Virus record (IMG/VR): IMGVR_UViG_3300032236_001850
Location: 52,392-116,391 of that record
Source of the DNA: a virus
Length of the DNA: 64,000 nucleotides
Strand: one strand, 5' to 3'
Shown here: positions 1-64,000 of the stretch, piece by piece
Numbering within the stretch: the first letter of the stretch is position 1
How the letters are laid out: each line of letters opens with the position of its first letter
Translations under genes and position numbers: made by a program
The notes under the pieces: model-generated
Databases searched by the model: none
What the model was told of the DNA's origin: nothing
The model's input: only the letters and a program-made list of their open reading frames with translations

Positions 1-9670: not shown

Positions 9671-9961
9671 ATGAGCGAGACAGTAAACAATTATTGGTTC
9701 TGTGAAATAGGGCCATTACATGAAGGTGAAAGCGTTGGTGATTGGCCATTGAGAAGAGCAGTAGAGGAAAAATTCAGTGAAGTATTGGGTAGGGATGCAT
9801 TGACATGTTCCTCCGGTTGGGGTTTAACCTACGAGATTAAGGATGTTATTTCAAGCATAAGACATCTGCATATAACTGACGAATCTGGTGAAAAGTTGAG
9901 AAAAATCAAGGAGATATTATACAATAAAGAATATCTAGAGTTTCCAAATCTCGAAAAATAA
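9671..9961 (+). CDS. hypothetical protein
   Basis: ORF track. Confidence 0.4.
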   Translation: MSETVNNYWFCEIGPLHEGESVGDWPLRRAVEEKFSEVLGRDALTCSSGWGLTYEIKDVISSIRHLHITDESGEKLRKIKEILYNKEYLEFPNLEK

Positions 9962-9971
9962 TTCACAAATA

Positions 9972-10010
9972 ATTTTTTTATATCGAAACTTTTTCATATA
10001 TTTGCATTGT
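9972..10010 (+). promoter_or_regulatory. conserved upstream motif before 10040
   Basis: tttttttatatcgaaactttttcatatatttgcattg. Confidence 0.5.
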
Positions 10011-10039
10011 TAATTTAAAAACAATTAAAAAATAACAAG

Positions 10040-10498
10040 ATGGCAAAAAGAGAACAAGTATTAGGAAACTTTAAAGCAGTAGAAAAAGAAATTGCAGCAA
10101 TCGAGTCTGCACCAGCAGTGGTTTATATCACAGCATCAAAATATATCCCGTCAGTTGGGTATGTGGCAGAATTAGCAGACATCAAACAAGTTGTTAAAGC
10201 ACAAAAGCTTATCAACGAACAAAAAGGTGGTTTGGATGAAGCTGCTAAGGCATTAGGTCTTAGTGAAGACGACTTCCAAGAGGAAGCTGCAACATTCATG
10301 GGATTCCCAATCTCAGTTTGGGAACAAGACATCAAAAATCGTTTGGCTGAACTTAAATCAGAGACGAGACTTGCTAAACTTAAAGTGGCAAGAAAAACTC
10401 TTAAGAAAAACCTTTCCAAAGACGACAAGTTCGAATTGGAAATGGGAGACATCAATGATGTACTTTCAACATTGAATATTGAGGAGGAATCTAACTAA
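10040..10498 (+). CDS. hypothetical protein
   Basis: ORF track; upstream conserved motif; followed by hairpin terminator. Confidence 0.45.
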   Translation: MAKREQVLGNFKAVEKEIAAIESAPAVVYITASKYIPSVGYVAELADIKQVVKAQKLINEQKGGLDEAAKALGLSEDDFQEEAATFMGFPISVWEQDIKNRLAELKSETRLAKLKVARKTLKKNLSKDDKFELEMGDINDVLSTLNIEEESN

Positions 10499-10518
10499 TC
10501 ATAGAAATATTTTATTCA

Positions 10519-10549
10519 CAAGCTGCATCTTTCTGGTGCAGCTTTTTTT
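10519..10549 (+). terminator. rho-independent terminator
   Basis: agctgca-tctttctgg-tgcagct hairpin + T7. Confidence 0.6.
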
Positions 10550-10567
10550 AACCATAAATTATTTTCT

Positions 10568-11212
10568 ATGAAGACAAAGTTAGACAAAGAGTTTGACTTT
10601 CCTTCACTTACAAACCTGAAAGCTCTCAGAGATGAATCTAAGAGAAGGAAGGAGCTGAAAAAAGAACTCGAAATAGTATCGGATAGTATAGACGACTACA
10701 TTCAAAAATTCATTGAGTGCAGTATGTTTAAATTGAATTCACTCCAGGATTTGGATACTGTGATTGCACCTCAAGACGTTCATAAATTTACACTTCTTGA
10801 CATACCATTCAAGAACTTTAAAAAATTGAAATTAGCCTCTGAGATCATTTCGGAAATACTTAAATTAAAGGGTGTTGAATATTGTATGGGGTGGTTTTGT
10901 AAAACCCAAAGAAAGATCGATCCGTTTAAGAACGTGATTTTCGACGATGCTGAACCCTGCTCAATATTTGTGGATTTTCAGAACAAGAGTATGTTTTTCA
11001 TCCCATCTGTTATCAATCCAGAAATTGGTGTGAATCACAAGGAAAACAAATTGGTTATAGCATATAGAAAAATGAGGGTTGGTGATCCTTATAACACATC
11101 TTCGTGGAACCACCCGGTTGATCAAATATATCCATGGCACTATACATTCCATATGAAATGCACTGTTGATATAGACACGTTAAATTTTGAAACTACAGAA
11201 CAAGGATGGTAA
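10568..11212 (+). CDS. tandem paralog family member 1
   Basis: ORF track; N-terminal DF..L..L..L motif shared with next three genes. Confidence 0.45.
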   Translation: MKTKLDKEFDFPSLTNLKALRDESKRRKELKKELEIVSDSIDDYIQKFIECSMFKLNSLQDLDTVIAPQDVHKFTLLDIPFKNFKKLKLASEIISEILKLKGVEYCMGWFCKTQRKIDPFKNVIFDDAEPCSIFVDFQNKSMFFIPSVINPEIGVNHKENKLVIAYRKMRVGDPYNTSSWNHPVDQIYPWHYTFHMKCTVDIDTLNFETTEQGW

Positions 11213-11793
11213 AAGAAAAAATAATAAAAGAGCTCAAGCAAGAATACGATTTTAAATCTTTAACCGATCTGAAGAAGCTTGTGGAGATAGTTAAGGAGAA
11301 AAATGAAGTTCTTAACATCATAAGAAAATCCGAAATAGAAATCAGAGATTATATTGAGAAATTAGCTGATAGTTTTGAATATGATCTGAATGAAATAGAT
11401 TCCTATATAGGTGTTAATAATTTTCCACAATTCTATAAGGACTCCGGGTTATCAGCTAAAGAGATCAAAAGTATAAAATCAATCTCCGAATTAATAAAGG
11501 ATAATTATTGGACATCTGATAAACAAAAATATTTTATTGACACTGTTAATAAAAAAATATACATGAGATCTCAGAGATCGGTAATTATTTTTGAAAATGC
11601 AATAGTCATAAAATACAAGGAAAGAAGAACAAGGTGGGTATGGAAAAAGGTTGACGGCTGGATGAAACATACAGATGAAGATTATGACGTTACGACCATG
11701 AGAATCAGAATCAATCTAACAACTAACTCAATAGAAGTATCAGAAGATTCAAAGACAGGAATAGGCATCAATCCTAGAGTTAAATCGAATTAA
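11206..11793 (+). CDS. tandem paralog family member 2
   Basis: ORF track; EYDFKSLTDLKKLVE N-terminus. Confidence 0.45.
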   Translation: MVKEKIIKELKQEYDFKSLTDLKKLVEIVKEKNEVLNIIRKSEIEIRDYIEKLADSFEYDLNEIDSYIGVNNFPQFYKDSGLSAKEIKSIKSISELIKDNYWTSDKQKYFIDTVNKKIYMRSQRSVIIFENAIVIKYKERRTRWVWKKVDGWMKHTDEDYDVTTMRIRINLTTNSIEVSEDSKTGIGINPRVKSN

Positions 11794-11797
11794 TATT

Positions 11798-12334
11798 ATG
11801 ATAACTAAAGAAAAACCTATAAAGATAAATCCAATCAAAGCTCCAGCTGATTTCAACGATCTGTTGGATCTACAAGATCTTAAGACACAAATGAGTGTCT
11901 TAGAGCATCTACAAAATAATCTGAAGAAGTACCAATTGGATTTTGTTAAATCATTTATCAAGACATCCCAGGAGGTAATAGATTGTATTCCACCAGAAAA
12001 TCTTGGGGATTATGAGATCTTTGATTATGATTTTAGTAATGTCGATAGCGTCAAAGAGTTTCTGAAATCCGGAAAAAACTGGGTGGTGAATCACAGGGAT
12101 AAAAGAATGATGGAAATCACTGAACCAGAGGAACTTAAATTCAAAATGAATGACAATATTCTTCTAGCAAGCGACAAGAGGGTTCTGAGGATAAACAAAC
12201 AGGCATATTACAGAATAGTTTATTTCAACGAGCTCAGAAGAGACGTTAGAATGTCATTTAGATTTGACACCAATGAATTAATCGATTGTAGTGATTATAG
12301 CTACGTAAGTGAAGGAAAGACAGAAAAATGGTAA
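11798..12334 (+). CDS. tandem paralog family member 3
   Basis: ORF track; KAPADFNDLLDLQDLKTQM N-terminus. Confidence 0.45.
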   Translation: MITKEKPIKINPIKAPADFNDLLDLQDLKTQMSVLEHLQNNLKKYQLDFVKSFIKTSQEVIDCIPPENLGDYEIFDYDFSNVDSVKEFLKSGKNWVVNHRDKRMMEITEPEELKFKMNDNILLASDKRVLRINKQAYYRIVYFNELRRDVRMSFRFDTNELIDCSDYSYVSEGKTEKW

Positions 12335-12978
12335 AAGAGGAAACGGTAAAAGTAAAGCTTCTAAAGTCACCTGCTGACTTCACAGAGCTTCTAAATATGC
12401 AGACGTTGCAAATGCAACTTGATGTATTTGAACTGATTAAGAAAAATCTTGAAAGCTATCAGGAGAAATTCTTTGAATCTTTCACTAAATCAGGTAAAGA
12501 GATTCTGGGATATATTCCAGTGGATGAACACGAAAAGTGGTTTAAACAATTCAAGGACGAGGATTGCAAAAATCTTGAACAGTACCTTAGAGAGAATGAA
12601 AGATCCTGGGAGAAGGGTAAAAGGGATCTTCAATGGAGTCTTATGCGTGAGGACATATCAGAGGTTGAATACACAAAACTTCTCAAGAACATGAAATTTA
12701 CCTGGGACAGGAGGTACATAGTTGACACCAAGAACAAGAAATTAATCCAATTGGACTATGGAGAAAGAAGAGGACATCAGCACTATTCCTGCAAGATTAA
12801 ATATAAAAGAAACGGAAAGGATAAACTAACGGTCCAATTTGCTTATGAGTGGACTCCGTGGCACAATAACAGAGGACCAAGTCAAACAAGAAATACTTAC
12901 TACCATTTCGACCTTGTAAACAACACCTATATTGGGATGTCGGAGGACAATGGTAATCAAGGTTATGGATGGGGATAA
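12328..12978 (+). CDS. tandem paralog family member 4
   Basis: ORF track; KSPADFTELLNMQTLQMQL N-terminus closely parallels member 3. Confidence 0.45.
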   Translation: MVKEETVKVKLLKSPADFTELLNMQTLQMQLDVFELIKKNLESYQEKFFESFTKSGKEILGYIPVDEHEKWFKQFKDEDCKNLEQYLRENERSWEKGKRDLQWSLMREDISEVEYTKLLKNMKFTWDRRYIVDTKNKKLIQLDYGERRGHQHYSCKIKYKRNGKDKLTVQFAYEWTPWHNNRGPSQTRNTYYHFDLVNNTYIGMSEDNGNQGYGWG

Positions 12979-13049
12979 AATAAATCAAAATAAATTTTTA
13001 TATCTCGAATCAAAATCATACATTTGCAATATAATTTAATAAAAAGATC

Positions 13050-13481
13050 ATGGCATCGGAAATGTTAGAAAAGATGAGAGCTTTCATGGAATCTCCAGAG
13101 GGTGTAGCTTCAATTGAAAGAATGAAGGCCAAAATGCAGAGGGAAGAGGACAGGAAGCGTAGAGCCTTCGAGTATATCGAGAGCCTATCCAGAGAGGAAT
13201 TCGAATCCAAGCTGGCAAAAGAAATTGCTAGACATGATGATGCATACGAAAGAAGATGTTACGCTAAAGGCCACATGCCGCATCCAAGAAATCTGATGTA
13301 CTTTGTATTCAATGCTGCTGAAATAGGCGGAAGACCTTATAACAAACAACTTGACAGCTTCGATGCAAGTTTTGGTGGTGGATCTATTAAATATAGAGGT
13401 CACTACTTCAATTGGATATTTGGACAGGGAACTGTTCTAAGAATATTCAATCCAAAAAAAGAATGTATTTTTTCACTATAA
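13050..13481 (+). CDS. hypothetical protein
   Basis: ORF track; upstream conserved motif. Confidence 0.45.
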   Translation: MASEMLEKMRAFMESPEGVASIERMKAKMQREEDRKRRAFEYIESLSREEFESKLAKEIARHDDAYERRCYAKGHMPHPRNLMYFVFNAAEIGGRPYNKQLDSFDASFGGGSIKYRGHYFNWIFGQGTVLRIFNPKKECIFSL

Positions 13482-13492
13482 AACCAAATAAA

Positions 13493-13690
13493 ATGGCAGT
13501 AACTAAACAAAAATTTTTAATTACCTCAAGTGGTAAAATTAATGCTCAGGAAGAAGTTGACGCTGTTCTGAATGACGGATGGAGAATCATCTCAGTAACA
13601 CCAAGAGCAGTATCGACCGGTAAATCCGGCGTAACCGAGCATGGTGCATTCGGAATTCTATTTGAAAAATTCTTTCCGGAAGAAAATTAA
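13493..13690 (+). CDS. small hypothetical protein
   Basis: ORF track (13412); ATG at 13493 (atggca) preferred. Confidence 0.35.
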   Translation: MAVTKQKFLITSSGKINAQEEVDAVLNDGWRIISVTPRAVSTGKSGVTEHGAFGILFEKFFPEEN

Positions 13691-13695
13691 CGGAC

Positions 13696-13938
13696 ATGGA
13701 AGATTCCTCTCAAAATCTAGAAATTCACGAGGCAGCGGATAGAATATATCCACTGATGGCCAATTACAGCTTTGATGCACAGGAAGAGATTATAAGGGAT
13801 TTGCTGAGGGTGATCTACACAAGAAAACTCGATAGTAAAAAATATCATAAAGAGCATCTGGATATAGCAACAGAGCAATCGGAAAAAATGAAAGAAAAAT
13901 ACCCATTTATATTTATAAAACAGGATGAAAAACTTTAG
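13696..13938 (+). CDS. hypothetical protein
   Basis: ORF track. Confidence 0.35.
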   Translation: MEDSSQNLEIHEAADRIYPLMANYSFDAQEEIIRDLLRVIYTRKLDSKKYHKEHLDIATEQSEKMKEKYPFIFIKQDEKL

Positions 13939-14773
13939 CCTTGGTGATCGTATGAAGGAATTCTACGAAGACCGTTTTAGATATTATGTTCCACGCAGAA
14001 CATACACATTAATCAGAATTGACGGGAAAGCCTTCCACACCTACACAAAAGGTTTGGAGTCACCATTTGATGCAGGATTAATTGCAGACATGAATGAGAC
14101 TACTGCCTACCTTTGTAAAAATATTCAAGGTGCAAAATTTGGCTATGTTCAATCGGATGAGATCAGCATACTTATTACTGATTTTGATGAGAGAGACACC
14201 CAGATGTGGTTTGACGGAAATCTACAAAAGATGGCTTCTGTTGCAGCTTCTATGGCTACATCAAAATTCAACGAATTAAGAGTAGTCAGAGTCCTTAGAA
14301 AATACGAATGCCAATTTGATACACCATTACAAATGGACACCGATTCGATATTAGAATTTCTTTCTAAGATTAAAAAAGCGGAGTTCGATGCTAGAGTATT
14401 TCAGATTCCACAAAAAAGCGAGGTTGAGAACTATTTCATCTTCAGACAACAAGACGGTACCAGAAACTCCGTCCAGTCGGTTGCTCAGAGCCTATATTCA
14501 CAAAGTGAATTAAATGGCAAGAAGGAGAAGGATATGCAGGAGATGATTTTTCAAAAAGGTATCAACTGGAATGATTACCACTTCAGAGAAAAAAGAGGTG
14601 GAATTATTGCTAAGGTTCCGACAATGATGGAGGGTAAGAATGGTCAGGTTGAAAGACTGAAATGGCAAATGATTCCAACTCCTATATTCACTCAGGAGAG
14701 AGAATTCATGGACATTATGATTCCAGAGTTTGAAATTAAATCACCTAAATCTGAAGAAGTTGAGGTACAATAG
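13925..14773 (+). CDS. Thg1-like protein (tRNA-His guanylyltransferase family, 3'-5' polymerase)
   Basis: N-terminal GDRMKEFYEDRFRYYVP...IRIDGKAFHTYTKG resembles Thg1 N-terminus (...RLDGRnFH.F). Confidence 0.55.
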   Translation: MKNFSLGDRMKEFYEDRFRYYVPRRTYTLIRIDGKAFHTYTKGLESPFDAGLIADMNETTAYLCKNIQGAKFGYVQSDEISILITDFDERDTQMWFDGNLQKMASVAASMATSKFNELRVVRVLRKYECQFDTPLQMDTDSILEFLSKIKKAEFDARVFQIPQKSEVENYFIFRQQDGTRNSVQSVAQSLYSQSELNGKKEKDMQEMIFQKGINWNDYHFREKRGGIIAKVPTMMEGKNGQVERLKWQMIPTPIFTQEREFMDIMIPEFEIKSPKSEEVEVQ

Positions 14774-14999
14774 CATAAATGAAATAGTGTCTTCTCCAGA
14801 ATGGAAGGAGTTCATTGATCTTGAAAATAAAGCAGCCGAGGAAAGATTAGCTAACATGACACTCAGAGAAAGAATGGCAGAGGCCATTGATAACATGACA
14901 GGACCACAGGATGGAGAACTAACCATGATTACTGGCAAGTCACAAAGTGGATCTTCGATGATACAAAAATTCTTAGAAAAATACCAAAAAGATGTATAA
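14730..14999 (+). CDS. hypothetical protein
   Basis: ORF track; overlaps upstream gene by 44 nt. Confidence 0.3.
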   Translation: MKLNHLNLKKLRYNSINEIVSSPEWKEFIDLENKAAEERLANMTLRERMAEAIDNMTGPQDGELTMITGKSQSGSSMIQKFLEKYQKDV

Positions 15000-15252
15000 A
15001 CCAAAATATATTATAGCAGACGGAAGTGCAATCATTTTCTCTGCAGCGATAACACATTCCACCATGGCTAGAGGAATGGGTAGAATAGATGGAGCTGGAT
15101 TTGTTGATTTTCAAACTGAGGTCGACAGCTTTGGTGAAACCATAATTAAAGCTGTTGCTTACGGTGAGAGCACCTCATTGGACATAAAATCAAGACCCAT
15201 AGAGGATTCAGCAATCCTGACAAGACAAATAACAAACGTATTCGGATATTAA
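14992..15252 (+). CDS. hypothetical protein
   Basis: ORF track. Confidence 0.35.
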   Translation: MYKPKYIIADGSAIIFSAAITHSTMARGMGRIDGAGFVDFQTEVDSFGETIIKAVAYGESTSLDIKSRPIEDSAILTRQITNVFGY

Positions 15253-15253
15253 T

Positions 15254-15670
15254 ATGACCATATCCATAGCTCAAGCTGATGTACCCAATCTAGTTGGTAA
15301 CATTTACACCAAAGAGGCAATAACTCAAATGTATGAGCAATGCAAGAGTGCGATGGAGAATGGTTTTTTCGGAGGTGTTATACGGGATGACGGCGTTAGT
15401 CCACTTGATCTATCAAAAGTGACACACCAGGTAAATCAGGTCGATGTGATTGATGGATTTTTAGTTGCTGATGTTTCTTTTATGAGCACACCAGATGGTG
15501 AGATTGCTAGAAACATGGTTGAATCCGCGGCTGGTGTTATAAGACCCACAATTCACGGTACTCTTGATCCAGTAACAAAGGAAATTAAGGTGGCTAAAGT
15601 AGTAAGTTTCGATGTGATACAATACCATGACGATTTTAGATTACATATAACTTGGAAACAAATAAAATAA
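15254..15670 (+). CDS. hypothetical protein
   Basis: ORF track. Confidence 0.4.
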   Translation: MTISIAQADVPNLVGNIYTKEAITQMYEQCKSAMENGFFGGVIRDDGVSPLDLSKVTHQVNQVDVIDGFLVADVSFMSTPDGEIARNMVESAAGVIRPTIHGTLDPVTKEIKVAKVVSFDVIQYHDDFRLHITWKQIK

Positions 15671-15671
15671 A

Positions 15672-16046
15672 ATGACAGATAAAATATTTCTTTTTATTCT
15701 GCTAATACACTTTCTAGCAGATTTCGCATTACAAACTGACGATCAAGCAAAGGGTAAAAGCACAGATCCAAAATGGTTAACCTACCACGTTGCTGTTTAT
15801 TCTGTGATATGGTTGATGGCTTCCTGGTTTTATTTTGGAGATTTCAGACAAGCAGCATTCTTTGCAATTGTCACTTTCATCTCCCACTGGTTTACCGATT
15901 TCATTACCAGCAGAATAGGAAAGCCTTTCTGGGACAAAGGTGATTACCACAATGGGTTCGTTGTTGTTGGGTTTGATCAGATCCTACATTATCTTCAATT
16001 ATGGTACACATTTAAAATCATATTGGAAATAAATGGGACAATATAA
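15672..16046 (+). CDS. membrane protein (multiple TM helices)
   Basis: ORF track; hydrophobic segments. Confidence 0.4.
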   Translation: MTDKIFLFILLIHFLADFALQTDDQAKGKSTDPKWLTYHVAVYSVIWLMASWFYFGDFRQAAFFAIVTFISHWFTDFITSRIGKPFWDKGDYHNGFVVVGFDQILHYLQLWYTFKIILEINGTI

Positions 16047-16272
16047 CGAGAATCACAAGAAAAAGAAAATCAAAAAGGAGATACAAAAGTGTATAGAATC
16101 TCCCGAATATTTTCGAGAAAACTATATTGGAATTATTGATCCAGAGACCTACGAGAAGGCATTTCCAAAAATAAAGGAAGGCTTTGAGGGCAAGGTGATA
16201 ATAACATCAACACCTAACGGAGACACACATTTTAAGGACCTTTGGGAAAAAAGCAAAAAAGATTCGGAATAA
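16033..16272 (+). CDS. hypothetical lysine-rich protein
   Basis: ORF track. Confidence 0.35.
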   Translation: MGQYNENHKKKKIKKEIQKCIESPEYFRENYIGIIDPETYEKAFPKIKEGFEGKVIITSTPNGDTHFKDLWEKSKKDSE

Positions 16273-16309
16273 ATTTTTTTATTTCGAATCTTTTTTTTAT
16301 ATTTGCATA
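16273..16309 (+). promoter_or_regulatory. conserved upstream motif before 16322
   Basis: tttttttatttcgaatcttttttttatatttgcatat. Confidence 0.5.
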
Positions 16310-16321
16310 TAATTTAATGAT

Positions 16322-17068
16322 ATGAACGAAGAATTATTTAATAAAGCACTTCCCAAATGGCCAGCAATAGTAGTTGTTGGTGAACCTGTCACTGAACAAC
16401 AAGCCATGGCTATCAATGTTATGACAGACAGATTTAGTTTCTGCACAAATGACAGAAAGTTTGAAAAACAAATTCATAAATTGATCTATGAAGTTGATGA
16501 ATCCTGGAGCGATCTCACTGATGCACTCAAGGAAAAACACAACACTGATTTCAATGGAGCATGGGACATAAAAGAATCAATCTCAAAAAAATACGGAGCT
16601 CTAGAACTTAACTACATGAGTAATTCCAGAATCGTTTCTTCATGGCTTGGCGGACCACACGGATGGTGCAACTGGGACGGCACAATAGGATCAAGCAACT
16701 ATAATATTGGTAAATGGCCTAGTGTTCGCGATGTTTATGAAGACTGCGTTAAGATAGCAGAAGCCTTTCCTTTCCTTAATATGAAAGTGCAATTGATGAA
16801 CCAGGAGGCTGGAGAAGACGACGAACAACTGGAAGTCATTGTTGAGTACTCAATAAAAGATGGCGAAGTCGACATGTACGAACCAACAGAAATTCTAAAA
16901 ACCCCTGCCTTTGGTAGTGCTGATATGTATGCCAGATTTAATAATCCACATGCCGAAAGAGGATGCACAATAGAAAAACTGGAGGAAGCTCTGAAAGTTA
17001 GTGAATTATATTCGTCAACCAAAGAGAGACTATACAAAAACGAATTTTGGAACAAATTAGAATCATAA
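16322..17068 (+). CDS. hypothetical protein
   Basis: ORF track; upstream conserved motif. Confidence 0.45.
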   Translation: MNEELFNKALPKWPAIVVVGEPVTEQQAMAINVMTDRFSFCTNDRKFEKQIHKLIYEVDESWSDLTDALKEKHNTDFNGAWDIKESISKKYGALELNYMSNSRIVSSWLGGPHGWCNWDGTIGSSNYNIGKWPSVRDVYEDCVKIAEAFPFLNMKVQLMNQEAGEDDEQLEVIVEYSIKDGEVDMYEPTEILKTPAFGSADMYARFNNPHAERGCTIEKLEEALKVSELYSSTKERLYKNEFWNKLES

Positions 17069-17080
17069 AAAATAAAAGCA

Positions 17081-18013
17081 ATGGTATTAAATCTTTCTGA
17101 ACCGTGCAGCTACGGTATCAAATTCAAAGTCTCTAAATTTCCTGATGGACAACAAGCCATCACTATATTAGAGGGAGAAGTTCTCAAATACAACATGTTT
17201 GAGAAATTGGAACCCGTGGTAATAAAATCAAGAATAACATCCTTCTTGGATCTTGAGTTAGTTATCTGTGCAAATAGAGCTCTTAAGGAACTTGGTGTTA
17301 AAGAAACTTCACTCGAGATATCATATTTATTGGGTGCAAGATCCGATAGAAAATTCGAAACCGGAAGCGTTAATTACATCAAGGAGATACTTGCTCCAAT
17401 CATCAACGCACAGAATTTTTCAAGAGTAACGGTACTTGATCCACATTCGGACGTAACTGAAGCGTGTATCAACAACTTCAAAAAGGAAACTCAATGGAGT
17501 CAAGGGTTGATAACATTTGTGCTACGTGATTATTTCGTCGGTGGAAGCACGGACTATTCCAAAATGAGATTAGTATCTCCGGATGCTGGTGCTCTTAAGA
17601 AAGTTTATGATGTTGCCGAGTCTATCGGGTATAGTCACGACATAGTTATAGCATCGAAACACAGAGATGTTAAAACTGGAAAAATCACACACACTGATGT
17701 TCCAATCTCGGTACATGACGTGGATAAAGATTTCTTCATACTGGATGATATTTGTGACGGTGGTAGAACCTTTATCGAGATTGCTAAGGCAATCAAAACG
17801 AAACAATCAATTTCCAGCGCGGTTCATCCAGAGAATCACGGTAAGATTTTTCTGGTTGTAACACATGGAATATTCTCAGCAGGTTTAAAACCACTAAATG
17901 AATATTTCGATGGTATTTATACAACGAATAGCTATGTTGATATGGCTGATCCTGAATTCTCATTAAGAAACGATAATGAGATGCACAAACTTAAACAATT
18001 AAAAGTTATCTAA
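17081..18013 (+). CDS. prs: ribose-phosphate pyrophosphokinase family protein (Prs; Adps-type ADP-ribose pyrophosphate synthetase not excluded)
   Basis: motifs FPDGQ, YLLGARSDRKF (YYGYARQDRK), LDPHS (LDLHA), VSPDAG, FILDDICDGGRTF (PRPP-binding loop), VTHGIFSAG. Confidence 0.75.
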   Translation: MVLNLSEPCSYGIKFKVSKFPDGQQAITILEGEVLKYNMFEKLEPVVIKSRITSFLDLELVICANRALKELGVKETSLEISYLLGARSDRKFETGSVNYIKEILAPIINAQNFSRVTVLDPHSDVTEACINNFKKETQWSQGLITFVLRDYFVGGSTDYSKMRLVSPDAGALKKVYDVAESIGYSHDIVIASKHRDVKTGKITHTDVPISVHDVDKDFFILDDICDGGRTFIEIAKAIKTKQSISSAVHPENHGKIFLVVTHGIFSAGLKPLNEYFDGIYTTNSYVDMADPEFSLRNDNEMHKLKQLKVI

Positions 18014-18014
18014 T

Positions 18015-18233
18015 ATGGTTAATGCAGAAGAAATTTTCGGTGGGTTTTTTAAATTGGTTGTAGCCGTAATCATCTTTGTATTTTTGGTCGCAGGGGCTTT
18101 AGGTATTTTTTTAGGCAATACAATTTGGGGTAATTCTGAATTTATAGAATCTAAAACAAAAATTGAACCAGCTATCAAATTAACAACTGACGGTAAAAAA
18201 GTTGACACGTTATACGTTTATAAAATAAAATAA
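18015..18233 (+). CDS. small membrane protein
   Basis: ORF track; TM helix. Confidence 0.35.
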   Translation: MVNAEEIFGGFFKLVVAVIIFVFLVAGALGIFLGNTIWGNSEFIESKTKIEPAIKLTTDGKKVDTLYVYKIK

Positions 18234-18235
18234 AA

Positions 18236-18496
18236 ATGAAAGGCATGTTAGAGATTATCATATTGGGAATTGTGTTAGTACTAGGATTCCTATTTATAGG
18301 AGACACTGAAATCACATTCTCTCCGTTCACCTTCAAAATGAATGCTCCATTAAATGCAGCAGGTTGGATCCTATTGTCAATTGGTGTTGCATTAATAAGT
18401 GCGAACGCTAGACAAAAAGGACGCAGAGAGGCTATTGATAACATCGTGGTTCACATCGATAGTAAAGGGACAACTAAACCGGAAGATCTTAAATAA
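18236..18496 (+). CDS. small membrane protein
   Basis: ORF track; two TM helices. Confidence 0.35.
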   Translation: MKGMLEIIILGIVLVLGFLFIGDTEITFSPFTFKMNAPLNAAGWILLSIGVALISANARQKGRREAIDNIVVHIDSKGTTKPEDLK

Positions 18497-19050
18497 TGGG
18501 AGCTGCTGTTTTAGGACACTCGGAGGAGAAACCAATCCACCCAGCATATCGGGAAGTAGTTGGTAATCTAATAACCATGGCACAACAAGGTAAATTCCAG
18601 GTGATCACACACGGATGCAATTGTTTCTGTACCATGAGAGCTGGAATAGCTCCACAGATGGCTAAGGCTTTCGGATGTGACAAGTTTCCAATGGAAGGTC
18701 ATCAACATAGAGGTGATTACAACAAACTCGGACAGATTGATTGGAAGATTAACACCTACACTGGTGGAACTGGTGAATTTGATTTTTTTGAATTTGACTT
18801 AGCTGTTGTTAATTTGTATTCCCAATATGGATTTGGACTAAATCATGATGGCGGGACAGCTAGACCTATCGATTATGATGCCCTCAGATTGGGCCTCAGA
18901 AAAATAAACCATCAATTCAAAGGTAGACACGTAGGACTCCCGAAAATAGGCGCAAAACTCGCGGGTGGAGATTGGGAGATTATAAAGGTGATCATCCAAG
19001 AGGAACTGAAAGATTGTAAAGTAACCGTTGTAATATACGATAAAGAATAA
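18496..19050 (+). CDS. macro-domain protein (putative ADP-ribose binding/hydrolase)
   Basis: HGCNCFCTMRAGIAPQMAKAFG resembles the NAAN..GGG..AI..AAG macro motif; VGLPKIGAKLAGGDWE resembles the FPaISTGiyGfP motif. Confidence 0.5.
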   Translation: MGAAVLGHSEEKPIHPAYREVVGNLITMAQQGKFQVITHGCNCFCTMRAGIAPQMAKAFGCDKFPMEGHQHRGDYNKLGQIDWKINTYTGGTGEFDFFEFDLAVVNLYSQYGFGLNHDGGTARPIDYDALRLGLRKINHQFKGRHVGLPKIGAKLAGGDWEIIKVIIQEELKDCKVTVVIYDKE

Positions 19051-19060
19051 AAAATTAAAC

Positions 19061-19288
19061 ATGACGAGAGATCAATTTAGAATAGTAGCAAAATATTACG
19101 ATACAAATTCATTAACTTATATCTTCTATCTTGACACCATTATAGGATATGTGGAGATCTATAGCGATCTTTATTTCAAGGAGGTCGAGAAGGACAAATG
19201 GGAGTCACAGAAGAAGAAAAGAAAACCTGATGCCATAAATGCTGAGTGTGAATCACTCATCAAAAAATACATCTCTGCAAATTCTTAA
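19061..19288 (+). CDS. hypothetical protein
   Basis: ORF track. Confidence 0.35.
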   Translation: MTRDQFRIVAKYYDTNSLTYIFYLDTIIGYVEIYSDLYFKEVEKDKWESQKKKRKPDAINAECESLIKKYISANS

Positions 19289-19299
19289 TTTGTAACATC

Positions 19300-19464
19300 A
19301 TGATAGACAGACTAATAAGTAGATTGACAATGAAGTATGAATATTCTCTATTCACAGACGTTGTTAATGGCAGATCAGTAAATCTATACACAGATGGATA
19401 TGGTGTAAAGTGGATGGCACAATCAAAATGGGGATTCAGAACTAAAAGAAAGGAAGATCAATAA
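19300..19464 (+). CDS. small hypothetical protein (54 aa)
   Basis: hand-translated ORF MIDRLISRLTMKYEYSLFTDVVNGRS... below the ORF-track size cutoff. Confidence 0.3.
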   Translation: MIDRLISRLTMKYEYSLFTDVVNGRSVNLYTDGYGVKWMAQSKWGFRTKRKEDQ

Positions 19465-19475
19465 ATAAAATCAAT

Positions 19476-19676
19476 ATGGCAACATTAAGCGAAGAAAACG
19501 CAGAACAATTATTTGCGGAAATCGACAACGAGGGACTAGGTTACTGGACTCAACATTATGGATATAAGGGAGAGGAAGATCCCAAGCTAAGGGAGCTTTG
19601 CGAAAAAGCTAAAAAAGCTATGAATGAGCTGGATTCTCATATTCAGGCTATTTTCGATGAATATGGAATAGGTTAA
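19476..19676 (+). CDS. hypothetical acidic protein
   Basis: ORF track. Confidence 0.35.
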   Translation: MATLSEENAEQLFAEIDNEGLGYWTQHYGYKGEEDPKLRELCEKAKKAMNELDSHIQAIFDEYGIG

Positions 19677-20523
19677 AATCATTTTCCCATATTGACACAA
19701 TATTATAACCAAGATCATTTAGATATTTTTCCCTGATCTTGGTTTTTCTATATAAATCACCAAATTTAGTATTATTTACGACATTCACGTCATCATGTCC
19801 GTAAATATCAGGATTTCCGTGCCAGAAATCGCCATTAAATTCATACACAGTTTTTGTCTTGCTACAATATCCATCAACAATATATTTACCTATTCTAACC
19901 TGTCTTTCCTTTATATTCAACGAATCCAACCAAAGATTTTCTTTCACACCAAATCTATCACCACATTTTGGGCATCCCTGTCCGTTAATGTGGTTTCTAG
20001 TACGTTGCTTAAATTCTCCATGCTCCCTACATACTATGGTTATCTTTGTCCTAAGATTTGAATATTCAACCAATGAATAATCATATTTTTCACCATGCAC
20101 AGATCTAAATAGGGATTTTATTTTTTCTGAGTGTATTCTTGTTGATTCTCTTGCACATTTATCACAAGTTCTTCCGCTTAAGTGATTAGCTGGGGATTGT
20201 CTGAATTCTCCATGTTTCTTGCATATTATAGTTACGTGTGGGAAAGATCCATTATATTCCACTTTGGAATAGTCATATTTGTTCCCATGAACTTCAATCG
20301 CTCTGTTGATGAAGTTTGGATCCTTTGGTTTCATTCTTCTGCATTGATTGCATCCTATACCCCTCATATGATTACTTGCTCTCTGTACAAATCTCCCATG
20401 AACTTTGCATAATATATTTACCATGGATTGATTGTTTTTATAATCAGCTTCAGAATAATCATACTTATCGCCATGAATACTAACTGAAGCCTCAATAAAA
20501 TCAGATTTTGTCAGTTTTTTCAT
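19648..20523 (-). CDS. putative homing-type endonuclease: three Zn-ribbon HGxKYDYS repeats + C-terminal Vsr/DUF559-like PD-(D/E)xK nuclease
   Basis: three copies of HG(D/N/E)KYDYSxxxY...(I/V)xCxxHGxFxQxxxxHxxGxGCxxC; C-terminal KYLNDLGYNIVSIWENDF resembles Vsr-like GW.V.RFWE; lone minus-strand gene in a plus-strand block. Confidence 0.5.
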   Translation of the reverse strand: MKKLTKSDFIEASVSIHGDKYDYSEADYKNNQSMVNILCKVHGRFVQRASNHMRGIGCNQCRRMKPKDPNFINRAIEVHGNKYDYSKVEYNGSFPHVTIICKKHGEFRQSPANHLSGRTCDKCARESTRIHSEKIKSLFRSVHGEKYDYSLVEYSNLRTKITIVCREHGEFKQRTRNHINGQGCPKCGDRFGVKENLWLDSLNIKERQVRIGKYIVDGYCSKTKTVYEFNGDFWHGNPDIYGHDDVNVVNNTKFGDLYRKTKIREKYLNDLGYNIVSIWENDFNLFHIHRK

Positions 20524-20656
20524 TCGTATATTTTTTTATTTCCGATTCTATAAAATTACGTATTCTTTTACTCATATCCATTCCATTCTCTTCCAATATC
20601 TTCCTGTATTTTTCGTATGTTAGGGAGTCTATCCTTACTGTTATTAATTTTTTCAT
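20501..20656 (-). CDS. ribbon-helix-helix (CopG/Arc-like) small DNA-binding protein
   Basis: hand-translated 51-aa ORF MKKLITVRIDSLTYEKYRKILEENGMDMSKRIRNFIE...; beta-strand + two helices pattern of RHH; overlaps start of downstream nuclease gene by 23 nt. Confidence 0.45.
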   Translation of the reverse strand: MKKLITVRIDSLTYEKYRKILEENGMDMSKRIRNFIESEIKKYTNEKTDKI

Positions 20657-20748
20657 ATTTTGATTTTTTGTATATACATATATATCAAAATATATTTTAT
20701 TTTACCGGAATAATGTTATATATTTGCAATATAATAATAAAATAAACA

Positions 20749-21822
20749 ATGGAAAATAATAAAAAGTTTTTAAAGAACTATTTAGATGCATTCTCCCCCG
20801 TAGGAAAAGAATTTGAAGGACAGAAAATTTGGATTGATTACGTTAGACCCTTTGTTAATGAAATGAGAGTAGATGCTTATGGTACAGCATACGGTCTTAT
20901 CAAGGGAACAGGAGAAAAGAAAGTAATCTTGGAAAGCCACGTTGATGAAATTTCCTGGATTGTGACAGAGATAGAATCAAATGGAATGATCCGGGTTAAA
21001 ACTAATGGTGGATCAGACAACATGATTGCCCCATCAATGACAGTGCTTGTCCACACTCACGAGGGTAAAAAGATACCTGGAGTTTTTGGATGGCCTGCTA
21101 TCCACGTTAGAGAAAAAAGAGTTGAGATGGGACCGGAAGTTCACGAACTTTGGGTTGACCTTGGAGTTGACACTGCAAAGAAAGTTGCAAAACTTGGTGT
21201 TGAGGTTGGAAACTGCGTTACTTTTGACCAACCTTTCTTTGAACTTGGTAAGTATTACGTTGGTAGATCACTAGACAACAAAATTGGTGGATATATCATC
21301 GCAGAGGTTGCAAGAGAGCTTAAAGAAGAGGGTACGGTTTTACCATTCGACCTTTACATCGTTAATGCTGTCCAGGAGGAAGTTGGTTTATTTGGAGCGA
21401 GATTGATTGCTCAAACAATTAAACCAGACATCGCATTGGTTCACGATGTTACACACAACACAAACTCTCCTAAGATGAACAAAGCCAAATCTGGTGATGT
21501 TAAGGGAGGTGCAGGTCCGGTTATCGAGTATTCATCTCAAAACCACAAAGACCTAATCAAGATTGTTAGAGACGTTGCTAAGAAAAAAGAAATCCCTATG
21601 CAGCTGTCTGTTGGATCATACGGAAACGACACTGTTTCTTTCTTCCTTGAAAACGTCCCTACGGTGATCGTAGCGAGTCCGTTGAAGTATATGCATACTA
21701 CAGTAGAGATGGTTCACAAAGATGACGTAGCGGCTGCAATACAAGTTTTTAAAGAGACATTAAAGCAGTTGACTACAGGTACTATCGTTACCATCAACGA
21801 CCAAACACATAAATACGTATAA
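20749..21822 (+). CDS. M42 family metallo-aminopeptidase (FrvX/glutamyl aminopeptidase-like)
   Basis: 357 aa; N-terminus and YVGRSLDNKIGGYII (cf. GkalDDRaGc) pattern typical of M42 peptidases. Confidence 0.7.
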   Translation: MENNKKFLKNYLDAFSPVGKEFEGQKIWIDYVRPFVNEMRVDAYGTAYGLIKGTGEKKVILESHVDEISWIVTEIESNGMIRVKTNGGSDNMIAPSMTVLVHTHEGKKIPGVFGWPAIHVREKRVEMGPEVHELWVDLGVDTAKKVAKLGVEVGNCVTFDQPFFELGKYYVGRSLDNKIGGYIIAEVARELKEEGTVLPFDLYIVNAVQEEVGLFGARLIAQTIKPDIALVHDVTHNTNSPKMNKAKSGDVKGGAGPVIEYSSQNHKDLIKIVRDVAKKKEIPMQLSVGSYGNDTVSFFLENVPTVIVASPLKYMHTTVEMVHKDDVAAAIQVFKETLKQLTTGTIVTINDQTHKYV

Positions 21823-21823
21823 T

Positions 21824-22072
21824 ATGGCAGTTTCACCAGAGTACTTAAATAAAGGTTTCCATAAGGAGGTCGATGAATTTGAAATTAAAATCGATTCTAG
21901 TCTCACCAAGAAAACCATAGCAAAAGGCGAGTCAATTAGTATTGATGTTCCGCCAGGCATGAGCAGAAAACATTTCGATCTATTAAAAACAAGATACATC
22001 TCGGCGGGATGGAGTGATGTTTCGATGAATTCCGATCAAAGAGAGGGTACATGGTTATCTTTCAATTATTAA
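21824..22072 (+). CDS. hypothetical protein
   Basis: ORF track. Confidence 0.35.
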   Translation: MAVSPEYLNKGFHKEVDEFEIKIDSSLTKKTIAKGESISIDVPPGMSRKHFDLLKTRYISAGWSDVSMNSDQREGTWLSFNY

Positions 22073-22082
22073 GATTTATGAC

Positions 22083-22253
22083 ATGGCAAGAATAGAAATC
22101 AAAGATCTAAAATTAAGCTCAATCATTAAGAGGTGTGAGTCTTTAAAATTAGATCCAAAGAGGGTCAAAATAGAAACCGCAATATTCGAGGACATATCAA
22201 ACCCCGACATGTATTACACTAAACTATATTTAAAATATGAAAACAACAAATAA
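22083..22253 (+). CDS. small hypothetical protein (56 aa)
   Basis: hand-translated ORF MARIEIKDLKLSSIIKRCESLKLD...; overlaps start of next gene. Confidence 0.25.
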   Translation: MARIEIKDLKLSSIIKRCESLKLDPKRVKIETAIFEDISNPDMYYTKLYLKYENNK

Positions 22254-22716
22254 ATACGTATTTTTCTGGAATGGGATATACTCGCAGTGGCATAAAGCAA
22301 ATATGACCATTGACAGAATAGAATATAATTCATGTGAACAGTACATGATGCATCAAAAAGCAATGCTCTTTGGCGACGAGGAAACTGCAGAATTAATCAT
22401 GCAGGAAAAAAATCCAAGAGAGCAAAAGAAATTTGGTAGAAAGATTCAGGGATTCGACAAAGCAATCTGGGACAAGAACTCATTGGCCATAGTTTATCGT
22501 GGCAACCTTGCTAAGTTCTCACAGAACGAGGGTTTAAAAAAGGAGCTTCTTGCAACAGGAGACAGAATCCTTGTTGAAGCATCCCCGGTTGATAACATTT
22601 GGGGAATAGGTCTAGATGAAAAAGCAAAAGGTGTGGAAGATCCAGCAAATTGGAAAGGTCTAAACCTATTAGGTCAAGCAATAACACTTGTGAAAAATGA
22701 ACTTCGAGGAGCTTAA
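22237..22716 (+). CDS. NADAR-domain protein (YbiA-like)
   Basis: FFWNGIYSQWHKANMTIDRIEYNSCEQYMMHQKAMLFGD matches the NADAR signature (F..G..SNW....F..dg..y.s.EqymmaqKa..FgD). Confidence 0.65.
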   Translation: MKTTNKYVFFWNGIYSQWHKANMTIDRIEYNSCEQYMMHQKAMLFGDEETAELIMQEKNPREQKKFGRKIQGFDKAIWDKNSLAIVYRGNLAKFSQNEGLKKELLATGDRILVEASPVDNIWGIGLDEKAKGVEDPANWKGLNLLGQAITLVKNELRGA

Positions 22717-23029
22717 AGAACAGGCAATCTTGTTTATCTACTGGTGTAATAAACTAAGAGAGGGTGAGTTTCTGGAAGGCGGACCAGTCATAACAGAAAA
22801 GGGTTTTGATATTGCTCTAGATCTCATCGAGAGTGGAGTTAAATTGACGGAAGAGAATGCATTAAAATGTTGCAAGGAATTGGATACAGATCCGGTTGTT
22901 ATTGATCTTATCATGGAGATGCAAGAAATAGGATATGTTGAATTTTTAAAGCTGTACGAAAAACTGGAAGGCATGTCAGAAGGCGACATAATCAGAGAGA
23001 CCGTAGATAAAGTTACTAAAGAAGAATAA
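22697..23029 (+). CDS. hypothetical acidic protein
   Basis: ORF track. Confidence 0.35.
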   Translation: MNFEELKEQAILFIYWCNKLREGEFLEGGPVITEKGFDIALDLIESGVKLTEENALKCCKELDTDPVVIDLIMEMQEIGYVEFLKLYEKLEGMSEGDIIRETVDKVTKEE

Positions 23030-23031
23030 TT

Positions 23032-23811
23032 ATGGGATTAGACATTTATTTGAAAAGATACGACGATTTCGAAGCAACAAGAAAAGCACAAGAGGAGTAC
23101 GAGGAACTAACCAACAAGATTTGGGATGCTGGTGGCACAAAGTACGATGATCTAACTGATGAGCAGAAAGATTCATTCAGAGCACAGGATAAGGCAAATT
23201 CTGAAAGACTGGGACTTGATGAATGGGGCACAGACGAAACCAATGTTGAATCGATAGAGAAACCACATCCGGATTATCCAGACCACTATTTCAAAATTGG
23301 ATACTTTAGGAGTTCCTATAATGATAGCGGCATTGAAAGAATCCTGGGAAACATGGGAGTTCCAACTTTGCATGACATATTCTCAGTCGATAGCGAGGAG
23401 TATTACATTCAACCAGATTGGGAAAAATCATTGGTTAATGTTAATTCAGCAATAGAGAAACTTAAGGCTGAACCTGCATACAGAGTTAGGGCAGTAGGAC
23501 AAAATATTTTCAGCGATCCCAAAGTTAATTCGGAGCAGGAGGCGATGGAAATATTCAAGGAAAAACTTAAAAAAGGAAATGACTATAACTATTCATGTTC
23601 AGAGGGAGAATTCATGATTGCTGAGCCAGAGAAAATTGTTGGACTTATACCTGGATACACCCACGTACTTAGAAAATCACCATGTGTTTATGCCGTAACT
23701 GAAAGCGATAACTCATGGTATATCCAGGCGTTGGAGATAGTTAAATCCACTATTGAGTACGTGTTAAGCAAAGATAAAAGAGAACAATATTATTTACACT
23801 GGAGCGGATAA
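23032..23811 (+). CDS. hypothetical protein
   Basis: ORF track. Confidence 0.45.
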   Translation: MGLDIYLKRYDDFEATRKAQEEYEELTNKIWDAGGTKYDDLTDEQKDSFRAQDKANSERLGLDEWGTDETNVESIEKPHPDYPDHYFKIGYFRSSYNDSGIERILGNMGVPTLHDIFSVDSEEYYIQPDWEKSLVNVNSAIEKLKAEPAYRVRAVGQNIFSDPKVNSEQEAMEIFKEKLKKGNDYNYSCSEGEFMIAEPEKIVGLIPGYTHVLRKSPCVYAVTESDNSWYIQALEIVKSTIEYVLSKDKREQYYLHWSG

Positions 23812-23813
23812 TT

Positions 23814-24389
23814 ATGAGACTAGAAGATCCAAAGAGAAATCCGGAAATGGAATCATTTATGTCATTCGAATTTCCGATAGCTAGAAACGTTAACGCCAGA
23901 ACTATAGCGGATTCATTAGAATCTGTTACACCCAAAGCTCCTGGAAAAATTAAAGAACAATATGAAAATCACTGGGGAGAAACTGTTACAAAGTACGAAG
24001 GAAGTATGTTTAGTAACATTACAAGCAATGAGTCGCACCTTATGTTTGGTGACAGAGGGCACGCCTTTGGCTTTGGTTATTACGTGGTTAACGAAAGGGG
24101 TGAAATGGTTTATTCCAGCAGTGAAGAATATGCTGAGCTTGTTGAGAAATGCTCTAAATACTGGGAAGCAATGGAAATTCTTCGCAGGAAATACAAGCTC
24201 CCAGACTACTCCGTTGAAAGAGGAAGAGGTAACCGTCTCGTTGTCAACGATAAAATCATCTACGGCATCCTCATCCACCCAGGGTCATTCGGGTCGGGAA
24301 TTATAACTTTCCTTGACACTGCCTTTGATTTAATAGACAAAGAAATAGAATCTGGGAGAATAAAACCAGGGGTTTATGGAAGAGAATAG
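23814..24389 (+). CDS. hypothetical protein
   Basis: ORF track. Confidence 0.45.
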   Translation: MRLEDPKRNPEMESFMSFEFPIARNVNARTIADSLESVTPKAPGKIKEQYENHWGETVTKYEGSMFSNITSNESHLMFGDRGHAFGFGYYVVNERGEMVYSSSEEYAELVEKCSKYWEAMEILRRKYKLPDYSVERGRGNRLVVNDKIIYGILIHPGSFGSGIITFLDTAFDLIDKEIESGRIKPGVYGRE

Positions 24390-24927
24390 ATTGATTAAGA
24401 AATATAAAATAAAGGTGAAAGCCTACAATTTCGGTGAACATTACGGAACTCATGTTGATATACAGGACAATCCACCATCGGGCCAAGATATAATTAATGC
24501 AATCATAGGATCAAGATTGACCCTAAAATATGGGACAAGGGAGGCATCGGTGGAGGAGATTTACACATTAACAAAAGATAATGATAAGAGAGATCCAGAG
24601 GAAATAAAAAAAGAAATAGCCGAATTAGAGTCGGAATTGAAAAAATCAACAGAATACCATAAATGGGAATGGCTTATTGGAAGTGATGAACCCGGGGAAA
24701 GCATAGGATTTTTCAATATGACAAAAACCAGATTGATATTAAAAGAACTAAGCAAAGGAAAGAGACTTCAATTTAGACACGGGGCTTTAGGAACTTATGA
24801 GGTTTATATGAATCCGCAAGGTAATAGAATATTGTTAGATGTCGAGAGTGAAAGCGTAAACGAGGGAACAATAATGGGATTCATAGTTTGGCATGCTGGG
24901 AATTGGTATAAACTAAAAGAGAAATAG
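24376..24927 (+). CDS. hypothetical protein
   Basis: ORF track. Confidence 0.4.
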   Translation: MEENRLIKKYKIKVKAYNFGEHYGTHVDIQDNPPSGQDIINAIIGSRLTLKYGTREASVEEIYTLTKDNDKRDPEEIKKEIAELESELKKSTEYHKWEWLIGSDEPGESIGFFNMTKTRLILKELSKGKRLQFRHGALGTYEVYMNPQGNRILLDVESESVNEGTIMGFIVWHAGNWYKLKEK

Positions 24928-24929
24928 TT

Positions 24930-25259
24930 ATGAGAAGATCCTATGCAAAACAATTAGCTGAGAATGTAACAAATCAGGAGCTGAGAGAAATGTTCTATAA
25001 TGCACAAAGAGCTATAACACAATGGGGAGGATGGGAAAAAGTTAGCAAAGTTAACAAATCAATTTCTACAGCAACCGCCTTCAATATACTTTCCTGTGGC
25101 GTTGATTCGGAGGATTTTCTTGAGCAAAAGATATCACCAATAACCAAGTTTAACATGATTCGGGAATTTGGTGAGTATTTACCTAATTATCAGCCGGAAC
25201 AAACCAAGACCAAACCAAATATAAAGATTACACATCACGAACCTAAATTTTTAAAATAA
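24930..25259 (+). CDS. hypothetical protein
   Basis: ORF track. Confidence 0.4.
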   Translation: MRRSYAKQLAENVTNQELREMFYNAQRAITQWGGWEKVSKVNKSISTATAFNILSCGVDSEDFLEQKISPITKFNMIREFGEYLPNYQPEQTKTKPNIKITHHEPKFLK

Positions 25260-25492
25260 TGACATCAAAAGACTTTTGTTTTTGGTTGCAAGGCTTTTTT
25301 GAGCTATCCGAATCCGAACAACTAACACCAAGACAAGTGGAGATAATTAAAAATCATTTAAAATTGGTTTTTTATCATGATATAGATCCATCATATTCAA
25401 ACAACCCCGAGGTACAGGAAGTGATGCAAGCCATTCATGATGGATCACCAAAGCCACCAAAAAGACAGGGATCATTAATAGTAAAATGTTAA
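25259..25492 (+). CDS. hypothetical protein
   Basis: ORF track; ATGA overlap. Confidence 0.35.
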   Translation: MTSKDFCFWLQGFFELSESEQLTPRQVEIIKNHLKLVFYHDIDPSYSNNPEVQEVMQAIHDGSPKPPKRQGSLIVKC

Positions 25493-25502
25493 ACAAAGAA
25501 TC

Positions 25503-25706
25503 ATGATTAAAGTAAACTGGACACCAGAAAAGAAAGAAGCTGCAATCCAAAAATTGACAGAGTATTTCGAGAAACACGGAATTGGCGAAATGATAATGCA
25601 AGATGATAATGCTTTAATAGAGGCACCGGAAGTATTATCAGATATAGCTGACGACATTCTGATTGATAACGAAGGAATAATTTTTATTGACGAGGACGAT
25701 GAATAA
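25503..25706 (+). CDS. hypothetical acidic protein
   Basis: ORF track. Confidence 0.35.
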   Translation: MIKVNWTPEKKEAAIQKLTEYFEKHGIGEMIMQDDNALIEAPEVLSDIADDILIDNEGIIFIDEDDE

Positions 25707-25950
25707 GCTACAAGGATTTGTAATGTGGTTGGATGGATTCTTAGCTGCATCAGGGGACAACTTAACAGTTGATCAAACAAAAACTGTTAAGGAAAAACTA
25801 AATTCTTTGTTTGAACACGAGGCAGAGCCACCAAAGAAACCAAATCCAACTCTTGCAGAATTGGGTGAACAACACGGATTTCCAGTGACACAAGGATTTC
25901 CAGGAGAGAATAACGGAAGAGACGAAGACGGAGTATTGTACAGATGTTAA
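25687..25950 (+). CDS. hypothetical protein
   Basis: ORF track. Confidence 0.35.
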   Translation: MTRTMNKLQGFVMWLDGFLAASGDNLTVDQTKTVKEKLNSLFEHEAEPPKKPNPTLAELGEQHGFPVTQGFPGENNGRDEDGVLYRC

Positions 25951-26273
25951 GAAGAAGAGGACTTGCGGTAAAAAAAGATGGTAAATGGTACGTTTCCATT
26001 TGCTGTGGTGTATGCAATGGTATTGACGAGGTTTGCAATCCAATCGAATACAAGCTGCATCACTCAGACCACAAGGACTTTGATTTTATACATGAAAACA
26101 CAATGAAAAACGTTCCGATATGGACCTCGGTTATTCTTATTGAGGAAGAGGATTTTGTGGGAGGGTGTGGGCATACAGGGTATCCAACTTATACAACCTA
26201 TGCAAAGCTTCCCAAGTCAGACCCACCAACATTCATGAACATTAATGAATTGGACAATTTAATAGATTTCTAA
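25944..26273 (+). CDS. hypothetical Cys-rich protein
   Basis: ORF track. Confidence 0.4.
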   Translation: MLRRRGLAVKKDGKWYVSICCGVCNGIDEVCNPIEYKLHHSDHKDFDFIHENTMKNVPIWTSVILIEEEDFVGGCGHTGYPTYTTYAKLPKSDPPTFMNINELDNLIDF

Positions 26274-26608
26274 TGGGAAAAATAATATATCTAGCGTCAC
26301 CTTATAGTCATCCGGATGATGATAAGAGACAAGAAAACTTTGAGAAGATATCAAAGATAGCTGCAGATTTATGTGCAGCAGGTCAGGTAGCGTTCTCACC
26401 AATAACATATGGTCACACCCTCGTCAATTTCAGAGGTGCAATGCCAACAGATTGGTCATTTTGGCAGAACTTCTGTCTAAGCTTTCTAGAGGTCTCTGAT
26501 GAACTTCATGTTTATAAAATGGAAGGCTGGAACCATTCGAGAGGGGTTGCGGAAGAGATAGAATTTGCCATTAAAAATGGCATAGAGGTGAAATATATTG
26601 ATTGTTAG
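26273..26608 (+). CDS. nucleoside 2-deoxyribosyltransferase-like / DUF1937-like protein
   Basis: N-terminal KIIYLASPYSH and small flavodoxin-like size typical of the NDT/DUF1937 clan. Confidence 0.45.
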   Translation: MGKIIYLASPYSHPDDDKRQENFEKISKIAADLCAAGQVAFSPITYGHTLVNFRGAMPTDWSFWQNFCLSFLEVSDELHVYKMEGWNHSRGVAEEIEFAIKNGIEVKYIDC

Positions 26609-26676
26609 TTAAAAAATTTCCGAATAATTTTTTTTATTCGGAAATTTTTTTTATATTTGCCTAACAATTAAAGGAA

Positions 26677-26778
26677 ATGAAAAAAGAAATACTTTTTATC
26701 GGCTTACCTGGATCTGGAAAGACAACCATTGTTCAAAGAGCACCAAAACACGAATTAATTTATAATCAACAAATATAA
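26677..26778 (+). pseudogene. 33-codon P-loop (Walker A) kinase-like fragment with its own promoter motif
   Basis: MKKEILFIGLPGSGKTTIVQRAPKHELIYNQQI then TAA; conserved upstream motif 26611-26660; downstream ORF is in a different frame. Confidence 0.3.
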
Positions 26779-27251
26779 TGGCAACATCAATTATCTCATC
26801 CGTATTATTGTCAATCATCTTCACATCTGCGATGCTGGTTCTAATATCAACCATCATGAACTGTGTAAATTATGGCAAATACAAGTACTCGTACAACCTT
26901 CTTACCAGTGGGGAATATCAATTCAACTGGAGTAGAGAAAACATGTATTTCTTTTCATACAAGGATCTTGTTGGTAAATTTTCATCAATAAGTGAAAATT
27001 CCGATCTATCTTTAGTTTTTACCTTCGACGAAAAAGGTAAATTTAGAGCATTAAGACTACCTTCAACCAATCGAAATTTTGCATTTATCCATGCAGGATT
27101 TATTCATATGGACCCGTATAGCATCATCTACAGAAGAAAATTTGTAAAATGGTTCGAAGCCAATAAGGAAACATTCCAGGAGAGAACTCCTGCTCAGTTT
27201 GAATTCACAGAGGATGAAATCAAAGATCTATTAGAAATCGAAAACAATTAA
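26778..27251 (+). CDS. hypothetical protein
   Basis: ORF track; N-terminal 30 aa hydrophobic. Confidence 0.4.
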   Translation: MATSIISSVLLSIIFTSAMLVLISTIMNCVNYGKYKYSYNLLTSGEYQFNWSRENMYFFSYKDLVGKFSSISENSDLSLVFTFDEKGKFRALRLPSTNRNFAFIHAGFIHMDPYSIIYRRKFVKWFEANKETFQERTPAQFEFTEDEIKDLLEIENN

Positions 27252-27255
27252 TAAA

Positions 27256-28941
27256 ATGAATAAATTAAACGAAACTTTTAAAATCAACCCGCTTTACGAA
27301 TCTGACGGGTACAAAGTTGGCCACAAAGCAATGTTGGCAGAAAACACTTCAGTTGAATATTGGACTTGGATCCCTAGAAGCATCAAGTACATGCACCCAT
27401 CAATCGATGGTATCATGTCAGCAGGTGAACAGCTAGTTTGGAGATACATCCACAGCAACTTCCAGGAGTTATTCTTCAACAAACCAGTGGAAGCTGCAGA
27501 AAAATTCGGAAGAGACATGGCTGCATATCTTATGATGGATTACGACGCCGATCATTTTGTGGAACTTCATAAACTTGGATATCTTCCAGTTAGAATCAAA
27601 GCCATTCCTGAAGGGACATTTACAAAACCAAATATTCCACACATGACAGGAATCAACACAGTTGATGGTTATGCTTGGCTTGGACTTTACTTAGAAACTT
27701 TGGTTTCTAAGTTGGCTTGGCAATTACCAACTGCTGCTACCATCGCACACAGATTCAAACAGAATGCTGTTGAATGGGTTACCAAAACAGATCCAGAGAA
27801 TCTTTGGTTAGCTGATTTCATGTGTCACGATTTCCACAGTAGAGGTGGTAACCCTTTCACCTCGATTGCAGTTGGTTTAGGACATGCCATGAGTAATTCA
27901 GGTAGCGACACATTAAATGTTATTCCAGCATCAAGATACTACTACGATTTTGATGAGAACGAGGTTCCTGTCTATAGTGTTAATGCTTCAGAGCACAGTG
28001 TGACATGCACAGGTATTTTCTTCTACGAGAAAAAATTAAGAAGCGGTTTATTAAACCACGAAATTGTTTCTTACTACACAAGCACTGCACCTTCAGAGGG
28101 ATCAGTTCAGGATCCTGACTATTTAGCAATTGCTGAATTACTTAATCTTCGTGATTGGTTGGAAAAATTTCCTAAAGGTATTCTTTCAGTTGTTTCTGAC
28201 ACGATGAATCTATGGAAGGTGATCACTCACATCCTACCAAGACTTAAAAAAGAAATCCTTGCAAGAGATGGCAAATTGGTAATTAGACCTGACAGTGGAG
28301 ACCCAGTTGATATCATTTGTGGAACAACAACTATTAATAACAAGTGGGTAGAAGGAATACTTCCGCAATCTGAGTGTGAAAAGAAAGGTGTAATAGAACT
28401 TCTTTGGGACATCTTTGGAGGTGAAGAAACTTCAACTGGATACAAAAGATTAGATTCTCACATTGGAGCAATCTACGGGGATTCAATCAACTTAGAAAGA
28501 CAAATCGCTATCTACACAAGATTAGCAGATAAAGGATTTTCAGCTACAAACATCGTGGTTGGTGTTGGTTCTTACACGTATGTTATGCTAACGAGAGACT
28601 CCGCTGGATATGCAGCTAAAGGAGCTTGGTTCGCTACTAAGGAATTTAACGGTGTTGATCCTGATGGTCAAACCGATTATATCACAACGGAGTATAACAT
28701 CTACAAAGATCCAGTAACTGATAACGGTACTAAAAAATCATTAAAAGGTTTCTGCCAGGTATTCAATAATAGACCAGATGCTTTACCTCACGAGATTAAG
28801 TACGACGGTAAGGATCAATTGGAAGTAAACACCGAATGCACTAAGGATCAAGAAGCTGGTGGTTTATTAAATATCATCTACGAAGATGGTAAATTCTATA
28901 ATCAAGTCACACTAACAGAGATTAGAGAAAGATTAAAATAA
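27256..28941 (+). CDS. nadV: nicotinamide phosphoribosyltransferase (NAMPT/NadV family; Namat-type not excluded)
   Basis: 561 aa; N-terminal NPLYESDGYKVGHKAM (cf. TDSYKVTH), length and overall pattern typical of NAMPT. Confidence 0.8.
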   Translation: MNKLNETFKINPLYESDGYKVGHKAMLAENTSVEYWTWIPRSIKYMHPSIDGIMSAGEQLVWRYIHSNFQELFFNKPVEAAEKFGRDMAAYLMMDYDADHFVELHKLGYLPVRIKAIPEGTFTKPNIPHMTGINTVDGYAWLGLYLETLVSKLAWQLPTAATIAHRFKQNAVEWVTKTDPENLWLADFMCHDFHSRGGNPFTSIAVGLGHAMSNSGSDTLNVIPASRYYYDFDENEVPVYSVNASEHSVTCTGIFFYEKKLRSGLLNHEIVSYYTSTAPSEGSVQDPDYLAIAELLNLRDWLEKFPKGILSVVSDTMNLWKVITHILPRLKKEILARDGKLVIRPDSGDPVDIICGTTTINNKWVEGILPQSECEKKGVIELLWDIFGGEETSTGYKRLDSHIGAIYGDSINLERQIAIYTRLADKGFSATNIVVGVGSYTYVMLTRDSAGYAAKGAWFATKEFNGVDPDGQTDYITTEYNIYKDPVTDNGTKKSLKGFCQVFNNRPDALPHEIKYDGKDQLEVNTECTKDQEAGGLLNIIYEDGKFYNQVTLTEIRERLK

Positions 28942-28953
28942 TAATCAAAATAA

Positions 28954-28988
28954 AAAATCCCGAATATATCATTCGGGATTTTTTTTAT
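28954..28988 (+). terminator. rho-independent terminator after NAMPT
   Basis: aaaatcccgaat-atatc-attcgggatttttttt. Confidence 0.65.
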
Positions 28989-29022
28989 TCGAAGGGATTT
29001 CATATATTTGAGGAATAATAAA
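28981..29022 (+). promoter_or_regulatory. conserved upstream motif before 29037 (directly after terminator hairpin)
   Basis: ttttttttattcgaagggatttcatatatttgaggaat. Confidence 0.5.
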
Positions 29023-29036
29023 GCAATTAAAAAATA

Positions 29037-30032
29037 ATGGGAAGTTTTTACACATTGTGTTCAATCACAAATCAGACAATAGTTGATAGTCAAGAATTAG
29101 TTGTTCAATTTATGGTACCAAGAAAAACACTCGACGAGAGTGGAGGATTCATGGTTAAGATGTTTCTAGAAAGCGCAAAGAAAAAAGGTTTAGAGGAAGC
29201 ACTTAAGACCTGGGAGGAAACAACAAAGGAATGGGGTAACCGCATGGACCATAAGGGTATGGAGGTTTCCAATGAAGGCGCCATCGTAGACTACATTCCA
29301 TTCGGTCCAGCTATTAGAGGAAAGTACAATGATTGCGGTGACGTGGTTCCGATGGACGATGAGGAAACACAAAAAAGAGTTAAGTTAATGGAAGGCATAT
29401 TCTGTGGAATTCCTTTTACAAGCTTAATGGATATAGCAACGGATGACAGATGGTATATCTACGGATTAAAAAGTGGAGACGATATGTGGAAGCTCAAAGG
29501 TGTTGATGAGAAACTACCAGGTTTCATACTTGATATCTGCAAGACCTTAACACTAACTTATTTCCATGCTCCAGTTTACGACGCCTTGATAGATCCGGAT
29601 TTCTCACCAGAAGGAAGAAAAGACAGCTACGAAAAGAAATGGCAAGACGAGTACATCGATGGCATGAGAAAAGGTATAGCTGCCATAATTAAAGTGGGCG
29701 AGGGTGACAGGGAGGATGAGGATTTCTCAGAGAATCTAATTAATGCTTTCAGAAGATCGAGAATTCATTTATTGGAAAGAATGAAGGAGGAATTTTCATT
29801 TGTTCTTATCACATCCTGTTTGAGAGAAGGTACAGATTTTGAATGGTTAATTGAAAACTCAAGATTAACATCATCAATGTCAGGAATGTGCTTCAAATTG
29901 CAAAGATCACAATACGGATCACAACACTTCAACTGGGAAGGTTGGAAAAAAATAAACGAATCTTTGGAGCCATCAGTAGCCAAAATGAAAGCATATTATG
30001 GTTATGATGAAGAAGACGAAGACGATATATAG
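29037..30032 (+). CDS. hypothetical protein with acidic C-terminus
   Basis: ORF track; upstream terminator plus conserved motif. Confidence 0.45.
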   Translation: MGSFYTLCSITNQTIVDSQELVVQFMVPRKTLDESGGFMVKMFLESAKKKGLEEALKTWEETTKEWGNRMDHKGMEVSNEGAIVDYIPFGPAIRGKYNDCGDVVPMDDEETQKRVKLMEGIFCGIPFTSLMDIATDDRWYIYGLKSGDDMWKLKGVDEKLPGFILDICKTLTLTYFHAPVYDALIDPDFSPEGRKDSYEKKWQDEYIDGMRKGIAAIIKVGEGDREDEDFSENLINAFRRSRIHLLERMKEEFSFVLITSCLREGTDFEWLIENSRLTSSMSGMCFKLQRSQYGSQHFNWEGWKKINESLEPSVAKMKAYYGYDEEDEDDI

Positions 30033-30050
30033 GTAAACTAAAATAATCTG

Positions 30051-30797
30051 ATGAGTATATATAACGAAATTTATGGTCTCTGTGCAGCCAAAAATGTAGG
30101 TCCAATTTTCGATAACGGAAAGGAACTTACCCCGAGATTGAAATTTATAATTTCAGTCCTTGAAAAAGAAGGTATTGATTACGAGATTGATAGATTCTCA
30201 GTTGACAATAAAACCGATGGTTTTAATATCAATCTACTTGGAAATTCCAATCAGTTTGTTGTAGCTCATCATGATATAGTTAATCCACATTCTGATAATG
30301 CAAACGATAATAGCTGCTCAGTTATTAATGCAATTGCACTTAAGAAATTGGTTCCCTCCGTAAACATTTCCATATTGGACGGTGAGGAATATGGAGGATT
30401 TGGATCTCAACATCTAAGCGAAAGAATAAACGCTGGAGATTTTGGTGACATCAAATGGGTACTTAATTTTGAATTAACAGGAAGAGGTGGAGAAGATTTC
30501 TTTATTGGAGACTACCCAGGGCCATTAACTGATCACATACAATCAATTTTCGATTGTCCTGTAGTTAGAACACCCTTCAACGATTCGGTTATATTCAGAA
30601 AAAATGGAATAGACTCAGTTGTTATTAATCCATTACCTCCAACAGACGAAAAAACACCAGTTGTTTGTTCTGATGGGACATGCTTAGATTTCAAAATTCT
30701 ATTTCTATGTCACAAGATGGAAGATTCTGTTGATAAAATATCACCAGAAGATATGAGAGCATTCGTTGAGAATGTAGCCGCAAAAATAATAACTTAA
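30051..30797 (+). CDS. putative M28/M20-like zinc peptidase
   Basis: VVAHHDIVNPHSDNANDNSCSV resembles H.D ... aDDnaSG metal-ligand spacing; weak. Confidence 0.35.
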   Translation: MSIYNEIYGLCAAKNVGPIFDNGKELTPRLKFIISVLEKEGIDYEIDRFSVDNKTDGFNINLLGNSNQFVVAHHDIVNPHSDNANDNSCSVINAIALKKLVPSVNISILDGEEYGGFGSQHLSERINAGDFGDIKWVLNFELTGRGGEDFFIGDYPGPLTDHIQSIFDCPVVRTPFNDSVIFRKNGIDSVVINPLPPTDEKTPVVCSDGTCLDFKILFLCHKMEDSVDKISPEDMRAFVENVAAKIIT

Positions 30798-30798
30798 A

Positions 30799-30939
30799 AT
30801 GAAAACTTTTGAGAATATAAAAAACTTTAAAACATTCATACAAAAGATTGATGAGGACATAGAAACACCTAAAAAATCAAAGGTTAAAAGGCCAAGGAAG
30901 GAAAAAATCGTAACGATTCCAAATTGGGGAATATACTAA
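30799..30939 (+). CDS. small basic protein (46 aa)
   Basis: hand-translated ORF MKTFENIKNFKTFIQKIDEDIETPKKSKVKRPRKEK...; followed by terminator hairpin. Confidence 0.25.
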   Translation: MKTFENIKNFKTFIQKIDEDIETPKKSKVKRPRKEKIVTIPNWGIY

Positions 30940-30941
30940 TA

Positions 30942-30973
30942 AAAAAATCCGAAATTATTTTCGGATTTTTTTT
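30942..30973 (+). terminator. rho-independent terminator
   Basis: aaaaatccgaaa-ttatt-ttcggatttttttt. Confidence 0.6.
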
Positions 30974-30974
30974 G

Positions 30975-31020
30975 TGATTTATTTTTTTTATTCGAATCTT
31001 TGTTGTACATTTGCAACAAA
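30975..31020 (+). promoter_or_regulatory. conserved upstream motif before 31047
   Basis: ttttttttattcgaatctttgttgtacatttgcaacaaa. Confidence 0.5.
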
Positions 31021-31046
31021 TAATTTAATAATTAATACTTAAAAAA

Positions 31047-32972
31047 ATGCACACACAAATTGCAAGTTTATTGGGCTATGCTTGGGTAATCATCCCAGTT
31101 TTAGCATTGCTATTCTACAAATTCACACTCCGAATGTTTTTCGGTATGGTGATAATCCCGGAGGACAAGATTGGTTTGGTTACCAAAAAATTCGTTCTTT
31201 TCGGTTCAAATAAAAATTTACCAGACGGTAAAATCATTGCTCTAAATGGTGAACCTGGTTATCAAGCAGACACATTAGCACCTGGTTATTTAGGATGGGG
31301 TTATTGGCCTTGGCAGTACACAATCGATCAATCGCCATTCGTAGTAATCGCAAAAGGAAAAATTGGTTTAGTTACAGCAAGAGATGGTGCCCAGTTACCT
31401 ACAGGTTCCATTTTAGCAAGACACGTTGACTCTGATAACTATCAATCAGCCAGAGAATTCTTAGCAAATGGAGGACAACGTGGTAAACAAGTTGGTTATC
31501 TTAACAATGGGGTATATCGTATCAATAAACACTTATTCGAAGTGTATGAAGCTGATATCACTTATATTGAGGATGGACAAGTTGGTATCATCACTGCCCT
31601 AGACGGTATTCCGTTGGATGCTGGAAACATTGCAGGTAACGTTATTGATGGTCACAACAATTTCCAAAATTTCGACAAGTTCTTAGAAAATGGAGGACAA
31701 CGTGGTCTACAAACACAAGTTGTACAAGCTGGTAACTATTCATTAAATCCATGGGCAGTGGAGGTTGAAAAAGTTGCAATGACACAGATTCCTATTGGAC
31801 ACGTTGGTGTTATTATCTCCTATGTTGGTGCAGAAGGTAAGGATGTAACTGGAGAAGGATTCAAACACGGTAATATCGTTGATAAAGGACAAAAAGGTGT
31901 TTGTATTACACCATTAGATCCAGGTAAATATGCGATCAATCCATATACACACAAAATTGAAGTTGTACCAACAACTAACTTAGTACTTAACTGGGCTAAT
32001 GCTCGTACAGAGTCACACAATTTGGATAAAGGATTAAGCACAATCACAGTGCGTTCTAAAGACGGTTTCCCATTCAACTTGGACGTTTCTCAAATCATCC
32101 ACATCCCATCAACTGAAGCACCTAAGGTTATTGCTCGATTTGGAGCCATGCAAAACCTTGTATCTCAAGTACTTGAGCCTACAATCGGTAACTACTTCCG
32201 TAACTCAGCACAAAATTCTGATGTTATCTCATTCTTAAATGATCGTCAAAAACGTCAAGATGCTGCTAAAAACGAAATCAAAAAAGTACTTGACGAGTAT
32301 AATGTACATGCAGTTGATACATTGATTGGAGACATCACACCTCCTGAGTCGTTAATGAAAACTCTTACTGACCGTAAGATTGCAGAAGAGGAGCAAACAA
32401 CTTTCAACGTGCAACAAGCTGCACAAGAGCAAAAACAAAAATTGGCTTCTGCAAAAGCTTTAGCTGATATGCAAGGTGAAATCGTACAAGCTGAACAATC
32501 GGTAATGATTGCCGATAGAAAGGCACAAACGAAGGTTAAGGAATCTGAAGGGGAGGCAACATCTATGAAACTTAAAGCAGCTGCACAAGCGGAAGCCAAA
32601 GAGATCATGGCAAAAGCGGATGCAACACAAATCAAATTAACCGGAGAAGCAGAAGCATCTAAGATTGAGGCGATTGGTAAAGCAACAGCGGAAGCTTACG
32701 AGAAACAGGTTAAAGCAATGGGAGCAGACAACTTCGGACAATTAAAAGTTGTTGAGTCGATTGGTATGAACAACATCAAAATCATTCCTGAGATTCTTAT
32801 CAGCGGAGGTGATGGTGGTAACGGACCTATCTCAGGTTTACTTGGAATGGAGTTACTGAACCAGGTTAATGCTAGAAAAGCAGAAGCAGCAGCTCCTGCG
32901 GTAGTAAAAGAAACACCTGCCTCGTCAGGACCTTCAATAACACAAGAAGGACCTAAAAAAGGTAACAAATAA
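31047..32972 (+). CDS. flotillin-like SPFH/band-7 family membrane protein
   Basis: 641 aa; N-terminal TM; C-terminal Ala/Glu/Lys-rich coiled region (AKEIMAKADATQIKLTGEAEASKIEAIGKATAEAYEKQVKAMGADN) typical of flotillin/YqiK tails. Confidence 0.6.
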   Translation: MHTQIASLLGYAWVIIPVLALLFYKFTLRMFFGMVIIPEDKIGLVTKKFVLFGSNKNLPDGKIIALNGEPGYQADTLAPGYLGWGYWPWQYTIDQSPFVVIAKGKIGLVTARDGAQLPTGSILARHVDSDNYQSAREFLANGGQRGKQVGYLNNGVYRINKHLFEVYEADITYIEDGQVGIITALDGIPLDAGNIAGNVIDGHNNFQNFDKFLENGGQRGLQTQVVQAGNYSLNPWAVEVEKVAMTQIPIGHVGVIISYVGAEGKDVTGEGFKHGNIVDKGQKGVCITPLDPGKYAINPYTHKIEVVPTTNLVLNWANARTESHNLDKGLSTITVRSKDGFPFNLDVSQIIHIPSTEAPKVIARFGAMQNLVSQVLEPTIGNYFRNSAQNSDVISFLNDRQKRQDAAKNEIKKVLDEYNVHAVDTLIGDITPPESLMKTLTDRKIAEEEQTTFNVQQAAQEQKQKLASAKALADMQGEIVQAEQSVMIADRKAQTKVKESEGEATSMKLKAAAQAEAKEIMAKADATQIKLTGEAEASKIEAIGKATAEAYEKQVKAMGADNFGQLKVVESIGMNNIKIIPEILISGGDGGNGPISGLLGMELLNQVNARKAEAAAPAVVKETPASSGPSITQEGPKKGNK

Positions 32973-32990
32973 TACCTTATGATATATTCA

Positions 32991-33018
32991 AAACCCGTGA
33001 GAAATCACGGGTTTTTTT
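32991..33018 (+). terminator. rho-independent terminator after flotillin gene (bidirectional with 33023 minus gene)
   Basis: aaacccgtga-gaaa-tcacgggttttttt. Confidence 0.6.
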
Positions 33019-33022
33019 ATAT

Positions 33023-34219
33023 CTAAATATATCCTAGCTTTAATTTTATATCATCTATTGTCATATCCCATTTTTTTATTTTTCTGTATAAATGTTCATT
33101 CATTGCTAATTCACTAAAATTATTATAATTACATTTTACCCTGATGAGATAATCAATATGCTCATCCTTTGTTTTAAATCTTTTTAATTTTTTTGTATCA
33201 TTTATAATACCAAGAATCCGGCAATCAATCAAATTATATTTTTTAATTCTCTTATATAAATCAAAGTCATTTTTTTTGAGTTCACTCAATTTAACATTTT
33301 CACATTTTTCAATATCACCAGATCTTAGCATAAATAGAAAATTCAAATTTGGTTTATAGTTTATGATCTGATCCTCACTAACATAAATTCCTGTAATTCT
33401 TTTTATATCATCAATCTGGTTAATCAATTGGGTTTTAATATTTTCTATATAATTTCTATAGTTTTTAGACTTTTCGTCAATTACAAGTAATTCTACGTTA
33501 GCTTCTTTGCAAATTTTTATTTTTTCCTTGTCCTTCTCCTCAGTATGGAATCTTTTACCGTTATATTCCCAACCAATTCTCCATTTATCAAAATAGCAAT
33601 CAATTTCAAGAGGGTATATGACATTTCTATTATTAAAGCTACATTCAGTGCTCAAAATATATTCAAGAATATCCTTTAGTATTAATTGGGGTATGCTAAC
33701 AGATCCACCGATTTTTAAATTCTCAAGCTCATCCAATAAGCCAAATTTTCTTGCTTTGTTATACACGTAATTATCCATATAAGAAAACTCACTTCTTGTT
33801 GTGTATTTTAAAGCTTCGCCTCTAACAAAATCGTATGACACATCTCTTCCATTTTCTTTACATTTTTTAGCTCTTAAAAAATCTATTTCCTCTTTGGTCC
33901 TCTTTATTCCCATGCGACCAATTTTTCTTATAACAGATTTTCTTGTCTTGTCTAATTCTAGTGCAATCTCAGCATTTGATAAAATTCTATAATTATTTAA
34001 TATAAAAATCTCCTCATGCTCACTCCATTCGGTTTGCTTGTATTGATTTCTTTTCTTCCTTGATTTCTTCATAAAATCCTCATTTTTATAAACACCAATA
34101 GAATTTGCTTTAGCAATGAGTGTTCTCCTTTTTATGTTAAGAATGTTAGACAATTCATCGTTATCCGTTGAAGGGTACAATTGAATGAGTTTTTTAGTTT
34201 TTTCCTCGGTCCAGATCAT
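33023..34219 (-). CDS. putative homing-type endonuclease (N-terminal HTH repeats + PD-(D/E)xK/Vsr-like core)
   Basis: two W(T/S)EE...L..L....N.E(L/I) HTH-like repeats; DCYFDKWRIGWEYNGKRFH...ELLVIDE resembles D...E.K nuclease core of DUF559/Vsr; lone minus-strand gene. Confidence 0.4.
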   Translation of the reverse strand: MIWTEEKTKKLIQLYPSTDNDELSNILNIKRRTLIAKANSIGVYKNEDFMKKSRKKRNQYKQTEWSEHEEIFILNNYRILSNAEIALELDKTRKSVIRKIGRMGIKRTKEEIDFLRAKKCKENGRDVSYDFVRGEALKYTTRSEFSYMDNYVYNKARKFGLLDELENLKIGGSVSIPQLILKDILEYILSTECSFNNRNVIYPLEIDCYFDKWRIGWEYNGKRFHTEEKDKEKIKICKEANVELLVIDEKSKNYRNYIENIKTQLINQIDDIKRITGIYVSEDQIINYKPNLNFLFMLRSGDIEKCENVKLSELKKNDFDLYKRIKKYNLIDCRILGIINDTKKLKRFKTKDEHIDYLIRVKCNYNNFSELAMNEHLYRKIKKWDMTIDDIKLKLGYI

Positions 34220-34295
34220 GCCAATTTTTATTATTTTATTCTATATATCCATCAATAAATAAAATATAAAATAATCGGAACAATAATCATTTAAT

Positions 34296-34835
34296 ATGTA
34301 TAACAATAAAGAAAATCAAATGATACACGAAATAAAACCAGATTCAAAAAATTTGGAAAATTTGGATTTTTCTGAAAATTCAATAAGCATCTTCCTGGCA
34401 GGATCAATTGATATGGGATCATCGAAAAAATGGGCTTCAGAGCTGGTTAATAGAATTACTGAAATCAACCCATTTGAATTTGATATTGTTTTTTATAATC
34501 CCAGAAGAGATGCGTGGGATAATACATGGGAGCAGGAGGAATCTAATCCGGTATTTAATTATCAAGTGAATTGGGAATTAGATAATATTGAGGATTCGGA
34601 TATTATATTCTTTAATATCCTACCAGAATCAAAAAGCCCAATAACTCTTATGGAATTAGGTCTATGTGCTGGTAGTAATGCTAAGGTTATAGTTTGCTGT
34701 CCAGATGGATTCTACAGAAAAGGAAACGTTGACATTCTATGTACAAGATACGAGATGCCACAATATCCAGATTTTGATTCCGCTTTCGGTGCTTTACTTA
34801 CCACAATAGGTAGAGAGGCCAGAAGGAAATATTAA
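34296..34835 (+). CDS. nucleoside 2-deoxyribosyltransferase-like protein
   Basis: ISIFLAGSIDMGSS...ELGLCAGSNAKVIVC pattern (cf. iYLAGP...E.G.A.alGKpV). Confidence 0.5.
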   Translation: MYNNKENQMIHEIKPDSKNLENLDFSENSISIFLAGSIDMGSSKKWASELVNRITEINPFEFDIVFYNPRRDAWDNTWEQEESNPVFNYQVNWELDNIEDSDIIFFNILPESKSPITLMELGLCAGSNAKVIVCCPDGFYRKGNVDILCTRYEMPQYPDFDSAFGALLTTIGREARRKY

Positions 34836-34897
34836 GGTAAGGGATCCTAAAAATCCCACGAGCTTCAAAGAAGCGATTTAGAAAATAACTTATGTAA

Positions 34898-35791
34898 ATG
34901 AGTGAAATTAAAAAACACATATCTGTTGTAGAGACAGATAATGGACACGGAATTCTGAGTTATCTAACAATGGAAATGTCAGATAAATTAAGTCCGGAGG
35001 GATTTCCAGAGATGGGATTGAAAATGAAAACAAAACACGTCGAGCTTGAAACACATCAAGTAAAATCGGTAATCAATTCCGAACAGATGCAAGATCTCGA
35101 AGCAATGGGAATTAACACTTTGGATACGTTAAATTCAACACTACTGAACGAATCCGAAATGGGACAGGAGAAGCAAATTTATAAAAAAATGAAATTGCTT
35201 GGTTATGAATCCAACAGAAAATTATGGACAAAGTTCCAAAATTTTGCACATAAATGGACGGGATATGTACCAATGTTAGATATCACAAAGGATGGAGCTT
35301 TATTAAGAAAGATGAATTTCATGTCACAGATCATAGCAACATCATCAAGACTTGGTCCTGCTAACTTTGTAATAATTGGTCCAGGTTTATTAGAACAGTT
35401 TGTTGCAGATCCAGGATTTGTGCACGTTCAACATGATTCTTCATCAACTCCGGGTAAAATCTATTTATGTGGTACATACAGAGATCAGTTTCAAATATTA
35501 ATAAATCCGGGACTTCCGTGGACGGATAAAAGAGTAGTTATGGGTAGGGACTCTTCGGTTCAAAATGAAGGCATATTTATGATTGAACACAAGGAAGGAT
35601 ATGTTTTTGATAAAAGAGAATATGTGAATCCAACATTTCTTACTCCTATGATCGAAATGGTACTAAGAAAAAGATATGCTTTAACGCACACGCAAAACGC
35701 AGCAAAAAATTACATAACATTAACATGTACTAATAAAAAACATAATGTTCTTACACACATTATTGAAAAGTACTTCAAAAAGAAAAAATAA
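34898..35791 (+). CDS. hypothetical protein
   Basis: ORF track, 297 aa. Confidence 0.45.
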   Translation: MSEIKKHISVVETDNGHGILSYLTMEMSDKLSPEGFPEMGLKMKTKHVELETHQVKSVINSEQMQDLEAMGINTLDTLNSTLLNESEMGQEKQIYKKMKLLGYESNRKLWTKFQNFAHKWTGYVPMLDITKDGALLRKMNFMSQIIATSSRLGPANFVIIGPGLLEQFVADPGFVHVQHDSSSTPGKIYLCGTYRDQFQILINPGLPWTDKRVVMGRDSSVQNEGIFMIEHKEGYVFDKREYVNPTFLTPMIEMVLRKRYALTHTQNAAKNYITLTCTNKKHNVLTHIIEKYFKKKK

Positions 35792-36258
35792 TGGTTAGTT
35801 TATATTCATCAATCCTTTGGGATAAAATTGGTCACGATCCCAACGAATTTAAAATACACGAAAAGGAATTTCCGGAGATATTCGAAGAATTCAAAAAATA
35901 CATAGAGGATAAGGGATCAGAACAATTTCTCGATGACGTTAGGGGAATAGAGGGAATAGTTGGAGATATTACTGAATTTAGTTACTATGACGGTCCGATA
36001 TACCAACACAAAACACACACTCACGAAAGCAACATCAAAGATCCGGAGGATTGGGAAGAAGGTAAGAAAAACGGATACAAGGAGATAAAAATGATTTTCC
36101 ATGAATCTGAAGTTCTTCCAAACGTTCTAAGGATGATGATGGAATTTCTTGGGCCCGACGAGGTTTCCTTTCTTGCTGATGTCCATAGGGAATACTATAA
36201 AAATAAGAAAGCAATAGCCGTTGAAGATTGTCAATTGAGGTCTAGCGATGAGCAATAG
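35791..36258 (+). CDS. hypothetical acidic protein
   Basis: ORF track; ATGA overlap. Confidence 0.4.
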   Translation: MVSLYSSILWDKIGHDPNEFKIHEKEFPEIFEEFKKYIEDKGSEQFLDDVRGIEGIVGDITEFSYYDGPIYQHKTHTHESNIKDPEDWEEGKKNGYKEIKMIFHESEVLPNVLRMMMEFLGPDEVSFLADVHREYYKNKKAIAVEDCQLRSSDEQ

Positions 36259-36814
36259 TAATTATACTCTTCATTCTGGTGGAGCATTAGGTGCAGATAT
36301 TACATGGGAGATAATAGGGAGGAGATTTGGATTAACCGAATTCAATCATTATTATATTGATGGATATAAAACAACAAAGGGCAATGCTTCGATAAAGATG
36401 TCGGAAAAGCTGGAGAGAATGATTGACGAAGATCTTATTAAAGCAAATAAAACTCTTAAAAGAAAATATCCAACAAGGAATGCCTATGTTAACAATCTTC
36501 TAAGAAGAAATTGGTTTCAGGTTAATAAATCTGATGCAATTTTTGCCATCTCGAGTATAGAGAATGGTCTCGTAAACGGAGGAACCGGATGGGCTGTTCA
36601 AATGGCAATAGATAAGGGAATGCAGGTTTTTGTTTTCTGTCAAATCACGAAGAAGTGGTATACACGTTCCTTGGGATCTTGGATCATTACAGAAATCCCA
36701 ATTTTAACCGAAAATTTTGCAGGTATAGGGACAAGGGAGATATATGAATCAGGTCAAAAAGCAATCGAGGATGTTTATAATAAAACATTCAATCACAAAA
36801 AAGCCGAAGTTTAA
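36248..36814 (+). CDS. DprA/Smf-like (SLOG clan) Rossmann-fold protein
   Basis: LHSGGALGADITWE resembles the DprA vSGgArGiDaaAH motif. Confidence 0.45.
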   Translation: MSNSNYTLHSGGALGADITWEIIGRRFGLTEFNHYYIDGYKTTKGNASIKMSEKLERMIDEDLIKANKTLKRKYPTRNAYVNNLLRRNWFQVNKSDAIFAISSIENGLVNGGTGWAVQMAIDKGMQVFVFCQITKKWYTRSLGSWIITEIPILTENFAGIGTREIYESGQKAIEDVYNKTFNHKKAEV

Positions 36815-36830
36815 ACTTCGGCTTTTTTTT
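36803..36830. terminator. bidirectional terminator between convergent genes
   Basis: aagccgaagt-ttaa-acttcggctttttttt. Confidence 0.6.
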
Positions 36831-37101
36831 AATCTGCTAAATCTTTTTGAATTCCTTCGTATCCAGGTTGACCTAACATTTCGTCTAGAACCTGATGACA
36901 TTCGTTGACATAATTATCATATGTGTGGCACTCGTCCAAATCATTATGGCATTCATTTGCCTCTCTAATTAGATGTTTCTCACAAAGCTTTTTCATTTTT
37001 GCTTTTGCTTTCTCACTCATAAGTGATTTTTTCTGTGTGTCAGCATCCCAATTTTCTCCAACATAATCGTTGAATCTCTCGTAACTTTTAATGTTTTCCA
37101 T
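36829..37101 (-). CDS. hypothetical Cys/His-rich acidic protein
   Basis: ORF track; shares bidirectional terminator at 36803-36830 with upstream plus gene. Confidence 0.4.
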   Translation of the reverse strand: MENIKSYERFNDYVGENWDADTQKKSLMSEKAKAKMKKLCEKHLIREANECHNDLDECHTYDNYVNECHQVLDEMLGQPGYEGIQKDLAD

Positions 37102-37103
37102 TT

Positions 37104-37370
37104 TTATGCAGTTTGATTTGGATCAGATGGTGTTTCATCTTTTCCTTTGTATTTTAGAGTTAACATCTTCTCAACAACAGTTAGTCCTAATCCACCACCA
37201 GCTATAAGGCAAAGTGAATCATACATAAATTCAGGAGTTATACCATCCTTAGATCTAAATGTTGCTACATAAGCTAATATAACCACATTAACCAGAACAA
37301 ACATAGAGGCAACTCTTTTTACTGATACCTCATTGTTGCTGGAGAGCATATCCAATATAAATTTTTTCAT
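37104..37370 (-). CDS. small membrane protein (holin-like topology)
   Basis: ORF track; two hydrophobic helices, charged C-terminus. Confidence 0.4.
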   Translation of the reverse strand: MKKFILDMLSSNNEVSVKRVASMFVLVNVVILAYVATFRSKDGITPEFMYDSLCLIAGGGLGLTVVEKMLTLKYKGKDETPSDPNQTA

Positions 37371-37420
37371 GGTGTTAAGTTTTTATCCTATATATCTTTA
37401 TTTGTTGGAATATATACAGT

Positions 37421-37834
37421 ATGGAAAAAATATTAAACTTTGATGCCTTCATCTATGAAAATTCAATGCCAGATCATCAGGATTGGGTTGAGGGAGGTAT
37501 ATTACTTGTTAGAGGTCTGAATATTAAGGGCATAACTAGAATGTACGCATTTAAAATTAAAAAGATAACACCAGCAGGTGGTGGTAGAATGGCTCATCTT
37601 GATTCTCAAATTTTTAGAATAGCAAAACAAGACGGAAATTTCAGAGCTGTATCTATAGTATTTGATCAAGCACACATTAAGAAAAATGTTGGATTGAGCG
37701 GTCCTAGAGTGATGTTAAATGCTAAAAATGGAAAAACACCACTTTGGAGAGAGTCTGTTATGGAAACAAACTTTAAAAAATTTCTAAACGATAACGCATC
37801 AATATTAGATTCCTGGAAAGATATAACTTACTAA
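37421..37834 (+). CDS. hypothetical protein
   Basis: ORF track. Confidence 0.4.
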   Translation: MEKILNFDAFIYENSMPDHQDWVEGGILLVRGLNIKGITRMYAFKIKKITPAGGGRMAHLDSQIFRIAKQDGNFRAVSIVFDQAHIKKNVGLSGPRVMLNAKNGKTPLWRESVMETNFKKFLNDNASILDSWKDITY

Positions 37835-38064
37835 TGAAACACTTACAAATATTTGAAGATTATTCAATAACTTCACCTTACGGAACAACAACGCTTGATA
37901 AATTTAAAGCCTTAAAAAGAGGGGACAATGTTAAATATATGGGTGATGCCTATGTAGTAGAGGAACCTGGCGAATTTGACGTGCTTTTAAGAAGCAGAGA
38001 CGTTGATGGTGGCGAGATAAGAGTCAACTACAACATGTTCAAAGCAAAAGGAATGATAGACTAG
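37834..38064 (+). CDS. hypothetical protein
   Basis: ORF track; ATGA overlap. Confidence 0.35.
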   Translation: MKHLQIFEDYSITSPYGTTTLDKFKALKRGDNVKYMGDAYVVEEPGEFDVLLRSRDVDGGEIRVNYNMFKAKGMID

Positions 38065-38633
38065 GATAGCAAATCCTTAAGAACCCATTCAGTTCTATCT
38101 TCTATTGGAATAAGTGAAAGATCCACATAAGGAATTCTTTCAAGCTCCAGGTAATTTTTAATTATAGAATCCAGTCTAATTATTTCCTCCCTATTATGGA
38201 ATCTAATTCCATCGTTCTCGTCATCCTCTAAGAATGGCGGAACGTAATAGATCTTATGCCACTGACCCAGTGATTTAAGTATTTCCTTTTGTATATGGTT
38301 AATAGTTGCAATATCCTTTAGTGACAATTGTTGACCAAAGAGAGATCTGAAGTAAAAGTAATTTAAAATGGTACTGGAATCGCAAATTACCCATTCCTTA
38401 GAATCAACATACATTCTTTCCCTTCCTAGCTGTTCATAAAATATAACTAGCTGATCTGTCGGAGTGTCTGGTATTCCCCATTCCGCAATATAATCAGTAG
38501 CAGCTTCACCAACAAATATAGAATTTTTCTTGTCAATCTTAAGTCTATAATGGACAGAGGTTGCTAAAGTGGACTTACCTGAACTTGGAGCTCCAATCAC
38601 ACAAACCAACTTGGATTTTTTTAATTCCTTCAT
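38061..38633 (-). CDS. NadR-type ribosylnicotinamide kinase-like P-loop protein
   Basis: VCVIGAPSSGKSTLATSV (cf. NadR RNK VAILGGESSGKSTLV); collinear similarity through ...DGIRFHN...IPYVDLS...DRTEWVLKDL to NadR C-terminal domain. Confidence 0.6.
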   Translation of the reverse strand: MKELKKSKLVCVIGAPSSGKSTLATSVHYRLKIDKKNSIFVGEAATDYIAEWGIPDTPTDQLVIFYEQLGRERMYVDSKEWVICDSSTILNYFYFRSLFGQQLSLKDIATINHIQKEILKSLGQWHKIYYVPPFLEDDENDGIRFHNREEIIRLDSIIKNYLELERIPYVDLSLIPIEDRTEWVLKDLLS

Positions 38634-38759
38634 GTATATTATTTAATTATTATATGATAAAATAAAAAAATAATTCCATAAATATTTTTTTATATTGAAT
38701 CTTTTTTGTATATTTGCCCTATAATTAAATAACAACAATTAATAATTAAAAAAGAAAAA

Positions 38760-39317
38760 ATGGACACTAGTAAAATTATCAAATTCGGTATTATTGGTTT
38801 AGTACTTATCGTAATCTTCGGATTATTCTCGAGCGTTATCTCGACAAGCAACGAAGAGGTTGATTTAAGAAATCGCTTCAAACAAAAGATGGATGAACGT
38901 ACAGCTTTCTATGACAAGATGTGGAAAACTATCTCTCAGAAATCACAAATCGCTGTTAAGAATGACAGCTCATTCGTTCGTAACGTTAACATCATCATGA
39001 GCGGACGTAAGGATGCTCAAGGTTTAGTTATGAAATGGGTTCAGGAATCTAATCCAAACGCAAACTTCGATCAAGTATCAGCTTTATATGCGGATCTTAG
39101 CCGTACCATAGAAGGTGAGAGAGATGGTTTCTTCATGCAGGAGAAGATGATTATGGATATTGTATTAGCACATGACAACATCATGACCAAATTCCCATCA
39201 GGATTTATTCTTTCAAGCTTCATGGGTAGAACCCGATTAGTCTACAAGCCAATCACGTCGGATAAAACAGACGATGTTATAAAAACTGGCAAAGACAACG
39301 ACACTAAAGTATTCTAA
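38760..39317 (+). CDS. membrane-anchored protein, paralog of 46229..47050
   Basis: N-terminal TM; shared blocks YDKMWKTISQK / YDNMWKSYTLK, MSGRKDAQGLVMKWVQESNP / MDGRHDGEHLTWKWLQENQP, ALYADLS / RFYADLS. Confidence 0.45.
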   Translation: MDTSKIIKFGIIGLVLIVIFGLFSSVISTSNEEVDLRNRFKQKMDERTAFYDKMWKTISQKSQIAVKNDSSFVRNVNIIMSGRKDAQGLVMKWVQESNPNANFDQVSALYADLSRTIEGERDGFFMQEKMIMDIVLAHDNIMTKFPSGFILSSFMGRTRLVYKPITSDKTDDVIKTGKDNDTKVF

Positions 39318-39329
39318 TAAAAACAAAAC

Positions 39330-39358
39330 AAAGGCAGACTTCGGTCTGCCTTTCTTCT
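39330..39358 (+). terminator. rho-independent terminator (UUCG loop)
   Basis: aaaggcagac-ttcg-gtctgcctttcttct. Confidence 0.6.
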
Positions 39359-39372
39359 AAAAAATAAATATC

Positions 39373-40584
39373 ATGTCTATCTGGTTATGTCTTCTAATAC
39401 CTATTATAGGCGCCATAGTGCTCCTTAAATTTTTCGCAAAGAAATTGACTTGGTGGGAGGTTTTGATTCCGCTATTGGCTTGTTTATCATTCATAGCGAT
39501 CTTCAAGGCAATTGTTGAGAAGGTGCAAGTGACAGATACAGAATATCACGGTGCTTTAGTTGAATCAGCAAGATACTATGAGCCATATACAACATGGGTT
39601 CAAAAGACTTGTAGCTACACAGTATCATGTGGTAAAGGTTGTACAAGAACAGTTTACTACGATTGTTCATACTGCGACGAAAACGGTCCGGAGTGGGAAA
39701 TTAAAAATGCACTAGGTCAAACCTGGAGCATCAGTCAAGCACAATATAACTACTTACAAAAGAAATGGTCAGCCAAACCTGAATTTGTAGAACTTAATAG
39801 AGATATCAATTATCACGGAGGATGCGGACAGGATGGAGATGCTTATCAGATTAATTGGAATAAACTTCCATTGAGCGCTGAATCAACCACAACATCAAAC
39901 AGCTACACTAATAGAGTTCAAGCTGCTCATACAGCATTCGATTATCCGATCATATCAGACAATGATAAAAAACAATTTAAGTTGTTTGATTATCCAGCAG
40001 TTGATGGGTATTCACAGAAAATGGTTCTTGGATTGGATAGTATCAAATGGGTTAATAAACGTGATAAATGGTATATGGACCAGTGGGCTACTTTTTTAAA
40101 TGGCCAATTAGGTGTTAAGAAACACGCAAGAATCTATTTCCTTTACTTCAAAGATATGCCATCGGTTGCTGCTGACATGCAGGAGGCTTATTGGGATGGA
40201 GGTAACGATAACGAGATAGTTATCTGTGTTGGTCTATCCAGCAAGTCCCGGCAAATTCAATGGGTTAGACCGTTTAGCTGGAGTCCTATTAGAAGAATCA
40301 TACCAGACGTTCGCGAAGATATCATGAAACAAATCAATTTCGATGCGACAAAGTTATCTAATGCAGTTTGGTATAATGTTGACCACGAGTTTAAAAGAAG
40401 ACACTTCGAAGAGTTTGATTATATTACTGTCGATCCACCAACATGGGCGAAATGGGTTACATTCTTCGTAACACTTATCATCACAGTTTGGATTTGTTAC
40501 TGGGCAGTAGTTAATGACATTGATGGCGATGACGATCCGCTTAGTGATATGTTTAACGGTAATCACAGGAATGGATATTATTAA
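39373..40584 (+). CDS. membrane protein with Cys-rich ectodomain
   Basis: ORF track; N- and C-terminal TM helices; CSYTVSCGKGCTRTVYYDCSYCDENG. Confidence 0.45.
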   Translation: MSIWLCLLIPIIGAIVLLKFFAKKLTWWEVLIPLLACLSFIAIFKAIVEKVQVTDTEYHGALVESARYYEPYTTWVQKTCSYTVSCGKGCTRTVYYDCSYCDENGPEWEIKNALGQTWSISQAQYNYLQKKWSAKPEFVELNRDINYHGGCGQDGDAYQINWNKLPLSAESTTTSNSYTNRVQAAHTAFDYPIISDNDKKQFKLFDYPAVDGYSQKMVLGLDSIKWVNKRDKWYMDQWATFLNGQLGVKKHARIYFLYFKDMPSVAADMQEAYWDGGNDNEIVICVGLSSKSRQIQWVRPFSWSPIRRIIPDVREDIMKQINFDATKLSNAVWYNVDHEFKRRHFEEFDYITVDPPTWAKWVTFFVTLIITVWICYWAVVNDIDGDDDPLSDMFNGNHRNGYY

Positions 40585-40939
40585 GGAGAAGGGAACCCAC
40601 ATAAATAGACATTCTGACAAGATCTTATTTGAAAGAATAGGACTTCTAAAATTCAGAATGACCGGATTTATGATCGGTGGACTTAGACAGATGGTGGATG
40701 AAAATGAAAAAATTCTTTTACTTGATCCTCCAGGAGGTCCAAGACTAACATCAATATCGGATTATCACGGATGGGGAGCTACCGATATGGGTGAATTCAA
40801 TAAAAAATGGAAGGGGATGAAAATAATTTCATTTGAATTTGCTCTCAAAAACGATGGTATATTGGATGGTGCAATCCTGATAGAATGTGAATACATCTTA
40901 GATAAAGTGAGATGGAAGAAAATAAAAAATCCAGCTTGA
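40571..40939 (+). CDS. hypothetical protein
   Basis: ORF track (40514); ATG at 40571 limits overlap with upstream gene to 14 nt. Confidence 0.4.
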   Translation: MDIIKEKGTHINRHSDKILFERIGLLKFRMTGFMIGGLRQMVDENEKILLLDPPGGPRLTSISDYHGWGATDMGEFNKKWKGMKIISFEFALKNDGILDGAILIECEYILDKVRWKKIKNPA

Positions 40940-40953
40940 TGCTGGATTTTTTT
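40924..40953. terminator. bidirectional terminator between convergent genes
   Basis: aaaaaatccagc-ttga-tgctggattttttt. Confidence 0.6.
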
Positions 40954-41572
40954 ATTTTAACCATTTGTCAAAAATGTTCAATGCTTTTTTATATTTTTCC
41001 TTCTTGTCTTCGAATTCAGAATTTGTCAATTTAATTCCCTTGAGAAATTTTTTCCTTGTTGGTTCATCAATCGCATCACTCATGATAAATACAGACCCTG
41101 GATTTTTTGAATATGTTTTAATCATATAATCAGCTATTTTACTGTTATCATTAAATTGGGCTTTATCAATATCACCATATATGCTTCTTATTCCCTTCTT
41201 TTTATATTGTTTTAGAGTCCAATCATAAATGTACAGAAATTGCTGATTCCATCTTAATAAAGTATCCTCACCATCAAATTTTTTCATTATTCTCGGTGAA
41301 CCTGGAAGAAATTGTCCCTGCCAAGCTCGTAAGGTTTCAGGTATTCTCCTAACTAACCCATTGGAATAAACCGTGATATTATTACTTGGTCTATCTAAGT
41401 CAAGCTCTTTATTATAAAGTCTCATGTTCATATGTCTCTTTATAACATCAGTGCTGGAATCATAATAGCCCATTGCAGTCAATAATAGAAAACCTGGGAG
41501 TTGTTTTATATCTTCGTATGTGTAATCATGCGAATTTGATTCAAACAGTTTAAAAGTCATTAAATTTTTCAT
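40952..41572 (-). CDS. hypothetical protein
   Basis: ORF track; convergent with upstream gene, shared bidirectional terminator 40924-40953. Confidence 0.45.
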   Translation of the reverse strand: MKNLMTFKLFESNSHDYTYEDIKQLPGFLLLTAMGYYDSSTDVIKRHMNMRLYNKELDLDRPSNNITVYSNGLVRRIPETLRAWQGQFLPGSPRIMKKFDGEDTLLRWNQQFLYIYDWTLKQYKKKGIRSIYGDIDKAQFNDNSKIADYMIKTYSKNPGSVFIMSDAIDEPTRKKFLKGIKLTNSEFEDKKEKYKKALNIFDKWLK

Positions 41573-41598
41573 AACATATATATCATAAAAAATAAAAA

Positions 41599-41787
41599 AT
41601 GATTGGAGCTATAGTTATAAAGGGATGGGACATACACCAGGCAAAGATTAGGTGGGGTGAAGAATTTGTGGATAACGTGATGCTGAAATGCAGCGGAAAA
41701 CATCCATCAGTTCTTTATAATGAAACGGAGGATCTGGAAATCAAGGAGTGTTTGCAACTTCTATTTAAAGAATCTCTTGATATATAA
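41599..41787 (+). CDS. small hypothetical protein
   Basis: ORF track. Confidence 0.3.
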   Translation: MIGAIVIKGWDIHQAKIRWGEEFVDNVMLKCSGKHPSVLYNETEDLEIKECLQLLFKESLDI

Positions 41788-41799
41788 TTAAATAATAGT

Positions 41800-42504
41800 A
41801 TGTTAAGAGACAAGATAACCATAGTAATACCTTGCAAGAACGAGGGAACTATAATTAAAAAGGCATTAGATCTAATAAATCTACAAAGAGGTATCGAGGG
41901 AACAAGAGTTATAGTAGCAGATTGTTCAGATGATGGATTCACCAGAAATTTAATATTATCAAATAGTGAAAAAAATGTCAACTTAGAAATAATAGATGGC
42001 GGATATCCAGCTTTTGGTAGAAACAGAGGAGCTGAAATTTCGAAAACACCATATATTCTATTTCTTGATTCCGATATGTTTTTGGAGGATCCAAACACTC
42101 TGTCAATAATAGTAAATGATTTCATCAAAACAGGAAAGCATCTGGCAACAACCAAGATGAGAACCAATGATGGCAAATACAACTACGTTTACAAAATATT
42201 TGATTTTATCCAAAAGGGTTCAAGTTTTACCACACCTTTTGCTATAGGTGGTTTCATGCTATTTAAAAGGGAGGAATTTAATAGACTTGGTGGATTTGTG
42301 GACGAGGATAAATTTGCTGAGGATTATCACCTGAGTTCAAAAATAAAACCATCCAAATTTAAAATCTATAATGAGATAGTTTATACAACATCCAGAAGAT
42401 TTAAAAACAAGGGATTGAAATATATGCTTATAATGATGCTAAAATCCTGGTTAAATAGAAACAACGAGGAGTTTTTTAAAAATGATCACGATTATTGGAC
42501 ATGA
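41800..42504 (+). CDS. family 2 glycosyltransferase
   Basis: ITIVIPCKNEG, VIVADCSDDG, FLDSDM (DxD) motifs. Confidence 0.65.
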   Translation: MLRDKITIVIPCKNEGTIIKKALDLINLQRGIEGTRVIVADCSDDGFTRNLILSNSEKNVNLEIIDGGYPAFGRNRGAEISKTPYILFLDSDMFLEDPNTLSIIVNDFIKTGKHLATTKMRTNDGKYNYVYKIFDFIQKGSSFTTPFAIGGFMLFKREEFNRLGGFVDEDKFAEDYHLSSKIKPSKFKIYNEIVYTTSRRFKNKGLKYMLIMMLKSWLNRNNEEFFKNDHDYWT

Positions 42505-43220
42505 AATATAAAACCATAATACTATCTGATATACATCTTGGTTCCAAATCAAGCAGAACTGAGGATGTTATAGACTTTCTAGAAAAAAACACAGCAGAAA
42601 GATTAATTCTAAACGGAGACATAGTTGACGGATGGGCTTTATCTAGAGGTGGTAAATGGAAAGACGTTCACACGAAGCTGATAAGAAAATTTCTAAAAAT
42701 TAGTGAAAAAGGAACATCAGTTATTTGGATAAGAGGCAATCATGATGATTTTATCAAGGACTTCATTCCAATAAAACTATCCAATATACAAATAGAGGAA
42801 AGCTACACATTCATCTCCAAAAAAGGTAAAAGAATTTACTGTTTTCATGGAGATGTTCTTGATGTGTTTATAATGAAAACAAAATGGTTAGCTCATATAG
42901 GTTCAATAGGATATGATGTTGCATTATGGATTAATAGAGTTTATAATAGCTACAGAAAATATAGAAATCTCCCATATTATTCAATTTCAAAGGACATAAA
43001 GAATGGTGTTAAGAAAGCTGTCAATTTTATAAATGATTTCGAAGACAATGCCATAAAACTTGCTTTATCAAAGCATGCAGATATTGCAGTATGTGGACAT
43101 ATACATCAACCAGATATTAAGCATAACTATATGAACTCCGGTGATTGGTGTGAAAACTGTACAGCTCTAGTGGAAACACTTAAGGGAGAATGGTTAATAA
43201 TAGAACACCATAAAAAATAA
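42495..43220 (+). CDS. LpxH-like calcineurin-type metallophosphoesterase
   Basis: IILSDIHLGS, LNGDIVDGW, GNHDDF, CGHIHQP metallophosphatase motifs in LpxH-like order. Confidence 0.6.
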   Translation: MDMKYKTIILSDIHLGSKSSRTEDVIDFLEKNTAERLILNGDIVDGWALSRGGKWKDVHTKLIRKFLKISEKGTSVIWIRGNHDDFIKDFIPIKLSNIQIEESYTFISKKGKRIYCFHGDVLDVFIMKTKWLAHIGSIGYDVALWINRVYNSYRKYRNLPYYSISKDIKNGVKKAVNFINDFEDNAIKLALSKHADIAVCGHIHQPDIKHNYMNSGDWCENCTALVETLKGEWLIIEHHKK

Positions 43221-43224
43221 AAAG

Positions 43225-43497
43225 TCAATCTTCAGATTGACTTTTTCCTTTTAACTTAGGTATATTAATTCTTTTTCCTGAAATCCAAAAATAGATTCCA
43301 AAGAAGAAAGCCGAGAGGCAATAAAATATACCATCTGTTATCAGATACGATCCTGTCCAATGCATCACTAATGCAAAAAGTGCGTCGAAACCCAGTGGGT
43401 TGAAGAATGTCGCCAGGATCAGCACAATTGTCTGAATGTTTTTTCTCTGCATTTTTCTTGGGAGTGTCGGTGTCCATAATGGAATTTTTTTGCACAA
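43225..43497 (-). CDS. small membrane protein
   Basis: ORF track (alternative frame 43265..43504 also open); hydrophobic. Confidence 0.35.
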   Translation of the reverse strand: MCKKIPLWTPTLPRKMQRKNIQTIVLILATFFNPLGFDALFALVMHWTGSYLITDGIFYCLSAFFFGIYFWISGKRINIPKLKGKSQSED

Positions 43498-43617
43498 TTT
43501 CCATCCTTAATGGAAAAAAATTGCGAGATTCAAGTTATCTGATCTATATATTGGAAAAAAATGGGAAACTTTTGACTTTTTACTCTATAATTATCATAAA
43601 CACAAAAACATAGCGCC

Positions 43618-43893
43618 ATGCTTAAATTACCAAAATCTCATAAAAGGACATTTGATCAGCTTGATTATGCAAGAGCGGTTAAGAAATTAGAATCATCCTA
43701 CCATGTGTTATCAAACGAGAAGATAGAGGAAATAAAAAGATTAGCTCCAGATGTTCCATTTAATCTACCATACTATGGTATGACATTTGATGAAGCAAAA
43801 TATGCTGAAGCGATTAGGAATTTAAGACATGGATATTATACACTTCCATCAGAAACAACAGACAGGCTTAGGGCTTTGGCCAAAGATTTATAA
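43618..43893 (+). CDS. hypothetical protein
   Basis: ORF track. Confidence 0.35.
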   Translation: MLKLPKSHKRTFDQLDYARAVKKLESSYHVLSNEKIEEIKRLAPDVPFNLPYYGMTFDEAKYAEAIRNLRHGYYTLPSETTDRLRALAKDL

Positions 43894-44279
43894 TGGATGA
43901 AATCACACTCATAGATCCTCTTGGATATGATTTAAGCGAGACCATCCTCATAGATGGTAGGCTCTACTATGCAAAACATCACGTTTGCCAGACGTGTGGT
44001 GTATCTGGGTGTGTTCAATATTGGGTTGAAGGTAACGGAGTAGCCAAGTGCGAATTGCCAGTCCTTAATGATGTTATGATTTACGGTAAACTTTTTGGAA
44101 GATGTTTACTGTGTAGAATACCAGATCCTAATAATAGGTATTTTTACCAGCCAAGATTGGATATCTTTAGGCTTGAGGAGGAGGGAAGACCTTTCTCTAT
44201 ATCAATGAATCTCTATGATCCTAATAGAGATTCGATCGTTTCGGATTCCACATTAATCGAGTGGAGTAAAATAAGATAA
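43893..44279 (+). CDS. putative zinc-binding protein
   Basis: CQTCGVSGC ... CLLCRIPD cysteine pairs. Confidence 0.4.
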   Translation: MDEITLIDPLGYDLSETILIDGRLYYAKHHVCQTCGVSGCVQYWVEGNGVAKCELPVLNDVMIYGKLFGRCLLCRIPDPNNRYFYQPRLDIFRLEEEGRPFSISMNLYDPNRDSIVSDSTLIEWSKIR

Positions 44280-44321
44280 AATTTATTTTTTTATTTCGAT
44301 TCCTTTTTATACATTTGCAAC

Positions 44322-44879
44322 ATGAAAGGAAAAGATCTAAACATATTCGTTAGATTCGGAGGGGTTAACCTAAAGAAGCAGAAGGGATACAAGTCTGAAC
44401 CGGCTACGTTTCATTCACCACCTGCTACTAGAGGTTTCTACGCCATGCCTAAAGTTGCACAAGAGTTTTTTCTTATCAGCTCAATGGAAAGATACCAACC
44501 AAGCGCTGTACCAAAGTCTGTCGAGTATGATGAAAATAGAACAGAAGAGGAAGCAGAAAAACTCTGGGATGATTACCACAGAAGAAGAAAGAAATCTATA
44601 AGCTCGATGAGAAAAGAGTTTACAAAAACTGAGGGGCATATCTGGCATCACTTAACCGAATACGTTAAACCCAATGAAGTTATTGAAAGACACGGAACTT
44701 GGGTAAAAACAGATTTAGCTGCATGGAAGAAAGCATTCTCTAAGGTCTCATTAAAATACCGATATGGTAATAATAGCTGGGATCTTTCAACTAATTCAAT
44801 CAATGAGACAGGACGTTCCGGTCTTTTTGGTTATTACTCAAGAGACGAATTTGAAGTATTTTTTGACGAAAAAGTTTAA
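44322..44879 (+). CDS. hypothetical protein
   Basis: ORF track; upstream conserved motif. Confidence 0.45.
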   Translation: MKGKDLNIFVRFGGVNLKKQKGYKSEPATFHSPPATRGFYAMPKVAQEFFLISSMERYQPSAVPKSVEYDENRTEEEAEKLWDDYHRRRKKSISSMRKEFTKTEGHIWHHLTEYVKPNEVIERHGTWVKTDLAAWKKAFSKVSLKYRYGNNSWDLSTNSINETGRSGLFGYYSRDEFEVFFDEKV

Positions 44880-44895
44880 ATAAAAAATATCAAAA

Positions 44896-44936
44896 AATAT
44901 TTTTTTATATCGAAAACATTTCATATATTTGCCTTG
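44896..44936 (+). promoter_or_regulatory. conserved upstream motif before 44955
   Basis: tttttttatatcgaaaacatttcatatatttgccttg. Confidence 0.5.
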
Positions 44937-44954
44937 TAATTAAAAAGAAACAAA

Positions 44955-46202
44955 ATGAAACTTTCAAATTTGCACACCACCAAATCTGGATACGCTTTAA
45001 AGAACATGATGCTCAACGAATCAAGAACCGTCATAATCGGTAAAGTTGAGGACAAAGATCAAATCAAAGAAAATCCGGATCAAGTATCTGAATATATCCA
45101 AGTTAAATGGGATATTGACAGAGAGAATAAAATATGTAAATGTCAACTTGGTATTGAGGAGTATGACATTAGTCTGGTAAACAAGTATATTCCAGACGTA
45201 ACACCTGAACCAAAACCAAAAAAGAATTTCTACACTTTCAAGAAAGATGCTTGGCATTGTAAAATTTACAAATGGGTTTTTGGTAAAGAACCTCATAAAG
45301 TTCACCCAACCATGTGTCCATACTTCTGGATTATGGTGGTGGTATTTTTAACCTTTCCCCTTATTTTGCTTGTTAAAATGACTGGCAAGATGGGAGCTAA
45401 CTTCATTGAATCTTGCTCCACATATTCTAAAAGAATGGACGAGAAAAGAAGAGCAGCTTTTGTTAAGATGTGCTTGGATAAACTACCAACCATGACCGAC
45501 AAGGAAGCATATAATCTTAAGCATAGTAGGATATACAAGAAATATTGCTATGAACTTTATCATAAGGAAAGATATGAGATAGAAGATAAAGGTTCTGCTT
45601 GGTATAATCAAAAATGCGAAGTGGAGAGACAAGCTAGAATGGAGAAGGAGGAAGCAGATAGAATCAAGAGAGAATTAAAATATGAGAAAACAGAGGCTCT
45701 AAGAAAAACCAAAGAGGAGAGGGAAGTAAAGATAGAGGAATTTAAGCAATCTAAAACTTCTAAAATCATTGGGATAGGTCTTGTGATTATTATATCCTAC
45801 TTTGCCATCTGGGGATTAGGTGTTGCAGCAGTGAAAACATACGAATGGGTTAACTGGAAGTATGTTGGATATGGGATTTTAGGAATAATGGGAATGGTAA
45901 CTGCAGGATTTATCATCTATATCACATTCAAATACATGGTAAATCCGTTTTTCAAATGGACATTCATGCAAATGAGTAAGATCAATCCGCCGAAACTTCC
46001 TAAAATACCTGTCTATAAATTCGGTAAAAAGATAGGTAAGGTTTTCAAATTCCTTCTCGGTTGGGTGAAACCAATGTTCAGAGCAATCGTTCAGGGTATC
46101 ATCTATATGGCGGATTTCTTCGGAATGGTTAGGGATTTGATTCACAGTATGTATAAAAAGAATTGTCCAGTCATTACATGGACTGACGATGACCAAAAAT
46201 AA
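44955..46202 (+). CDS. membrane protein with central charged coiled segment
   Basis: ORF track; several TM helices. Confidence 0.45.
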   Translation: MKLSNLHTTKSGYALKNMMLNESRTVIIGKVEDKDQIKENPDQVSEYIQVKWDIDRENKICKCQLGIEEYDISLVNKYIPDVTPEPKPKKNFYTFKKDAWHCKIYKWVFGKEPHKVHPTMCPYFWIMVVVFLTFPLILLVKMTGKMGANFIESCSTYSKRMDEKRRAAFVKMCLDKLPTMTDKEAYNLKHSRIYKKYCYELYHKERYEIEDKGSAWYNQKCEVERQARMEKEEADRIKRELKYEKTEALRKTKEEREVKIEEFKQSKTSKIIGIGLVIIISYFAIWGLGVAAVKTYEWVNWKYVGYGILGIMGMVTAGFIIYITFKYMVNPFFKWTFMQMSKINPPKLPKIPVYKFGKKIGKVFKFLLGWVKPMFRAIVQGIIYMADFFGMVRDLIHSMYKKNCPVITWTDDDQK

Positions 46203-46228
46203 AAAATTAACAATTAATAATTAATTCT

Positions 46229-47050
46229 ATGAGTATCTTCAAAAAAGGTAAATTAAGTAAGCCAGAATTCATCTCCAAGATGATTGGCGCAGTCATCTCG
46301 CTTTTGGCATTTGGCTTCATTTGGACCATCCAGTTTCCAGGTGACACAGTAAAGGACAATGGTTCCTTAAGTTTTTCAGCAATGCACACAACATTCAACA
46401 TTGCTTTCTTGGTAGGCTTATTTGTCTACATTGTTATCCTAATGAGAAAATCATTAGATCAAAATTTAGAATGGGAATTCAGGGAGACAAAAGACACTGA
46501 TAAAAACCCATTTGGTAGTGTAACCGGACTATTGATTTTATTGCTTCTATTCGTTGGAGCAAGTAGATTCTATAAGGACTCAAAAGCCATCTATAACAAA
46601 ACAGTGGTATACCAAAATGACTATGCACAAGTAAATCAAGAGAAGGAAACATATTACGACAACATGTGGAAATCTTATACACTTAAACATAATGTGCTAA
46701 TCGAGAACAAAGCCACATTCATCGAGGTAACTAAGATGATTATGGACGGAAGACACGACGGTGAGCATCTTACTTGGAAATGGTTACAAGAAAACCAACC
46801 GGTGCCATATAACGAATTTACACGATTCTATGCTGATCTATCACAGTTCGTAGAAAGCCAAAGAGCAGGATATTTAGCACTAGAAGTTAAGTCACAAAAC
46901 ATTGCAAAAGCTAATAATATATTGCTGCAGACTTTCCCGAACAATATATACAACAAGGTTCTGAACAGATCACAGATTGATTATAAACCTGGATTTACCT
47001 CAATCAGAACAAGACAAGTATTCGAACACGGAATAGAAGAAGTTGAGTAA
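46229..47050 (+). CDS. membrane-anchored protein, paralog of 38760..39317
   Basis: see 38760; longer N-terminal membrane region. Confidence 0.45.
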   Translation: MSIFKKGKLSKPEFISKMIGAVISLLAFGFIWTIQFPGDTVKDNGSLSFSAMHTTFNIAFLVGLFVYIVILMRKSLDQNLEWEFRETKDTDKNPFGSVTGLLILLLLFVGASRFYKDSKAIYNKTVVYQNDYAQVNQEKETYYDNMWKSYTLKHNVLIENKATFIEVTKMIMDGRHDGEHLTWKWLQENQPVPYNEFTRFYADLSQFVESQRAGYLALEVKSQNIAKANNILLQTFPNNIYNKVLNRSQIDYKPGFTSIRTRQVFEHGIEEVE

Positions 47051-47055
47051 CATTT

Positions 47056-47086
47056 AAAAAATCGGGATTGAAAAATCCCGATTTTT
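47056..47086 (+). terminator. rho-independent terminator
   Basis: aaaaatcgggatt-gaaaa-atcccgattttt. Confidence 0.6.
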
Positions 47087-47153
47087 CTTCCAAATTATTT
47101 TTTTATTCAAAAAGGATTCCTTATATTTGCCTTGTAATTAAAAACAAAACAAA

Positions 47154-47222
47154 ATGGGAAAAGCAATAATAGGAATAATAGGAATAGCAGCAACTGTAAT
47201 AGTGATGATGCTAACCAAGTAA
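47154..47222 (+). CDS. 22-aa hydrophobic mini-protein
   Basis: MGKAIIGIIGIAATVIVMMLTK; canonical promoter motif 47096-47135 at the usual spacing. Confidence 0.3.
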   Translation: MGKAIIGIIGIAATVIVMMLTK

Positions 47223-47231
47223 ATTAAAAAA

Positions 47232-47308
47232 GGTCCTTAAACTTAATTGGCATGGCGCCAAACTGGCTTCTAAACCCAGCGTCTCCGGTTCGAGTCCGGT
47301 AGGGATCA
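47232..47308 (+). tRNA. tRNA (candidate anticodon CUA, amber-reading; assignment unverified)
   Basis: acceptor ggtcctt/agggatc (2 GU); canonical T-arm tccgg-ttcgagt-ccggt with G53-C61; stem ctgg(c)/(c)ccag around loop ttCTAaa with U33 and A37; D-arm not resolved by eye. Confidence 0.4.
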
Positions 47309-47322
47309 CAAAAAACAAAGTC

Positions 47323-47655
47323 ATGAGAGAATTAACATGGACAACATATTACGGTGAGGTCAAAAGATTTTCAGAGATTGATCATCAACATCTATCAAAC
47401 ATTCTTTGGTTCAGAGAGATTCTAACAGGTGCAAATCTTTGTAACTGCGAAGTTCAAAGAGCATTAAATTCAGAATTGAAGAGATTTGGTGGTAAGCGAT
47501 TACCTTGGAAACCATTACCAATTCCACAGGAAATAGAATGGATAAGAGGAGCTGCTTATATAAACCAAAAAGGTGAGATAATAGGAACAATGAAAACACC
47601 ATCACATTATGGTAAAGTTATTGGATCCGTTGCTCATATAGAAAAACTCAACTAG
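47323..47655 (+). CDS. hypothetical protein
   Basis: ORF track; sits between tRNA and RNA island. Confidence 0.45.
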   Translation: MRELTWTTYYGEVKRFSEIDHQHLSNILWFREILTGANLCNCEVQRALNSELKRFGGKRLPWKPLPIPQEIEWIRGAAYINQKGEIIGTMKTPSHYGKVIGSVAHIEKLN

Positions 47656-47807
47656 CGGAGAGTAGGGGTAACCCAAAAATAGCTAAGCTGTGTTAAGCGA
47701 CAGAACTGATAATCTGTTAGAAGCTAGGTTGGATGGCGGAAAGCTTATAATGTGAGAAATCATGTTATAACGTGGCAGACGCTAGATTAGAGAAAGGACG
47801 CGATCGG

Positions 47808-47886
47808 GGTTGGAATACCGATAATGGCGAAAATGGAAGAACCAACGCTTTAATTACCATTGTGGGTTCGAATCCCACTTCAACCA
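47808..47886 (+). ncRNA. tRNA-like element (alternative 5' end at 47727 with class-II D-arm start)
   Basis: acceptor ggttgga/ttcaacc, T-arm gtggg-ttcgaat-cccac; ggttgga-tg-gcg-gaa also at 47727; D/anticodon arms not canonical by eye. Confidence 0.3.
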
Positions 47887-47899
47887 CAAATCAACGATG

Positions 47900-48060
47900 T
47901 TAACTACCTGTGGTATCTACGGGGGCTAGGGAGAAACCTAGAAACTTACTTCGGTAAGTTAAGGAGCAAATGAGTTACAGTTCGGATTTAAACCTTAAAA
48001 AAGCTACTGCTTTAATGATATGTAGATTCAGAATAGCTTGTACTATTTAGGTACCTGAAC
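47900..48060 (+). ncRNA. structured RNA candidate (hairpins incl. UUCG tetraloop)
   Basis: ctagg-gagaaa-cctag hairpin; acttac-ttcg-gtaagt UUCG-tetraloop hairpin; no ORF; GC above surroundings. Confidence 0.25.
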
Positions 48061-48128
48061 CATTCAAAGAAGTTTTAGCAGATGATGATATTTTTTAGCT
48101 GCGGCGGAAATTTTTTGATTCATCAAAC

Positions 48129-48220
48129 AGCCAGGTAGGCACAAGGTCGGTTCGAGTCCGATGGAAGGTCATGGATGACGGGTAGCACCCTGCATGGAGG
48201 TTCGATTCCTTCACTGGCTA
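48129..48220 (+). tRNA. class-II-length tRNA-like gene (92 nt; possible tRNA-Ser, anticodon-arm placement unresolved)
   Basis: acceptor agccagg/actggct (6/7 bp), U8A9, T-arm ggagg-ttcgatt-ccttc; internal hairpin gtcgg-ttCGAgt-ccgat. Confidence 0.35.
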
Positions 48221-48351
48221 CAAAAACATAACAGGATTAAGTTCGACCTTGCCGAGATTAAGCCTCGTATCTTATATTTTTATTACGGTCTTTGCCGACC
48301 CAGAAATATCGGATATCGCTAGCGTGGTAGCGGGATGTTATGTTTTTATTT

Positions 48352-48633
48352 GATCAGATGGCGGAATTGGTAGACGCACCCCAAAAAACAAAGCATCTGA
48401 GGGGCGGTTAAATAAGGAGGACGCAGACTCCGAATAATCCAGAACAGCAAGGACGTAAGATGAAATGACATCTTCAGCCTTGTGTCGGAAGTTGGGAATT
48501 AACCCGTGATACCAGAATAACCGATGTTCCAAGGTAGGTTATTCTTTAGGTGTGAGATGAAGACCGTTAAGGTTGAGTGACACAAGGGATTGACAGGGTC
48601 CAAATCGTACAGGTTCGAATCCTGTTCTGATCA
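48352..48633 (+). tRNA. class-II tRNA candidate whose halves lie ~280 nt apart (possible intron or insertion-containing tRNA)
   Basis: gatcaga-tg-gcg-gaattggtaga-cgc (acceptor, U8G9, 3-bp D-stem, class-II D-loop) at 48352-48377; acagg-ttcgaat-cctgt T-arm + tctgatc acceptor strand (perfect 7-bp complement) + discriminator A at 48609-48633. Confidence 0.4.
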
Positions 48634-48790
48634 CAAAAAAATGGAATATGACATTTGATGAATGGATTTATAAGGTTTGCTTACATATAAGCAACAGGAC
48701 AAGAAAGGAGATTACTGATGTTTATTCATCAATTGATCTAACAGATGCAAAGCTAACATTTCTGGACGGGATTAATCCGGAAGAATATAA

Positions 48791-49051
48791 TTGAGTATGA
48801 TTGAGTACTATGTAGGTATTGATCCTAAAGACAGAGAAAAGTTTGATTCTTATGTTGAATATCTGAATAATGATCAGCAATGCGACCCTAAATGTAAAAT
48901 AGAGGTTCTGCATGAATTTGATGATCCTGACGGATACTATACATTTATGATTCAGGGTCATTGGGATTCATACACTAAATTTTTAGGAGAAACCGGATAC
49001 GGTAGAGAAACGGATGGATTTGTTAAATCAATCAATCACTACGAGGAATAG
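48791..49051 (+). CDS. hypothetical protein
   Basis: ORF track. Confidence 0.4.
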   Translation: MSMIEYYVGIDPKDREKFDSYVEYLNNDQQCDPKCKIEVLHEFDDPDGYYTFMIQGHWDSYTKFLGETGYGRETDGFVKSINHYEE

Positions 49052-49054
49052 ATT

Positions 49055-49381
49055 ATGAACGTTGACTTATTTAGACACTGGATTCCAGATCTAAGACTAA
49101 CTCGGAATAAGAGTGCTTATGTTGCAAAACAGTGTCCAGTTTGTCCGCGTACACCGCATAGTAAATCATTTAGAATAAACACCAAACTTAAAGTTTGGAA
49201 ATGTTATCAGTGTGGCAGAAGTGGTAAATCATTTAACAAAATGATACATTACTTAAAGAAGAGAGACACTAAAAGAAAGGAGTTACAATATTTGAAGAAA
49301 ATAGGTCGTCGTCCAAAGTGTGTTCCTATTGACGTTCATTACGGGTGTGAAACGTACTATGAATCTACGTTACCGTTTTGA
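49055..49381 (+). CDS. zinc-ribbon protein
   Basis: CPVCPRTPHS ... CYQCGRSG CxxC pairs; followed by strong terminator. Confidence 0.45.
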   Translation: MNVDLFRHWIPDLRLTRNKSAYVAKQCPVCPRTPHSKSFRINTKLKVWKCYQCGRSGKSFNKMIHYLKKRDTKRKELQYLKKIGRRPKCVPIDVHYGCETYYESTLPF

Positions 49382-49386
49382 CATAC

Positions 49387-49424
49387 AGCCCGTGAGGACG
49401 TAAAGGCGAATAAGCGGGCTTTTT
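49387..49424 (+). terminator. rho-independent terminator upstream of PTH2 gene
   Basis: agcccg-tgaggacgtaaaggcgaataag-cgggcttttt. Confidence 0.55.
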
Positions 49425-49488
49425 AAAATTTTTACAAAAAGTGAAACAAAAAAGAAAATTGAATATATAATAATAAATTAAGAACACA

Positions 49489-49842
49489 ATGACTTAGATT
49501 AACAAATTTCAAGAAACAAAACTGGTAGTAATCACCAGAGCTGATATTCATCCAGGGTATCAAATTGTCCAGAGCACACATTCGCTCGCAGATTTTGCAC
49601 ACGAACATCCTACAAAGTTCAAAGAATGGAAAGAGACAACAAATTCTATAATTTGTCTCTCCGCAAAATCAGAATCTCATTTAATTAAACTTTACGAAAA
49701 ATTAAGACACGTCACAGAGGCATCATTATTTTTTGAGCCTGATGTTGACGCATATACTTCTGCGTGCTTTTTTGGCACTCCGCAGGTTAGGAAATCATTG
49801 TCCAACCTTTCGTTATCTCTAAAAAATCTACAAACATCATGA
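49489..49842 (+). CDS. PTH2-family peptidyl-tRNA hydrolase; in-frame TAG at codon 3 (49495-49497)
   Basis: hand translation (not in ORF track: no ATG after the TAG): KLVVITRADIHPGYQIVQSTHSLA, KFKEWKETTNSIICLSAKSESHLIKLYEKLRHV, FFEPDVDAYTSACFFGTP collinear with PTH2 (VVRtDL.MGkGK.AAQcsHAA ... W...G..KVvlKv..e.eL..L...A...GL ... DAGrT....g..TvlaIGP). Confidence 0.55.
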
Positions 49843-50249
49843 AAGGAATTCTAAAAGTTAGAAACATTGACTCTATTAAAAAGCTGAGTCTTAAAAGGGC
49901 CATCGGTAAACAGAAAGGCCTATGGTTTAGAATGATGAAGATCAGAACCACAATTCTATTTCTTGAAGAGCACAACATGCTCAAAATTCAACAGCTGTGG
50001 GATATACTGGAAGTTTATCTGAATTACCAAATCGAATATTCTAAATTGCAGTATCTGATCTACATTAGAAAAAGAGGCTCCTGGAGTAATTATTCTACAC
50101 TATCACAGGAAACTATGGAAGAGTATATTAAAAAGATCGCCGTTAATTCCCATAGAATGACCAGCAATCTTCCATACGAAATCTATTACAAGTACAGGGT
50201 ATCTATAGGTGAAATGGAAAGGAAAATAAATGAAAATAAAGGCATTTAA
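49839..50249 (+). CDS. hypothetical protein
   Basis: ORF track; ATGA overlap with PTH2 stop. Confidence 0.4.
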   Translation: MKGILKVRNIDSIKKLSLKRAIGKQKGLWFRMMKIRTTILFLEEHNMLKIQQLWDILEVYLNYQIEYSKLQYLIYIRKRGSWSNYSTLSQETMEEYIKKIAVNSHRMTSNLPYEIYYKYRVSIGEMERKINENKGI

Positions 50250-50359
50250 AGGGACAAAGATTAAAAAGCATACATTTATATAAACACACAAAAACAATTA
50301 AACAACGAGCTTTATTTAGGCTCACACGAACAATAAATTAACAAAAATAAATTAAAATT

Positions 50360-50665
50360 ATGAAAACAAAAGAACAAAACAGACAAGATGTAGTGAACTA
50401 CTTAAGAACAACTTCTAAACATGCATTCTTTAGAGGTGAAAAGGGAATCTTCAAAATCGAGGAGATTGAGGAAGGTGTATTTAATGAGATGGTTGGTGGG
50501 ATCCAATCCAAGACAAACATCAACATCAATTGGTTTGTTGATAATTACGGTAACGATGCAAAGAACGTTATCAGAAAAAGAATATTCTATGATGGACATG
50601 GTTACAAATCCATCAAGATGAAGTATTACAACAAATTGAATGAAACAAAAAAGGTGCTTATTTAA
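50360..50665 (+). CDS. hypothetical protein
   Basis: ORF track. Confidence 0.4.
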   Translation: MKTKEQNRQDVVNYLRTTSKHAFFRGEKGIFKIEEIEEGVFNEMVGGIQSKTNININWFVDNYGNDAKNVIRKRIFYDGHGYKSIKMKYYNKLNETKKVLI

Positions 50666-50675
50666 GCACCTTTTC
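50647..50675. terminator. bidirectional terminator between convergent genes
   Basis: aaaaaaggtgctta-ttt-aagcaccttttc. Confidence 0.55.
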
Positions 50676-51021
50676 TTATTAGTAATTCTCCCATGACCTC
50701 TATGAGACCAACGAGCTTCTGAAATTCAACCTGTTCCAGTTTTATAGATCCAGCTGTTCCTTTAACTAATGCTTTTACCAAAGCTTCCATCTCATCCTTC
50801 ATCTCAGCTGCATCGAATTTACCAGCAGCAGCTTTTTCATAAACCGGAAGTTTAACTCTGAAATGATGGTAGGTTAAAAGCGCATCCCCACCTTTTTCTT
50901 TAGCAGCTTCAGTTATCTTGGTTGCACCAGCTAATCTTGTTTTTGCAAACTCTTCGAAGCTTTCGCCTTTTTTATCTCCTTCGTTTAGAAAATCCGAATA
51001 TAATTTAATGTAGTTGTCCAT
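50662..51021 (-). CDS. hypothetical protein
   Basis: ORF track. Confidence 0.4.
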   Translation of the reverse strand: MDNYIKLYSDFLNEGDKKGESFEEFAKTRLAGATKITEAAKEKGGDALLTYHHFRVKLPVYEKAAAGKFDAAEMKDEMEALVKALVKGTAGSIKLEQVEFQKLVGLIEVMGELLIRKGA

Positions 51022-51866
51022 TATGATAAATTTCTTTTGTCTGTATTTAACGAACCAAGCTTTCCTTGATTTTTAAGTTTAATGTAACGATCTGTAGCAA
51101 ATCTAGGTCTTGCATAAGTCATTATATCTAATCCCTGATTATTTTTAACAATCTCCAATGCTTTCTCTAGTGTTTCAACCATATATCGGCAATCATAAAG
51201 AGCATCGTGTGCACCATTAGGATCAACACCCAATCCTGCGGAAACCTTAGGTAAAGAGGATGTAGGTAACTTACCACTATTAGATCTTCCTATCTTATCC
51301 AATATTGCAGCAGCTTCTGGTTCTGTTTCTGCAAGTTTCTCCAATGTAGGTAAAAGGAAATACCCAAAGAAATCTTTAGTGTCAAATATCTCATGATCCA
51401 ATCCACCAAATTCTTTTCTAACATTTATCATTGGCATATCGAAAGGAGCATTTTGAATAAGTAGAATAACATCACCAAATCCATCTATAAATTCTTTAAG
51501 TTCAGTAAGTACTTCCTGTTCATCGAAGTATTGTCCGCCACTTTCTCCGTATTTATTAAACTTTAGAGCTCCAGATATTCTAGATCCAGGTAATAGTTTT
51601 TCTGCTCTTATGTTTTGATTGAGTTTTATCTTCTTGTTGTAATCTCCTATCTCTTCAAAAGTCAAAGTATCAAAATCAAACTCATAGGCAACAGCAGCTA
51701 CTTGAGTTAATTGTTCTTGTCTTGGACCTCTAAGTCCAGTTGTTTCGGTATCAAGAGCAATAAAAGTGTATTCCTTTCTTTTTTCTAACCAATCTAATAG
51801 TTCTGATTGCGTTAAATTTTTAATGCTTTCATTTAAAAATTGCGAAAATGTTGATAAATTTTTCAT
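51021..51866 (-). CDS. DnaQ-like DEDDh 3'-5' exonuclease
   Basis: Exo I motif FIALDTETTGL; Exo III motif HDALYDCRYM. Confidence 0.65.
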   Translation of the reverse strand: MKNLSTFSQFLNESIKNLTQSELLDWLEKRKEYTFIALDTETTGLRGPRQEQLTQVAAVAYEFDFDTLTFEEIGDYNKKIKLNQNIRAEKLLPGSRISGALKFNKYGESGGQYFDEQEVLTELKEFIDGFGDVILLIQNAPFDMPMINVRKEFGGLDHEIFDTKDFFGYFLLPTLEKLAETEPEAAAILDKIGRSNSGKLPTSSLPKVSAGLGVDPNGAHDALYDCRYMVETLEKALEIVKNNQGLDIMTYARPRFATDRYIKLKNQGKLGSLNTDKRNLS

Positions 51867-51910
51867 TTATTAATTAATTTTTTTATATATCCGAAAAAAA
51901 ATCTCAAAAT

Positions 51911-51950
51911 AATTTTTTTATATCGAAAACATTTCATATATTTGCTTTGT
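51911..51950 (+). promoter_or_regulatory. conserved upstream motif before 51969
   Basis: tttttttatatcgaaaacatttcatatatttgctttg (identical core to 44896 copy). Confidence 0.5.
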
Positions 51951-51968
51951 AATTTAAAATTAATACTT

Positions 51969-52697
51969 ATGGAATTAAAAAGAAATCCTAAAGCTCCTTC
52001 TAATAACAGAAGCTGGTCAACAATGGACGATTCAACATTAATCAAAATGGCAAGAGGTGGTGCTTCGGCTGCAGAGATTGCAAAAATCTTAGGAAGAACT
52101 GTTATGGCGGTAACTACAAGAAAACACAATCTTCATGTTGATGTTCGTTTAACATCATCTAAAGGTAAAGGTGTGGATGCACCAAAATCAGTTTCTGTTA
52201 GAAATAGAAACAAGAAAAAAGAATTGCCAGTTAGAGTTATTTCAAGAACTGCTGCACCACAACCCGTTAATGTTGTTTCAGCGGGAATCACAAAGGTAAC
52301 AAAACCAGTTTGGACTAAAGAGGAAGACGCTAAACTTTTATCTTTGGCTGCTGAGGGTAAATCAGCAAAGGAGATTGGAAAGATTCTAGGAAGAACATCA
52401 GTTGCTGTAACTGTTAGAAAATACGGATTGAATAAATCTCAAGAGTTAACTAACAAAAAAGCAAACGTAAAAGTTGACAACAAAGCCGACGAGAAAAGAT
52501 CTGCAATGTTGGCGAGAATGGAAAAAATGAGAGCTGCTAAGGGTAAAAATAAAAAATTACCAGTAGTGGAAGAAGCTGCTTCGGTTCCAGCTACCAAAAT
52601 GGAAAAAATTGTTTCTTCAGCTGAAAGCGATTTTGATGCTCTTTCAAGAATTGCTAAAAGTACAGGAGCTACAATCACAGTGGTTTTTGGAAAATAG
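51969..52697 (+). CDS. DNA-binding protein with two HTH repeats
   Basis: ORF track (51942); ATG 51969 fits motif spacing; repeats WSTMDDSTLIKMARGGASAAEIAKILGRTVMAVTTRK / WTKEEDAKLLSLAAEGKSAKEIGKILGRTSVAVTVRK. Confidence 0.5.
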   Translation: MELKRNPKAPSNNRSWSTMDDSTLIKMARGGASAAEIAKILGRTVMAVTTRKHNLHVDVRLTSSKGKGVDAPKSVSVRNRNKKKELPVRVISRTAAPQPVNVVSAGITKVTKPVWTKEEDAKLLSLAAEGKSAKEIGKILGRTSVAVTVRKYGLNKSQELTNKKANVKVDNKADEKRSAMLARMEKMRAAKGKNKKLPVVEEAASVPATKMEKIVSSAESDFDALSRIAKSTGATITVVFGK

Positions 52698-52715
52698 TAA
52701 AAAACTAAATCAAAC

Positions 52716-52748
52716 AAAAAAGCCTGAGTTTATGCCCAGGCTTTTTTT
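52716..52748. terminator. bidirectional terminator
   Basis: aaaaaagcctg-agtttatgcc-caggcttttttt. Confidence 0.5.
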
Positions 52749-53448
52749 ATGATTCCATATATCTTACAAACGCACTAAATTTAAGATAATAATAGGCTAT
52801 AAATTCAAGCATGGATTTATCTTTTAATTCTACTAGGTATTCGTCAACCTCAACCTCGGTATAATTAAGATAAACACTTACCCAAAGATCAGGAAATTCA
52901 TCGAAGCTTTCAAGATCAAATTCATTATCAACTGGAGTTAGCACAGAAATTTGTTTTGCAACTTTCTCAGGAGTGTTCATCTTTATCCAGTCCATCACAT
53001 CCTTCTGTGTTTTCTGTAATCCAAATTTAAGTTCAGCCTTTTGCGCTTCAGCTTCAAGCTCGTCACTCATGTAGATTGCCAACATAAAATACTCCCAAAC
53101 TTCAGCATCTGATAAATTGGAAAATTCCCTAGTTGCATCCTGAGTAAATATTTCTAATTCACCTCTTTCTATAAATTGTAATGCGTGAACAAGTTCATGA
53201 GCCATAGTGGGATCATCAACATTTCCTGGTCCAACCTCAATGACTATATTATTAGGTCTGGATTCATGGGAATCGAAGCTAGCTTCAACACCAGGAACAT
53301 TAACTTGTTTCAATTCCAAATGAGGATTTAATCCCTCAACCTTCACCCTATTCCTCTTCCATATGTCGGTGTCACCAATAAGTCTTTCACATTGTGAAAT
53401 AAAATCACCAGCATCTCCAAAACTTTCAAACATTTTAATGTGCATCAT
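52747..53448 (-). CDS. putative HExxH zinc metallopeptidase
   Basis: MAHELVHALQF HExxH motif. Confidence 0.5.
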   Translation of the reverse strand: MMHIKMFESFGDAGDFISQCERLIGDTDIWKRNRVKVEGLNPHLELKQVNVPGVEASFDSHESRPNNIVIEVGPGNVDDPTMAHELVHALQFIERGELEIFTQDATREFSNLSDAEVWEYFMLAIYMSDELEAEAQKAELKFGLQKTQKDVMDWIKMNTPEKVAKQISVLTPVDNEFDLESFDEFPDLWVSVYLNYTEVEVDEYLVELKDKSMLEFIAYYYLKFSAFVRYMES

Positions 53449-53968
53449 TCTTTACTTTCTTTTTAATGGTTTCTATTTTTTTCATTATGTCGCCAACCTT
53501 TTTGCTGTTAATGCCAGCTTCCTGTATCACTATTGGTGTCTTTTCCATTTCATCAGGTTCAGGAGAGAATGCAACATCACCACAGCCTTCGCTGGATGTG
53601 ATATGTGCATGTGTTTTTAGAGGATAAGATTTGACAGTTCTTGCAGTTTTAGATTTACCTATATCATCCTTAAGTTCATCAAGCATTGCTACAAATTCAG
53701 CTTCCCTTTGTGCACTTTCATTTGTGAATTTCCTTTGATTTGTTACTATTTTCATATCGAGGGTATCCACAACCTTTTCTAGGTATGTTATTCTTTTTTC
53801 CTGTCTCTTGGTCTCAGCCACACACTCAGTGTTGCTTGTTGTTAGTGCATCTATTAGTTTTGGACCAAGTGTAACAAGAACTATAGTCATCAGAAGCATC
53901 AGAAGTGCTAATATCCTCTGTGCAAATGTGAATTTATCTAGTATTTCTGCTATTCCTTTGAATTCCAT
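53435..53968 (-). CDS. membrane-anchored hypothetical protein
   Basis: ORF track; N-terminal TM helix. Confidence 0.4.
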   Translation of the reverse strand: MEFKGIAEILDKFTFAQRILALLMLLMTIVLVTLGPKLIDALTTSNTECVAETKRQEKRITYLEKVVDTLDMKIVTNQRKFTNESAQREAEFVAMLDELKDDIGKSKTARTVKSYPLKTHAHITSSEGCGDVAFSPEPDEMEKTPIVIQEAGINSKKVGDIMKKIETIKKKVKNDAH

Positions 53969-54010
53969 GATTTATTTATTTGAATATATATCTGATATAA
54001 AAATTATCAA

Positions 54011-54346
54011 ATGTCAGAACATAGAGTCTATTTCACATGGGCAGGTAACACATTAATATTTGGGGATCAGGATGGCTATAAATGGGAAACCACATATAGA
54101 ATAGTTCAGGACGCAGCTTCCGCTGTTGACATGGCTGGAGGATATGGTTTACATCCTCTTGAGAACATCGAAAAGAAATTACCAGAGGAAGACGTTAGAC
54201 AATTCATAAAGATCGTTTGTGAAGTTAACGGAAAGATATATACAGAGACTAGACACAAAGACATAGCTAGAAAAGTCACTGTTGGTGACATACAAAAAAC
54301 TTTCGATAAGTACAACGTAAAGATCGAGGTAAAAGACAATAAATAA
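54011..54346 (+). CDS. hypothetical protein
   Basis: ORF track. Confidence 0.4.
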   Translation: MSEHRVYFTWAGNTLIFGDQDGYKWETTYRIVQDAASAVDMAGGYGLHPLENIEKKLPEEDVRQFIKIVCEVNGKIYTETRHKDIARKVTVGDIQKTFDKYNVKIEVKDNK

Positions 54347-54349
54347 GAG

Positions 54350-55063
54350 ATGATAACAAGATATTCAGATTTCGTTTTCGAGCCAAAGAAGGCAACAACC
54401 ACTCAAACTAAACCGGTTTTAGAGAGAAGAGAGCCTAAGAAGGATGAGAAACCCATGAATGAGGGTTTGCTTGACGATATAGTTTCATCAACTATGGAAT
54501 TATCTATTCCTGTTGATATAAGAAGAAATTATGGAGAGGACGAAGATGAGGATGAAACTGAAGATTACTACGAGGAGCCAAAAGAGAAAGTTATCACTGA
54601 CTTTGTTGATCCAGCTTATATAAAATCAACCAGACCCGCATTTATACCAGAACCTGAGGAAATAGAAGAGGAACCAGTAAATATGGAACCTCAGATTCCT
54701 ATGGATCCTCTTGCTTACAAAATATTCAGGGACAAAGCCGAATCATTTGAATGTAAGGTTATGATAGAGGGAAGCGATGTTAAAAACACAGCGGTTAGAC
54801 TTATACTGGAATCTGAAGAATGGAACATATTTTTCAAAGGCTCAATAAACGGTGGAATCTGCAGAATACCACTTAAAAAAATATCAATACTCTCTCCCGG
54901 ACTTAAGGGAATAATTAAATTAGAGGTTGTTGTCGATGGTGAGATTTTCTATCCTTGGTACGAAACATTCCAAGTACAAAACAGTAAGAATGTAAAGGTA
55001 GAAGTACTAACACAAAAGCAAAATAACCAGGCACAATCAGGCACTAGAGTTAGAATTGCTTAA
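54350..55063 (+). CDS. hypothetical protein (acidic linker + C-terminal beta-rich domain), possibly fibre-associated
   Basis: ORF track; immediately upstream of fibre gene. Confidence 0.4.
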   Translation: MITRYSDFVFEPKKATTTQTKPVLERREPKKDEKPMNEGLLDDIVSSTMELSIPVDIRRNYGEDEDEDETEDYYEEPKEKVITDFVDPAYIKSTRPAFIPEPEEIEEEPVNMEPQIPMDPLAYKIFRDKAESFECKVMIEGSDVKNTAVRLILESEEWNIFFKGSINGGICRIPLKKISILSPGLKGIIKLEVVVDGEIFYPWYETFQVQNSKNVKVEVLTQKQNNQAQSGTRVRIA

Positions 55064-55082
55064 AAGCAAAAAAATTTAATAA

Positions 55083-58000
55083 GTGTCAAATCCATTAAAT
55101 CTTACAGGACAGTTTATAGCCGACACATACGGAAGATTATTACAGGTACAAGGTAATAATGTCTATGACGGCGAGGGTAACTATTTATATACAATTGGAG
55201 GAACTGGTGGAGGTACAGTTGGACCGCAAGGGCCTACTGGAGCAACAGGTTCACCAGGATCCAACGGAGCTACAGGTTCACAGGGAGCAACAGGAGCTAA
55301 CGGTTCGACTGGACCACAAGGAGCAACAGGTTCACAGGGAGCAACAGGAGCTAACGGTTCGACTGGACCACAAGGAGCAACTGGAACTAGCGGTGCTACG
55401 GGAGCTACGGGTAGAACAGGTGCTACGGGAGCTACAGGTTCAACGGGAGCTAATGGTGCTACGGGAGCTACAGGTTCACAAGGTGTTATGGGCTCAACTG
55501 GAGCAACGGGTATAACAGGTACAGACGGATCCAATAGTGGAAAATGGATATTATCAACATCATCAAGCCCATCACCAGGTACCTTCTTTACAAATTCCAC
55601 AAATACCGGTGACACCTCACAGATAATAATCAGCAATCTAGCGGACAATCTGACAAACTATTATGGCTGGAATCAAGCTGCTTCGGCTGCAACTGCATTG
55701 GGTAATCCCCTTTATTTGCAGATTTCCGAAGTTGGTAATGCTACAGTCAGCGGAATTTACCAAATAACAGCGGTGAATGATAATACAGGGTCATACTCTT
55801 ATGTTGTTTTATCCATATTATCGGCGGGAGGATTATTTACAATAGGAAAAGAATATACAATATCATGGGTATATTCGGGTAAGAATGGGGTGGATGGATT
55901 CCAAATAGTAAATATTGAAAACAATGAGGAATTAGTTCATCTTATAAATACTAGTCATCTTTTAAGTGGATGCTATTATAACATAAAAAGTGTGGATTTT
56001 AACTTGGATTACAGATTCGATTCAAAATCATACACAAACATTCTTTTGCTTGCATTAGCTAATAATAAAATAGCGGAGGATGGATATGGTATATTCTACA
56101 CACCCAAATATGATCAGTTCCCAATATTTTCATCCAATATTGCTTATAGTGTTGGAGATAGAGTCATATGGGGAGGCTACGTATGGACGTGCACGGTGTC
56201 AACATCACCAGTGACTGCACCGAGTCCATTTGAACTTAATCCAGATTATTGGACAACAGGATATTACAAGGACAATACAAATTTCTATAATGTTTCATTG
56301 GATTCCATAAAATATGACTATATAAACGATAGAATAATTTATAGAGAGGAAAAAAATACAAATATTGTTAGCACTAATAATGAAAATATATTATATTGGG
56401 AAAGCTTATTTGGAACATATAACTCTCCTATAAACGGCGACATAAAGTTCTACAATCCCATAAAATCATTCCAATGGGGTAACGTCTACGATGGCCAATA
56501 TGGTATAGGTAACCAGTACATTGAAAATTCATACAATGAAAATATAAATTTTAGTGGCGATTATCAAACTAATATAAAATTTACAAATCTATCATATCAA
56601 AGATTTTATAGTATATCGAATGATACTTCATCAATCTTTGTTGGTGGTGGATTTTCATCCTATACAAATCCAAGTTCATTGATTACAGAGGCTCACGGAT
56701 TAATCGAAATAACACCAACATATTACACTGATCAAATTTTTGATCAAGGATATGGATTTGATAATGGTTCGATGACCTCAGTAATACAGAAAGACCAAAA
56801 AATAATAATTGGCGGTGACTTTACAACTTACACTAACGGGACAACTTACACAGTTAATCGTATAATAAGATTGAATCAATGGGGTTCTATTGACACAACT
56901 TTCGCTACAGGAGGCGGTTTCAATAGTGCTGTTTTTGCTTTAGCTTTACAGGAAGATGGTAAAATTTTAGTTGGTGGAAGTTTTGATGCTTACGATGGAA
57001 GTTCTGCTAAATATATAGCCAGATTAAACCCCGATGGACAATTGGACAACTTTAATCTGGGGGAATTTGGATTTGATAACGATACCTATGTTAGCTGTTT
57101 AGCGGTACAACCAGATGGAAAGATTTTAGTTGGTGGAGGTTTCAATTCATACAACAGTAACACAGCAATAAAAATAGTAAGGTTAAATCCCGATGGAACT
57201 TACGATAACACATTTTTAACCGGTGATGGATTTAACGGTGATGTTAAATCAATAGTTATCCAGAAGGACGGAAAGATTTTAGTTGGGGGTCAATTTGACG
57301 CATTCAATGGTGACTCTGCAAATTACATAGCTAGGCTAAATCCTGACGGATCCAACGATGGCACCATAGGAACAACCGGATTTAATGGTGGTGTTAATTG
57401 TATAACTTTACAAAGGGATGGTAAAATTTTAGTTGGTGGTCAATTCAGTCAATATGATTCGAATACAATCAGTAACATAGTGAGACTAGAAAGTTCTGGA
57501 GCATATGATCCAACATTTGCTTATCTGGCGGAAAATCAGGGCGAAGTTAACGTGATAGTGGTGAATGATAACACCATAATCGCAGGAGGTAAGACTGAAA
57601 ATTTCAATCTAATAAAATTTGATTTGCTTGGGAATGATCTCTATTACTATCCAATAGATAATGGAGTTAGTACAATACAGATAGTACAAAAAACATACCA
57701 ATCAAATCTAACTTTCGATAACGGATCGCATCAGGACAGCGTAAGATTAAGATCAGGATCACAAGACACGATCAATCTAACAGATGGATCTTACCAGGAT
57801 ATGATTGGTCTTAATTTTTCTTATCAATCAAAATTAAATCTCAGAAATTCAAATCAAAATATTAAATTTCTAAACAGAGTTTATCAGAATGAGATTGAGC
57901 TAAAAAATTCCAACCAGATACTCAATTTAGCATTCGGAAGCTACCAAATTAATTTGGATTTATACAATTCCGAACAGCTTATTCCCGAACAAATTGAAAA

Positions 58001-60602
58001 CGTTATTCAGGAGAATATAAGCATAAAGAATTACAACTATGATAGGACAGTTCATCCAATAACTGGTTCGGAGTATAATCAATCATTCATGAATGATCTG
58101 GAGGTGAACAATTCAGCTCCTAAATTAATAGCTATCTCGAATAATAAATTATATGAACTTGAGGTTAGTTCGATTAGTGGAGGTACTGGTGCAACACCAA
58201 CAATTAATCAGGTATTAGGAGCAGGCGAATATGCAACGGATAAAAATATGGTGCTAAATACGTCGACAGATGCATTTAATACGTATCTTACACCAGGTCA
58301 GGTTGCAGTAAATAATGGTGTTGAGAGTATAAGAATGACTCCATCAGCCATCTCATTTTCAACACCATCCGGAGGCTCATCATTTTTAAAACCAAGTCTA
58401 ACACAACCATCTGCATTTTCTCCTACGTTTTACTTACCTGAAAAAGCAAGCACGTCAAACTATACGTTAGCTACCACTGCTGATTACAATCTACAAGCTG
58501 TAACAGCCAATGCCAACACAACAAATCTAGATATACAATTTCAGCCAGTTACCAATACAGGTGCAACTGGTACCAAATTTGTAACGATACAAAACACTGG
58601 TATTTTTCTATTGGGTACCAACCAGACAACTACAAATGTTTTCAACGATAGAATAGAATGGTCTCAATATGGAAATACCATTACTCTAGGAGCAACTACT
58701 GCAGCTGCTTCCAATAGTGCTAATTACATATTCCCAATAAAACCATTCTCAGGAACTCCCTATACATTAGCAACAACTGCTGATACCATTTCAGTATCTT
58801 CAGGTAACACTAACAATCTACAAATTTCCTCAATAGGGACAAACAGAGTATTTTATTCAAAAGGTCTAGTATCCTCAAATGGGTCAGTTACAGTGGGAAC
58901 TACAGGAACTACAGGAGGTACATCATGGGCATGGGATCTTAAGGTAAACGGTGTGACTGGTGCTACTGGCTCCAATGGAGCAACAGGAGCTACAGGATCT
59001 AACGGTTCTAATGGAGCAACGGGAGCAACTGGATCACAAGGTATCCAAGGTGTTACTGGAGCAACGGGAGCAACTGGATCACAAGGTATCCAAGGTGTTA
59101 CTGGAGCTACAGGATCTAATGGAGCAACAGGTTCTGCCGGAGCTACTGGAGCAACGGGATCACAAGGTATTCAAGGGGTTACTGGAGCTACAGGGGCTAC
59201 AGGAGCAAATTCAACAGTTCCTGGACCAACAGGAGCAACTGGTGCAACAGGATCACAAGGTATCCAAGGGGTTACTGGAGCAACTGGAAATAGCATCTCA
59301 GCAAGTTTCATGAGAGGATCTAGATCCGCCATGCAAACTCTGAATCTAACACCTAATAGTTTAGTTGCATTCACACAAATAGATCTTTCAACAGGTTCGG
59401 ATATTTCTTTGAACGCGTCAACCGGTCAGATAACACTAGCAGCTAATAGAGTTTATAGAATACTCGGACAAGTTCCAAATGGTATAGCAAGTGGTTCCAA
59501 TATAAGACCATCGTTCTCCTGGTATAATGAAACAGCAGGTACCTGGATAGGAAGCCAATCGGCAATCTATCAACCTTCAGACGCTGCGGGATATTGGTCA
59601 TCAGGAGGTCCATCTGATGCACTATTATCAACCAGCACATCAACTGTTATATCATATAGAATTCTTTCAGCAAGTGGTAGTATAACCGGTCTTGGAGCTA
59701 ATACAGATTTTGGTCTTACTGGTTCATATCCATGGTTTGATATACAAGTAATATCTGGAAATTCACCACTTCTAAATGGAGCTACAGGAGCAACCGGTGC
59801 AACGGGAGCCAGTATAACTGGACCAACTGGTGCAACGGGAGCCACTGGATCTGTTGGAGCAACAGGACCAACTGGTGCTACTTTCAATACAGTTCCTGCT
59901 ATCAACTGGGGTACTAACACTTTTACTAAATCTGGTTCAGGTAATGGTGATCAATTGCTTGATAATGGAACTAACGATACACCGGGAGTTCTTTTATATT
60001 ACGGAAATAACTCAAACTATGGTATTGATAGTTATAATGGTTCTTACAATGTTTTAAGCGGTCAGTTATTGAGATTTGTTACTAATCTAAATGAAGCTGG
60101 TGGTGCTATAAAAGCTGCATTCGATACATCGGGTAATTTAGCTCTTAGTGGATTTATAAATCCGAGCTCGTGGCGAGCTGGACAGACAATACAGACGAAA
60201 TTATTTAGTGCTAGCGATTTAGGATTTACAACAAACTATACCAACAGTACGAACACTTATACCTCCATAGTTACCGGTACTTATACCCCTCTGTCCTCAT
60301 CCTCGTACATTTTCTTTGAAGTTTATGCAATGTATGATGTTGGTGGTGCCGCTGCCGACTCATTCTTCTCCCAAATAACATGGAATGGTGGGGAAATTGG
60401 GGTTCAACGTCAAGTTTGGGCTAACGGTGCGGGTGGTGGTACACGTAGTGGTACATTATTTCCATTGGCTGGTAGAGTAACGAACTCCTCCACGACTGGT
60501 TATGGATGGGCAGTTAATACCAGAAGAGATTCTTCCGATGATGGTATTACTGTATATCCTAACGGTGGATTCTATGTGAAAATAACAGAAATCGCTAGAT
60601 AA
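55083..60602 (+). CDS. giant tail-fibre-like protein (1839 aa) with collagen-like G-X-Y repeats, delta-60-type beta-propeller repeats and short periodic repeats
   Basis: G-X-Y runs at aa ~40-155, ~1295-1410, ~1560-1600; ~8 repeats of [11 protein letters not shown]....I.RLNPDG..D..F (aa ~560-830); ~11-aa periodic xSxQxxIxLxN repeats (aa ~870-960). Confidence 0.7.
58956..59292 (+). repeat. tandem ~45-nt coding repeats ([15 protein letters not shown] units) in fibre 1
   Basis: repeated ggatcacaaggtatccaaggtgttactggagc(a/t)ac(g/a)gga units. Confidence 0.7.
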
Positions 60603-60659
60603 TCAACATAATCTCCCAAACTATGCGTAACGATATATAGATAAAATTAAAGTTACGAT

Positions 60660-64000
<3,341 letters not shown>

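Follow-up and report, generated by a model that had tools for sequence, protein, structure and literature searches.

To our knowledge, Thg1-like proteins (TLPs) are the only 3'-to-5' polymerases. Eukaryotic Thg1 adds a non-templated G-1 opposite A73 and is specific to tRNA-His. The activity on record for the TLP of Bacillus thuringiensis (BtTLP) is the templated 3'-5' repair of 5'-truncated tRNAs (PMC3061083, PMC3701042), substrates that this enzyme prefers by 5-160-fold (PMC3061083). BtTLP also adds G-1 opposite C73, with a kcat/KM of 5500 M-1 s-1 that equals the value of yeast Thg1 (PMC3061083, Table 1), and as of that report the physiological substrates of bacterial TLPs were not known. Bacterial Thg1 operons with a polynucleotide kinase, some of them also with a Macro domain and an RNA ligase, have been reported (PMC2904730). 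A Thg1 gene was also described in phage 201phi2-1 in 2010, for which either tRNA-His maturation or anti-defence RNA repair was suggested (Anantharaman, Iyer, Aravind; PMC2904730), and the paper on Xanthomonas phage XacN1 counts the TLP, a CCA-adding enzyme, PNKP/Hen1 and Pth as tRNA-processing genes of that phage (PMC5852040). In the searchable literature we found no activity, substrate, phenotype or functional study of a phage TLP.

Here we describe a TLP gene encoded in 64 kb of viral DNA (hereafter the window, meaning the whole 64,000-nucleotide stretch that was analysed). By tblastn, the family occurs in 163 deposited phage records, at 47.5% identity for the best of them, and the hosts of these phages are Bacillus, Prevotella, Caulobacter, Mycobacterium, Erwinia and others. 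In a protein collection clustered at 90% identity, 7955 of the 8000 scored candidates match the TLP at E <=1e-5, and at the level of 50%-identity clusters there are 5230 matches at E <=1e-3 (1138 at E <=1e-30). No deposited phage with DNA near-identical to that of the window was found. Since the literature already covers the family, its occurrence in phages and the idea that it serves repair or anti-defence, the annotation of a phage TLP at this locus is correct but ordinary.

The Thg1-like gene and its family

A first-pass annotation, made from the letters of the DNA, had likened the N-terminus of one product to Thg1 and TLPs and had proposed a Thg1-like 3'-5' nucleotidyl-transferase, and by sequence and fold both points have held up. 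The open reading frame (ORF) is found exactly at 13925-14773 on the plus strand (Table 1), and the N-terminus of its 282-aa product contains the quoted residues (EDRFRYYVPRRTYTLIRIDGKAFHTYTKG, with MKNFSLGDRMKEFYEDRFRYYVPRRTYTLIRIDGKAFHTYTKG as the N-terminal reading). The JGI gene call starts this protein at Met10. A start at 13925 is better supported by sequence comparison, because residues G7, D8 and R9, which lie upstream of Met10, are kept in all relatives down to BtTLP. The exact 282-aa product is in no database record. Values of dN/dS between the window TLP and its syntenic orthologues in L002, L004, L086 and L088 range from 0.03 to 0.08, and from 0.02 to 0.10 across all ten TLP pairs, where dS is near-saturated (~0.8-1.6); the gene has therefore been under strong purifying selection.

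Profile searches place the product firmly in the family. Pfam PF04446 (Thg1) matches with 87.6 bits (E=8.7e-25, profile positions 2-130 of 130; curated cut-off 29.2 bits). The first-pass annotation had also named PF14413 (Thg1C) for this check, and that profile gives only a weak, sub-threshold match (E=0.062). PHROG 4717, "tRNA-His guanylyltransferase", aligns residues 4-268 with profile positions 3-241 of 250 (E=2.5e-81), and no NCBIfam model was matched. Among proteins of known structure, a single-sequence search recovers BtTLP (4kgk_A) at E=3.6e-57 and a 16-sequence profile does so at 9.5e-75; the alignment has two stretches, which cover residues 5-119 and 152-264. The 32 residues in between (120-151) lack a BtTLP counterpart and differ in length and sequence among homologues; helices are predicted there by an AF2 model, with pLDDT of ~60-80.

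The AF2 model as a whole is of moderate confidence (pLDDT 71.4, pTM 0.69). In a Foldseek search of the PDB with this model, all 32 significant matches were Thg1 or TLP chains, the best being 4kgm_B (E=4.7e-18), with TM scores of up to 0.75 when normalised by target. At the level of sequence, the ORF is thus confirmed as an intact TLP: the data establish that it belongs to the family, has an intact active site, evolves under purifying selection and lies in conserved synteny.

Table 1. Features of the TLP gene, its mapped residues and its surroundings, in window coordinates
Feature	Position	Strand	Counterpart, role or evidence
TLP, complete ORF	13925..14773	+	282 aa plus TAA stop; ORF list, translation
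N-terminal catalytic (palm) domain, residues 8-162	13946..14410	+	Pfam Thg1 positions 2-130 of 130; BtTLP residues 3-116 at 7.6e-36
Variable, mostly helical insertion relative to BtTLP, residues 120-151	14282..14377	+	Gap between two conserved aligned halves
C-terminal half, residues 152-264	14378..14716	+	Aligned to BtTLP 126-235 at 5.5e-18; includes Arg157 (BtTLP R131) and TRNSVQS
Asp33, RIDG motif	14021..14023	+	BtTLP D30, human D29; metal-binding carboxylate; invariant in 16 of 16 homologues
Ser46	14060..14062	+	At the position of BtTLP Lys43 (ScThg1 K44), which positions ATP for adenylylation
Ser77-Asp78-Glu79, SDE motif	14153..14161	+	BtTLP S74/D75/E76
Ser77			BtTLP S74; contact to activating NTP
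Asp78			BtTLP D75, human D76; metal-binding carboxylate
Glu79			BtTLP E76, human E77; third carboxylate
Asp8, His38, Thr41			BtTLP D6, H35, T38; other nucleotide contacts
Glu15			BtTLP E12; salt bridges to R28 and R131
Arg19			BtTLP R16' (partner subunit); incoming-NTP binding
Arg31			BtTLP R28; incoming-NTP binding
Lys102			BtTLP K99' (partner subunit); incoming-NTP binding
Arg157			BtTLP R131; incoming-NTP binding
Macro-domain protein gene	18496..19050	+	PDB 2fg1/2afc 1.4e-10; macrodomain 5e3b 2.7e-5; PHROG 335
tRNA-like islands (A and B)	~4271-4995 and 47232-48634		Upstream of the TLP gene by 9.6 kb (A) and downstream of it by 33 kb (B)

Active site and subtype

The residues of the window TLP were mapped onto BtTLP from alignments and from the residue roles given in PMC3701042. 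The catalytic carboxylates, whose absence the first-pass annotation had named as an argument against its own proposal, are all in place: D33, D78 and E79 align to the known carboxylates and are invariant in the homologues. In the 16-sequence alignment, every mapped functional residue except position 46 is invariant or nearly so (R31, K102, R157, R19 and S77 strictly), and the motifs RIDG and SDE[IY]S occur in each of the 120 closest homologues. At position 46 these 120 proteins carry R (96), S (16), K (6) or Y (1), apart from one that the motif did not match, and all 16 with Ser46 fall within a clade that is at least 86% identical to the window TLP. The conserved ATP-positioning lysine of the TLP subgroup is thus missing from the window protein, and by alignment Ser46 is the sole change in its active site with respect to BtTLP, specific to this clade. 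In BtTLP, the replacement K43A lowers adenylylation ~10-fold and leaves guanylylation unchanged (PMC3701042). As Lys43 is replaced by Ser46 here, and K43A spares GTP-dependent activation, we infer by analogy that activation in the window TLP would be biased towards GTP rather than lost.

These data also bear on a more radical departure, namely that the protein acts on the 5' ends of RNAs other than tRNA, for instance in a cap-like addition, or that its palm domain now serves a different nucleotidyl-transfer or signalling reaction. The fold is related to those of GGDEF and Cas10, and GGDEF domains and cyclases come next after Thg1 and TLP chains in the Foldseek search, with weak matches (E ~0.03-0.2); the insertion at 120-151 and Ser46 set the clade of the window apart. 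However, the NTP- and metal-binding residues specific to Thg1 and TLPs are all kept, including D8, R19 and K102, which are contributed by the partner subunit, a PADLOC scan of the TLP matched no defence family, and tRNA-repair TLPs are by far the best matches. We consider either form of this departure highly improbable.

Within the family, the HINNLYN motif is absent from the window TLP, which has TRNSVQS at this place (compare SKNSISM in BtTLP), and a Ser is aligned with N161, the eukaryote-type activation residue. Eukaryotic Thg1 proteins (yeast, Candida and human) match at E=1.5e-8 to 5e-4, against the 3.6e-57 of BtTLP, and the TLP of Methanosarcina acetivorans (MaTLP) at 2.5e-11 by sequence and 3.6e-17 by profile. 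Because HINNLYN is absent and BtTLP is far closer than eukaryotic Thg1, the protein is grouped with the bacterial and archaeal TLPs; as judged from these comparisons, it belongs to the templated 5'-end-repair subtype and not to the dedicated tRNA-His guanylyltransferases.

Genomic setting, tRNA-like islands and neighbouring genes

The window maps to JGI contig Ga0372598_1100212 (75 kb) and carries phage genes for tail-fibre and Gp23-family proteins, NAMPT, a PRPP-synthetase-like protein, NADAR and homing-endonuclease-like proteins. Since a 237-aa protein encoded at 54350-55063 has an identical copy on an ENA contig of 434,721 bp, ERZ28594702 scaffold_7 (KRAE22-1_SAMEA4981798), where the sequence of island B matches by eye as well, the window probably derives from a T4-like jumbo phage. 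The TLP gene belongs to a long series of small co-directional genes that have no known function, at a position that is conserved in about five to six related genomes or contigs, and in an accessory region rich in NAD/ADP-ribose genes, where the relatives have RNA-repair genes too.

The first-pass annotation had pictured a phage with its own tRNA set, arranged in islands, and with a PTH2 gene in context. The first of these elements fails in the window, where ARAGORN detects no tRNA or tmRNA along the 64 kb; it finds no canonical tRNA in L001 or L002 either, and canonical tRNAs turn up in the flanks of only 4 of the 83 TLP loci. Nor was PTH2 or SmpB detected in the window by Pfam scans of the ORFs or by tblastn with the SmpB and PTH2-like proteins of L002, a relative that encodes SmpB and, by a faint match, a PTH2-like protein. 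The islands are real, but they consist of non-canonical tRNA-like RNAs. Rfam reports one above-threshold tRNA-like element of 57 nt (4271-4327) and three below the tRNA gathering score (4530-4654, 47727-47886 and 47232-47308); a further tRNA-like element spans 48352-48633. The island elements show an acceptor stem, a D arm and a T arm, with the anticodon arm missing or replaced by insertions of 35-209 nt. An exact-pattern search of IMG/VR for the anticodon-less element returned only the L002 contig. A tmRNA or a group I intron was discarded as the identity of the islands, given that Rfam yields no match to either even with permissive filters, and the tmRNA calls that ARAGORN makes there at low threshold are not credible. 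Recoding of TAG, considered on account of a tRNA-like element with a CUA anticodon, is not supported, TAG being the stop codon in 18 of 96 ORFs.

These results weigh on the classical role of the family, a dedicated tRNA-His maturation, in which phage or host tRNA-His without G-1, or deprived of it by RNase P processing, would receive this nucleotide so that HisRS can charge it. This is the product name given in all database annotations, BtTLP adds G-1 opposite C73 as efficiently as yeast Thg1 (PMC3061083), and large phages with a TLP often have many tRNAs, tRNA-His among them, as in XacN1. The first-pass annotation had likewise offered the maturation of a phage tRNA-His lacking an encoded G-1. 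However, there is no tRNA-His in the 64-kb window (out of a genome of ~435 kb) or in the flanks of its relatives, a GUG anticodon or a C73 discriminator is present in none of the tRNA-like elements of the window, the HINNLYN motif of true Thg1 is missing, and BtTLP itself favours truncated tRNAs. The tRNA-His of XacN1, a TLP-bearing phage, has a genome-encoded G-1 opposite C73; in this single example, post-transcriptional addition is therefore not obviously needed. A dedicated tRNA-His enzyme is thus an unlikely reading of the window gene, and the proposed maturation of a phage tRNA-His finds no support within these 64 kb.

A further alternative would be that the substrates of the TLP are the non-canonical tRNA-like RNAs of the phage, whose 5' ends it would mature or fill in, and not genuine tRNAs. 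Island A and the TLP gene are both present in all six genomes of the phage clade, and the anticodon-less element keeps its structure and shows compensatory changes. In locus L025, the TLP gene is directly preceded by three tRNA-like repeats, and in L041 the TLP gene sits inside a tRNA cluster. MaTLP binds tRNA without reading the anticodon (PMC4820378). On the other side, the islands of the window are 9.6 kb and 33 kb away from the gene, and the TLP loci of the clade at 60-66% identity have no tRNA-like element within 10 kb. A need for 5' editing, by way of mismatches at acceptor positions 1-3, had to be dropped as a general rationale: across the six orthologous elements the acceptor stems are complete as encoded and there is a single 1-72 mismatch, in L002, so that no systematic need for editing is apparent. 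We regard an exclusive action on the tRNA-like RNAs as quite improbable.

For a survey of the neighbourhood, ORFs lying up to 5 kb from the gene were clustered over the TLP loci. The neighbour that persists best encodes a Macro domain; it is found in ~28 loci at 0.5-7.4 kb on either side and recurs across TLP identities of 47-100%. The Macro-domain protein is a possible functional partner of the TLP; its gene may rather belong with the NAD/ADP-ribose genes (NAMPT, PRPP-synthetase-like and NADAR) than with the TLP, and the recurring synteny may have been inherited from a common ancestor and not stem from a functional link, since the loci come from related T4-like phages. HAD_SAK_2 is encoded in 11 TLP loci and YqeY in two. 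HAD_SAK_2 is the HAD phosphatase of the "Swiss-army-knife" RNA-repair proteins. RNA ligase genes lie ~4 kb from the TLP in XacN1 and in Stenotrophomonas phage RAS14; the 64 kb of the window have no gene for PNK, RNA ligase or HAD_SAK_2. The neighbours Macro, HAD_SAK_2 and YqeY echo the published bacterial neighbourhoods of Thg1 with PNK, Macro domain and RNA ligase (PMC2904730).

Proposed role and comparison with known systems

Taken together, sequence and context make it reasonably probable that the gene encodes a functional bacterial-type TLP that carries out templated 5'-end repair and maintains the tRNA pool during infection. By analogy with BtTLP, the protein would probably be a dimer or a tetramer. 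It would bind the acceptor and elbow end of a tRNA, or of a tRNA-shaped RNA, from whose 5' strand one or a few nucleotides are missing. The 5'-monophosphate of this substrate would be activated with a purine NTP, mainly GTP given that Ser46 replaces the ATP-positioning lysine, or a 5'-triphosphate would be used directly. Two-metal catalysis by D33 and D78 would then drive a Watson-Crick-templated 3'-to-5' addition, in which the 3' strand of the acceptor is copied until the stem is complete. The addition of G-1 opposite C73 of tRNA-His could be one special case among these reactions, because BtTLP performs it efficiently in vitro. The likely role is the maintenance or repair of the tRNA pool in an infection by a very large T4-like phage, and a repair of tRNAs that counters host defence is plausible.

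As TLPs read only the acceptor and elbow, the enzyme could also complete or repair the 5' ends of the tRNA-like RNAs of the clade. This bolder reading, in which the TLP acts on RNAs with no anticodon arm or with large insertions in its place, or, more broadly, rebuilds acceptor-stem 5' ends cut by host tRNA nucleases as a counter-defence, with help from the neighbouring Macro-domain protein, appears distinctly unlikely to us; if true, it would provide the first physiological substrate of a non-eukaryotic TLP. Repair of the tRNA pool by a bacterial-type enzyme is the reading that we prefer. The window TLP is strongly conserved, comes from an environmentally abundant phage lineage and offers a natural Lys-to-Ser change in the site of ATP activation. 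With Ser46, its Macro and NAD-salvage neighbours and the anticodon-less RNAs of its genome, it is a sensible subject for asking whether reverse polymerisation helps phages to keep tRNAs intact during infection.

Among the described systems, eukaryotic Thg1 (yeast, Candida albicans 3WBZ and human 3OTB) shares the superfamily and presumably the two-metal 3'-5' chemistry with the window TLP, and its D29, D76 and E77 correspond to D33, D78 and E79; identity is only ~20%, and the HINNLYN motif is present in the eukaryotic enzymes, whereas the window protein has TRNSVQS. MaTLP (PDB 5AXK-5AXN, with tRNA-Phe) repairs 5' ends in a templated manner and shares its fold and catalytic core with the window TLP, although it is archaeal and much more distant than BtTLP (~26% identity).

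The phage proteins of PHROG 4717, such as those of Bacillus phage TsarBomba (gp154), Xanthomonas phage XacN1 (ORF126/585), Stenotrophomonas phage RAS14 and Pseudomonas phage 201phi2-1, belong to the same family, with best matches at 42-47% identity. The phages that encode them are also large, and some of them carry tRNA sets, an RNA ligase, PNKP or Pth as well. None of the deposited phage TLPs is closer than 48% identity to that of the window, which has neither canonical tRNAs nor an RNA ligase adjacent to it and comes from an uncultured, ~435-kb T4-like lineage seen in metagenomes only.

The closest well-described relative is BtTLP (PDB 4KGK/4KGM), which is ~42% identical over nearly the full length. 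Both proteins have the same fold, the three carboxylates and the NTP-binding Arg and Lys residues, and both are devoid of HINNLYN; by analogy, the templated 3'-5' repair of 5'-truncated tRNAs is expected to be shared too. The window TLP differs from its bacterial counterpart in being encoded by a phage, in the 32-residue insertion at 120-151, in Ser46 in place of Lys43 and Ser185 in place of Met158, and in an acidic C-terminal tail of ~18 residues.

tRNA-shaped elements in the two islands

The conserved 57-59 nt element that opens island A, one of the two clusters of non-canonical tRNA-like elements in the window, keeps an acceptor stem, a D arm and a T arm but lacks an anticodon arm, and begins about 6-10 nt, depending on the genome, beyond the stop of a conserved ORF that encodes 82 aa. 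Across six genomes, pairing holds in 98.8% of cells, versus 44-65% in slid controls, with compensatory changes at four pairs. The element is not called by ARAGORN, despite Rfam tRNA scores of 34-48 bits. In the further tRNA-shaped genes of this island, variable modules stand in for the anticodon arm: a branched 60-nt insert in the window gene at 4530-4654, a long hairpin with a UUCG cap in a gene of the related contig L004, and inserts of at least 100 nt in the rest. None of these further genes encodes CCA: the discriminator at the end of each is A, and CAAA or CTAA comes next.

The sequence of the second cluster, island B (47232-48634), matches that of contig L091 at 2883-4285, as compared by eye. 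Its first gene carries a CUA anticodon, but recoding of TAG is not indicated, because TAG still serves as a stop in 18 of 96 ORFs. In its last gene, ARAGORN -i reads the 209-nt insertion as an intron, for which no group I intron was found with Rfam.

Conserved non-coding blocks also lie between the tRNA-like elements, and neither of the two matched an Rfam family; the terminal stems of the 115-nt block covary (GGATGG/CCATCC versus GGAATAG/CTATTC). Moreover, the window contains five copies of a promoter-like motif, TTTTTTTAWTC-N10-16-TATATTTG, versus zero expected from shuffles; directly downstream of two of these copies come the small ORFs located ahead of islands A and B.

Features of the window and their counterparts in related phage contigs
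Feature	Window	Related contigs	Remarks
Transposase-like ORF	3066-3947		PHROG 10081, 6.6e-22; directly upstream of island A
Promoter-like motif	3964-3995, 5030-5061, 26629-26659, 28980-29010, 47098-47129		All + strand
Anticodon-less element	4271-4327	L002:2302-2358, L004:3033-3091, L086:86-144, L087:82-140, L088:78-136	Orthologues
Further island A tRNA-shaped genes	4530-4654	L004:3293-3382 and 3630-3782; L002:2371-2462 and 2706-2845; L086:346-469 and 717-869	
Non-coding block, 115 nt	4884-4998	L002:2893-3010, L004:4010-4125	Resemblance
PRPP-synthetase-like protein	17081-18013		PHROG 619
Macro-domain protein	18496-19050		
NADAR	22237-22716		Also PADLOC PDC-M42C, 5.8e-46
NAMPT	27256-28941		PHROG 448, 9.3e-136
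Homing-endonuclease/D5-like ORF	33023-34219 (- strand)		
Gp23-family gene	34898-35791		
Island B tRNA-like gene	47232-47308		UUCUAAA loop, aberrant D arm; Rfam 23.6 bits
Island B additional tRNA-like element	47808-47886		
Non-coding block	47888-48125	L002:2466-2700	Resemblance
Island B element	48129-48221		Two T-arm-like hairpins
Island B tRNA-like gene	48352-48633		Type-II-like D arm

Source phage and neighbouring genes

The product of window 54350-55063 is identical to a protein on an ENA contig of 434,721 bp (KRAE22-1_SAMEA4981798 scaffold_7). Together with the match of L091 across island B, this points to a probable T4-like source phage, about 435 kb in size, that carries a Gp23-family gene. 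Two further ORFs, one transposase-like and the other homing-endonuclease/D5-like, resemble genes of mobile elements, and the genes for the PRPP-synthetase-like, Macro-domain, NADAR and NAMPT proteins, a cluster for NAD/ADP-ribose metabolism, look like a phage set for NAD salvage or against ADP-ribosylation.

Immediately upstream of its tRNA-like island, the related contig L002 (545-1230) carries a gene for SmpB (Pfam PF01668) along with an ORF that faintly resembles PTH2, neither of which was detected in the window; neither ARAGORN nor Rfam found a tmRNA nearby.

The Thg1-like protein and its start codon

A marine relative, L025, encodes a Thg1-like protein (TLP) 61% identical to that of the window. 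Directly upstream of this TLP gene (L025:9245-9909), one acceptor stem (AGTCAGG/CCTGACT) recurs in three tRNA-like repeats, which are 93, 103 and 81 nt long; only the third repeat is called by ARAGORN, as a tRNA-Arg CCG. The public call of the window TLP gene (JGI protein P0001) begins at Met10 and leaves out window 13925-13951, so that nine N-terminal residues are missing, among them the conserved G7-D8-R9. Of these, D8 is the counterpart of D6 in BtTLP, the solved homologue from B. thuringiensis, where this residue contacts the incoming GTP.

Follow-up and report, generated by a model that had tools for sequence, protein, structure and literature searches.

A predicted ribbon-helix-helix microprotein gene as a putative portable controller of homing endonuclease cassettes in a T4-like phage genome

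Introduction

Why should a nuclease gene that runs antisense to its neighbours in a phage genome be headed by an overlapping gene for a protein of only 51 residues? The question is raised by a 64-kb window (the whole stretch of DNA analysed here) from the ~430-kb genome of a T4-like phage, probably one of Bacteroidota. The original prediction singled out two isolated minus-strand nuclease genes, here called NUC291 and NUC398 (Table 1). Both are real, although they are not the only minus-strand units of the window, since others lie at 38061-38633, 40952-41572, 51021-51866 and 52747-53968. None of the latter encodes an endonuclease; considered as candidates they were rejected, their products being a kinase-like ATPase, an RNase T-type exonuclease and unknown proteins. 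A search for additional endonuclease homologues across the window found none.

Free-standing endonuclease genes are known from T4-like phages, in which the seg and mob genes are exact intergenic insertions with a patchy distribution among related phages (PMC2988022). Their starts may overlap the upstream ORF, by 20 bp for segC and 23 bp for mobA, which suggests translational coupling; they hold promoters for downstream genes, their expression is tightly limited, and I-TevI represses its own synthesis through its own DNA-binding domain (PMC2988022). Two questions are therefore addressed below. First, are the genes of the window elements of this kind? Second, what is the role of the small gene in front of NUC291?

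Results

Domain composition of the two nucleases

NUC291 and NUC398 each combine a homing-endonuclease-type nuclease domain with a separate DNA-binding module. The PD-(D/E)xK/Vsr-like motif previously read in both genes is present (GYNIVSIWENDF and WEYNGKRFH), and both proteins show a Vsr-like fold with conserved acidic and histidine catalytic residues, which are unchanged across 20-32 homologues. The expected support from nuclease profiles was obtained for one protein only: NUC291 exceeds the cutoff of DUF559 (PF04480; 24.1 bits, cutoff 20.6) in a partial match covering profile positions 36-64, whereas NUC398 matches no Pfam model, PF04480 included. The Vsr/I-Bth0305I-like core of NUC398 was recognised by fold search. 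A sequence-profile search of the PDB with NUC398 gave spurious HMG-box matches only.

The three HGxKYDYS repeats of NUC291 are also real, as shown by a 40% match of the protein to itself across 127 aa, but they are treble-clef fingers of the DUF723/DUF4379 class (26.9 bits against a cutoff of 20.9, and 26.1 bits against 24.5) rather than CxxC/HG zinc ribbons as first described. The Cys/His/Tyr ligand columns (C-x2-H...C-x2-C) are invariant in all three repeats among 20 homologues. Homologues are 290-510 aa long and vary in repeat number. In NUC398, the Myb/HTH-like repeats anticipated in the N-terminal part were found as Myb/GcrA-like helical repeats. NUC398, like several endonuclease genes in related phages, has no RHH gene.

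Table 1. Positions of the features within the 64-kb window
Feature	Position	Strand	Remarks
Cassette 1 (endonuclease, RHH gene and leader)	19677..20748	-	~1.07 kb; from alignment to the DNA of L001 and L003, relatives with an empty site
NUC291, 291-aa predicted homing endonuclease	19648..20523	-	DUF723/DUF4379 fingers and Vsr/DUF559-type nuclease domain
NUC291, three treble-clef Zn fingers	approx. 20338-20523, 20143-20337, 19954-20142	-	DUF723/DUF4379
NUC291, C-terminal Vsr/DUF559-type nuclease domain	approx. 19675-19953	-	
Predicted ribbon-helix-helix protein of 51 aa and proposed autorepressor	20501..20656	-	profile matches, codon-position conservation
Cassette leader, ~92 nt, RHH ATG to host-gene ATG	20657..20748	.	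conserved across cassettes beside different host genes
GTATATAC, 8-bp palindrome, candidate RHH operator	20670..20677	.	directly adjoins the GATATATA box
GATATATA, promoter-like box at the head of the RHH-endonuclease unit	20679..20686	-	
TATATTTG (TAnnTTTG, Bacteroidota -7-type box)	20719..20726	+	outward, 22 nt before the M42 ATG
NUC398, 398-aa predicted homing endonuclease without RHH partner	33023..34219	-	
NUC398, N-terminal Myb/GcrA-like helical repeats	aa ~1-120		
NUC398, Vsr/DUF559/EDxHD-type core	aa ~175-250		invariant E205, D207, E218, H225, K233
NUC398, C-terminal helical region			
NUC398 leader	34220..34295	-	GATATATA box at 34242-34249; kept in same-site orthologues

For the nuclease core, the closest systems are the I-Bth0305I ('EDxHD'), Vsr and DUF559 proteins (PDB 3r3p, 1cw0 and 3hrl). 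I-Bth0305I is intron-encoded, whereas NUC291 and NUC398 are free-standing, and the DNA-binding modules, three DUF723 Zn fingers in NUC291 and Myb/GcrA-like repeats in NUC398, differ from that of I-Bth0305I. The finger array of NUC291 has its counterpart in the phage T5orf172 homing endonucleases, which carry DUF723/CapR-type 'beads-on-a-string' Zn-finger arrays and whose genes sit at the boundaries of exchanged modules (Barth et al. 2023, PMC10448857). Both employ an array of related fingers, variable in repeat number, as the DNA-binding module; the catalytic domain of the T5orf172 enzymes, however, is GIY-YIG-like and that of NUC291 is Vsr/DUF559, and no RHH partner is described for the T5orf172 enzymes (PMC10448857).

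Insertion sites

Cassette 1 lies antisense, bounded on one side by the stop codon (TAA, 19674-19676) of a host ORF of 66 aa and on the other by the ATG of an M42 aminopeptidase gene (20749). In the DNA alignment with L001 and L003, which are without the cassette, the junction reads TAA-AA(A)-ATG (L001-type sequence, GAAATAGGATAAAAATGGAAAAAA); the host genes there start 2-5 nt past the preceding ORF, and the RHH gene and the leader are both absent. The tail of NUC291 (19648-19676) is antisense host sequence, its last 8 codons (NLFHIHRK*) lying beyond the cassette edge. Site 2, the junction between the SPFH and deoxyribosyltransferase genes, is vacant in seven loci of relatives (L059-61, 64, 65, 68 and 84). 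Each nuclease gene is thus an exact intergenic insertion at a site vacant in related phages, and homologues of both genes are also found at unrelated loci. At both regions GC content drops locally and GC skew is inverted (GC 0.265 and skew -0.32 at 33001-34000). Megablast with the two regions as queries gave no match among 50,697 phage records, and the sole match in a sensitive blastn search was 189 nt in Flavobacterium phages.

The combination of architecture and empty sites supports the view that these are free-standing homing endonucleases, and by sequence both genes fall into the Vsr/DUF559 PD-(D/E)xK 'EDxHD'-like class. The nucleases themselves are ordinary. Cassettes with DUF723 and GIY-YIG partners invariably have the macro184 region on the endonuclease side, and the leader-side gene varies; given this constant flank, some apparent sites may be rearrangements and not independent homing events.

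Could the nucleases instead be domesticated or decayed relics without mobility, with the conservation of the RHH reflecting recent common descent only? The orthologues of NUC398 at the same site are 59-75% identical, a divergence that suggests long residence, and one RHH partner, that of locus L116, has no detectable nuclease domain. Against this stand the invariant catalytic residues, the presence/absence polymorphism at both sites, the homologues at unrelated loci, and, as described below, the purifying selection on the RHH and a recent swap junction. We regard immobile relics as very unlikely.

The putative RHH protein and its partners

The 51-aa ORF noticed in front of NUC291 is present and overlaps it by 23 nt, out of frame; JGI has called it in other assemblies and labelled it an antitoxin. 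All profile matches of the window protein are sub-threshold (PHROG Arc-like repressor, 9e-5; NCBIfam RelB/ParD, 8.7e-5; DinJ, 0.36), and comparison with CopG by hhalign gives 1.2e-4 at a probability of 55%. The family member P0196 is above the cutoffs of Pfam RHH_1, DUF6364 and RepB-RCR_reg, and the sequence pattern (β-strand LITVRID, helix, G-x3-S turn, helix) fits the fold. We propose that the protein, 49-51 aa long throughout the family, is a ribbon-helix-helix protein. With an identity of 0.89-0.91 at codon positions 1 and 2 and of 0.68-0.71 at position 3, its gene is judged to be under purifying selection.

An overlapping downstream partner ORF is found at 25/25 non-duplicate loci with an RHH at least 45% identical, and no solo RHH was found among family members above this threshold. 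Since many of these loci are close relatives, the statistics overstate independence, and when RHH lineage, partner family and flank are taken together the 25 loci amount to ~8 independent combinations. RHH gene and partner share 8-32 nt in different frames, the partner starting before the RHH stop. Four unrelated partner families are represented, namely DUF723-Vsr, GIY-YIG/NUMOD3, LAGLIDADG and DUF7487, of which at least three are recognised nucleases; DUF7487 is putatively nuclease-like by its sequence motifs. The partner in L116 (177 aa) gave sub-threshold zinc-finger matches, and no nuclease domain was detected in it. A metagenome scan with the RHH alignment yielded at least one new locus among the matches listed. 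The association is limited to the subfamily of at least 45% identity. An extension to distant RHHs was rejected, as ORFs 32-38% identical in two ~640-kb phages have non-nuclease neighbours. An exhaustive profile search for RHH-nuclease fusions ('Rosetta stone') found none in 88 clusters, all of them of ≤163 aa.

The exchange of partners can be followed at the nucleotide level. L098, with a DUF723 partner, and L002, with a GIY-YIG partner, have the same RHH allele and do not differ between positions -20 and +122, counted from the RHH ATG; their homology then collapses sharply, 11 nt before the endonuclease start. One 386-kb genome carries two cassettes whose modules are ~93% identical.

The original prediction had likened the arrangement to antitoxin-toxin or repressor-nuclease pairs. 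As a type II toxin-antitoxin-like pair, the RHH would neutralise the nuclease by direct binding and also repress the operon. The gene order, a small RHH first and overlapping the nuclease, is typical of such systems, and there are weak matches to the antitoxin models RelB/ParD, RelB/DinJ, VapB and BrnA besides the JGI label. All these scores, however, are far below the curated cutoffs, and PADLOC returned nothing for the nucleases and one marginal match for the RHH. The protein is little more than an RHH fold with ~8 additional residues, and its tail changes with the endonuclease start that overlaps it, which leaves no toxin-binding extension; nor is there a cognate conserved toxin family. Moreover, the same RHH allele is found beside structurally unrelated nucleases, a set that no specific protein-protein inhibitor could serve, and the partners have homing-endonuclease architectures in polymorphic intergenic insertions. 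Direct neutralisation is accordingly held to be highly improbable, and the repressor-like reading is preferred.

The leader and its conserved elements

Pairwise identity of the leader is 83-86%, above that of the RHH third codon positions. The palindrome GTATATAC is a single copy in the window, and in 1.14 Mb of related DNA 23 of its 27 copies are at most 40 nt ahead of an RHH ATG. It is retained in the distant lineages L111 and L116, whose leaders otherwise differ. The distance to the RHH ATG is 15 nt in the close family and 1-2 nt in the distant lineages; given this difference, its mechanistic role may vary, or the box may be part of a promoter. Only 10 copies of GATATATA occur in the window, six of which precede the leading gene of a minus-strand unit by 4-22 nt. 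As for TAnnTTTG, of the 37 copies on the plus strand 12 are found no more than 60 nt ahead of a gene start on that strand, against 3.0 expected, and the outward TATATTTG box is invariant in 10/10 cassettes compared. These putative promoter assignments are motif-based, TAnnTTTG being a box of the Bacteroidota type; a scan for sigma-70 promoters and terminators gave results not above shuffled expectation.

An RBS-sequestering RNA hairpin, as in T4 I-TevI, was considered and rejected, because the 10-nt perfect inverted repeat of the window folds weakly (-7.2 kcal/mol, z -2.1) and is not conserved in six other cassettes. The lack of a conserved hairpin suggests that the leader element acts at the DNA level. 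An Rfam search of the cassette found no known RNA family.

Two further roles of the module have to be weighed here. One is that of a homing accessory factor, with the RHH binding the target or the cassette end and aiding cleavage, strand invasion or repair, or protecting the occupied allele. The RHH does co-occur strictly with endonuclease genes, and a palindrome is conserved in cis at the cassette edge. But this palindrome lies within the cassette by the RHH start and is absent from empty sites, the partner endonucleases have DNA-binding modules of their own (NUMOD3, Zn fingers, LAGLIDADG core), and insertion already disrupts the target junction, so that an occupied allele needs no extra protection; we consider an accessory function quite unlikely. 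The other role is a service to the phage, in which leader and RHH would mainly regulate or promote the neighbouring host gene (such as M42 or NADAR), endonucleases having been inserted repeatedly at a tolerated position downstream. The invariance of the outward box near the host-gene ATG and the constancy of the endonuclease-side flank beside a variable leader-side gene would suit such a role. Yet the empty-site relatives have neither RHH nor leader, which places the module outside the ancestral phage gene set, no partnerless RHH was found among members at least 45% identical, and the palindrome is on the RHH side, ~45 nt from the outward box. A module primarily serving the phage seems unlikely.

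Discussion

We propose that the RHH autorepressor and its operator probably constitute a portable expression controller for homing endonucleases, carried in mobile cassettes. Cassette 1 would be a three-part mobile unit of leader, RHH and endonuclease. Its leader holds two divergent promoter-like elements: the outward TAnnTTTG, which could drive the host gene severed from its upstream operon, and the inward GATATATA. We infer that the RHH, as a dimer or tetramer, binds GTATATAC beside the inward box and thereby represses transcription of its own gene and of the endonuclease. The overlap of RHH stop and endonuclease start would couple translation of the endonuclease to that of the RHH, at a lower level. 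Leader and RHH would have been moved before at least four unrelated partner families, recombination taking place each time at one constant junction around RHH codon 41. Whether the leader-RHH module is, in full, a self-limiting platform (bidirectional promoter region, operator and repressor), captured by or capturing unrelated endonuclease families, re-promoting the severed host gene, and the first trans-acting controller dedicated to free-standing homing endonucleases, we consider evenly balanced. The shared controller module appears to be undescribed.

In restriction-modification systems, C proteins are encoded by a small regulator gene just upstream of, and often overlapping, the nuclease gene; they act on palindromic operator boxes at their own promoter, and nuclease expression is delayed and limited after genome entry. 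Cassette 1 has the proposed regulatory logic and the gene overlap in common with these systems, and nothing more. C proteins are helix-turn-helix proteins whereas the regulator here is RHH-like; no methyltransferase is present in cassette 1, which would spread by homing and not as a restriction-modification module.

A likeness, by description, is also found in the Arc protein of IS605 (TnpA/TnpB) elements, an RHH microprotein of ~50 aa, often unannotated, whose gene overlaps its neighbour; it binds intergenic divergent promoters, represses the element's promoter and curbs a nuclease whose homing-like cleavage maintains the element (bioRxiv 10.64898/2026.09.24.754181). Both cases present a small RHH inside a mobile element with a nuclease, and overlapping genes. 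IS605, however, is an insertion sequence with an RNA-guided nuclease, an element class different from cassette 1, and for its Arc there is no evidence of one RHH module across unrelated nuclease families (bioRxiv 10.64898/2026.09.24.754181). Like the T4 seg and mob genes, the cassettes are intergenic and patchy, with a start overlap and a putative host-gene promoter. Unlike cassette 1, the T4 genes have no dedicated trans-acting regulator gene; they are, segD excepted, co-oriented with their neighbours whereas the cassettes here are antisense, and their nucleases are GIY-YIG or HNH rather than Vsr/DUF559-type.

What is known of how selfish nucleases stay cheap enough to persist in densely packed phage genomes comes mostly from T4, in which every endonuclease gene has an ad hoc solution of its own, for instance an RNA hairpin, self-repression or a borrowed promoter. 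The joining of one controller to four partner families suggests that mobile nucleases share a reusable "safety switch", and adds to the recent evidence that unannotated RHH microproteins restrain the nucleases of mobile elements. Made up of a protein of ~50 aa, a single 8-bp box and a DNA stretch of about 90 nt, the system is compact and, if repression is confirmed, might provide a compact regulatory part for the engineering of Bacteroidota phages. If the proposal is true, a transferable repressor-operator-promoter module would be a general solution to nuclease cost, endonuclease cassettes would be modular, consisting of a controller and an exchangeable nuclease payload, and the module would be the mobile-element counterpart of the C proteins of restriction-modification systems.

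Two minus-strand endonuclease genes in a large T4-like phage

The window carries a gp23-type capsid gene, and proteins identical to its own are found on contigs as long as 434,721 bp; its source is a large T4-like phage, for which no close relative was found in GenBank. The three ORFs described in the original prediction, namely the nucleases NUC291 and NUC398 and the 51-aa ribbon-helix-helix (RHH) ORF upstream of NUC291, are exact in coordinates, strands and overlap. The two genes taken as isolated on the minus strand are both endonucleases, but they are not its only genes; the others encode a kinase-like ATPase, an RNase T-type exonuclease and unknown proteins, none of them an endonuclease. 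Three minus-strand ORFs of 177–233 aa gave no significant match to Pfam or PHROG families. Auxiliary metabolic-type genes surround the endonuclease genes, and the nucleoside 2-deoxyribosyltransferase-like one lies directly upstream of the gp23-like gene.

NUC291 exceeds the gathering thresholds of three Pfam models, DUF723, DUF4379 (a treble-clef zinc finger) and DUF559; its PHROG matches are to 'endonuclease' families, at 1e-41 and 2e-40. In an alignment of 20 homologues of the same architecture, the Y-x-Y ... C-x2-H-G-x-F ... H ... C-x2-C columns of its three repeats are invariant, followed C-terminally by the block VDGY...YEFNGDFWHGNP...SIWE. The family is very large (at least 7,937 matches) and varies in finger number; in phage homing endonucleases, finger arrays of the DUF723 type have already been described as the DNA-binding part (PMC10448857). 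NUC398 had no match in Pfam; its 57 homologues share invariant P203, E205, D207, E218, Y219, G221, H225 and K233. When the profiles of both families are compared with each other, the same catalytic motifs align weakly (E 0.0016, probability 16%). Therefore, the earlier structural reading, a Vsr-like nuclease motif behind nucleic-acid-binding repeats in both proteins, is right. Both are probably new representatives of known kinds, homing endonucleases of the Vsr/DUF559/EDxHD type whose DNA-binding arrays are DUF723 or Myb-like.

Features of the window and of related phage loci
Feature	Position	Strand	Remarks
NUC291	19648-20523	minus
RHH (51-aa ORF)	20501-20656	minus	23-nt overlap with NUC291
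RHH|endonuclease junction	20512-20523
NUC398	33023-34219	minus
ORFs of 177–233 aa	40952-41572, 52747-53448, 53435-53968	minus
gp23-type capsid gene	34898-35791
Neighbours of endonuclease genes	18496-19050, 20749-21822, 22237-22716, 31047-32972, 34296-34835		macro/'phosphatase'-like protein, M42 aminopeptidase, NADAR, 641-aa SPFH/Band-7 protein, nucleoside 2-deoxyribosyltransferase-like protein
TATATTTG	leader, 22 nt before M42 ATG	plus (host-gene strand)	invariant in 10/10 cassettes
TAnnTTTG at gene starts	2450, 3988, 5054, 9997, 13019, 16298, 20719, 29003, 31006, 38709, 44310, 44924	plus	12 boxes
GATATATA in leader	22 nt before RHH ATG	minus (RHH strand)
GATATATA at gene starts	20679, 34242, 37389, 41577, 51884, 53985	minus
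GATATATA at gene starts	30024, 41779	plus
GTATATAC palindrome	abuts GATATATA in leader		single copy in window
ATATTTTGAT / ATCAAAATAT	20655-20664, 20684-20693		perfect 10-nt inverted repeat
L116	820-1495		RHH and 177-aa partner
L111	2451-3892		RHH and GIY-YIG pair
L125, L096	2368-3376, 3001-3907		two cassettes of Ga0502763_0000020
L127	1989-2691		RHH-like ORF and the gene after it, LR756502.1
L128	1986-3268		RHH-like ORF and the gene after it, LR745206.1

Occupied and empty insertion sites

For the first site, the M42 aminopeptidase gene beside it led to relatives. In the related loci L001 and L003, the small-ORF stop and the M42 ATG are only 2–3 nt apart (TAA-AA(A)-ATG), with neither nuclease nor RHH between them. 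By alignment, cassette 1 (NUC291, RHH and the leader before RHH) starts directly past the stop of the 66-aa ORF (19676|19677) and ends a few nucleotides before the M42 ATG (20749). The final eight NUC291 codons are encoded by antisense host DNA, which is why alleles range from 285 to 294 aa. At the second site, the SPFH gene is directly followed by the nucleoside deoxyribosyltransferase gene in seven relatives; other phages carry NUC398 orthologues there (75% and 59% identity), and homologues of 43% and 32% identity occupy unrelated loci. With profile support for NUC291 and presence or absence at both sites, the homing-endonuclease reading therefore withstands the two objections raised beforehand, a lack of nuclease profiles and occupancy of the same loci in all relatives.

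The RHH gene belongs to a portable module

Codon positions 1 and 2 of RHH are 0.89–0.91 identical and third positions 0.68–0.71, which argues that it is a real coding gene under purifying selection. The window protein gives sub-threshold but consistent matches to Arc-like, RelB/ParD, DinJ and CopG proteins, and one close family member exceeds the Pfam RHH_1 cutoff; an RHH fold is likely.

The RHH gene belongs to a conserved, portable module. At the same M42 site, locus L002 carries an RHH 85% identical to that of the window, overlapping a GIY-YIG/NUMOD3 endonuclease, and L003 has a 74%-identical RHH at the NADAR|109-aa gene junction, overlapping a LAGLIDADG endonuclease. Genomic contexts were sampled for 7 of the 16 RHH clusters in a 5.8-billion-protein database, and viral and metagenome contigs were also searched. 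The downstream ORF overlaps the RHH stop by 8–32 nt in all 25 non-duplicate loci (RHH at least 45% identical), a count that overstates independence because many loci are closely related; counted by RHH lineage, partner family and flank together, about eight combinations are independent. The partners are of the DUF723-Vsr, GIY-YIG/NUMOD3, LAGLIDADG and DUF7487 families. At L116 (RHH 50–58% identical), the 177-aa partner matches DUF723-type zinc fingers only below threshold, and no nuclease domain was detectable in it; it may have arisen by decay of an endonuclease, or be a derivative that binds DNA.

Direct evidence that endonucleases were recently exchanged behind one RHH allele comes from L098 (DUF723 partner) and L002, which match without a difference between −20 and +122, counted from the RHH ATG; from +123, 11 nt ahead of the endonuclease start codons, no homology is left. 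Their M42 region (about −700 to −100) is mosaic, with 100% identity in distal M42, about 85% over the proximal ~400 nt and 98–100% in leader and RHH, and looks like gene-conversion tracts surrounding the cassette. In the RHH tail, the mutually unrelated close-family DUF723-type, GIY-YIG and LAGLIDADG ORFs all start ATG-(A/G)AA-AAA, which could be swapping microhomology or a shared re-initiation signal. The 386,471-bp contig Ga0502763_0000020 has two cassettes ~3 kb apart, whose leader-RHH modules are ~93% identical and whose endonucleases differ (DUF723-Vsr and GIY-YIG). Its gene order is unlike that of the window: a NADAR-SIR2 block lies between macro184 and M42, and the two cassettes therefore flank a rearranged module. 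At L111, the RHH and GIY-YIG genes run in the same direction as their neighbours and immediately follow a 162-aa ORF that contains an HNH-like motif (HLDH...N...H), an arrangement suggestive of endonuclease genes in tandem.

Motifs of the leader

The ~92-nt leader (20657-20748) links the RHH ATG to the start codon of the adjoining host gene and is kept in all close-family cassettes, whichever gene that is (M42, NADAR, a 110-aa or a 109-aa gene). Its pairwise identity of 0.83–0.86 exceeds that of RHH third codon positions, indicating that it is constrained in its own right.

Toward the host gene, the leader carries TATATTTG, a TAnnTTTG box; this is the −7 motif of Bacteroidota sigma-A. Of its 37 plus-strand copies in the window, 12 precede a plus-strand gene start by 60 nt or less (3.0 expected). 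The boxes at gene starts stand 4–43 nt upstream and often read TA(T/C)ATTTGCA. They fit a Bacteroidota-type −7 promoter element and point to a Bacteroidota host, which we infer from this motif usage and a weak match to Flavobacterium phages only. Given the enrichment and the invariance of the box, the cassette appears to supply a promoter to a gene cut off from its operon, and T4 endonuclease genes likewise supply promoters to separated downstream genes (PMC2988022).

Toward RHH lies the octamer GATATATA. Eight of its ten copies in the 64 kb sit 4–22 nt upstream of a gene start, and six head the first gene of a minus-strand unit, among them NUC398, whose orthologues retain it. It looks like a phage promoter element and may represent a phage-specific class distinct from the TAnnTTTG boxes. 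TT(C/T)CG(A/G)T often occurs ~25–30 nt upstream of it, and two of the three 177–233-aa minus-strand ORFs are headed by it.

In 1.14 Mb of related phage DNA, 23 of 27 copies of the palindrome GTATATAC have an RHH ATG no more than 40 nt downstream; it is present at 23 of 25 RHH loci, and the remaining two have one-mismatch variants. At L111 and L116, where RHH is 50–58% identical and the leader otherwise different, it stands 1–2 nt before the RHH ATG. The inverted repeat ATATTTTGAT / ATCAAAATAT brackets it and covers the RHH start codon. An RNA hairpin there was rejected because the predicted fold is weak and other cassettes do not conserve it; action at the DNA level is therefore most likely.

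Extent of the association

The same phages also have endonuclease genes without RHH, mostly co-oriented with their neighbours. Two ~640-kb uncultured phages (L127 and L128) carry RHH-like ORFs of 55–56 aa, 32–38% identical, beside non-nuclease genes, which makes the association a specific trait of the present RHH subfamily. The subfamily is rare: among 1.84 billion representatives, 88 clusters pass E ≤ 1e-3 and 4 pass E ≤ 1e-10. The genes following these distant ORFs do not overlap them, begin similarly (MKHI(K/R)xFD) and matched no known family. In DUF723 and GIY-YIG cassettes, the endonuclease-side gene is always a macro184 homologue or small ORFs beside macro184, and variation is confined to the leader-side gene. 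Therefore, some apparent sites may be host modules rearranged beside a resident cassette, which fits the view of endonuclease genes as markers of the boundaries of recombination (PMC10448857). Independent placements are still seen in L003 and in the two-cassette genome.

A proposed regulatory cassette

We propose that the GTATATAC box, and perhaps GATATATA next to it, is bound by dimers of RHH, much as MetJ binds tandem 8-bp boxes. Bound RHH would occlude the inward promoter element and repress the RHH-endonuclease transcript, while expression of the downstream host gene would be maintained from the outward promoter. Through the out-of-frame overlap, endonuclease translation would depend on that of RHH and stay lower. 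Just after entry of the cassette into a naive genome, the endonuclease would be produced in a burst because RHH is absent, and expression would drop as RHH accumulates; cleavage and homing are likewise parts of the proposed model. Since the leader would be what RHH recognises, and not the nuclease, any payload should suit the module; this would explain why partners from four unrelated families follow the same 42 N-terminal codons. The original prediction had likened the pair to antitoxin and toxin or to repressor and nuclease. As an antitoxin, RHH would neutralise the nuclease by direct binding. However, a protein of 49–51 aa with no extension beyond the RHH fold would implausibly have to neutralise four unrelated proteins, and this reading is disfavoured.

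Full-text literature searches on homing endonucleases in combination with ribbon-helix-helix or Arc-like regulators turned up no account of free-standing homing endonucleases that have an RHH gene as partner. Closest to it comes the Arc RHH of IS605 elements, which represses the TnpA/TnpB promoters (bioRxiv 10.64898/2026.09.24.754181). Functional parallels are the self-repression of I-TevI and the C proteins of restriction-modification systems, with the same burst-then-fall logic as proposed here. The main appeal of the RHH cassette is that it is directly testable.

Follow-up and report, generated by a model that had tools for sequence, protein, structure and literature searches.

Organization of the island

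The window, that is, the whole 64,000-nt stretch of the viral record IMGVR_UViG_3300032236_001850 that we analysed, holds the following elements (all the coordinates given here are positions in the window, whose start is position 1):

47122-47141, + strand: promoter-like motif TATATTTGCCTTGTAATTAA, which heads the island
47154-47222, + strand: tiny hydrophobic ORF of 22 aa (MGKAIIGIIGIAATVIVMMLTK), read from the sequence
47232-47308, + strand: E1, non-canonical tRNA-like RNA
47323-47655, + strand: ORF110, conserved protein of 110 aa inside the island
47656-47726, + strand: E2a, conserved leader upstream of E2
47727-47886, + strand: E2, tRNA-Leu-like scaffold of 160 nt
47887-48128, + strand: E3, orphan structured RNA of about 240 nt
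48129-48220, + strand: E4, two T-arms (48146-48162 and 48196-48212)
48221-48351, + strand: E5, structured spacer with an 11-bp closing stem AAAAACATAAC/GTTATGTTTTT, present in this lineage only
48352-48633, + strand: E6, tRNA-Leu-like scaffold RNA of 282 nt, the subject of an earlier reading made without database searches (the sequence-only reading)

The GC content of this block was 0.39-0.47 versus 0.29-0.37 in the flanks, which bears out the earlier description of a GC-richer block. Regarding the T-arms, the exact motif GGTTCRANTCC occurs six times in the 64-kb window, always on the + strand, and five of the six copies lie within 47287-48622; according to our estimate for a sequence of uniform composition, around 0.2 exact matches would be expected per whole window. 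The sequence-only reading had described at least five T-arms with matching acceptors. Five exact GGTTCGANTCC T-arms are indeed present within 47284-48625, but the one at 48146-48162 has no credible acceptor partner. The same reading called the block ORF-free, which is wrong because the conserved ORF110 lies inside it. This ORF has 38 homologues, down to E = 1e-66, and no match to Pfam or PHROG, and the block gave no match to cultured phages (BLAST, INPHARED). Altogether, the block holds up as an island of structured and tRNA-like RNAs in a phage genome.

No enrichment was seen for the strict Bacteroidota promoter consensus TTTG-N17-23-TAnnTTTG, and we took a phage-specific motif, TATATTTGNNNTGTAATTAA, instead. 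When up to 3 mismatches are allowed, the window contains 10 copies of it, a count reached by none of 100 shuffles; nine of them are on the + strand, mostly around 5-50 nt upstream of ORF starts. Upstream of the island, a hairpin followed by a T-run (47056-47085) is read here as the putative terminator of the upstream gene. ORFs similar to the tiny one at 47154-47222 were also found in the relatives L003 and L043.

The acceptor of E1 has 7 bp and its linker 8 nt; the D-hairpin has 5 bp and a 5-nt loop, and the anticodon stem, of 4 bp, carries the loop C-UUCUAAA-C with the anticodon CUA. Its score against the Rfam tRNA model was 23.6 bits, under the gathering score of 29, and ARAGORN recovered it as 'tRNA-Pyl(cta)' at a relaxed threshold only. 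The D-hairpin, the anticodon stem and the acceptor covary in L002, L003 and L038, which retain the CUA. Recoding of TAG was considered as an explanation of this anticodon and discarded: there is no evidence of recoding in the window, because reading TAG as sense gave no specific gain in ORF length and TAG is the stop of 15 of the 82 ORFs.

E2a, which is possibly a small structured RNA, is 93% identical in L003, where ORF110 is missing, and has no substitutions with respect to L043. In E2 the D-loop carries an inserted 11-bp hairpin with a GAAA cap, and the anticodon and variable arms are replaced by around 85 nt of structured sequence. A second split case had been suspected here, and GGTTGGA at 47727 does pair with TTCAACC at 47879-47885. 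The pairing is kept in the orthologues by compensatory changes, for instance AGTCAGG/TCTGACT in L002. RNAalifold on four orthologues gave 37 pairs, 14 of them with compensatory changes, including pairs of the acceptor, the D-loop hairpin and the inner hairpin; covariation is also seen, between the window, L001 and L002, for a helix ATTRGAG/CTYYAAT. To our knowledge, no type of bacterial tRNA intron is located in the D-loop. An inner copy of GGTTGGA at 47808, which would give a 78-nt tRNA, was rejected as the 5' end of E2 because it is not kept in L002 and the outer strand covaries.

Besides a UUCG hairpin, E3 contains two U6 tracts and one A6 tract. Both hairpins noticed before at 47926-47960, the C(UUCG)G one and its neighbour, exist and are part of this conserved 240-nt RNA, which has a mean column identity of 91% in eight sequences and 69 RNAalifold pairs, nine of them with compensatory changes. 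It matched no Rfam family, either at the gathering threshold or in E-value mode. Where flanking sequence was available, E3 is usually preceded by the 3'-end of a tRNA-like element and always followed by the 5'-end of the next one; in L034 there is a spacer between the upstream element and E3.

E4 is closed by an acceptor-like stem, AGCCAG/CTGGCT, plus A73. This terminal stem covaries (GTCAG/CTGAC in L001), and the element is conserved in L001, L036, L038, L043, L051 and L053. E5 has a minimum free energy of -34 kcal/mol (z = -2.48) and shows two substitutions in L043, one of which falls in the closing stem and turns A-U into G.U.

The 282-nt element

E6 can be divided into the following parts:

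48352-48358, + strand: acceptor 5' strand, GATCAGA
48359-48360, + strand: U8 and G9
48361-48377, + strand: D-arm
48379-48404, + strand: hairpin CCCC/GGGG with an 18-nt loop, in the position of the anticodon arm
48405-48607, + strand: domain of around 200 nt with the closing helix CGGTT/AATCG
48609-48625, + strand: T-arm
48626-48632, + strand: acceptor 3' strand, TCTGATC, directly 3' of the T-arm
48633, + strand: discriminator A73

Both halves that the sequence-only reading had joined, the 5' half GATCAGA-TG-GCGGAATTGGTAGACGC at 48352-48377 and the TCTGATC that follows the T-arm, are present as described. In a cross-pairing matrix of all the acceptor strands of the island, the 5' strand formed 7 of 7 Watson-Crick pairs with 48626-48632 only. 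This complement had been called unique, which is true for GATCAGA itself, but TCAGATG (48354-48360), shifted by 2 nt, also has a perfect 7-nt complement nearby, CATCTGA at 48394-48400. That the two distant halves belong to one molecule is supported. The acceptor pair 3-70 is U3-A70, the D-arm is fully formed, and U48, the T-loop UUCGAAU and A73 are present; CCA is not encoded.

The orthologues in L043, L044 and L046, which are 98%-identical contigs, differ from E6 by a single C-to-U change at 48382, which converts a C-G pair into U.G. The insert is found in these three at 99.6% identity and is absent elsewhere. With respect to L043, E6 has one change in 282 nt, compared with 14 in 328 nt for ORF110 (Fisher p = 0.0013) and 2.4% divergence for the upstream coding block (p = 0.017 for the comparison with E6); the low divergence of E6 amounts to one substitution, and a recent transfer could account for it.

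The 231-nt interior had homologues in the 98%-identical contigs and none beyond them in the fetched loci, IMG/VR and the GTDB genomes, and thus the internal structure is taken from the fold of one sequence, whose z-score, -2.19, is modest. A 20-mer of the interior had no match in IMG/VR. A 19-mer had two matches in the GTDB genomes, which we discarded as chance because neither alignment extends past 19 nt. E6 as a whole matched no Rfam family.

Related elements in other phages

We found at least 20 scaffold elements of 57-282 nt in contigs of related T4-like jumbo phages, which reach 430 kb. All of them have a conserved acceptor, a tRNA-Leu-type D-arm, a T-arm and A73. The chassis comprises a 7-bp acceptor, U8 and, in most cases, U48, the D-arm GCGGAAUUGGUAGACGC with its G18G19, a canonical T-arm and A73. 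The last of these is followed by C in all 16 tabulated elements, and CCA is encoded in none of the 16. Positions 8-26 are identical to those of E6 in six distinct elements, and in E6 this stretch equals the D-arm of E. coli tRNA-Leu.

The stems of the chassis are maintained by compensatory changes. In 20 elements, 98.8% of the acceptor and T stem positions are paired and 11 of the 12 pairs show double changes; our family filter, at least 6 of 7 acceptor pairs, inflates the percentage paired and not the count of compensatory pair types. None of 500 shuffles reached any of the five stem measures, and slid registers gave 33-49% pairing.

In contrast to the chassis, the middles, from D-arm to T-arm, are hypervariable. 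They range from 26 to 231 nt and none has a canonical anticodon loop; even those that share a genomic site are non-homologous, and BLAST found no similarity of one to another. Between E2a and E3, for instance, the orthologues carry four different bodies of 160, 82, 157 and 145 nt. The relatives of 77-93 nt, around the length of a normal tRNA, also lack a canonical 7-nt anticodon loop, so that more than an insertion into an otherwise normal tRNA is needed to explain the odd middle. In the pair L038:3724 / L051:5134 an insert helix changes from GAAUA/UAUUC to GAAAC/GUUUC. Together with the covarying helices of the E2 insert and the low divergence of E6, this change indicates that the inserts are under selection.

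The surroundings of these elements are mosaic. The order of the modules is shuffled between L034 and L038, and both L001 and L035 contain homing endonuclease genes. Related islands contain a GOLLD RNA (306 bits) and a sub-threshold YrlA-like RNA: in L027, GOLLD lies around 1.5 kb downstream of the homologous island, and the YrlA-like hit, of 34 bits, was in the equivalent island. The window itself encodes a Thg1-like gene and an RNase T-like gene. A further candidate from the metagenome scan, L037, was an unrelated chance match.

Decoding tRNAs, introns and pseudogenes

ARAGORN with default settings reported 0 genes in the window. Rfam called no tRNA in the block at the gathering threshold, and its tRNA model did not match E6 or E2 even when E was allowed up to 10. 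With the same limit, the E-value search of 46900-49000 returned nothing across E6 for Intron_gpI, group II introns, ribozymes or tmRNA. Constrained folds gave no 7-nt anticodon loop in the scaffold elements. A tRNA top half (7-bp acceptor, D-arm with G18G19, T-arm GTTCRANYC and discriminator) is there, whereas the canonical cloverleaf, with its 5-bp anticodon stem, 7-nt loop, U33, purine 37 and a score above the model threshold, is not.

We considered whether an unknown activity of the phage or the host cuts out the insert to leave a decoding tRNA, as in a protein-dependent or 'enigmatic' intron. Lak megaphages, huge phages of Bacteroidota hosts, also have oversized tRNA genes with conserved inserts, which were read as introns (Devoto et al., 10.1101/356790), and the Thg1-like gene of the window would supply a tRNA repair enzyme. 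Furthermore, ARAGORN with introns allowed (-i) built from E6 a 74-nt 'tRNA-Val(gac), 209-nt intron at position 31'. Nevertheless, this model works only with a 4-bp anticodon stem that has a mismatch and takes one of its bases from the overlapping D-stem, and we rejected the call as no better than chance, because 207 of 300 copies of E6 with a shuffled interior (69%) gave one of the same kind. In ten paralogues ARAGORN called unrelated anticodons and intron positions, so that excision leaves behind no assignable, conserved anticodon, and the relatives of near-normal length have no anticodon loop either. A Pfam scan of 55 ORFs of the window, itself only part of the genome, detected neither a splicing endonuclease nor an RNA ligase. 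There is no sign that E6 is an intron-bearing tRNA, and we regard this explanation as unlikely.

Equally, the elements might be decaying tRNA pseudogenes or recombination scars, that is, functionless tRNA-Leu copies broken by junk in a hotspot rich in homing endonucleases. The mosaic, shuffled modules with homing endonuclease genes in the relatives, the non-homologous middles and the orphan T-arm of E4 would fit such decay. However, compensatory covariation maintains the acceptor and T stem pairing in every copy, six distinct elements share an identical D-arm, insert helices covary, E6 is more conserved than the neighbouring genes, and the GC content is above that of the flanks. Decay is therefore an improbable origin for the family.

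The sequence-only reading had raised the possibility of a self-splicing group I intron in a class-II tRNA; in tRNA-Leu, such an intron would be comparable to that of cyanobacterial tRNA-Leu(UAA). The tRNA-Leu-type 5' half, the homing endonuclease genes of related islands and the length of the insert (209-231 nt, as in small group I introns) would agree with it. The proposal found no support in the 2.1-kb search at 46900-49000, which gave no Intron_gpI hit at E up to 10. The insert does not sit in an anticodon loop flanked by an intact anticodon stem, contains no homing endonuclease gene and has no homologues in INPHARED, IMG/VR and the GTDB genomes beyond the 98%-identical contigs, and sister inserts that are only 26-50 nt long or located in the D-loop cannot be group I introns. 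We consider it very unlikely.

A divergent tmRNA-like RNA, with a tRNA-like domain and an internal tag-coding message, is essentially refuted: the tRNA-like ends, a length of 282 nt within the tmRNA range and the tmRNA genes of the more distant relatives L006 and L022 speak for it, but the ARAGORN tmRNA search found none at E6, the Rfam tmRNA model matched a bare 17-nt T-arm only, elsewhere, the acceptor has U3-A70 where charging with alanine requires G3.U70, the D-arm is complete, which in tmRNA it is not, and we could read no plausible resume codon or tag ORF from the sequence.

A proposed family of scaffold RNAs derived from tRNA-Leu

On balance, we favour by a little the explanation that E6 belongs, as the largest member, to a family of phage scaffold RNAs that derive from tRNA-Leu, and is not a tRNA gene awaiting splicing. 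It draws on the anatomy of the elements, their membership of one family, the covariation, the hypervariable inserts, the sequence constraint and the absence of intron signatures. As to the sequence-only reading, its RNA island, its joining of the two halves and its large insertion of around 200 nt (here, relative to a tRNA-Leu body) hold, whereas the self-splicing intron or mobile insert in a decoding tRNA is not supported. The anticodon/variable-arm region appears to be a permissive site, which accepts structured domains of 26-231 nt, unrelated across paralogues and orthologous sites.

We infer the processing, stability, charging and function of the scaffold RNAs, the first two by analogy with tRNA. 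The island would be transcribed as one unit with its small ORFs from the repeated phage promoter motif at 47122-47141. Host RNase P would recognise the tRNA-like top halves and cut at the 5'-end, and the 3'-end would be matured by RNase Z or exonucleases and the CCA-adding enzyme. Such maturation would release and stabilise each scaffold RNA with its cargo domain and, by punctuating the transcript, would also set free the RNAs that lie in between, such as the 240-nt E3. Recombination, aided by homing endonucleases, may take place at the repeated scaffold sequences and shuffle the cassettes between genomes.

Regarding the charging, in E. coli it depends for leucine on A73 and the D/T-loop tertiary contacts; the identity set comprises A73, A14, A15-U48, G18G19, A20a and the D/T-loop tertiary pairs, and the anticodon and variable arm are dispensable (PMC9976931). 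To judge by its sequence features, E6 carries an identity set of the E. coli type. The scaffold RNAs may be leucylated, because the features they retain match that set. The LeuRS of the host, which is probably a member of the Bacteroidota, may follow identity rules other than those of E. coli.

Taken further, jumbo phages of Bacteroidota hosts might possess a natural 'tRNA scaffold' system, in which a leucylatable tRNA-Leu chassis, matured by RNase P, 3' processing and CCA addition, presents exchangeable structured RNA cargo and serves as the site of recombination for cargo swaps, while the island also delivers E3 as an RNA of a new class. This is a speculative proposal, which we hold to be possible and somewhat doubtful. 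In it, the cargo could be directed at functions or defences of the host, as decoys, aptamers or guides. We know of no description of a natural bacterial or phage tRNA scaffold with exchangeable inserts. Provided that their stability and processing prove to be as predicted, these RNAs would represent the natural equivalent of the engineered tRNA scaffold and a new route by which phages deploy fast-evolving non-coding RNA domains.

The scaffold model also offers a concrete alternative to the 'enigmatic intron' reading of the oversized tRNA genes of huge phages. A chassis that retains the E. coli leucine identity set without an anticodon raises the question of whether non-decoding RNAs are aminoacylated during infection, and for what purpose. 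E3, with its 91% conservation, is a candidate for an unclassified RNA family. Finally, the scaffold elements are worth taking into account in annotation, as standard tRNA finders miss them and intron-tolerant ones over-call them (69% false calls in our control).

Comparison with known systems

The closest precedent is that of the Lak megaphages, whose oversized tRNA genes with 'enigmatic introns' were interpreted as intron-bearing (Devoto et al., bioRxiv 10.1101/356790). In both cases overlong tRNA-like genes of huge phages with Bacteroidota hosts are missed by standard bacterial tRNA finders, and the inserts are highly conserved in close relatives and absent from others, as we saw in relatives of up to 430 kb and in L043, L044 and L046. 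However, the excised product in Lak was assigned a defined anticodon (Phe, Gly, Thr or Tyr), whereas no consistent anticodon arm can be rebuilt here. Moreover, one tRNA-Leu-type chassis is repeated here many times, and its inserts are swapped at the same locus and may sit in the D-loop.

The tRNA cluster of T4 encodes the stable RNAs species 1 and 2 (rnaC and rnaD) and the homing endonuclease SegB, and its processing depends on RNase P. Like it, the present island belongs to a T4-like phage with a Gp23-type capsid and is a polycistronic set of tRNA-type genes with unexplained structured RNAs, small ORFs and homing endonuclease genes. The T4 tRNAs are canonical decoders, whereas none of the scaffold elements of this island passes a tRNA model, and one recurrent chassis bears bodies that vary.

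The group I introns of cyanobacterial or proteobacterial tRNA genes such as tRNA-Leu(UAA) (PMC3984707) also place 200-250 nt between the D-arm and the T-arm of a tRNA-Leu-type gene. Here, by contrast, there is no covariance-model hit, flanking anticodon stem or conserved core, and some sister inserts are too short for ribozymes. Both tmRNA and YrlA (PMC4201824), which can be phage-encoded, keep the acceptor, T-arm and D-arm mimicry and replace the anticodon domain. E6 is not a tmRNA, because it has neither G3.U70 nor a tag ORF, and it is not a YrlA, because its tRNA ends have the normal topology, not a circularly permuted one, and it has no Ro-binding helix; Rfam gave no YrlA hit in the window at the gathering threshold or in E-value mode. 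The GOLLD and ROOL islands (PMC12286853; PMC5737381) resemble ours in that large orphan structured RNAs stand beside phage tRNA genes, as GOLLD does in L027, although the window itself has no GOLLD or ROOL hit (RF02032 / ROOL).

Finally, in MALAT1/mascRNA and the engineered 'tRNA scaffold' (PMC3753655) a tRNA-like fold recruits RNase P, RNase Z and CCA maturation and stabilises an unrelated RNA located within the anticodon arm or next to it, as the scaffold elements are predicted to do. Those systems are eukaryotic or man-made, whereas the one proposed here belongs to a phage.

Anatomy of the RNA island

The sequence-only reading had proposed an ORF-free tRNA island holding a class-II tRNA split by an intron or mobile insert of ~200 nt, and its anatomy is largely correct. 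The block is GC-richer than its surroundings (39-47% vs 29-37% GC), and five of the six exact copies of the T-arm GGTTCRANTCC in the 64-kb window, all of them on the + strand, lie at 47287-48622. The class-II 5' half is present at 48352-48377 (GATCAGA-TG-GCGGAATTGGTAGACGC), and TCTGATC-A comes after a T-arm, ACAGG-TTCGAAT-CCTGT (48609-48625). Its 3' strand is the only acceptor-type strand in the whole island to give 7/7 Watson-Crick pairs with the 5' strand. The split tRNA-like feature is real, beyond chance, and the suspected second case, in which 47727 pairs with 47879-47885, is equally real. Regarding the T-arms with matching acceptors, the five exact T-arms were recovered, but no acceptor strand is a credible partner for the one at 48146-48162. 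The block is not free of ORFs, as it contains one of 110 aa with 38 homologues. No tRNA was called in it by ARAGORN, nor by Rfam at curated thresholds.

Elements of the island, in order
47122-47141, +, copy of the promoter-like motif TATATTTGCnnTGTAATTAA heading the island, followed by a tiny ORF (+)
47232-47308, +, E1, tRNA-like RNA, non-canonical; CUA anticodon conserved, stems covary
47323-47655, +, ORF110, the 110-aa ORF
between ORF110 and E2, +, E2a, conserved leader
47727-47886, +, E2, RNA element
47887-48128, +, E3, orphan RNA of 240 nt
48129-48220, +, E4, RNA element with two T-arms
48221-48351, +, E5, RNA element
48352-48633, +, E6, the split tRNA-like element
from 48648, +, next ORF

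E1 has an aberrant D-region and either a 9-nt loop or a mismatched 31-39 pair. Close relatives carry it in two allelic forms, one shared by the window, L003 and L038 and the other by L002 and L043; despite its CUA anticodon, we found no sign of TAG recoding within the window. In E5 a hairpin CGAG-AUUAAGC-CUCG (48253-48267) resembles an anticodon arm with UAA (Leu), U33 and G37, although its stem has just 4 bp and the resemblance may well be due to chance. In E6 the acceptor 5' strand is overlapped by TCAGATG (48354-48360), for which the first hairpin carries in its loop a second perfect 7-nt complement, CATCTGA (48394-48400); the two could form an alternative local pairing.

Related loci and the shared chassis

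Related loci were found through the flanking proteins, through matches in IMG/VR and JGI metagenomes to a conserved E3 stretch of 18-20 nt, and through ORF110 homologues and the contigs encoding them. They share a syntenic core, E1-ORF110-E2a-[E2 site]-E3-E4, with 77-98% identity, whereas all the sequence beyond E4, like the body occupying the E2 site, is hypervariable. A search of every locus for T-arms accompanied by a matching acceptor recovered at least 20 distinct elements (57-282 nt), built on one tRNA-Leu-type chassis: a GGTCAGG-like acceptor, TG and then GCGGAATTGGTAGACGC (identical in six distinct elements), U48 in most elements, the common ACAGGTTCGAATCCTGT, and A73 followed by C, with CCA not encoded. 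The middles between D-arm and T-arm measure 26-231 nt and are mutually dissimilar; none folds into a 5-bp stem capped by a 7-nt anticodon loop, even in elements of tRNA-like length (77-93 nt). At the orthologous site between E2a and E3 we found four different bodies among relatives.

Bodies at the E2a-E3 site
body 1, 160 nt, D-loop hairpin plus an 85-nt domain
body 2, 82 nt
body 3, 157 nt, unrelated
body 4, 145 nt

Evidence for selection

With the acceptor and T-arm columns joined end to end for 20 elements, 98.8% of the cells are paired, a percentage inflated by the collection filter of at least 6/7 acceptor pairs, which does not inflate the diversity of compensatory pair types. Changes on both sides occurred in 11 of the 12 acceptor/T-arm pairs; none of 500 shuffles reached any of five measures, and slid registers were 33-49% paired. 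Covariation extends to the interiors: in E2 it affects the D-loop hairpin, the inner hairpin and the helix ATTRGAG/CTYYAAT closing the inner domain, and L038 and L051 differ in one insert helix, GAAUA/UAUUC against GAAAC/GUUUC.

E6 itself was found in three relatives (L043, L044 and L046) with a single difference, a C-to-U change by which a C-G pair becomes U.G. ORF110 shows 14 changes in 328 nt against this one (p = 0.0013), and the upstream genes diverge by 2.4% (p = 0.017). E6 therefore looks constrained over all its 282 nt, insert included, with the caveat that very few substitutions enter the comparison. The genomes of the window and L043 are 98% identical with unequal gene content: L043 has an additional 246-aa ORF (2817-3557) between E1 and ORF110 and lacks two small ORFs found 3' of E6 in the window (48648-49051).

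E3 is 91% conserved across phages, whereas the flanking 273-aa protein is just 34-86% identical, and no Rfam family matches it. One A6 tract (CCUUAAAAAAGC) is present in it, along with two U6 tracts flanking a small GC hairpin within a covarying stem, GAUGA/UCAUC, an arrangement reminiscent of U-rich triple-helix clamps.

Explanations for E6

E6 is best explained as belonging to a family of scaffold RNAs derived from tRNA-Leu, in which it is the longest. What the chassis conserves is the part of a tRNA recognised by RNase P, RNase Z and the CCA-adding enzyme. For leucine, the synthetase too recognises it (PMC9976931). We infer that the island would be transcribed as a polycistronic RNA, from which the chassis elements would be excised and stabilised as tRNAs are, carrying their inserts as cargo and setting free the interspersed RNAs at the same time. 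At loci with flanks present, E3 usually starts directly after A73-C and always ends directly before the next acceptor strand; L034, with a spacer upstream, is an exception at the start.

The repeated chassis would also provide homology for recombination, which fits the different module order of L034 and L038 and the homing endonuclease genes in equivalent islands. Two such ORFs, assigned by eye from sequence, lie directly after a tRNA-like element: a GIY-YIG-like one replacing E5 and E6 (L001, 8536-9210) and an EndoVII/HNH-like one (L035, 1057-1337). L034 is a 1.46-kb metagenome contig whose island is joined at both ends to unrelated GC-rich sequence (1-125, 1147-1461), with one junction within a T-loop; the contig is probably an assembly chimera, whose source may be abundant RNA or repeats.

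An intron-bearing tRNA is not supported. ARAGORN with introns allowed does build one from E6, a tRNA-Val(gac) with a 209-nt intron at position 31, but its anticodon stem is mismatched and takes the last D-stem pair. Moreover, 207 of 300 shuffles of the 231-nt interior, ends kept, were still called full-length intron-tRNAs, and the paralogues were called Val, Ser, His, Ile, Ala or Pro, the insertion point varying between 31 and 38, or gave no call; the call is therefore uninformative. Rfam in E-value mode (E up to 10, 46900-49000) matched no group I/II intron, ribozyme or tmRNA across E6 or E2, which together with the ARAGORN controls leaves the suggested self-splicing intron or mobile ribozyme without support. 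The tmRNA reading fails, as E6 has U3-A70, an intact D-arm, no tag frame and no model match.

Genome context and other RNA islands

IMG/VR contigs of up to 430 kb carry relatives of the proteins flanking the island, and the window encodes a Gp23-type capsid protein, NAPRTase, NADAR and the two proteins listed below; the genome is that of a T4-like jumbo phage.

Candidate tRNA-end enzymes
13925-14773, +, Thg1-like protein, tRNA-His guanylyltransferase / 3'-5' polymerase (Pfam E = 8.7e-25)
51021-51866, -, RNase T-like exonuclease

These are candidates for tRNA-end repair or trimming and might act on the tRNA-like RNAs; pair 1-72 is mismatched in a few scaffold copies. The motif TATATTTGCnnTGTAATTAA occurs 10 times in the window, a count matched by none of 100 shuffles, mostly about 5-50 nt upstream of ORF starts (e.g. 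3988, 44924, 47122, 51937), and these repeats are probably a phage promoter class. Their TAnnTTTG-like core suggests a Bacteroidota host.

Within 3950-5050 (+), the same motif (3988-4007) and a small ORF precede a second RNA island, where ~600 nt of GC-rich ORF-free sequence has no match in Rfam. The equivalent of the first island in a related phage (L027) is an RNA-rich region with three further RNAs.

RNAs of the other islands
window 4271-4327, +, 57-nt tRNA-like element without any anticodon arm (Rfam tRNA, 34.2 bits)
window 4530-4654, +, 125-nt tRNA-like element, ~40 nt replacing the anticodon loop, long variable arm (Rfam tRNA, 30.8 bits)
L027 1087-1494, -, GOLLD RNA (306 bits, E = 5e-87)
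L027 2490-2594, -, YrlA-like sequence, circularly permuted tRNA-like (34 bits, threshold 69)
L027 2409-2498, -, tRNA-like element with a hairpin inserted in the D-loop

Comparison with known systems

GOLLD and the sub-threshold YrlA-like sequence link these islands with the "tRNA island" setting that PMC12286853 describes for GOLLD/ROOL. Direct tests can be made of the scaffold family, its swapped inserts, its retained set of leucine identity elements, and E3 as an orphan RNA. In joining a tRNA-like module to another domain, E6 functionally resembles tmRNA and YrlA (PMC4201824); further resemblances are to processing signals of the mascRNA type and to the engineered tRNA scaffold (PMC3753655). 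Judged by what defines each class, it does not qualify as tmRNA, as YrlA, as a group I intron-bearing tRNA or as a canonical tRNA. We place it with tRNA-like non-decoding RNAs, or with the oversized tRNA genes of huge phages. The nearest precedent is a report on Lak megaphages and one further huge phage (10.1101/356790), which describes oversized tRNA genes with "enigmatic introns"; our family shows this phenomenon too. Unlike the Lak tRNA genes, the present family has one repeated Leu-type chassis with no recoverable anticodon, D-loop inserts, and cargo swapped at orthologous sites.

What the first reader, a model, noticed from the sequence alone, without database searches (positions are those of the whole stretch)
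47232..47308. Candidate amber-reading tRNA (anticodon CUA)
The tRNA-like gene after the 22-aa mini-ORF has canonical acceptor and T-arm. In the anticodon-arm position it has a stem ctgg(c)/(c)ccag enclosing loop ttCTAaa (U33, A37), which would read UAG. Suppressor tRNAs are a hallmark of Bacteroidetes phages that recode stop codons in late genes. Most genes in this window read fine in the standard code, so this would be a tRNA carried ahead of need or for a few specific genes. The PTH2 gene 2 kb downstream has an in-frame TAG at codon 3. The D-arm could not be folded by eye, so the anticodon register is uncertain.
Basis: partly seen in the sequence, partly recalled or inferred. Interest (0 to 1): 0.7.

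Follow-up and report, generated by a model that had tools for sequence, protein, structure and literature searches.

The report
Rewired amber-suppressor tRNA gating phage PTH2
The flagged sequence is a real but oddly built stop-codon-reading tRNA from a huge phage, and its one evident job is to read a deliberately placed UAG stop at codon 3 of a nearby peptidyl-tRNA hydrolase gene, a tRNA-plus-target pair conserved across dozens of huge phages and not described in the literature I could search.

Summary
Window 47232-47308 (+) is a tRNA-like gene with CUA in the anticodon position. Standard tools miss it: ARAGORN default finds nothing, and Rfam tRNA scores 23.6 bits against a cut-off of 29. Comparative evidence shows it is a real structured RNA. 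Thirteen distinct homologues from huge-phage contigs keep YUCUAAN with CUA. In the three main helices, 14 of 17 base pairs show compensatory changes (0 of 500 shuffles reach this).

The fold is not a standard cloverleaf:
- The acceptor stem has 8 bp and the T-stem 4 bp.
- The normal D-stem is gone. Nucleotides 10-12 pair with the variable region instead.
- A separate hairpin presents the GG of the D-loop.
- Pair 31·39 is usually mismatched.

More distant relatives carry canonical tRNA(CUA) genes at the same genomic position.

The PTH2-like gene (49489-49842) starts ATG-ACT-TAG. An early in-frame TAG is kept in 51 of 53 IMG/VR homologues, four GenBank huge or jumbo phages (including cultured Tenacibaculum phage pT24) and three further public contigs. 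At least 35 of the 53 IMG/VR loci have a tRNA(CUA) within 2.5 kb.

TAG is otherwise an ordinary stop: 18 of 94 window genes end in it, and the complete pT24 genome shows no recoding. The best reading is a dedicated suppressor that gates PTH2 synthesis. The amino acid inserted and the purpose of the gate are unknown.

The parts
47122..47129 (+). Promoter-like TATATTTG box (Bacteroidota-type -7 element, by inference) upstream of the mini-ORF and tRNA
   Evidence: TATATTTG occurs 17 times in the window against 6.7 expected (0 of 100 shuffles reach 17). Twelve copies are on the + strand, mostly 5-45 nt upstream of + strand genes. The same box lies 17 nt upstream of the homologous tRNA in L151. Its function is inferred, not shown.
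47154..47222 (+). 22-aa hydrophobic mini-ORF (MGKAIIGIIGIAATVIVMMLTK) between the promoter-like box and the tRNA; probably a leader on the same transcript
   Evidence: Sequence. It is present in the window and L003 only, and absent from L001 and L002, so it is not an essential part of the module.
47232..47308 (+). Non-canonical amber-suppressor tRNA gene (77 nt, no encoded CCA)
   Evidence: Rfam 23.6 bits; ARAGORN calls it only at the 80% threshold; family covariation; family covariance model 74.5 bits.
47232..47239 (+). Acceptor stem 5' strand, 8 nt. It pairs with 47300-47307; the discriminator is A47308.
   Evidence: Seven of 8 pairs show double-sided changes. The eighth pair is G-C x6, A-U x3, C-G x2, G-U x2, and 98% of cells are paired.
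47241..47242 (+). tRNA positions 10-11 (AC). They pair with G47281 and U47282 of the variable region, forming a short helix that encloses the substitute hairpin and the anticodon arm.
   Evidence: Cognate against non-cognate complementarity is 24 against 10.9 +/- 2.4, with 2 of 40,320 permutations reaching it. In a fixed register, position 10 pairs in 14 of 14 sequences and position 11 in 11 of 14; covariation is 0.72 against 0.30 for shuffles (0 of 500) and at most 0.23 when slid.
47247..47261 (+). Substitute 'D' hairpin UUGGC-AUGGC-GCCAA, with the conserved GG in its loop (inferred G18/G19 equivalent)
   Evidence: The stem sequence differs in every lineage but always pairs: UUGGC/GCCAA, UUGAC/GUCAA, ACGAUU/AAUCGU, CCAAUU/AAUUGG, CUACC/GGUAG, UCGAU/AUCGA and others. 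GG is always in the loop.
47263..47279 (+). Anticodon arm: 4-bp stem CUGG/CCAG, C47267·C47275 mismatch (31·39), loop UUCUAAA, anticodon CUA at 47270-47272
   Evidence: Four of 5 stem pairs covary. Position 31·39 is unpaired in 11 of 13 sequences. U33, CUA and A37 are invariant.
47285..47299 (+). T arm: 4-bp stem CCGG/CCGG and loop UUCGAGU
   Evidence: 100% of cells are paired and 3 of 4 pairs show double-sided changes. This is one of six exact GGTTCRANTCC motifs in the window (0.14 expected).
49489..49842 (+). PTH2-like peptidyl-tRNA hydrolase gene with an in-frame TAG at codon 3 (49495-49497); the inferred target of the suppressor
   Evidence: It begins ATG ACT TAG ATT AAC..., and the next in-frame ATG/GTG/TTG is 100 codons downstream. 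PTH2 assignment: Pfam PF01981 22.0 bits against cut-off 23; family profile against PDB gives archaeal Pth2 2zv3 at E = 1.7e-6; AlphaFold model pLDDT 78.7, whose top two Foldseek hits are 2zv3, prob 1.00/0.99, TM 0.51-0.55. The early TAG is conserved in 51 of 53 IMG/VR loci, 4 GenBank phages and 3 further contigs.
49839..50249 (+). 136-aa ORF whose ATG overlaps the PTH2 stop (ATGA); possibly translationally coupled and therefore indirectly amber-dependent
   Evidence: Sequence. The same overlap is visible in L002 and L003 translations. No Pfam or PHROG match. Coupling is inferred.

Best explanation
Window 47232-47308 encodes a functional amber-suppressor tRNA (anticodon CUA) of a huge phage, probably one infecting Bacteroidota. 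Its cloverleaf core has been rewired:
- an 8-bp acceptor stem and a 4-bp T-stem (12 bp in total, as in normal tRNAs);
- no 10-13/22-25 D-stem;
- nucleotides 10-12 paired with the variable region;
- a new hairpin that presents the GG normally found in the D-loop;
- a usually mismatched 31·39 pair under a standard UUCUAAA anticodon loop.

It is transcribed from its own promoter-like box, processed, and given CCA by host enzymes. It is charged with an unknown amino acid.

Its conserved target is the UAG at codon 3 of the PTH2-like peptidyl-tRNA hydrolase gene 2.2 kb downstream. Ribosomes that start at the AUG meet UAG almost at once. Without the charged suppressor they terminate or lose a dipeptidyl-tRNA. 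With it they read through and make PTH2, and probably also the ATGA-coupled downstream ORF. PTH2 output is therefore set by suppressor activity relative to release factor 1.

The most likely purpose is to couple a peptidyl-tRNA recycling or ribosome-rescue enzyme to the moment and degree at which the phage starts suppressing UAG. Suppression extends the many TAG-terminated proteins and can strand ribosomes.

What is shown:
- the RNA is conserved with compensatory changes, and CUA is invariant;
- the early TAG in PTH2 is conserved across wide divergence;
- the tRNA and PTH2 are physically linked;
- TAG is otherwise a normal stop.

What is inferred: aminoacylation and decoding, the gating itself, its purpose, and the host.
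For: **tRNA reality and fold**
- Syntenic homologues exist in relatives.
- Across 13 distinct sequences, 94% of cells are paired, 14 of 17 pairs have double-sided changes, and 0 of 500 shuffles reach this.
- The helix between nt 10-12 and the variable region is supported by a permutation test (2 of 40,320) and a fixed-register count (0 of 500).
- L025/L133 carries a canonical tRNA(CUA) that ARAGORN calls at default settings. It shares the ACTTAAT segment and the position upstream of PTH2. The window gene is therefore a derived member of a genuine suppressor lineage.
- 8/4 tRNAs are known to work in bacterial translation (Mukai et al., PMC5389517).

**Target**
- PTH2 begins ATG-x(1-3)-TAG in 51 of 53 IMG/VR loci, in LR756502, LR756504, LR756501 and cultured pT24, and in L151, L152 and L153.
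- The codon after TAG is ATT 31, GTA 7, ATA 6, GTT 2. It is never ATG, GTG or TTG in this family, so no standard start is available.

**Linkage**
- A tRNA(CUA) lies within 2.5 kb of PTH2 in at least 35 of 53 loci, often less than 100 nt upstream.

**Specificity**
- Window stop codons are TAA 70, TAG 18, TGA 6.
- PTH2 is the only early-TAG gene without an alternative start in the window and in the complete pT24 genome.
- There is no excess of TAG-joined ORFs over the TGA control.

**PTH2 identity:**

**Background for the drop-off idea:** dipeptidyl-tRNAs, especially fMet-Lys, dissociate readily when the A-site codon is hungry (PMC10192219). AAA or AAG is the commonest second codon here (28 of 48 contexts).
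Against: - There is no expression, aminoacylation or proteomic evidence.
- The window copy fails the thresholds of both standard tRNA finders. Its helix X is only 2 bp, and its anticodon stem has only 4 Watson-Crick pairs.
- Only 64 kb of a genome that may be 300-400 kb was seen, so TAG-containing late genes elsewhere cannot be excluded.
- 18 of 53 PTH2 loci showed no tRNA(CUA) within the fetched flanks. At least some of these are explained by distance, as in the window (2.2 kb) and L088.
- L138 and L139, and the mycobacteriophages, have PTH2 next to a tRNA(CUA) without a gating TAG. So linkage does not always mean gating.
- AUU and AUA, which follow the TAG in most homologues, are weak near-cognate start codons, so some reinitiation cannot be ruled out.
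- The PTH2 assignment is by divergent homology: Pfam is just under its cut-off and Foldseek TM is about 0.5. Catalytic residues were not verified.
- The sequences are phylogenetically related, so shuffle statistics overstate independence.
Confidence: 0.72

Rival explanations
1. The tRNA is the code-switch component of genome-wide TAG reassignment (code 15-type recoding of late or lysis genes, as in crAss-like and Lak phages). PTH2 is just one of many TAG-containing genes, and the others lie outside this 64-kb window.
For: - Suppressor tRNAs are strongly associated with TAG-recoded phages, and such tRNAs are suspected to escape detection because of odd structures (Borges et al., bioRxiv 10.1101/2021.08.26.457843).
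- Only about 64 kb of the genome is visible.
- The 735-kb relative has a second in-frame TAG inside PTH2 and two tandem tRNA(CUA) genes.
- The canonical-tRNA clade shows 7 TAG-joined ORF pairs against 1 for TGA in 71 kb.
- Public gene callers chose code 15 for several small contigs carrying this gene.
Against: - TAG terminates 18 of 94 genes in the window and is three times commoner than TGA, which is the opposite of the TAG depletion expected before or with recoding.
- The window includes a virion-protein-like gene and a 1839-aa repeat protein that read intact.
- The ORF-coverage gain from TAG-as-sense equals the TGA control in the window and in 141 kb of the closest clade.
- The complete pT24 genome is 90% coding in code 11, with 34 TAG stops, intact annotated terminase, portal, sheath and baseplate genes, and 5 TAG-joined pairs against 14 for TGA.
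- The position of the TAG in PTH2 is conserved (just before the first strand) rather than scattered as in recoded genes.
Confidence: 0.15
2. The element is a decayed tRNA gene or a tRNA-like RNA that does not decode. PTH2 is translated without suppression, either by termination-reinitiation after a 2-4-codon upstream mini-ORF or by initiation at the AUU/AUA/GUA codon that follows the TAG. The mini-ORF would act as a regulatory leader, comparable to lambda bar minigenes.
For: - It scores below threshold in ARAGORN and Rfam and its folding energy is not significant.
- All other tRNA-like genes in the window are also irregular.
- AUU or AUA follows the TAG in 37 of 46 huge-phage contexts, and these are known weak start codons (the start-codon point is my own knowledge, e.g. 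infC AUU).
- In mycobacteriophages a TAG precedes a genuine SD-GTG start.
Against: - A decaying gene would not keep 14 of 17 pairs through compensatory changes, an invariant CUA, and U33/A37 across lineages whose stems differ at nearly every position.
- GUA or GUU (9 of 46) follow the TAG in the other lineages and are not bacterial start codons.
- Co-localisation of a CUA-anticodon tRNA with a TAG-containing gene in at least 35 of 53 loci has no explanation under this view.
- pT24 carries only four tRNAs, and one of them is the suppressor.
Confidence: 0.08
3. The tRNA-like RNA serves mainly as something other than a translational adaptor, for example a decoy or resistant substitute against host tRNA-targeting defence nucleases. 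Its unusual core would be an escape from recognition, and the CUA anticodon and PTH2 TAG would be secondary.
For: - The restructured core and the cluster of other aberrant tRNA-like genes suggest selection on tRNA shape.
- Jumbo-phage PTH2 has been proposed to act in rescue of ribosomes jammed by cleaved tRNAs (Iyer et al., PMC7824862).
Against: - Nothing in the data requires it.
- The most conserved features are exactly those needed for decoding: the loop YUCUAAN, the 12-bp acceptor/T branch that Mukai et al. (PMC5389517) describe as the part recognised by EF-Tu, and the T-loop and GG elbow elements.
- The matching conserved codon exists in cis.
- Canonical-shape relatives occupy the same locus.
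Confidence: 0.05

Closest known systems
Phage-encoded suppressor tRNAs of stop-codon-recoded phages (crAss-like, Lak and other clades; Borges et al. 2021/2022; Peters et al. 2022)
   Same: A phage-borne tRNA with anticodon CUA in a low-GC phage, probably of Bacteroidota. Its expression is expected to make TAG-containing genes translatable, so the codon acts as a post-transcriptional switch.
   Different: There is no genome-wide recoding. TAG remains a frequent genuine stop, and only one position-conserved target codon in one gene family is evident. The tRNA itself is non-canonical and invisible to standard finders.
(8/4) and (9/3) tRNAs / allo-tRNAs (Mukai et al., NAR 2017, PMC5389517)
   Same: A 12-bp acceptor branch split 8/4 instead of 7/5. 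Some members are phage-borne. They are shown to be compatible with bacterial translation, including as engineered amber suppressors.
   Different: Allo-tRNAs have a long variable arm and a Sec-like D-arm joined to the acceptor by the usual short connector. Here the variable region is 5-7 nt and pairs with nt 10-12, the connector is 7-9 nt, and the GG hairpin is a separate element. The natural anticodon is CUA.
prfB (RF2) autoregulation by an early in-frame UGA
   Same: An in-frame stop codon early in the mRNA of a translation factor acts as a sensor of how efficiently that codon is terminated, and this sets the output of the gene.
   Different: In prfB the stop is bypassed by +1 frameshifting and the gene product itself reads the codon (negative feedback). 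Here bypass would be by a dedicated suppressor tRNA, and the product (PTH2) does not read the codon, so the logic is feed-forward. This comparison is from my own knowledge and was not tested.
Lambda bar minigenes and host Pth
   Same: A two-to-four-codon ORF ending in a stop, which is the classic generator of dropped-off peptidyl-tRNA, functionally tied to peptidyl-tRNA hydrolase activity.
   Different: The bar minigenes are stand-alone and toxic in Pth-deficient hosts. Here the 'minigene' is the 5' end of the hydrolase gene itself and continues in frame past the stop. The bar comparison is from my own knowledge; drop-off data come from PMC10192219.
Pyrrolysine and selenocysteine systems (dedicated, structurally unusual tRNAs for a stop codon in a few genes)
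   Same: A non-standard tRNA shape, a stop-codon anticodon and gene-specific use. ARAGORN prints 'tRNA-Pyl' for any CUA anticodon.
   Different: The tRNA(Pyl) hallmarks are absent: a 6-bp anticodon stem, a 3-nt variable loop, and the lack of GG and T-psi-C elements. Here the T-loop UUCGA and the GG are conserved. No pyl or sel genes were seen, although the window was not searched exhaustively for them. The UAG sits in a dispensable N-terminal tail, not at a catalytic position.
PTH2 of jumbo phages (Iyer et al. 2021, PMC7824862) and mycobacteriophage cluster C 'peptidyl tRNA hydrolase'
   Same: The same protein family, embedded among phage tRNA genes. In Bxz1 and Myrna a tRNA(CUA) is the near neighbour.
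   Different: Those descriptions do not mention an amber codon. In mycobacteriophages the gene starts at a normal SD-GTG, so it is linked to a suppressor but not gated.

Membership tests
Canonical bacterial elongator tRNA (7/5 cloverleaf) | Detected above threshold by general tRNA models | tested here: not met
   ARAGORN default finds none. Rfam RF00005 scores 23.6 bits against the gathering score of 29.
Canonical bacterial elongator tRNA (7/5 cloverleaf) | 7-bp acceptor stem plus 5-bp T-stem | tested here: not met
   An eighth acceptor pair covaries (G-C, A-U, C-G, G-U), and the T-stem is 4 bp in all 13 sequences.
Canonical bacterial elongator tRNA (7/5 cloverleaf) | D-stem formed by nt 10-13 with 22-25, joined to the acceptor by 2 nt | tested here: not met
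   There is no complementary 3' strand. Nt 10-12 covary with the variable region instead. The canonical relative L025 does have ACUU/AAGU.
Canonical bacterial elongator tRNA (7/5 cloverleaf) | 7-nt anticodon loop with U33 and purine 37; T-loop UUCRANY; GG available for the elbow | tested here: met
   The loop is YUCUAAN, the T-loop is UUCGAGU, and GG lies in the hairpin loop in all members.
Phage amber-suppressor tRNA | Anticodon CUA conserved among homologues in a supported register | tested here: met
   CUA is invariant in 13 distinct non-canonical and more than 10 canonical relatives. The flanking stem is supported by compensatory changes.
Phage amber-suppressor tRNA | In-frame TAG codons in phage genes that need read-through | tested here: met
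   There is one such gene: PTH2 codon 3, with no alternative start for 100 codons, conserved in 51 of 53 IMG/VR loci and further homologues.
Phage amber-suppressor tRNA | Aminoacylation and ribosomal decoding of UAG | not testable with these tools
   This needs tRNA charging assays, reporter assays or proteomics. The 'Q' in database proteins is a code-15 translation artefact.
Genome-wide TAG recoding (code 15-type phage) | TAG depleted as a stop, and many genes interrupted by in-frame TAG | tested here: not met
   The window has 18 of 94 genes ending in TAG. TAG-as-sense gives no gain over the TGA control. The pT24 complete genome is negative. The remainder of the window's own genome was not available.
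(8/4) allo-tRNA group (Mukai et al.) | 12-bp acceptor branch split 8/4 | tested here: met
(8/4) allo-tRNA group (Mukai et al.) | Long variable arm; Sec-like D-arm (long stem, tetraloop) with a normal connector | tested here: not met
   The variable region is 5-7 nt and the connector 7-9 nt. The hairpin stem is 4-7 bp with a 4-7-nt loop; only L001 and L002 have a 6-bp stem with a tetraloop. Family features are taken from PMC5389517.
tRNA(Pyl) | Extended (6-bp) anticodon stem, very short (3-nt) variable loop, and no conserved GG or T-psi-C elbow elements (criteria recalled from my own knowledge) | tested here: not met
   The anticodon stem has 4 bp plus a mismatch, the variable region is 5 nt, and GG and UUCGA are present. 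ARAGORN's 'Pyl' label follows only from the anticodon.
PTH2 peptidyl-tRNA hydrolase (PF01981) | Sequence match to the family model | tested here: inconclusive
   The window protein scores 22.0 bits against a cut-off of 23. Many homologues carry a precomputed PF01981 hit. The family profile hits solved Pth2 structures 2zv3 (E = 1.7e-6), 24bt, 1wn2 and 1q7s.
PTH2 peptidyl-tRNA hydrolase (PF01981) | PTH2 fold | tested here: met
   The AlphaFold model has pLDDT 78.7. Its top two Foldseek PDB hits are both 2zv3 Pth2 (prob 1.00/0.99, TM 0.51-0.55), and all other hits have low probability. The similarity is moderate, not strong.
PTH2 peptidyl-tRNA hydrolase (PF01981) | Catalytic residues and hydrolase activity | not tested
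   Invariant H28, E80-P81-D82 and T87 are noted but were not mapped onto known active-site residues. Activity needs an enzyme assay.

The most novel reading that the evidence does not exclude
The tRNA(CUA)-UAG-PTH2 trio is a self-contained translational sensor circuit and is the reason standard-code huge phages keep 'orphan' suppressor tRNAs. An early UAG placed in a drop-off-prone AUG-AAR/ACU-UAG leader measures the balance between suppressor tRNA and RF1. That balance sets the level of a peptidyl-tRNA hydrolase, which clears the by-products of suppression.

On this reading, the single-gene circuit is the evolutionary foothold from which genome-wide TAG recoding later grows. The rewired core (8/4 branch, nt 10-12 paired with the variable region) would be a new natural tRNA architecture that evolved to make the suppressor orthogonal to, or resistant against, host factors.
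Probability: 0.3. Interest if true: 0.85.

Novelty: new variant of a known kind. Interest (0 to 1): 0.74.

Why it matters
Four reasons.

1. **It gives orphan suppressor tRNAs a concrete target.** Suppressor tRNAs found in phages that otherwise use the standard code have had no known target. The XacN1 authors, for example, looked and found none (PMC5852040). Here one conserved target is evident, and it can be tested in a cultured system (Tenacibaculum phage pT24).

2. **It shows a natural suppressor tRNA that standard finders cannot see.** This supports the suspicion of Borges et al. that the roughly 60% of TAG-recoded phages with 'no suppressor' may carry non-canonical ones. The covariance model built here could be used to look for them.

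3. **The fold is a compact new solution to the tRNA L-shape.** It has an 8/4 branch, a D-stem strand re-paired with the variable loop, and a separate GG hairpin. This is of interest for tRNA structural biology and for engineering orthogonal amber suppressors.

4. **It exposes an annotation problem.** PTH2 genes of this family are truncated at the N-terminus (pT24 BPT24_235). On small contigs they can also push gene callers into code 15, which puts a spurious Gln into public protein sets.

Tried and rejected
- **Nucleotide similarity to deposited phages:** no match for the 4.6-kb neighbourhood, and only generic T-arm matches for the element.
- **Thermodynamic significance of the single sequence:** not significant, so I relied on comparative evidence.
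- **Inferring the inserted amino acid from homologues that show Gln at the TAG position:** rejected. The DNA has TAG, and the Q comes from code-15 gene calling.
- **Backup stops after TAG-terminated genes as a signature of active suppression:** 8 of 18 against 21 of 70 for TAA genes, not significant.
- **Two same-frame ORF pairs joined by TAG in the window (2478-3062|3066-3947 and 48791-49051|49055-49381) as extra targets:** no conserved junction in relatives.
- **The pT24 C-terminal extension of PTH2 as a homologue of the window's ATGA-coupled 136-aa ORF:** no similarity and no Pfam match.
- **tRNA(Pyl) or Sec-type system:** structural hallmarks absent.
- **tmRNA or group I intron explanations for the neighbouring long tRNA-like elements:** no Rfam support. 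Relaxed ARAGORN calls there are inconsistent, so I left them unresolved.
- **Host identification through cellular genomes:** only two MAG contigs matched, both probably phage.
- **Mycobacteriophage PTH2 as a second gated example:** rejected. It starts at an SD-GTG, although the tRNA(CUA) adjacency there is real.
Full report
**1. The observation**

It reads GGUCCUUA AACUUAA UUGGC-AUGGC-GCCAA A CUGGC-UUCUAAA-CCCAG CGUCU CCGG-UUCGAGU-CCGG UAGGGAUC A.

General tools do not accept it as a tRNA:
- ARAGORN with default settings finds no tRNA or tmRNA anywhere in the 64-kb window.
- Rfam at gathering thresholds reports only a different element, at 4271-4327.
- A permissive local Rfam scan places RF00005 exactly on 47232-47308 at 23.6 bits (cut-off 29), with the D-arm region skipped.
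- ARAGORN calls a 78-nt 'tRNA-Pyl(cta)' only when its threshold is lowered to 80%.
- The minimum-free-energy fold is no better than shuffled sequence (z = -1.6 and -1.1).

Taken alone, the element is a sub-threshold candidate.

**2. Comparative evidence that it is a real, structured RNA**

The window is phage-like: GC 36%, about 94 genes, mostly on one strand, and readable in the standard code. It has no nucleotide relative among deposited phages.

The flanking 273-aa protein finds relatives on IMG/VR contigs of up to 430 kb. The three closest carry the element at the same place. Pattern, protein-anchored and covariance-model searches raised the family to 15 distinct sequences with the same unusual layout.

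On a gap-free alignment of the three main helices (13 distinct rows):
- 94% of cells form standard pairs.
- 14 of 17 pairs show changes on both sides.
- None of 500 column shuffles reaches the observed values.
- Sliding the 3' partners by 1-3 columns drops pairing to 49% or less.

The anticodon loop YUCUAAN, with U33, C34-U35-A36 and A37, is invariant. The anticodon register is therefore fixed by covariation and does not depend on eye or program.

**3. The fold is not a standard cloverleaf**

- *Acceptor and T stems.* The acceptor stem has eight pairs. The eighth is G-C, A-U, C-G or G-U in different lineages. The T-stem has four pairs in every member. This is the 8/4 split of the 12-bp acceptor branch described for allo-tRNAs and some phage tRNAs, which work in bacterial translation (Mukai et al., PMC5389517).
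- *No partner for the D-stem strand.* The usual partner strand for nucleotides 10-13 does not exist.
- *The ancestral form.* A more distant relative on a 357-kb contig (L025/L133) has a fully canonical tRNA(CUA) that ARAGORN calls at default settings. Its D-arm is ACUU-AAUCGGCUA-AAGU, and it shares the ACUUAAU segment with the window. The window type is therefore derived from an ordinary suppressor tRNA.
- *What replaced the D-stem.* In the derived type, nucleotides 10-12 covary with the variable region: AC/GU, GU/AC, GCU/AGC, AUC/GAU, GAA/UUC, ACAU/AUGU and ACG/CGU in different lineages. Cognate pairs are far more complementary than non-cognate ones (24 against 10.9 ± 2.4; 2 of 40,320 permutations reach it). 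In a fixed register, position 10 pairs in 14 of 14 sequences and position 11 in 11 of 14. The covariation score is 0.72, against 0.30 for shuffles (0 of 500) and at most 0.23 for slid registers.
- *The hairpin.* This short helix encloses two hairpins. One is the anticodon arm. The other is a new 4-7-bp hairpin whose stem differs in every lineage and whose loop always contains GG. I infer that this GG stands in for G18/G19.
- *The 31·39 pair.* It is mismatched in 11 of 13 members.

In the window copy the linker-variable helix is only two pairs (A47241-U47282 and C47242-G47281), so its existence there rests on the family.

**4. The target**

The gene (49489-49842) begins ATG ACT TAG ATT AAC. The next in-frame ATG/GTG/TTG is 100 codons further on.

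The family is a divergent PTH2:
- Pfam PF01981 scores 22.0 bits against a cut-off of 23.
- The family profile hits solved archaeal and human Pth2 structures, the best being 2zv3 at E = 1.7e-6.
- Many database homologues carry a precomputed PF01981 hit.
- An AlphaFold model (pLDDT 78.7) has Pth2 2zv3 as its only confident Foldseek matches (TM 0.51-0.55).

All homologues first found next to the tRNA start the same way, down to 40% identity. A protein-anchored scan of IMG/VR returned 53 loci on contigs of up to 508 kb. In 51 of them an in-frame TAG lies just before the first β-strand, usually as M-x-TAG, M-x-x-TAG or M-x-x-x-TAG.

The same holds for:
- the 642-, 636- and 735-kb complete 'uncultured phage' genomes LR756502, LR756504 and LR756501;
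- the cultured Tenacibaculum phage pT24, whose annotated CDS is truncated to a downstream start;
- three further public contigs.

The codon after the TAG is ATT, ATA, GTA or GTT, and never a standard start codon. A CUA-anticodon tRNA lies within the 2.5-kb flanks in at least 35 of the 53 loci, often less than 100 nt upstream of PTH2. It is of the rewired type in the closer clade and canonical in the more distant one. Where none was found, the gene order can match the window's, in which the tRNA is 2.2 kb away.

**5. Gene-specific gate or genome-wide recoding**

- In the window, TAG ends 18 of 94 genes (TAA 70, TGA 6).
- PTH2 is the only gene there with an early TAG and no alternative start.
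- Treating TAG as sense gains no more ORF coverage, and no more joined ORF pairs, than treating TGA as sense. This holds for the window and for 141 kb of the closest clade. The canonical-tRNA clade shows a small excess (7 against 1).
- The complete 234,670-bp pT24 genome is 90% coding in the standard code, with 34 TAG stops, intact annotated structural genes, and 5 TAG-joined pairs against 14 for the TGA control. Its PTH2 homologue is again the only early-TAG gene lacking an alternative start. Its four tRNAs include the suppressor.

I therefore favour a dedicated suppressor-target pair. The unseen remainder of the window's genome keeps the recoding rival alive at about 15%.

**6. Mechanism**

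*Shown:* a conserved structured RNA with a CUA anticodon; a conserved early UAG in a conserved neighbouring gene; no alternative start; TAG otherwise used as a stop.

*Inferred:*
- The tRNA is transcribed from the TATATTTG box at 47122-47129. That octamer is enriched 17 against 6.7 and sits upstream of many + strand genes. It lies 17 nt from the tRNA in L151.
- The transcript is matured and CCA-tailed by host enzymes, charged, and reads the UAG. PTH2 is then made only when, and in proportion as, suppression outcompetes RF1.
- The ATGA overlap with the next ORF (49839) suggests that gene is coupled to the same gate.

*Why PTH2?* The explanation I consider most likely has three parts:
- Suppression creates its own need for peptidyl-tRNA recycling and ribosome rescue. 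Read-through of the many TAG-terminated genes can carry ribosomes to mRNA ends.
- Early 'hungry' codons promote dipeptidyl-tRNA drop-off, especially of fMet-Lys (PMC10192219). AAA or AAG is the commonest second codon here.
- Related loci also carry tmRNA genes.

An adjacency of PTH2 and tRNA(CUA) without gating is also seen in L138 and L139 and in mycobacteriophages Bxz1 and Myrna. That hints at a functional link beyond the gate, although PTH2 in those phages lies inside large tRNA clusters.

The amino acid inserted is unknown. The 'Q' seen in public protein sets comes from translating TAG with code 15.

**7. Comparison with what is known, and novelty**

Already known:
- Phage suppressor tRNAs and recoding (Borges et al.).
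- 8/4 tRNAs (Mukai et al.).
- PTH2 in jumbo phages (Iyer et al.).

Full-text searches found no description of an amber codon in phage PTH2 or of a suppressor-PTH2 module. For jumbo phage XacN1, authors reported suppressor tRNAs with no identifiable target. The searchable library excludes most subscription-journal papers, so prior description cannot be excluded.

The tRNA meets the defining features of an amber suppressor that can be tested in silico. It fails those of a canonical cloverleaf, an allo-tRNA and tRNA(Pyl).

I class the finding as a new variant of known kinds on two counts: a rewired tRNA core, and a single-gene, position-conserved amber gate on a translation-quality-control enzyme. 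Confidence that the element is a genuine suppressor tRNA whose conserved target is the PTH2 UAG is about 0.72. Confidence in the proposed purpose of the gate is lower.

**8. Limits**

- Every claim about function is computational.
- The sequences compared are related by descent, so the shuffle statistics overstate independence. The slid-register controls and the number of distinct helix sequences mitigate this.
- Only 64 kb of the genome was available.
- The PTH2 assignment is by remote homology.
- The host is inferred only from the promoter-like motif and from pT24's host. The PTH2 family occurs in only 2 of 185,579 species genomes, both probably mis-binned phage contigs.

Noticed in passing
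window 4271-4327 (+): A 57-nt tRNA-like gene with normal acceptor, D and T arms but no anticodon arm at all (Rfam tRNA 34.2 bits, the only gathering-level hit in the window). It opens an 830-nt non-coding stretch (4264-5098).
   Followed up: partly
window 4530-4654 (+): A tRNA-like gene with a 40-nt insertion in the anticodon loop and an 18-nt variable region (Rfam tRNA 30.8 bits in a local scan). ARAGORN default does not call it.
   Followed up: partly
window 47727-47886 (+): A tRNA-like gene with a 55-nt insertion (a hairpin) in the D-loop, a 10-nt anticodon-position loop and a long variable region (Rfam 27.9 bits). The region 47656-48219 is 84-92% identical in relatives L001 and L002.
   Followed up: partly
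window 48129-48221 and 48352-48634 (+): Two more irregular tRNA-like elements. One has two T-arm-like hairpins inside a single acceptor-like stem. The other has a tRNA-Leu-type 5' part (GCGGAATTGGTAGACGC) and a T-arm/acceptor 3' part separated by about 209 nt. There is no Rfam group I intron or tmRNA match. All six exact GGTTCRANTCC motifs of the window lie in such non-coding gaps (0.14 expected).
   Followed up: partly
window, 17 sites, e.g. 3988, 5054, 20719, 29003, 44924, 47122, 51937: The octamer TATATTTG is enriched (17 against 6.7 expected). On the + strand it sits mostly 5-45 nt upstream of gene starts, which resembles the Bacteroidota -7 promoter box TAnnTTTG. This suggests a Bacteroidota host.
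   Followed up: partly
L144 (Mycobacterium phage Bxz1) 1477-2229; L145 (Myrna) 1477-2034: Mycobacteriophage PTH2 genes (gp154, gp84) also have a tRNA(CUA) 130-310 nt downstream. An in-frame TAG lies between their Shine-Dalgarno sequence and the GTG start. The gene is not amber-gated, but the PTH2-suppressor adjacency recurs in a different host phylum.
   Followed up: partly
L143 (LR756501.1, 735-kb phage) 3965-4369 and 6421-6574: The PTH2 homologue has a second in-frame TAG inside the gene (…EFP*IYEQW…). Two tandem tRNA(CUA) genes lie 2 kb downstream, so this lineage may use TAG read-through more widely.
   Followed up: no
L104, L128, L135 (upstream of PTH2 at about 2500): A 240-305-codon upstream ORF with repeated CxxC zinc-ribbon motifs (endonuclease-like) runs in frame into the same TAG that gates PTH2. 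Read-through from its own start would fuse it to PTH2.
   Followed up: no
L152 2790-3000: In this contig no tRNA was seen in the ~230-nt interval between the TATATTTG box and PTH2 (the rest of the locus returned nothing for CUA). That interval instead holds ATG ATG TAG followed by a ~110-nt RNA closed by an 11-bp stem (GATCCTCCTTA…TAAGGAGGATT) and a T-run. It is an unexplained leader element.
   Followed up: no
L113 2350-2432: A relative of the suppressor directly upstream of PTH2. It has one nucleotide fewer in the anticodon region (GUCCUAAC between the 4-bp stems), so the anticodon register is ambiguous there.
   Followed up: no
P0001-P0034 (public protein sets); L151 164-223; L152 3001-3060: Many database entries for this family read M-x-Q-I-N…, but the DNA has TAG. 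The Q comes from gene callers choosing code 15 for small contigs. Conversely, pT24's CDS BPT24_235 is truncated at its N-terminus. Both are annotation artefacts caused by the gate.
   Followed up: yes
L153, L154 (genome contigs): The PTH2 family occurs in only 2 of 185,579 species-representative genomes. One is a 362,763-bp contig identical in size and coordinates to an IMG/VR huge-phage contig but filed as a Candidatus Paceibacterota MAG, which is probably a mis-binned phage.
   Followed up: partly
window 55083-60602 (+): A 1839-aa protein combining DUF5122 beta-propeller repeats with collagen triple-helix repeats. It is probably a fibre or surface protein, and it reads intact in the standard code.
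   Followed up: no
window 20749-21822, 27256-28941 (+): Auxiliary metabolic genes: an M42 glutamyl aminopeptidase and a nicotinamide/nicotinate phosphoribosyltransferase. The M42 gene, together with a YqeY-domain gene, also lies just upstream of PTH2 in contig L152.
   Followed up: no
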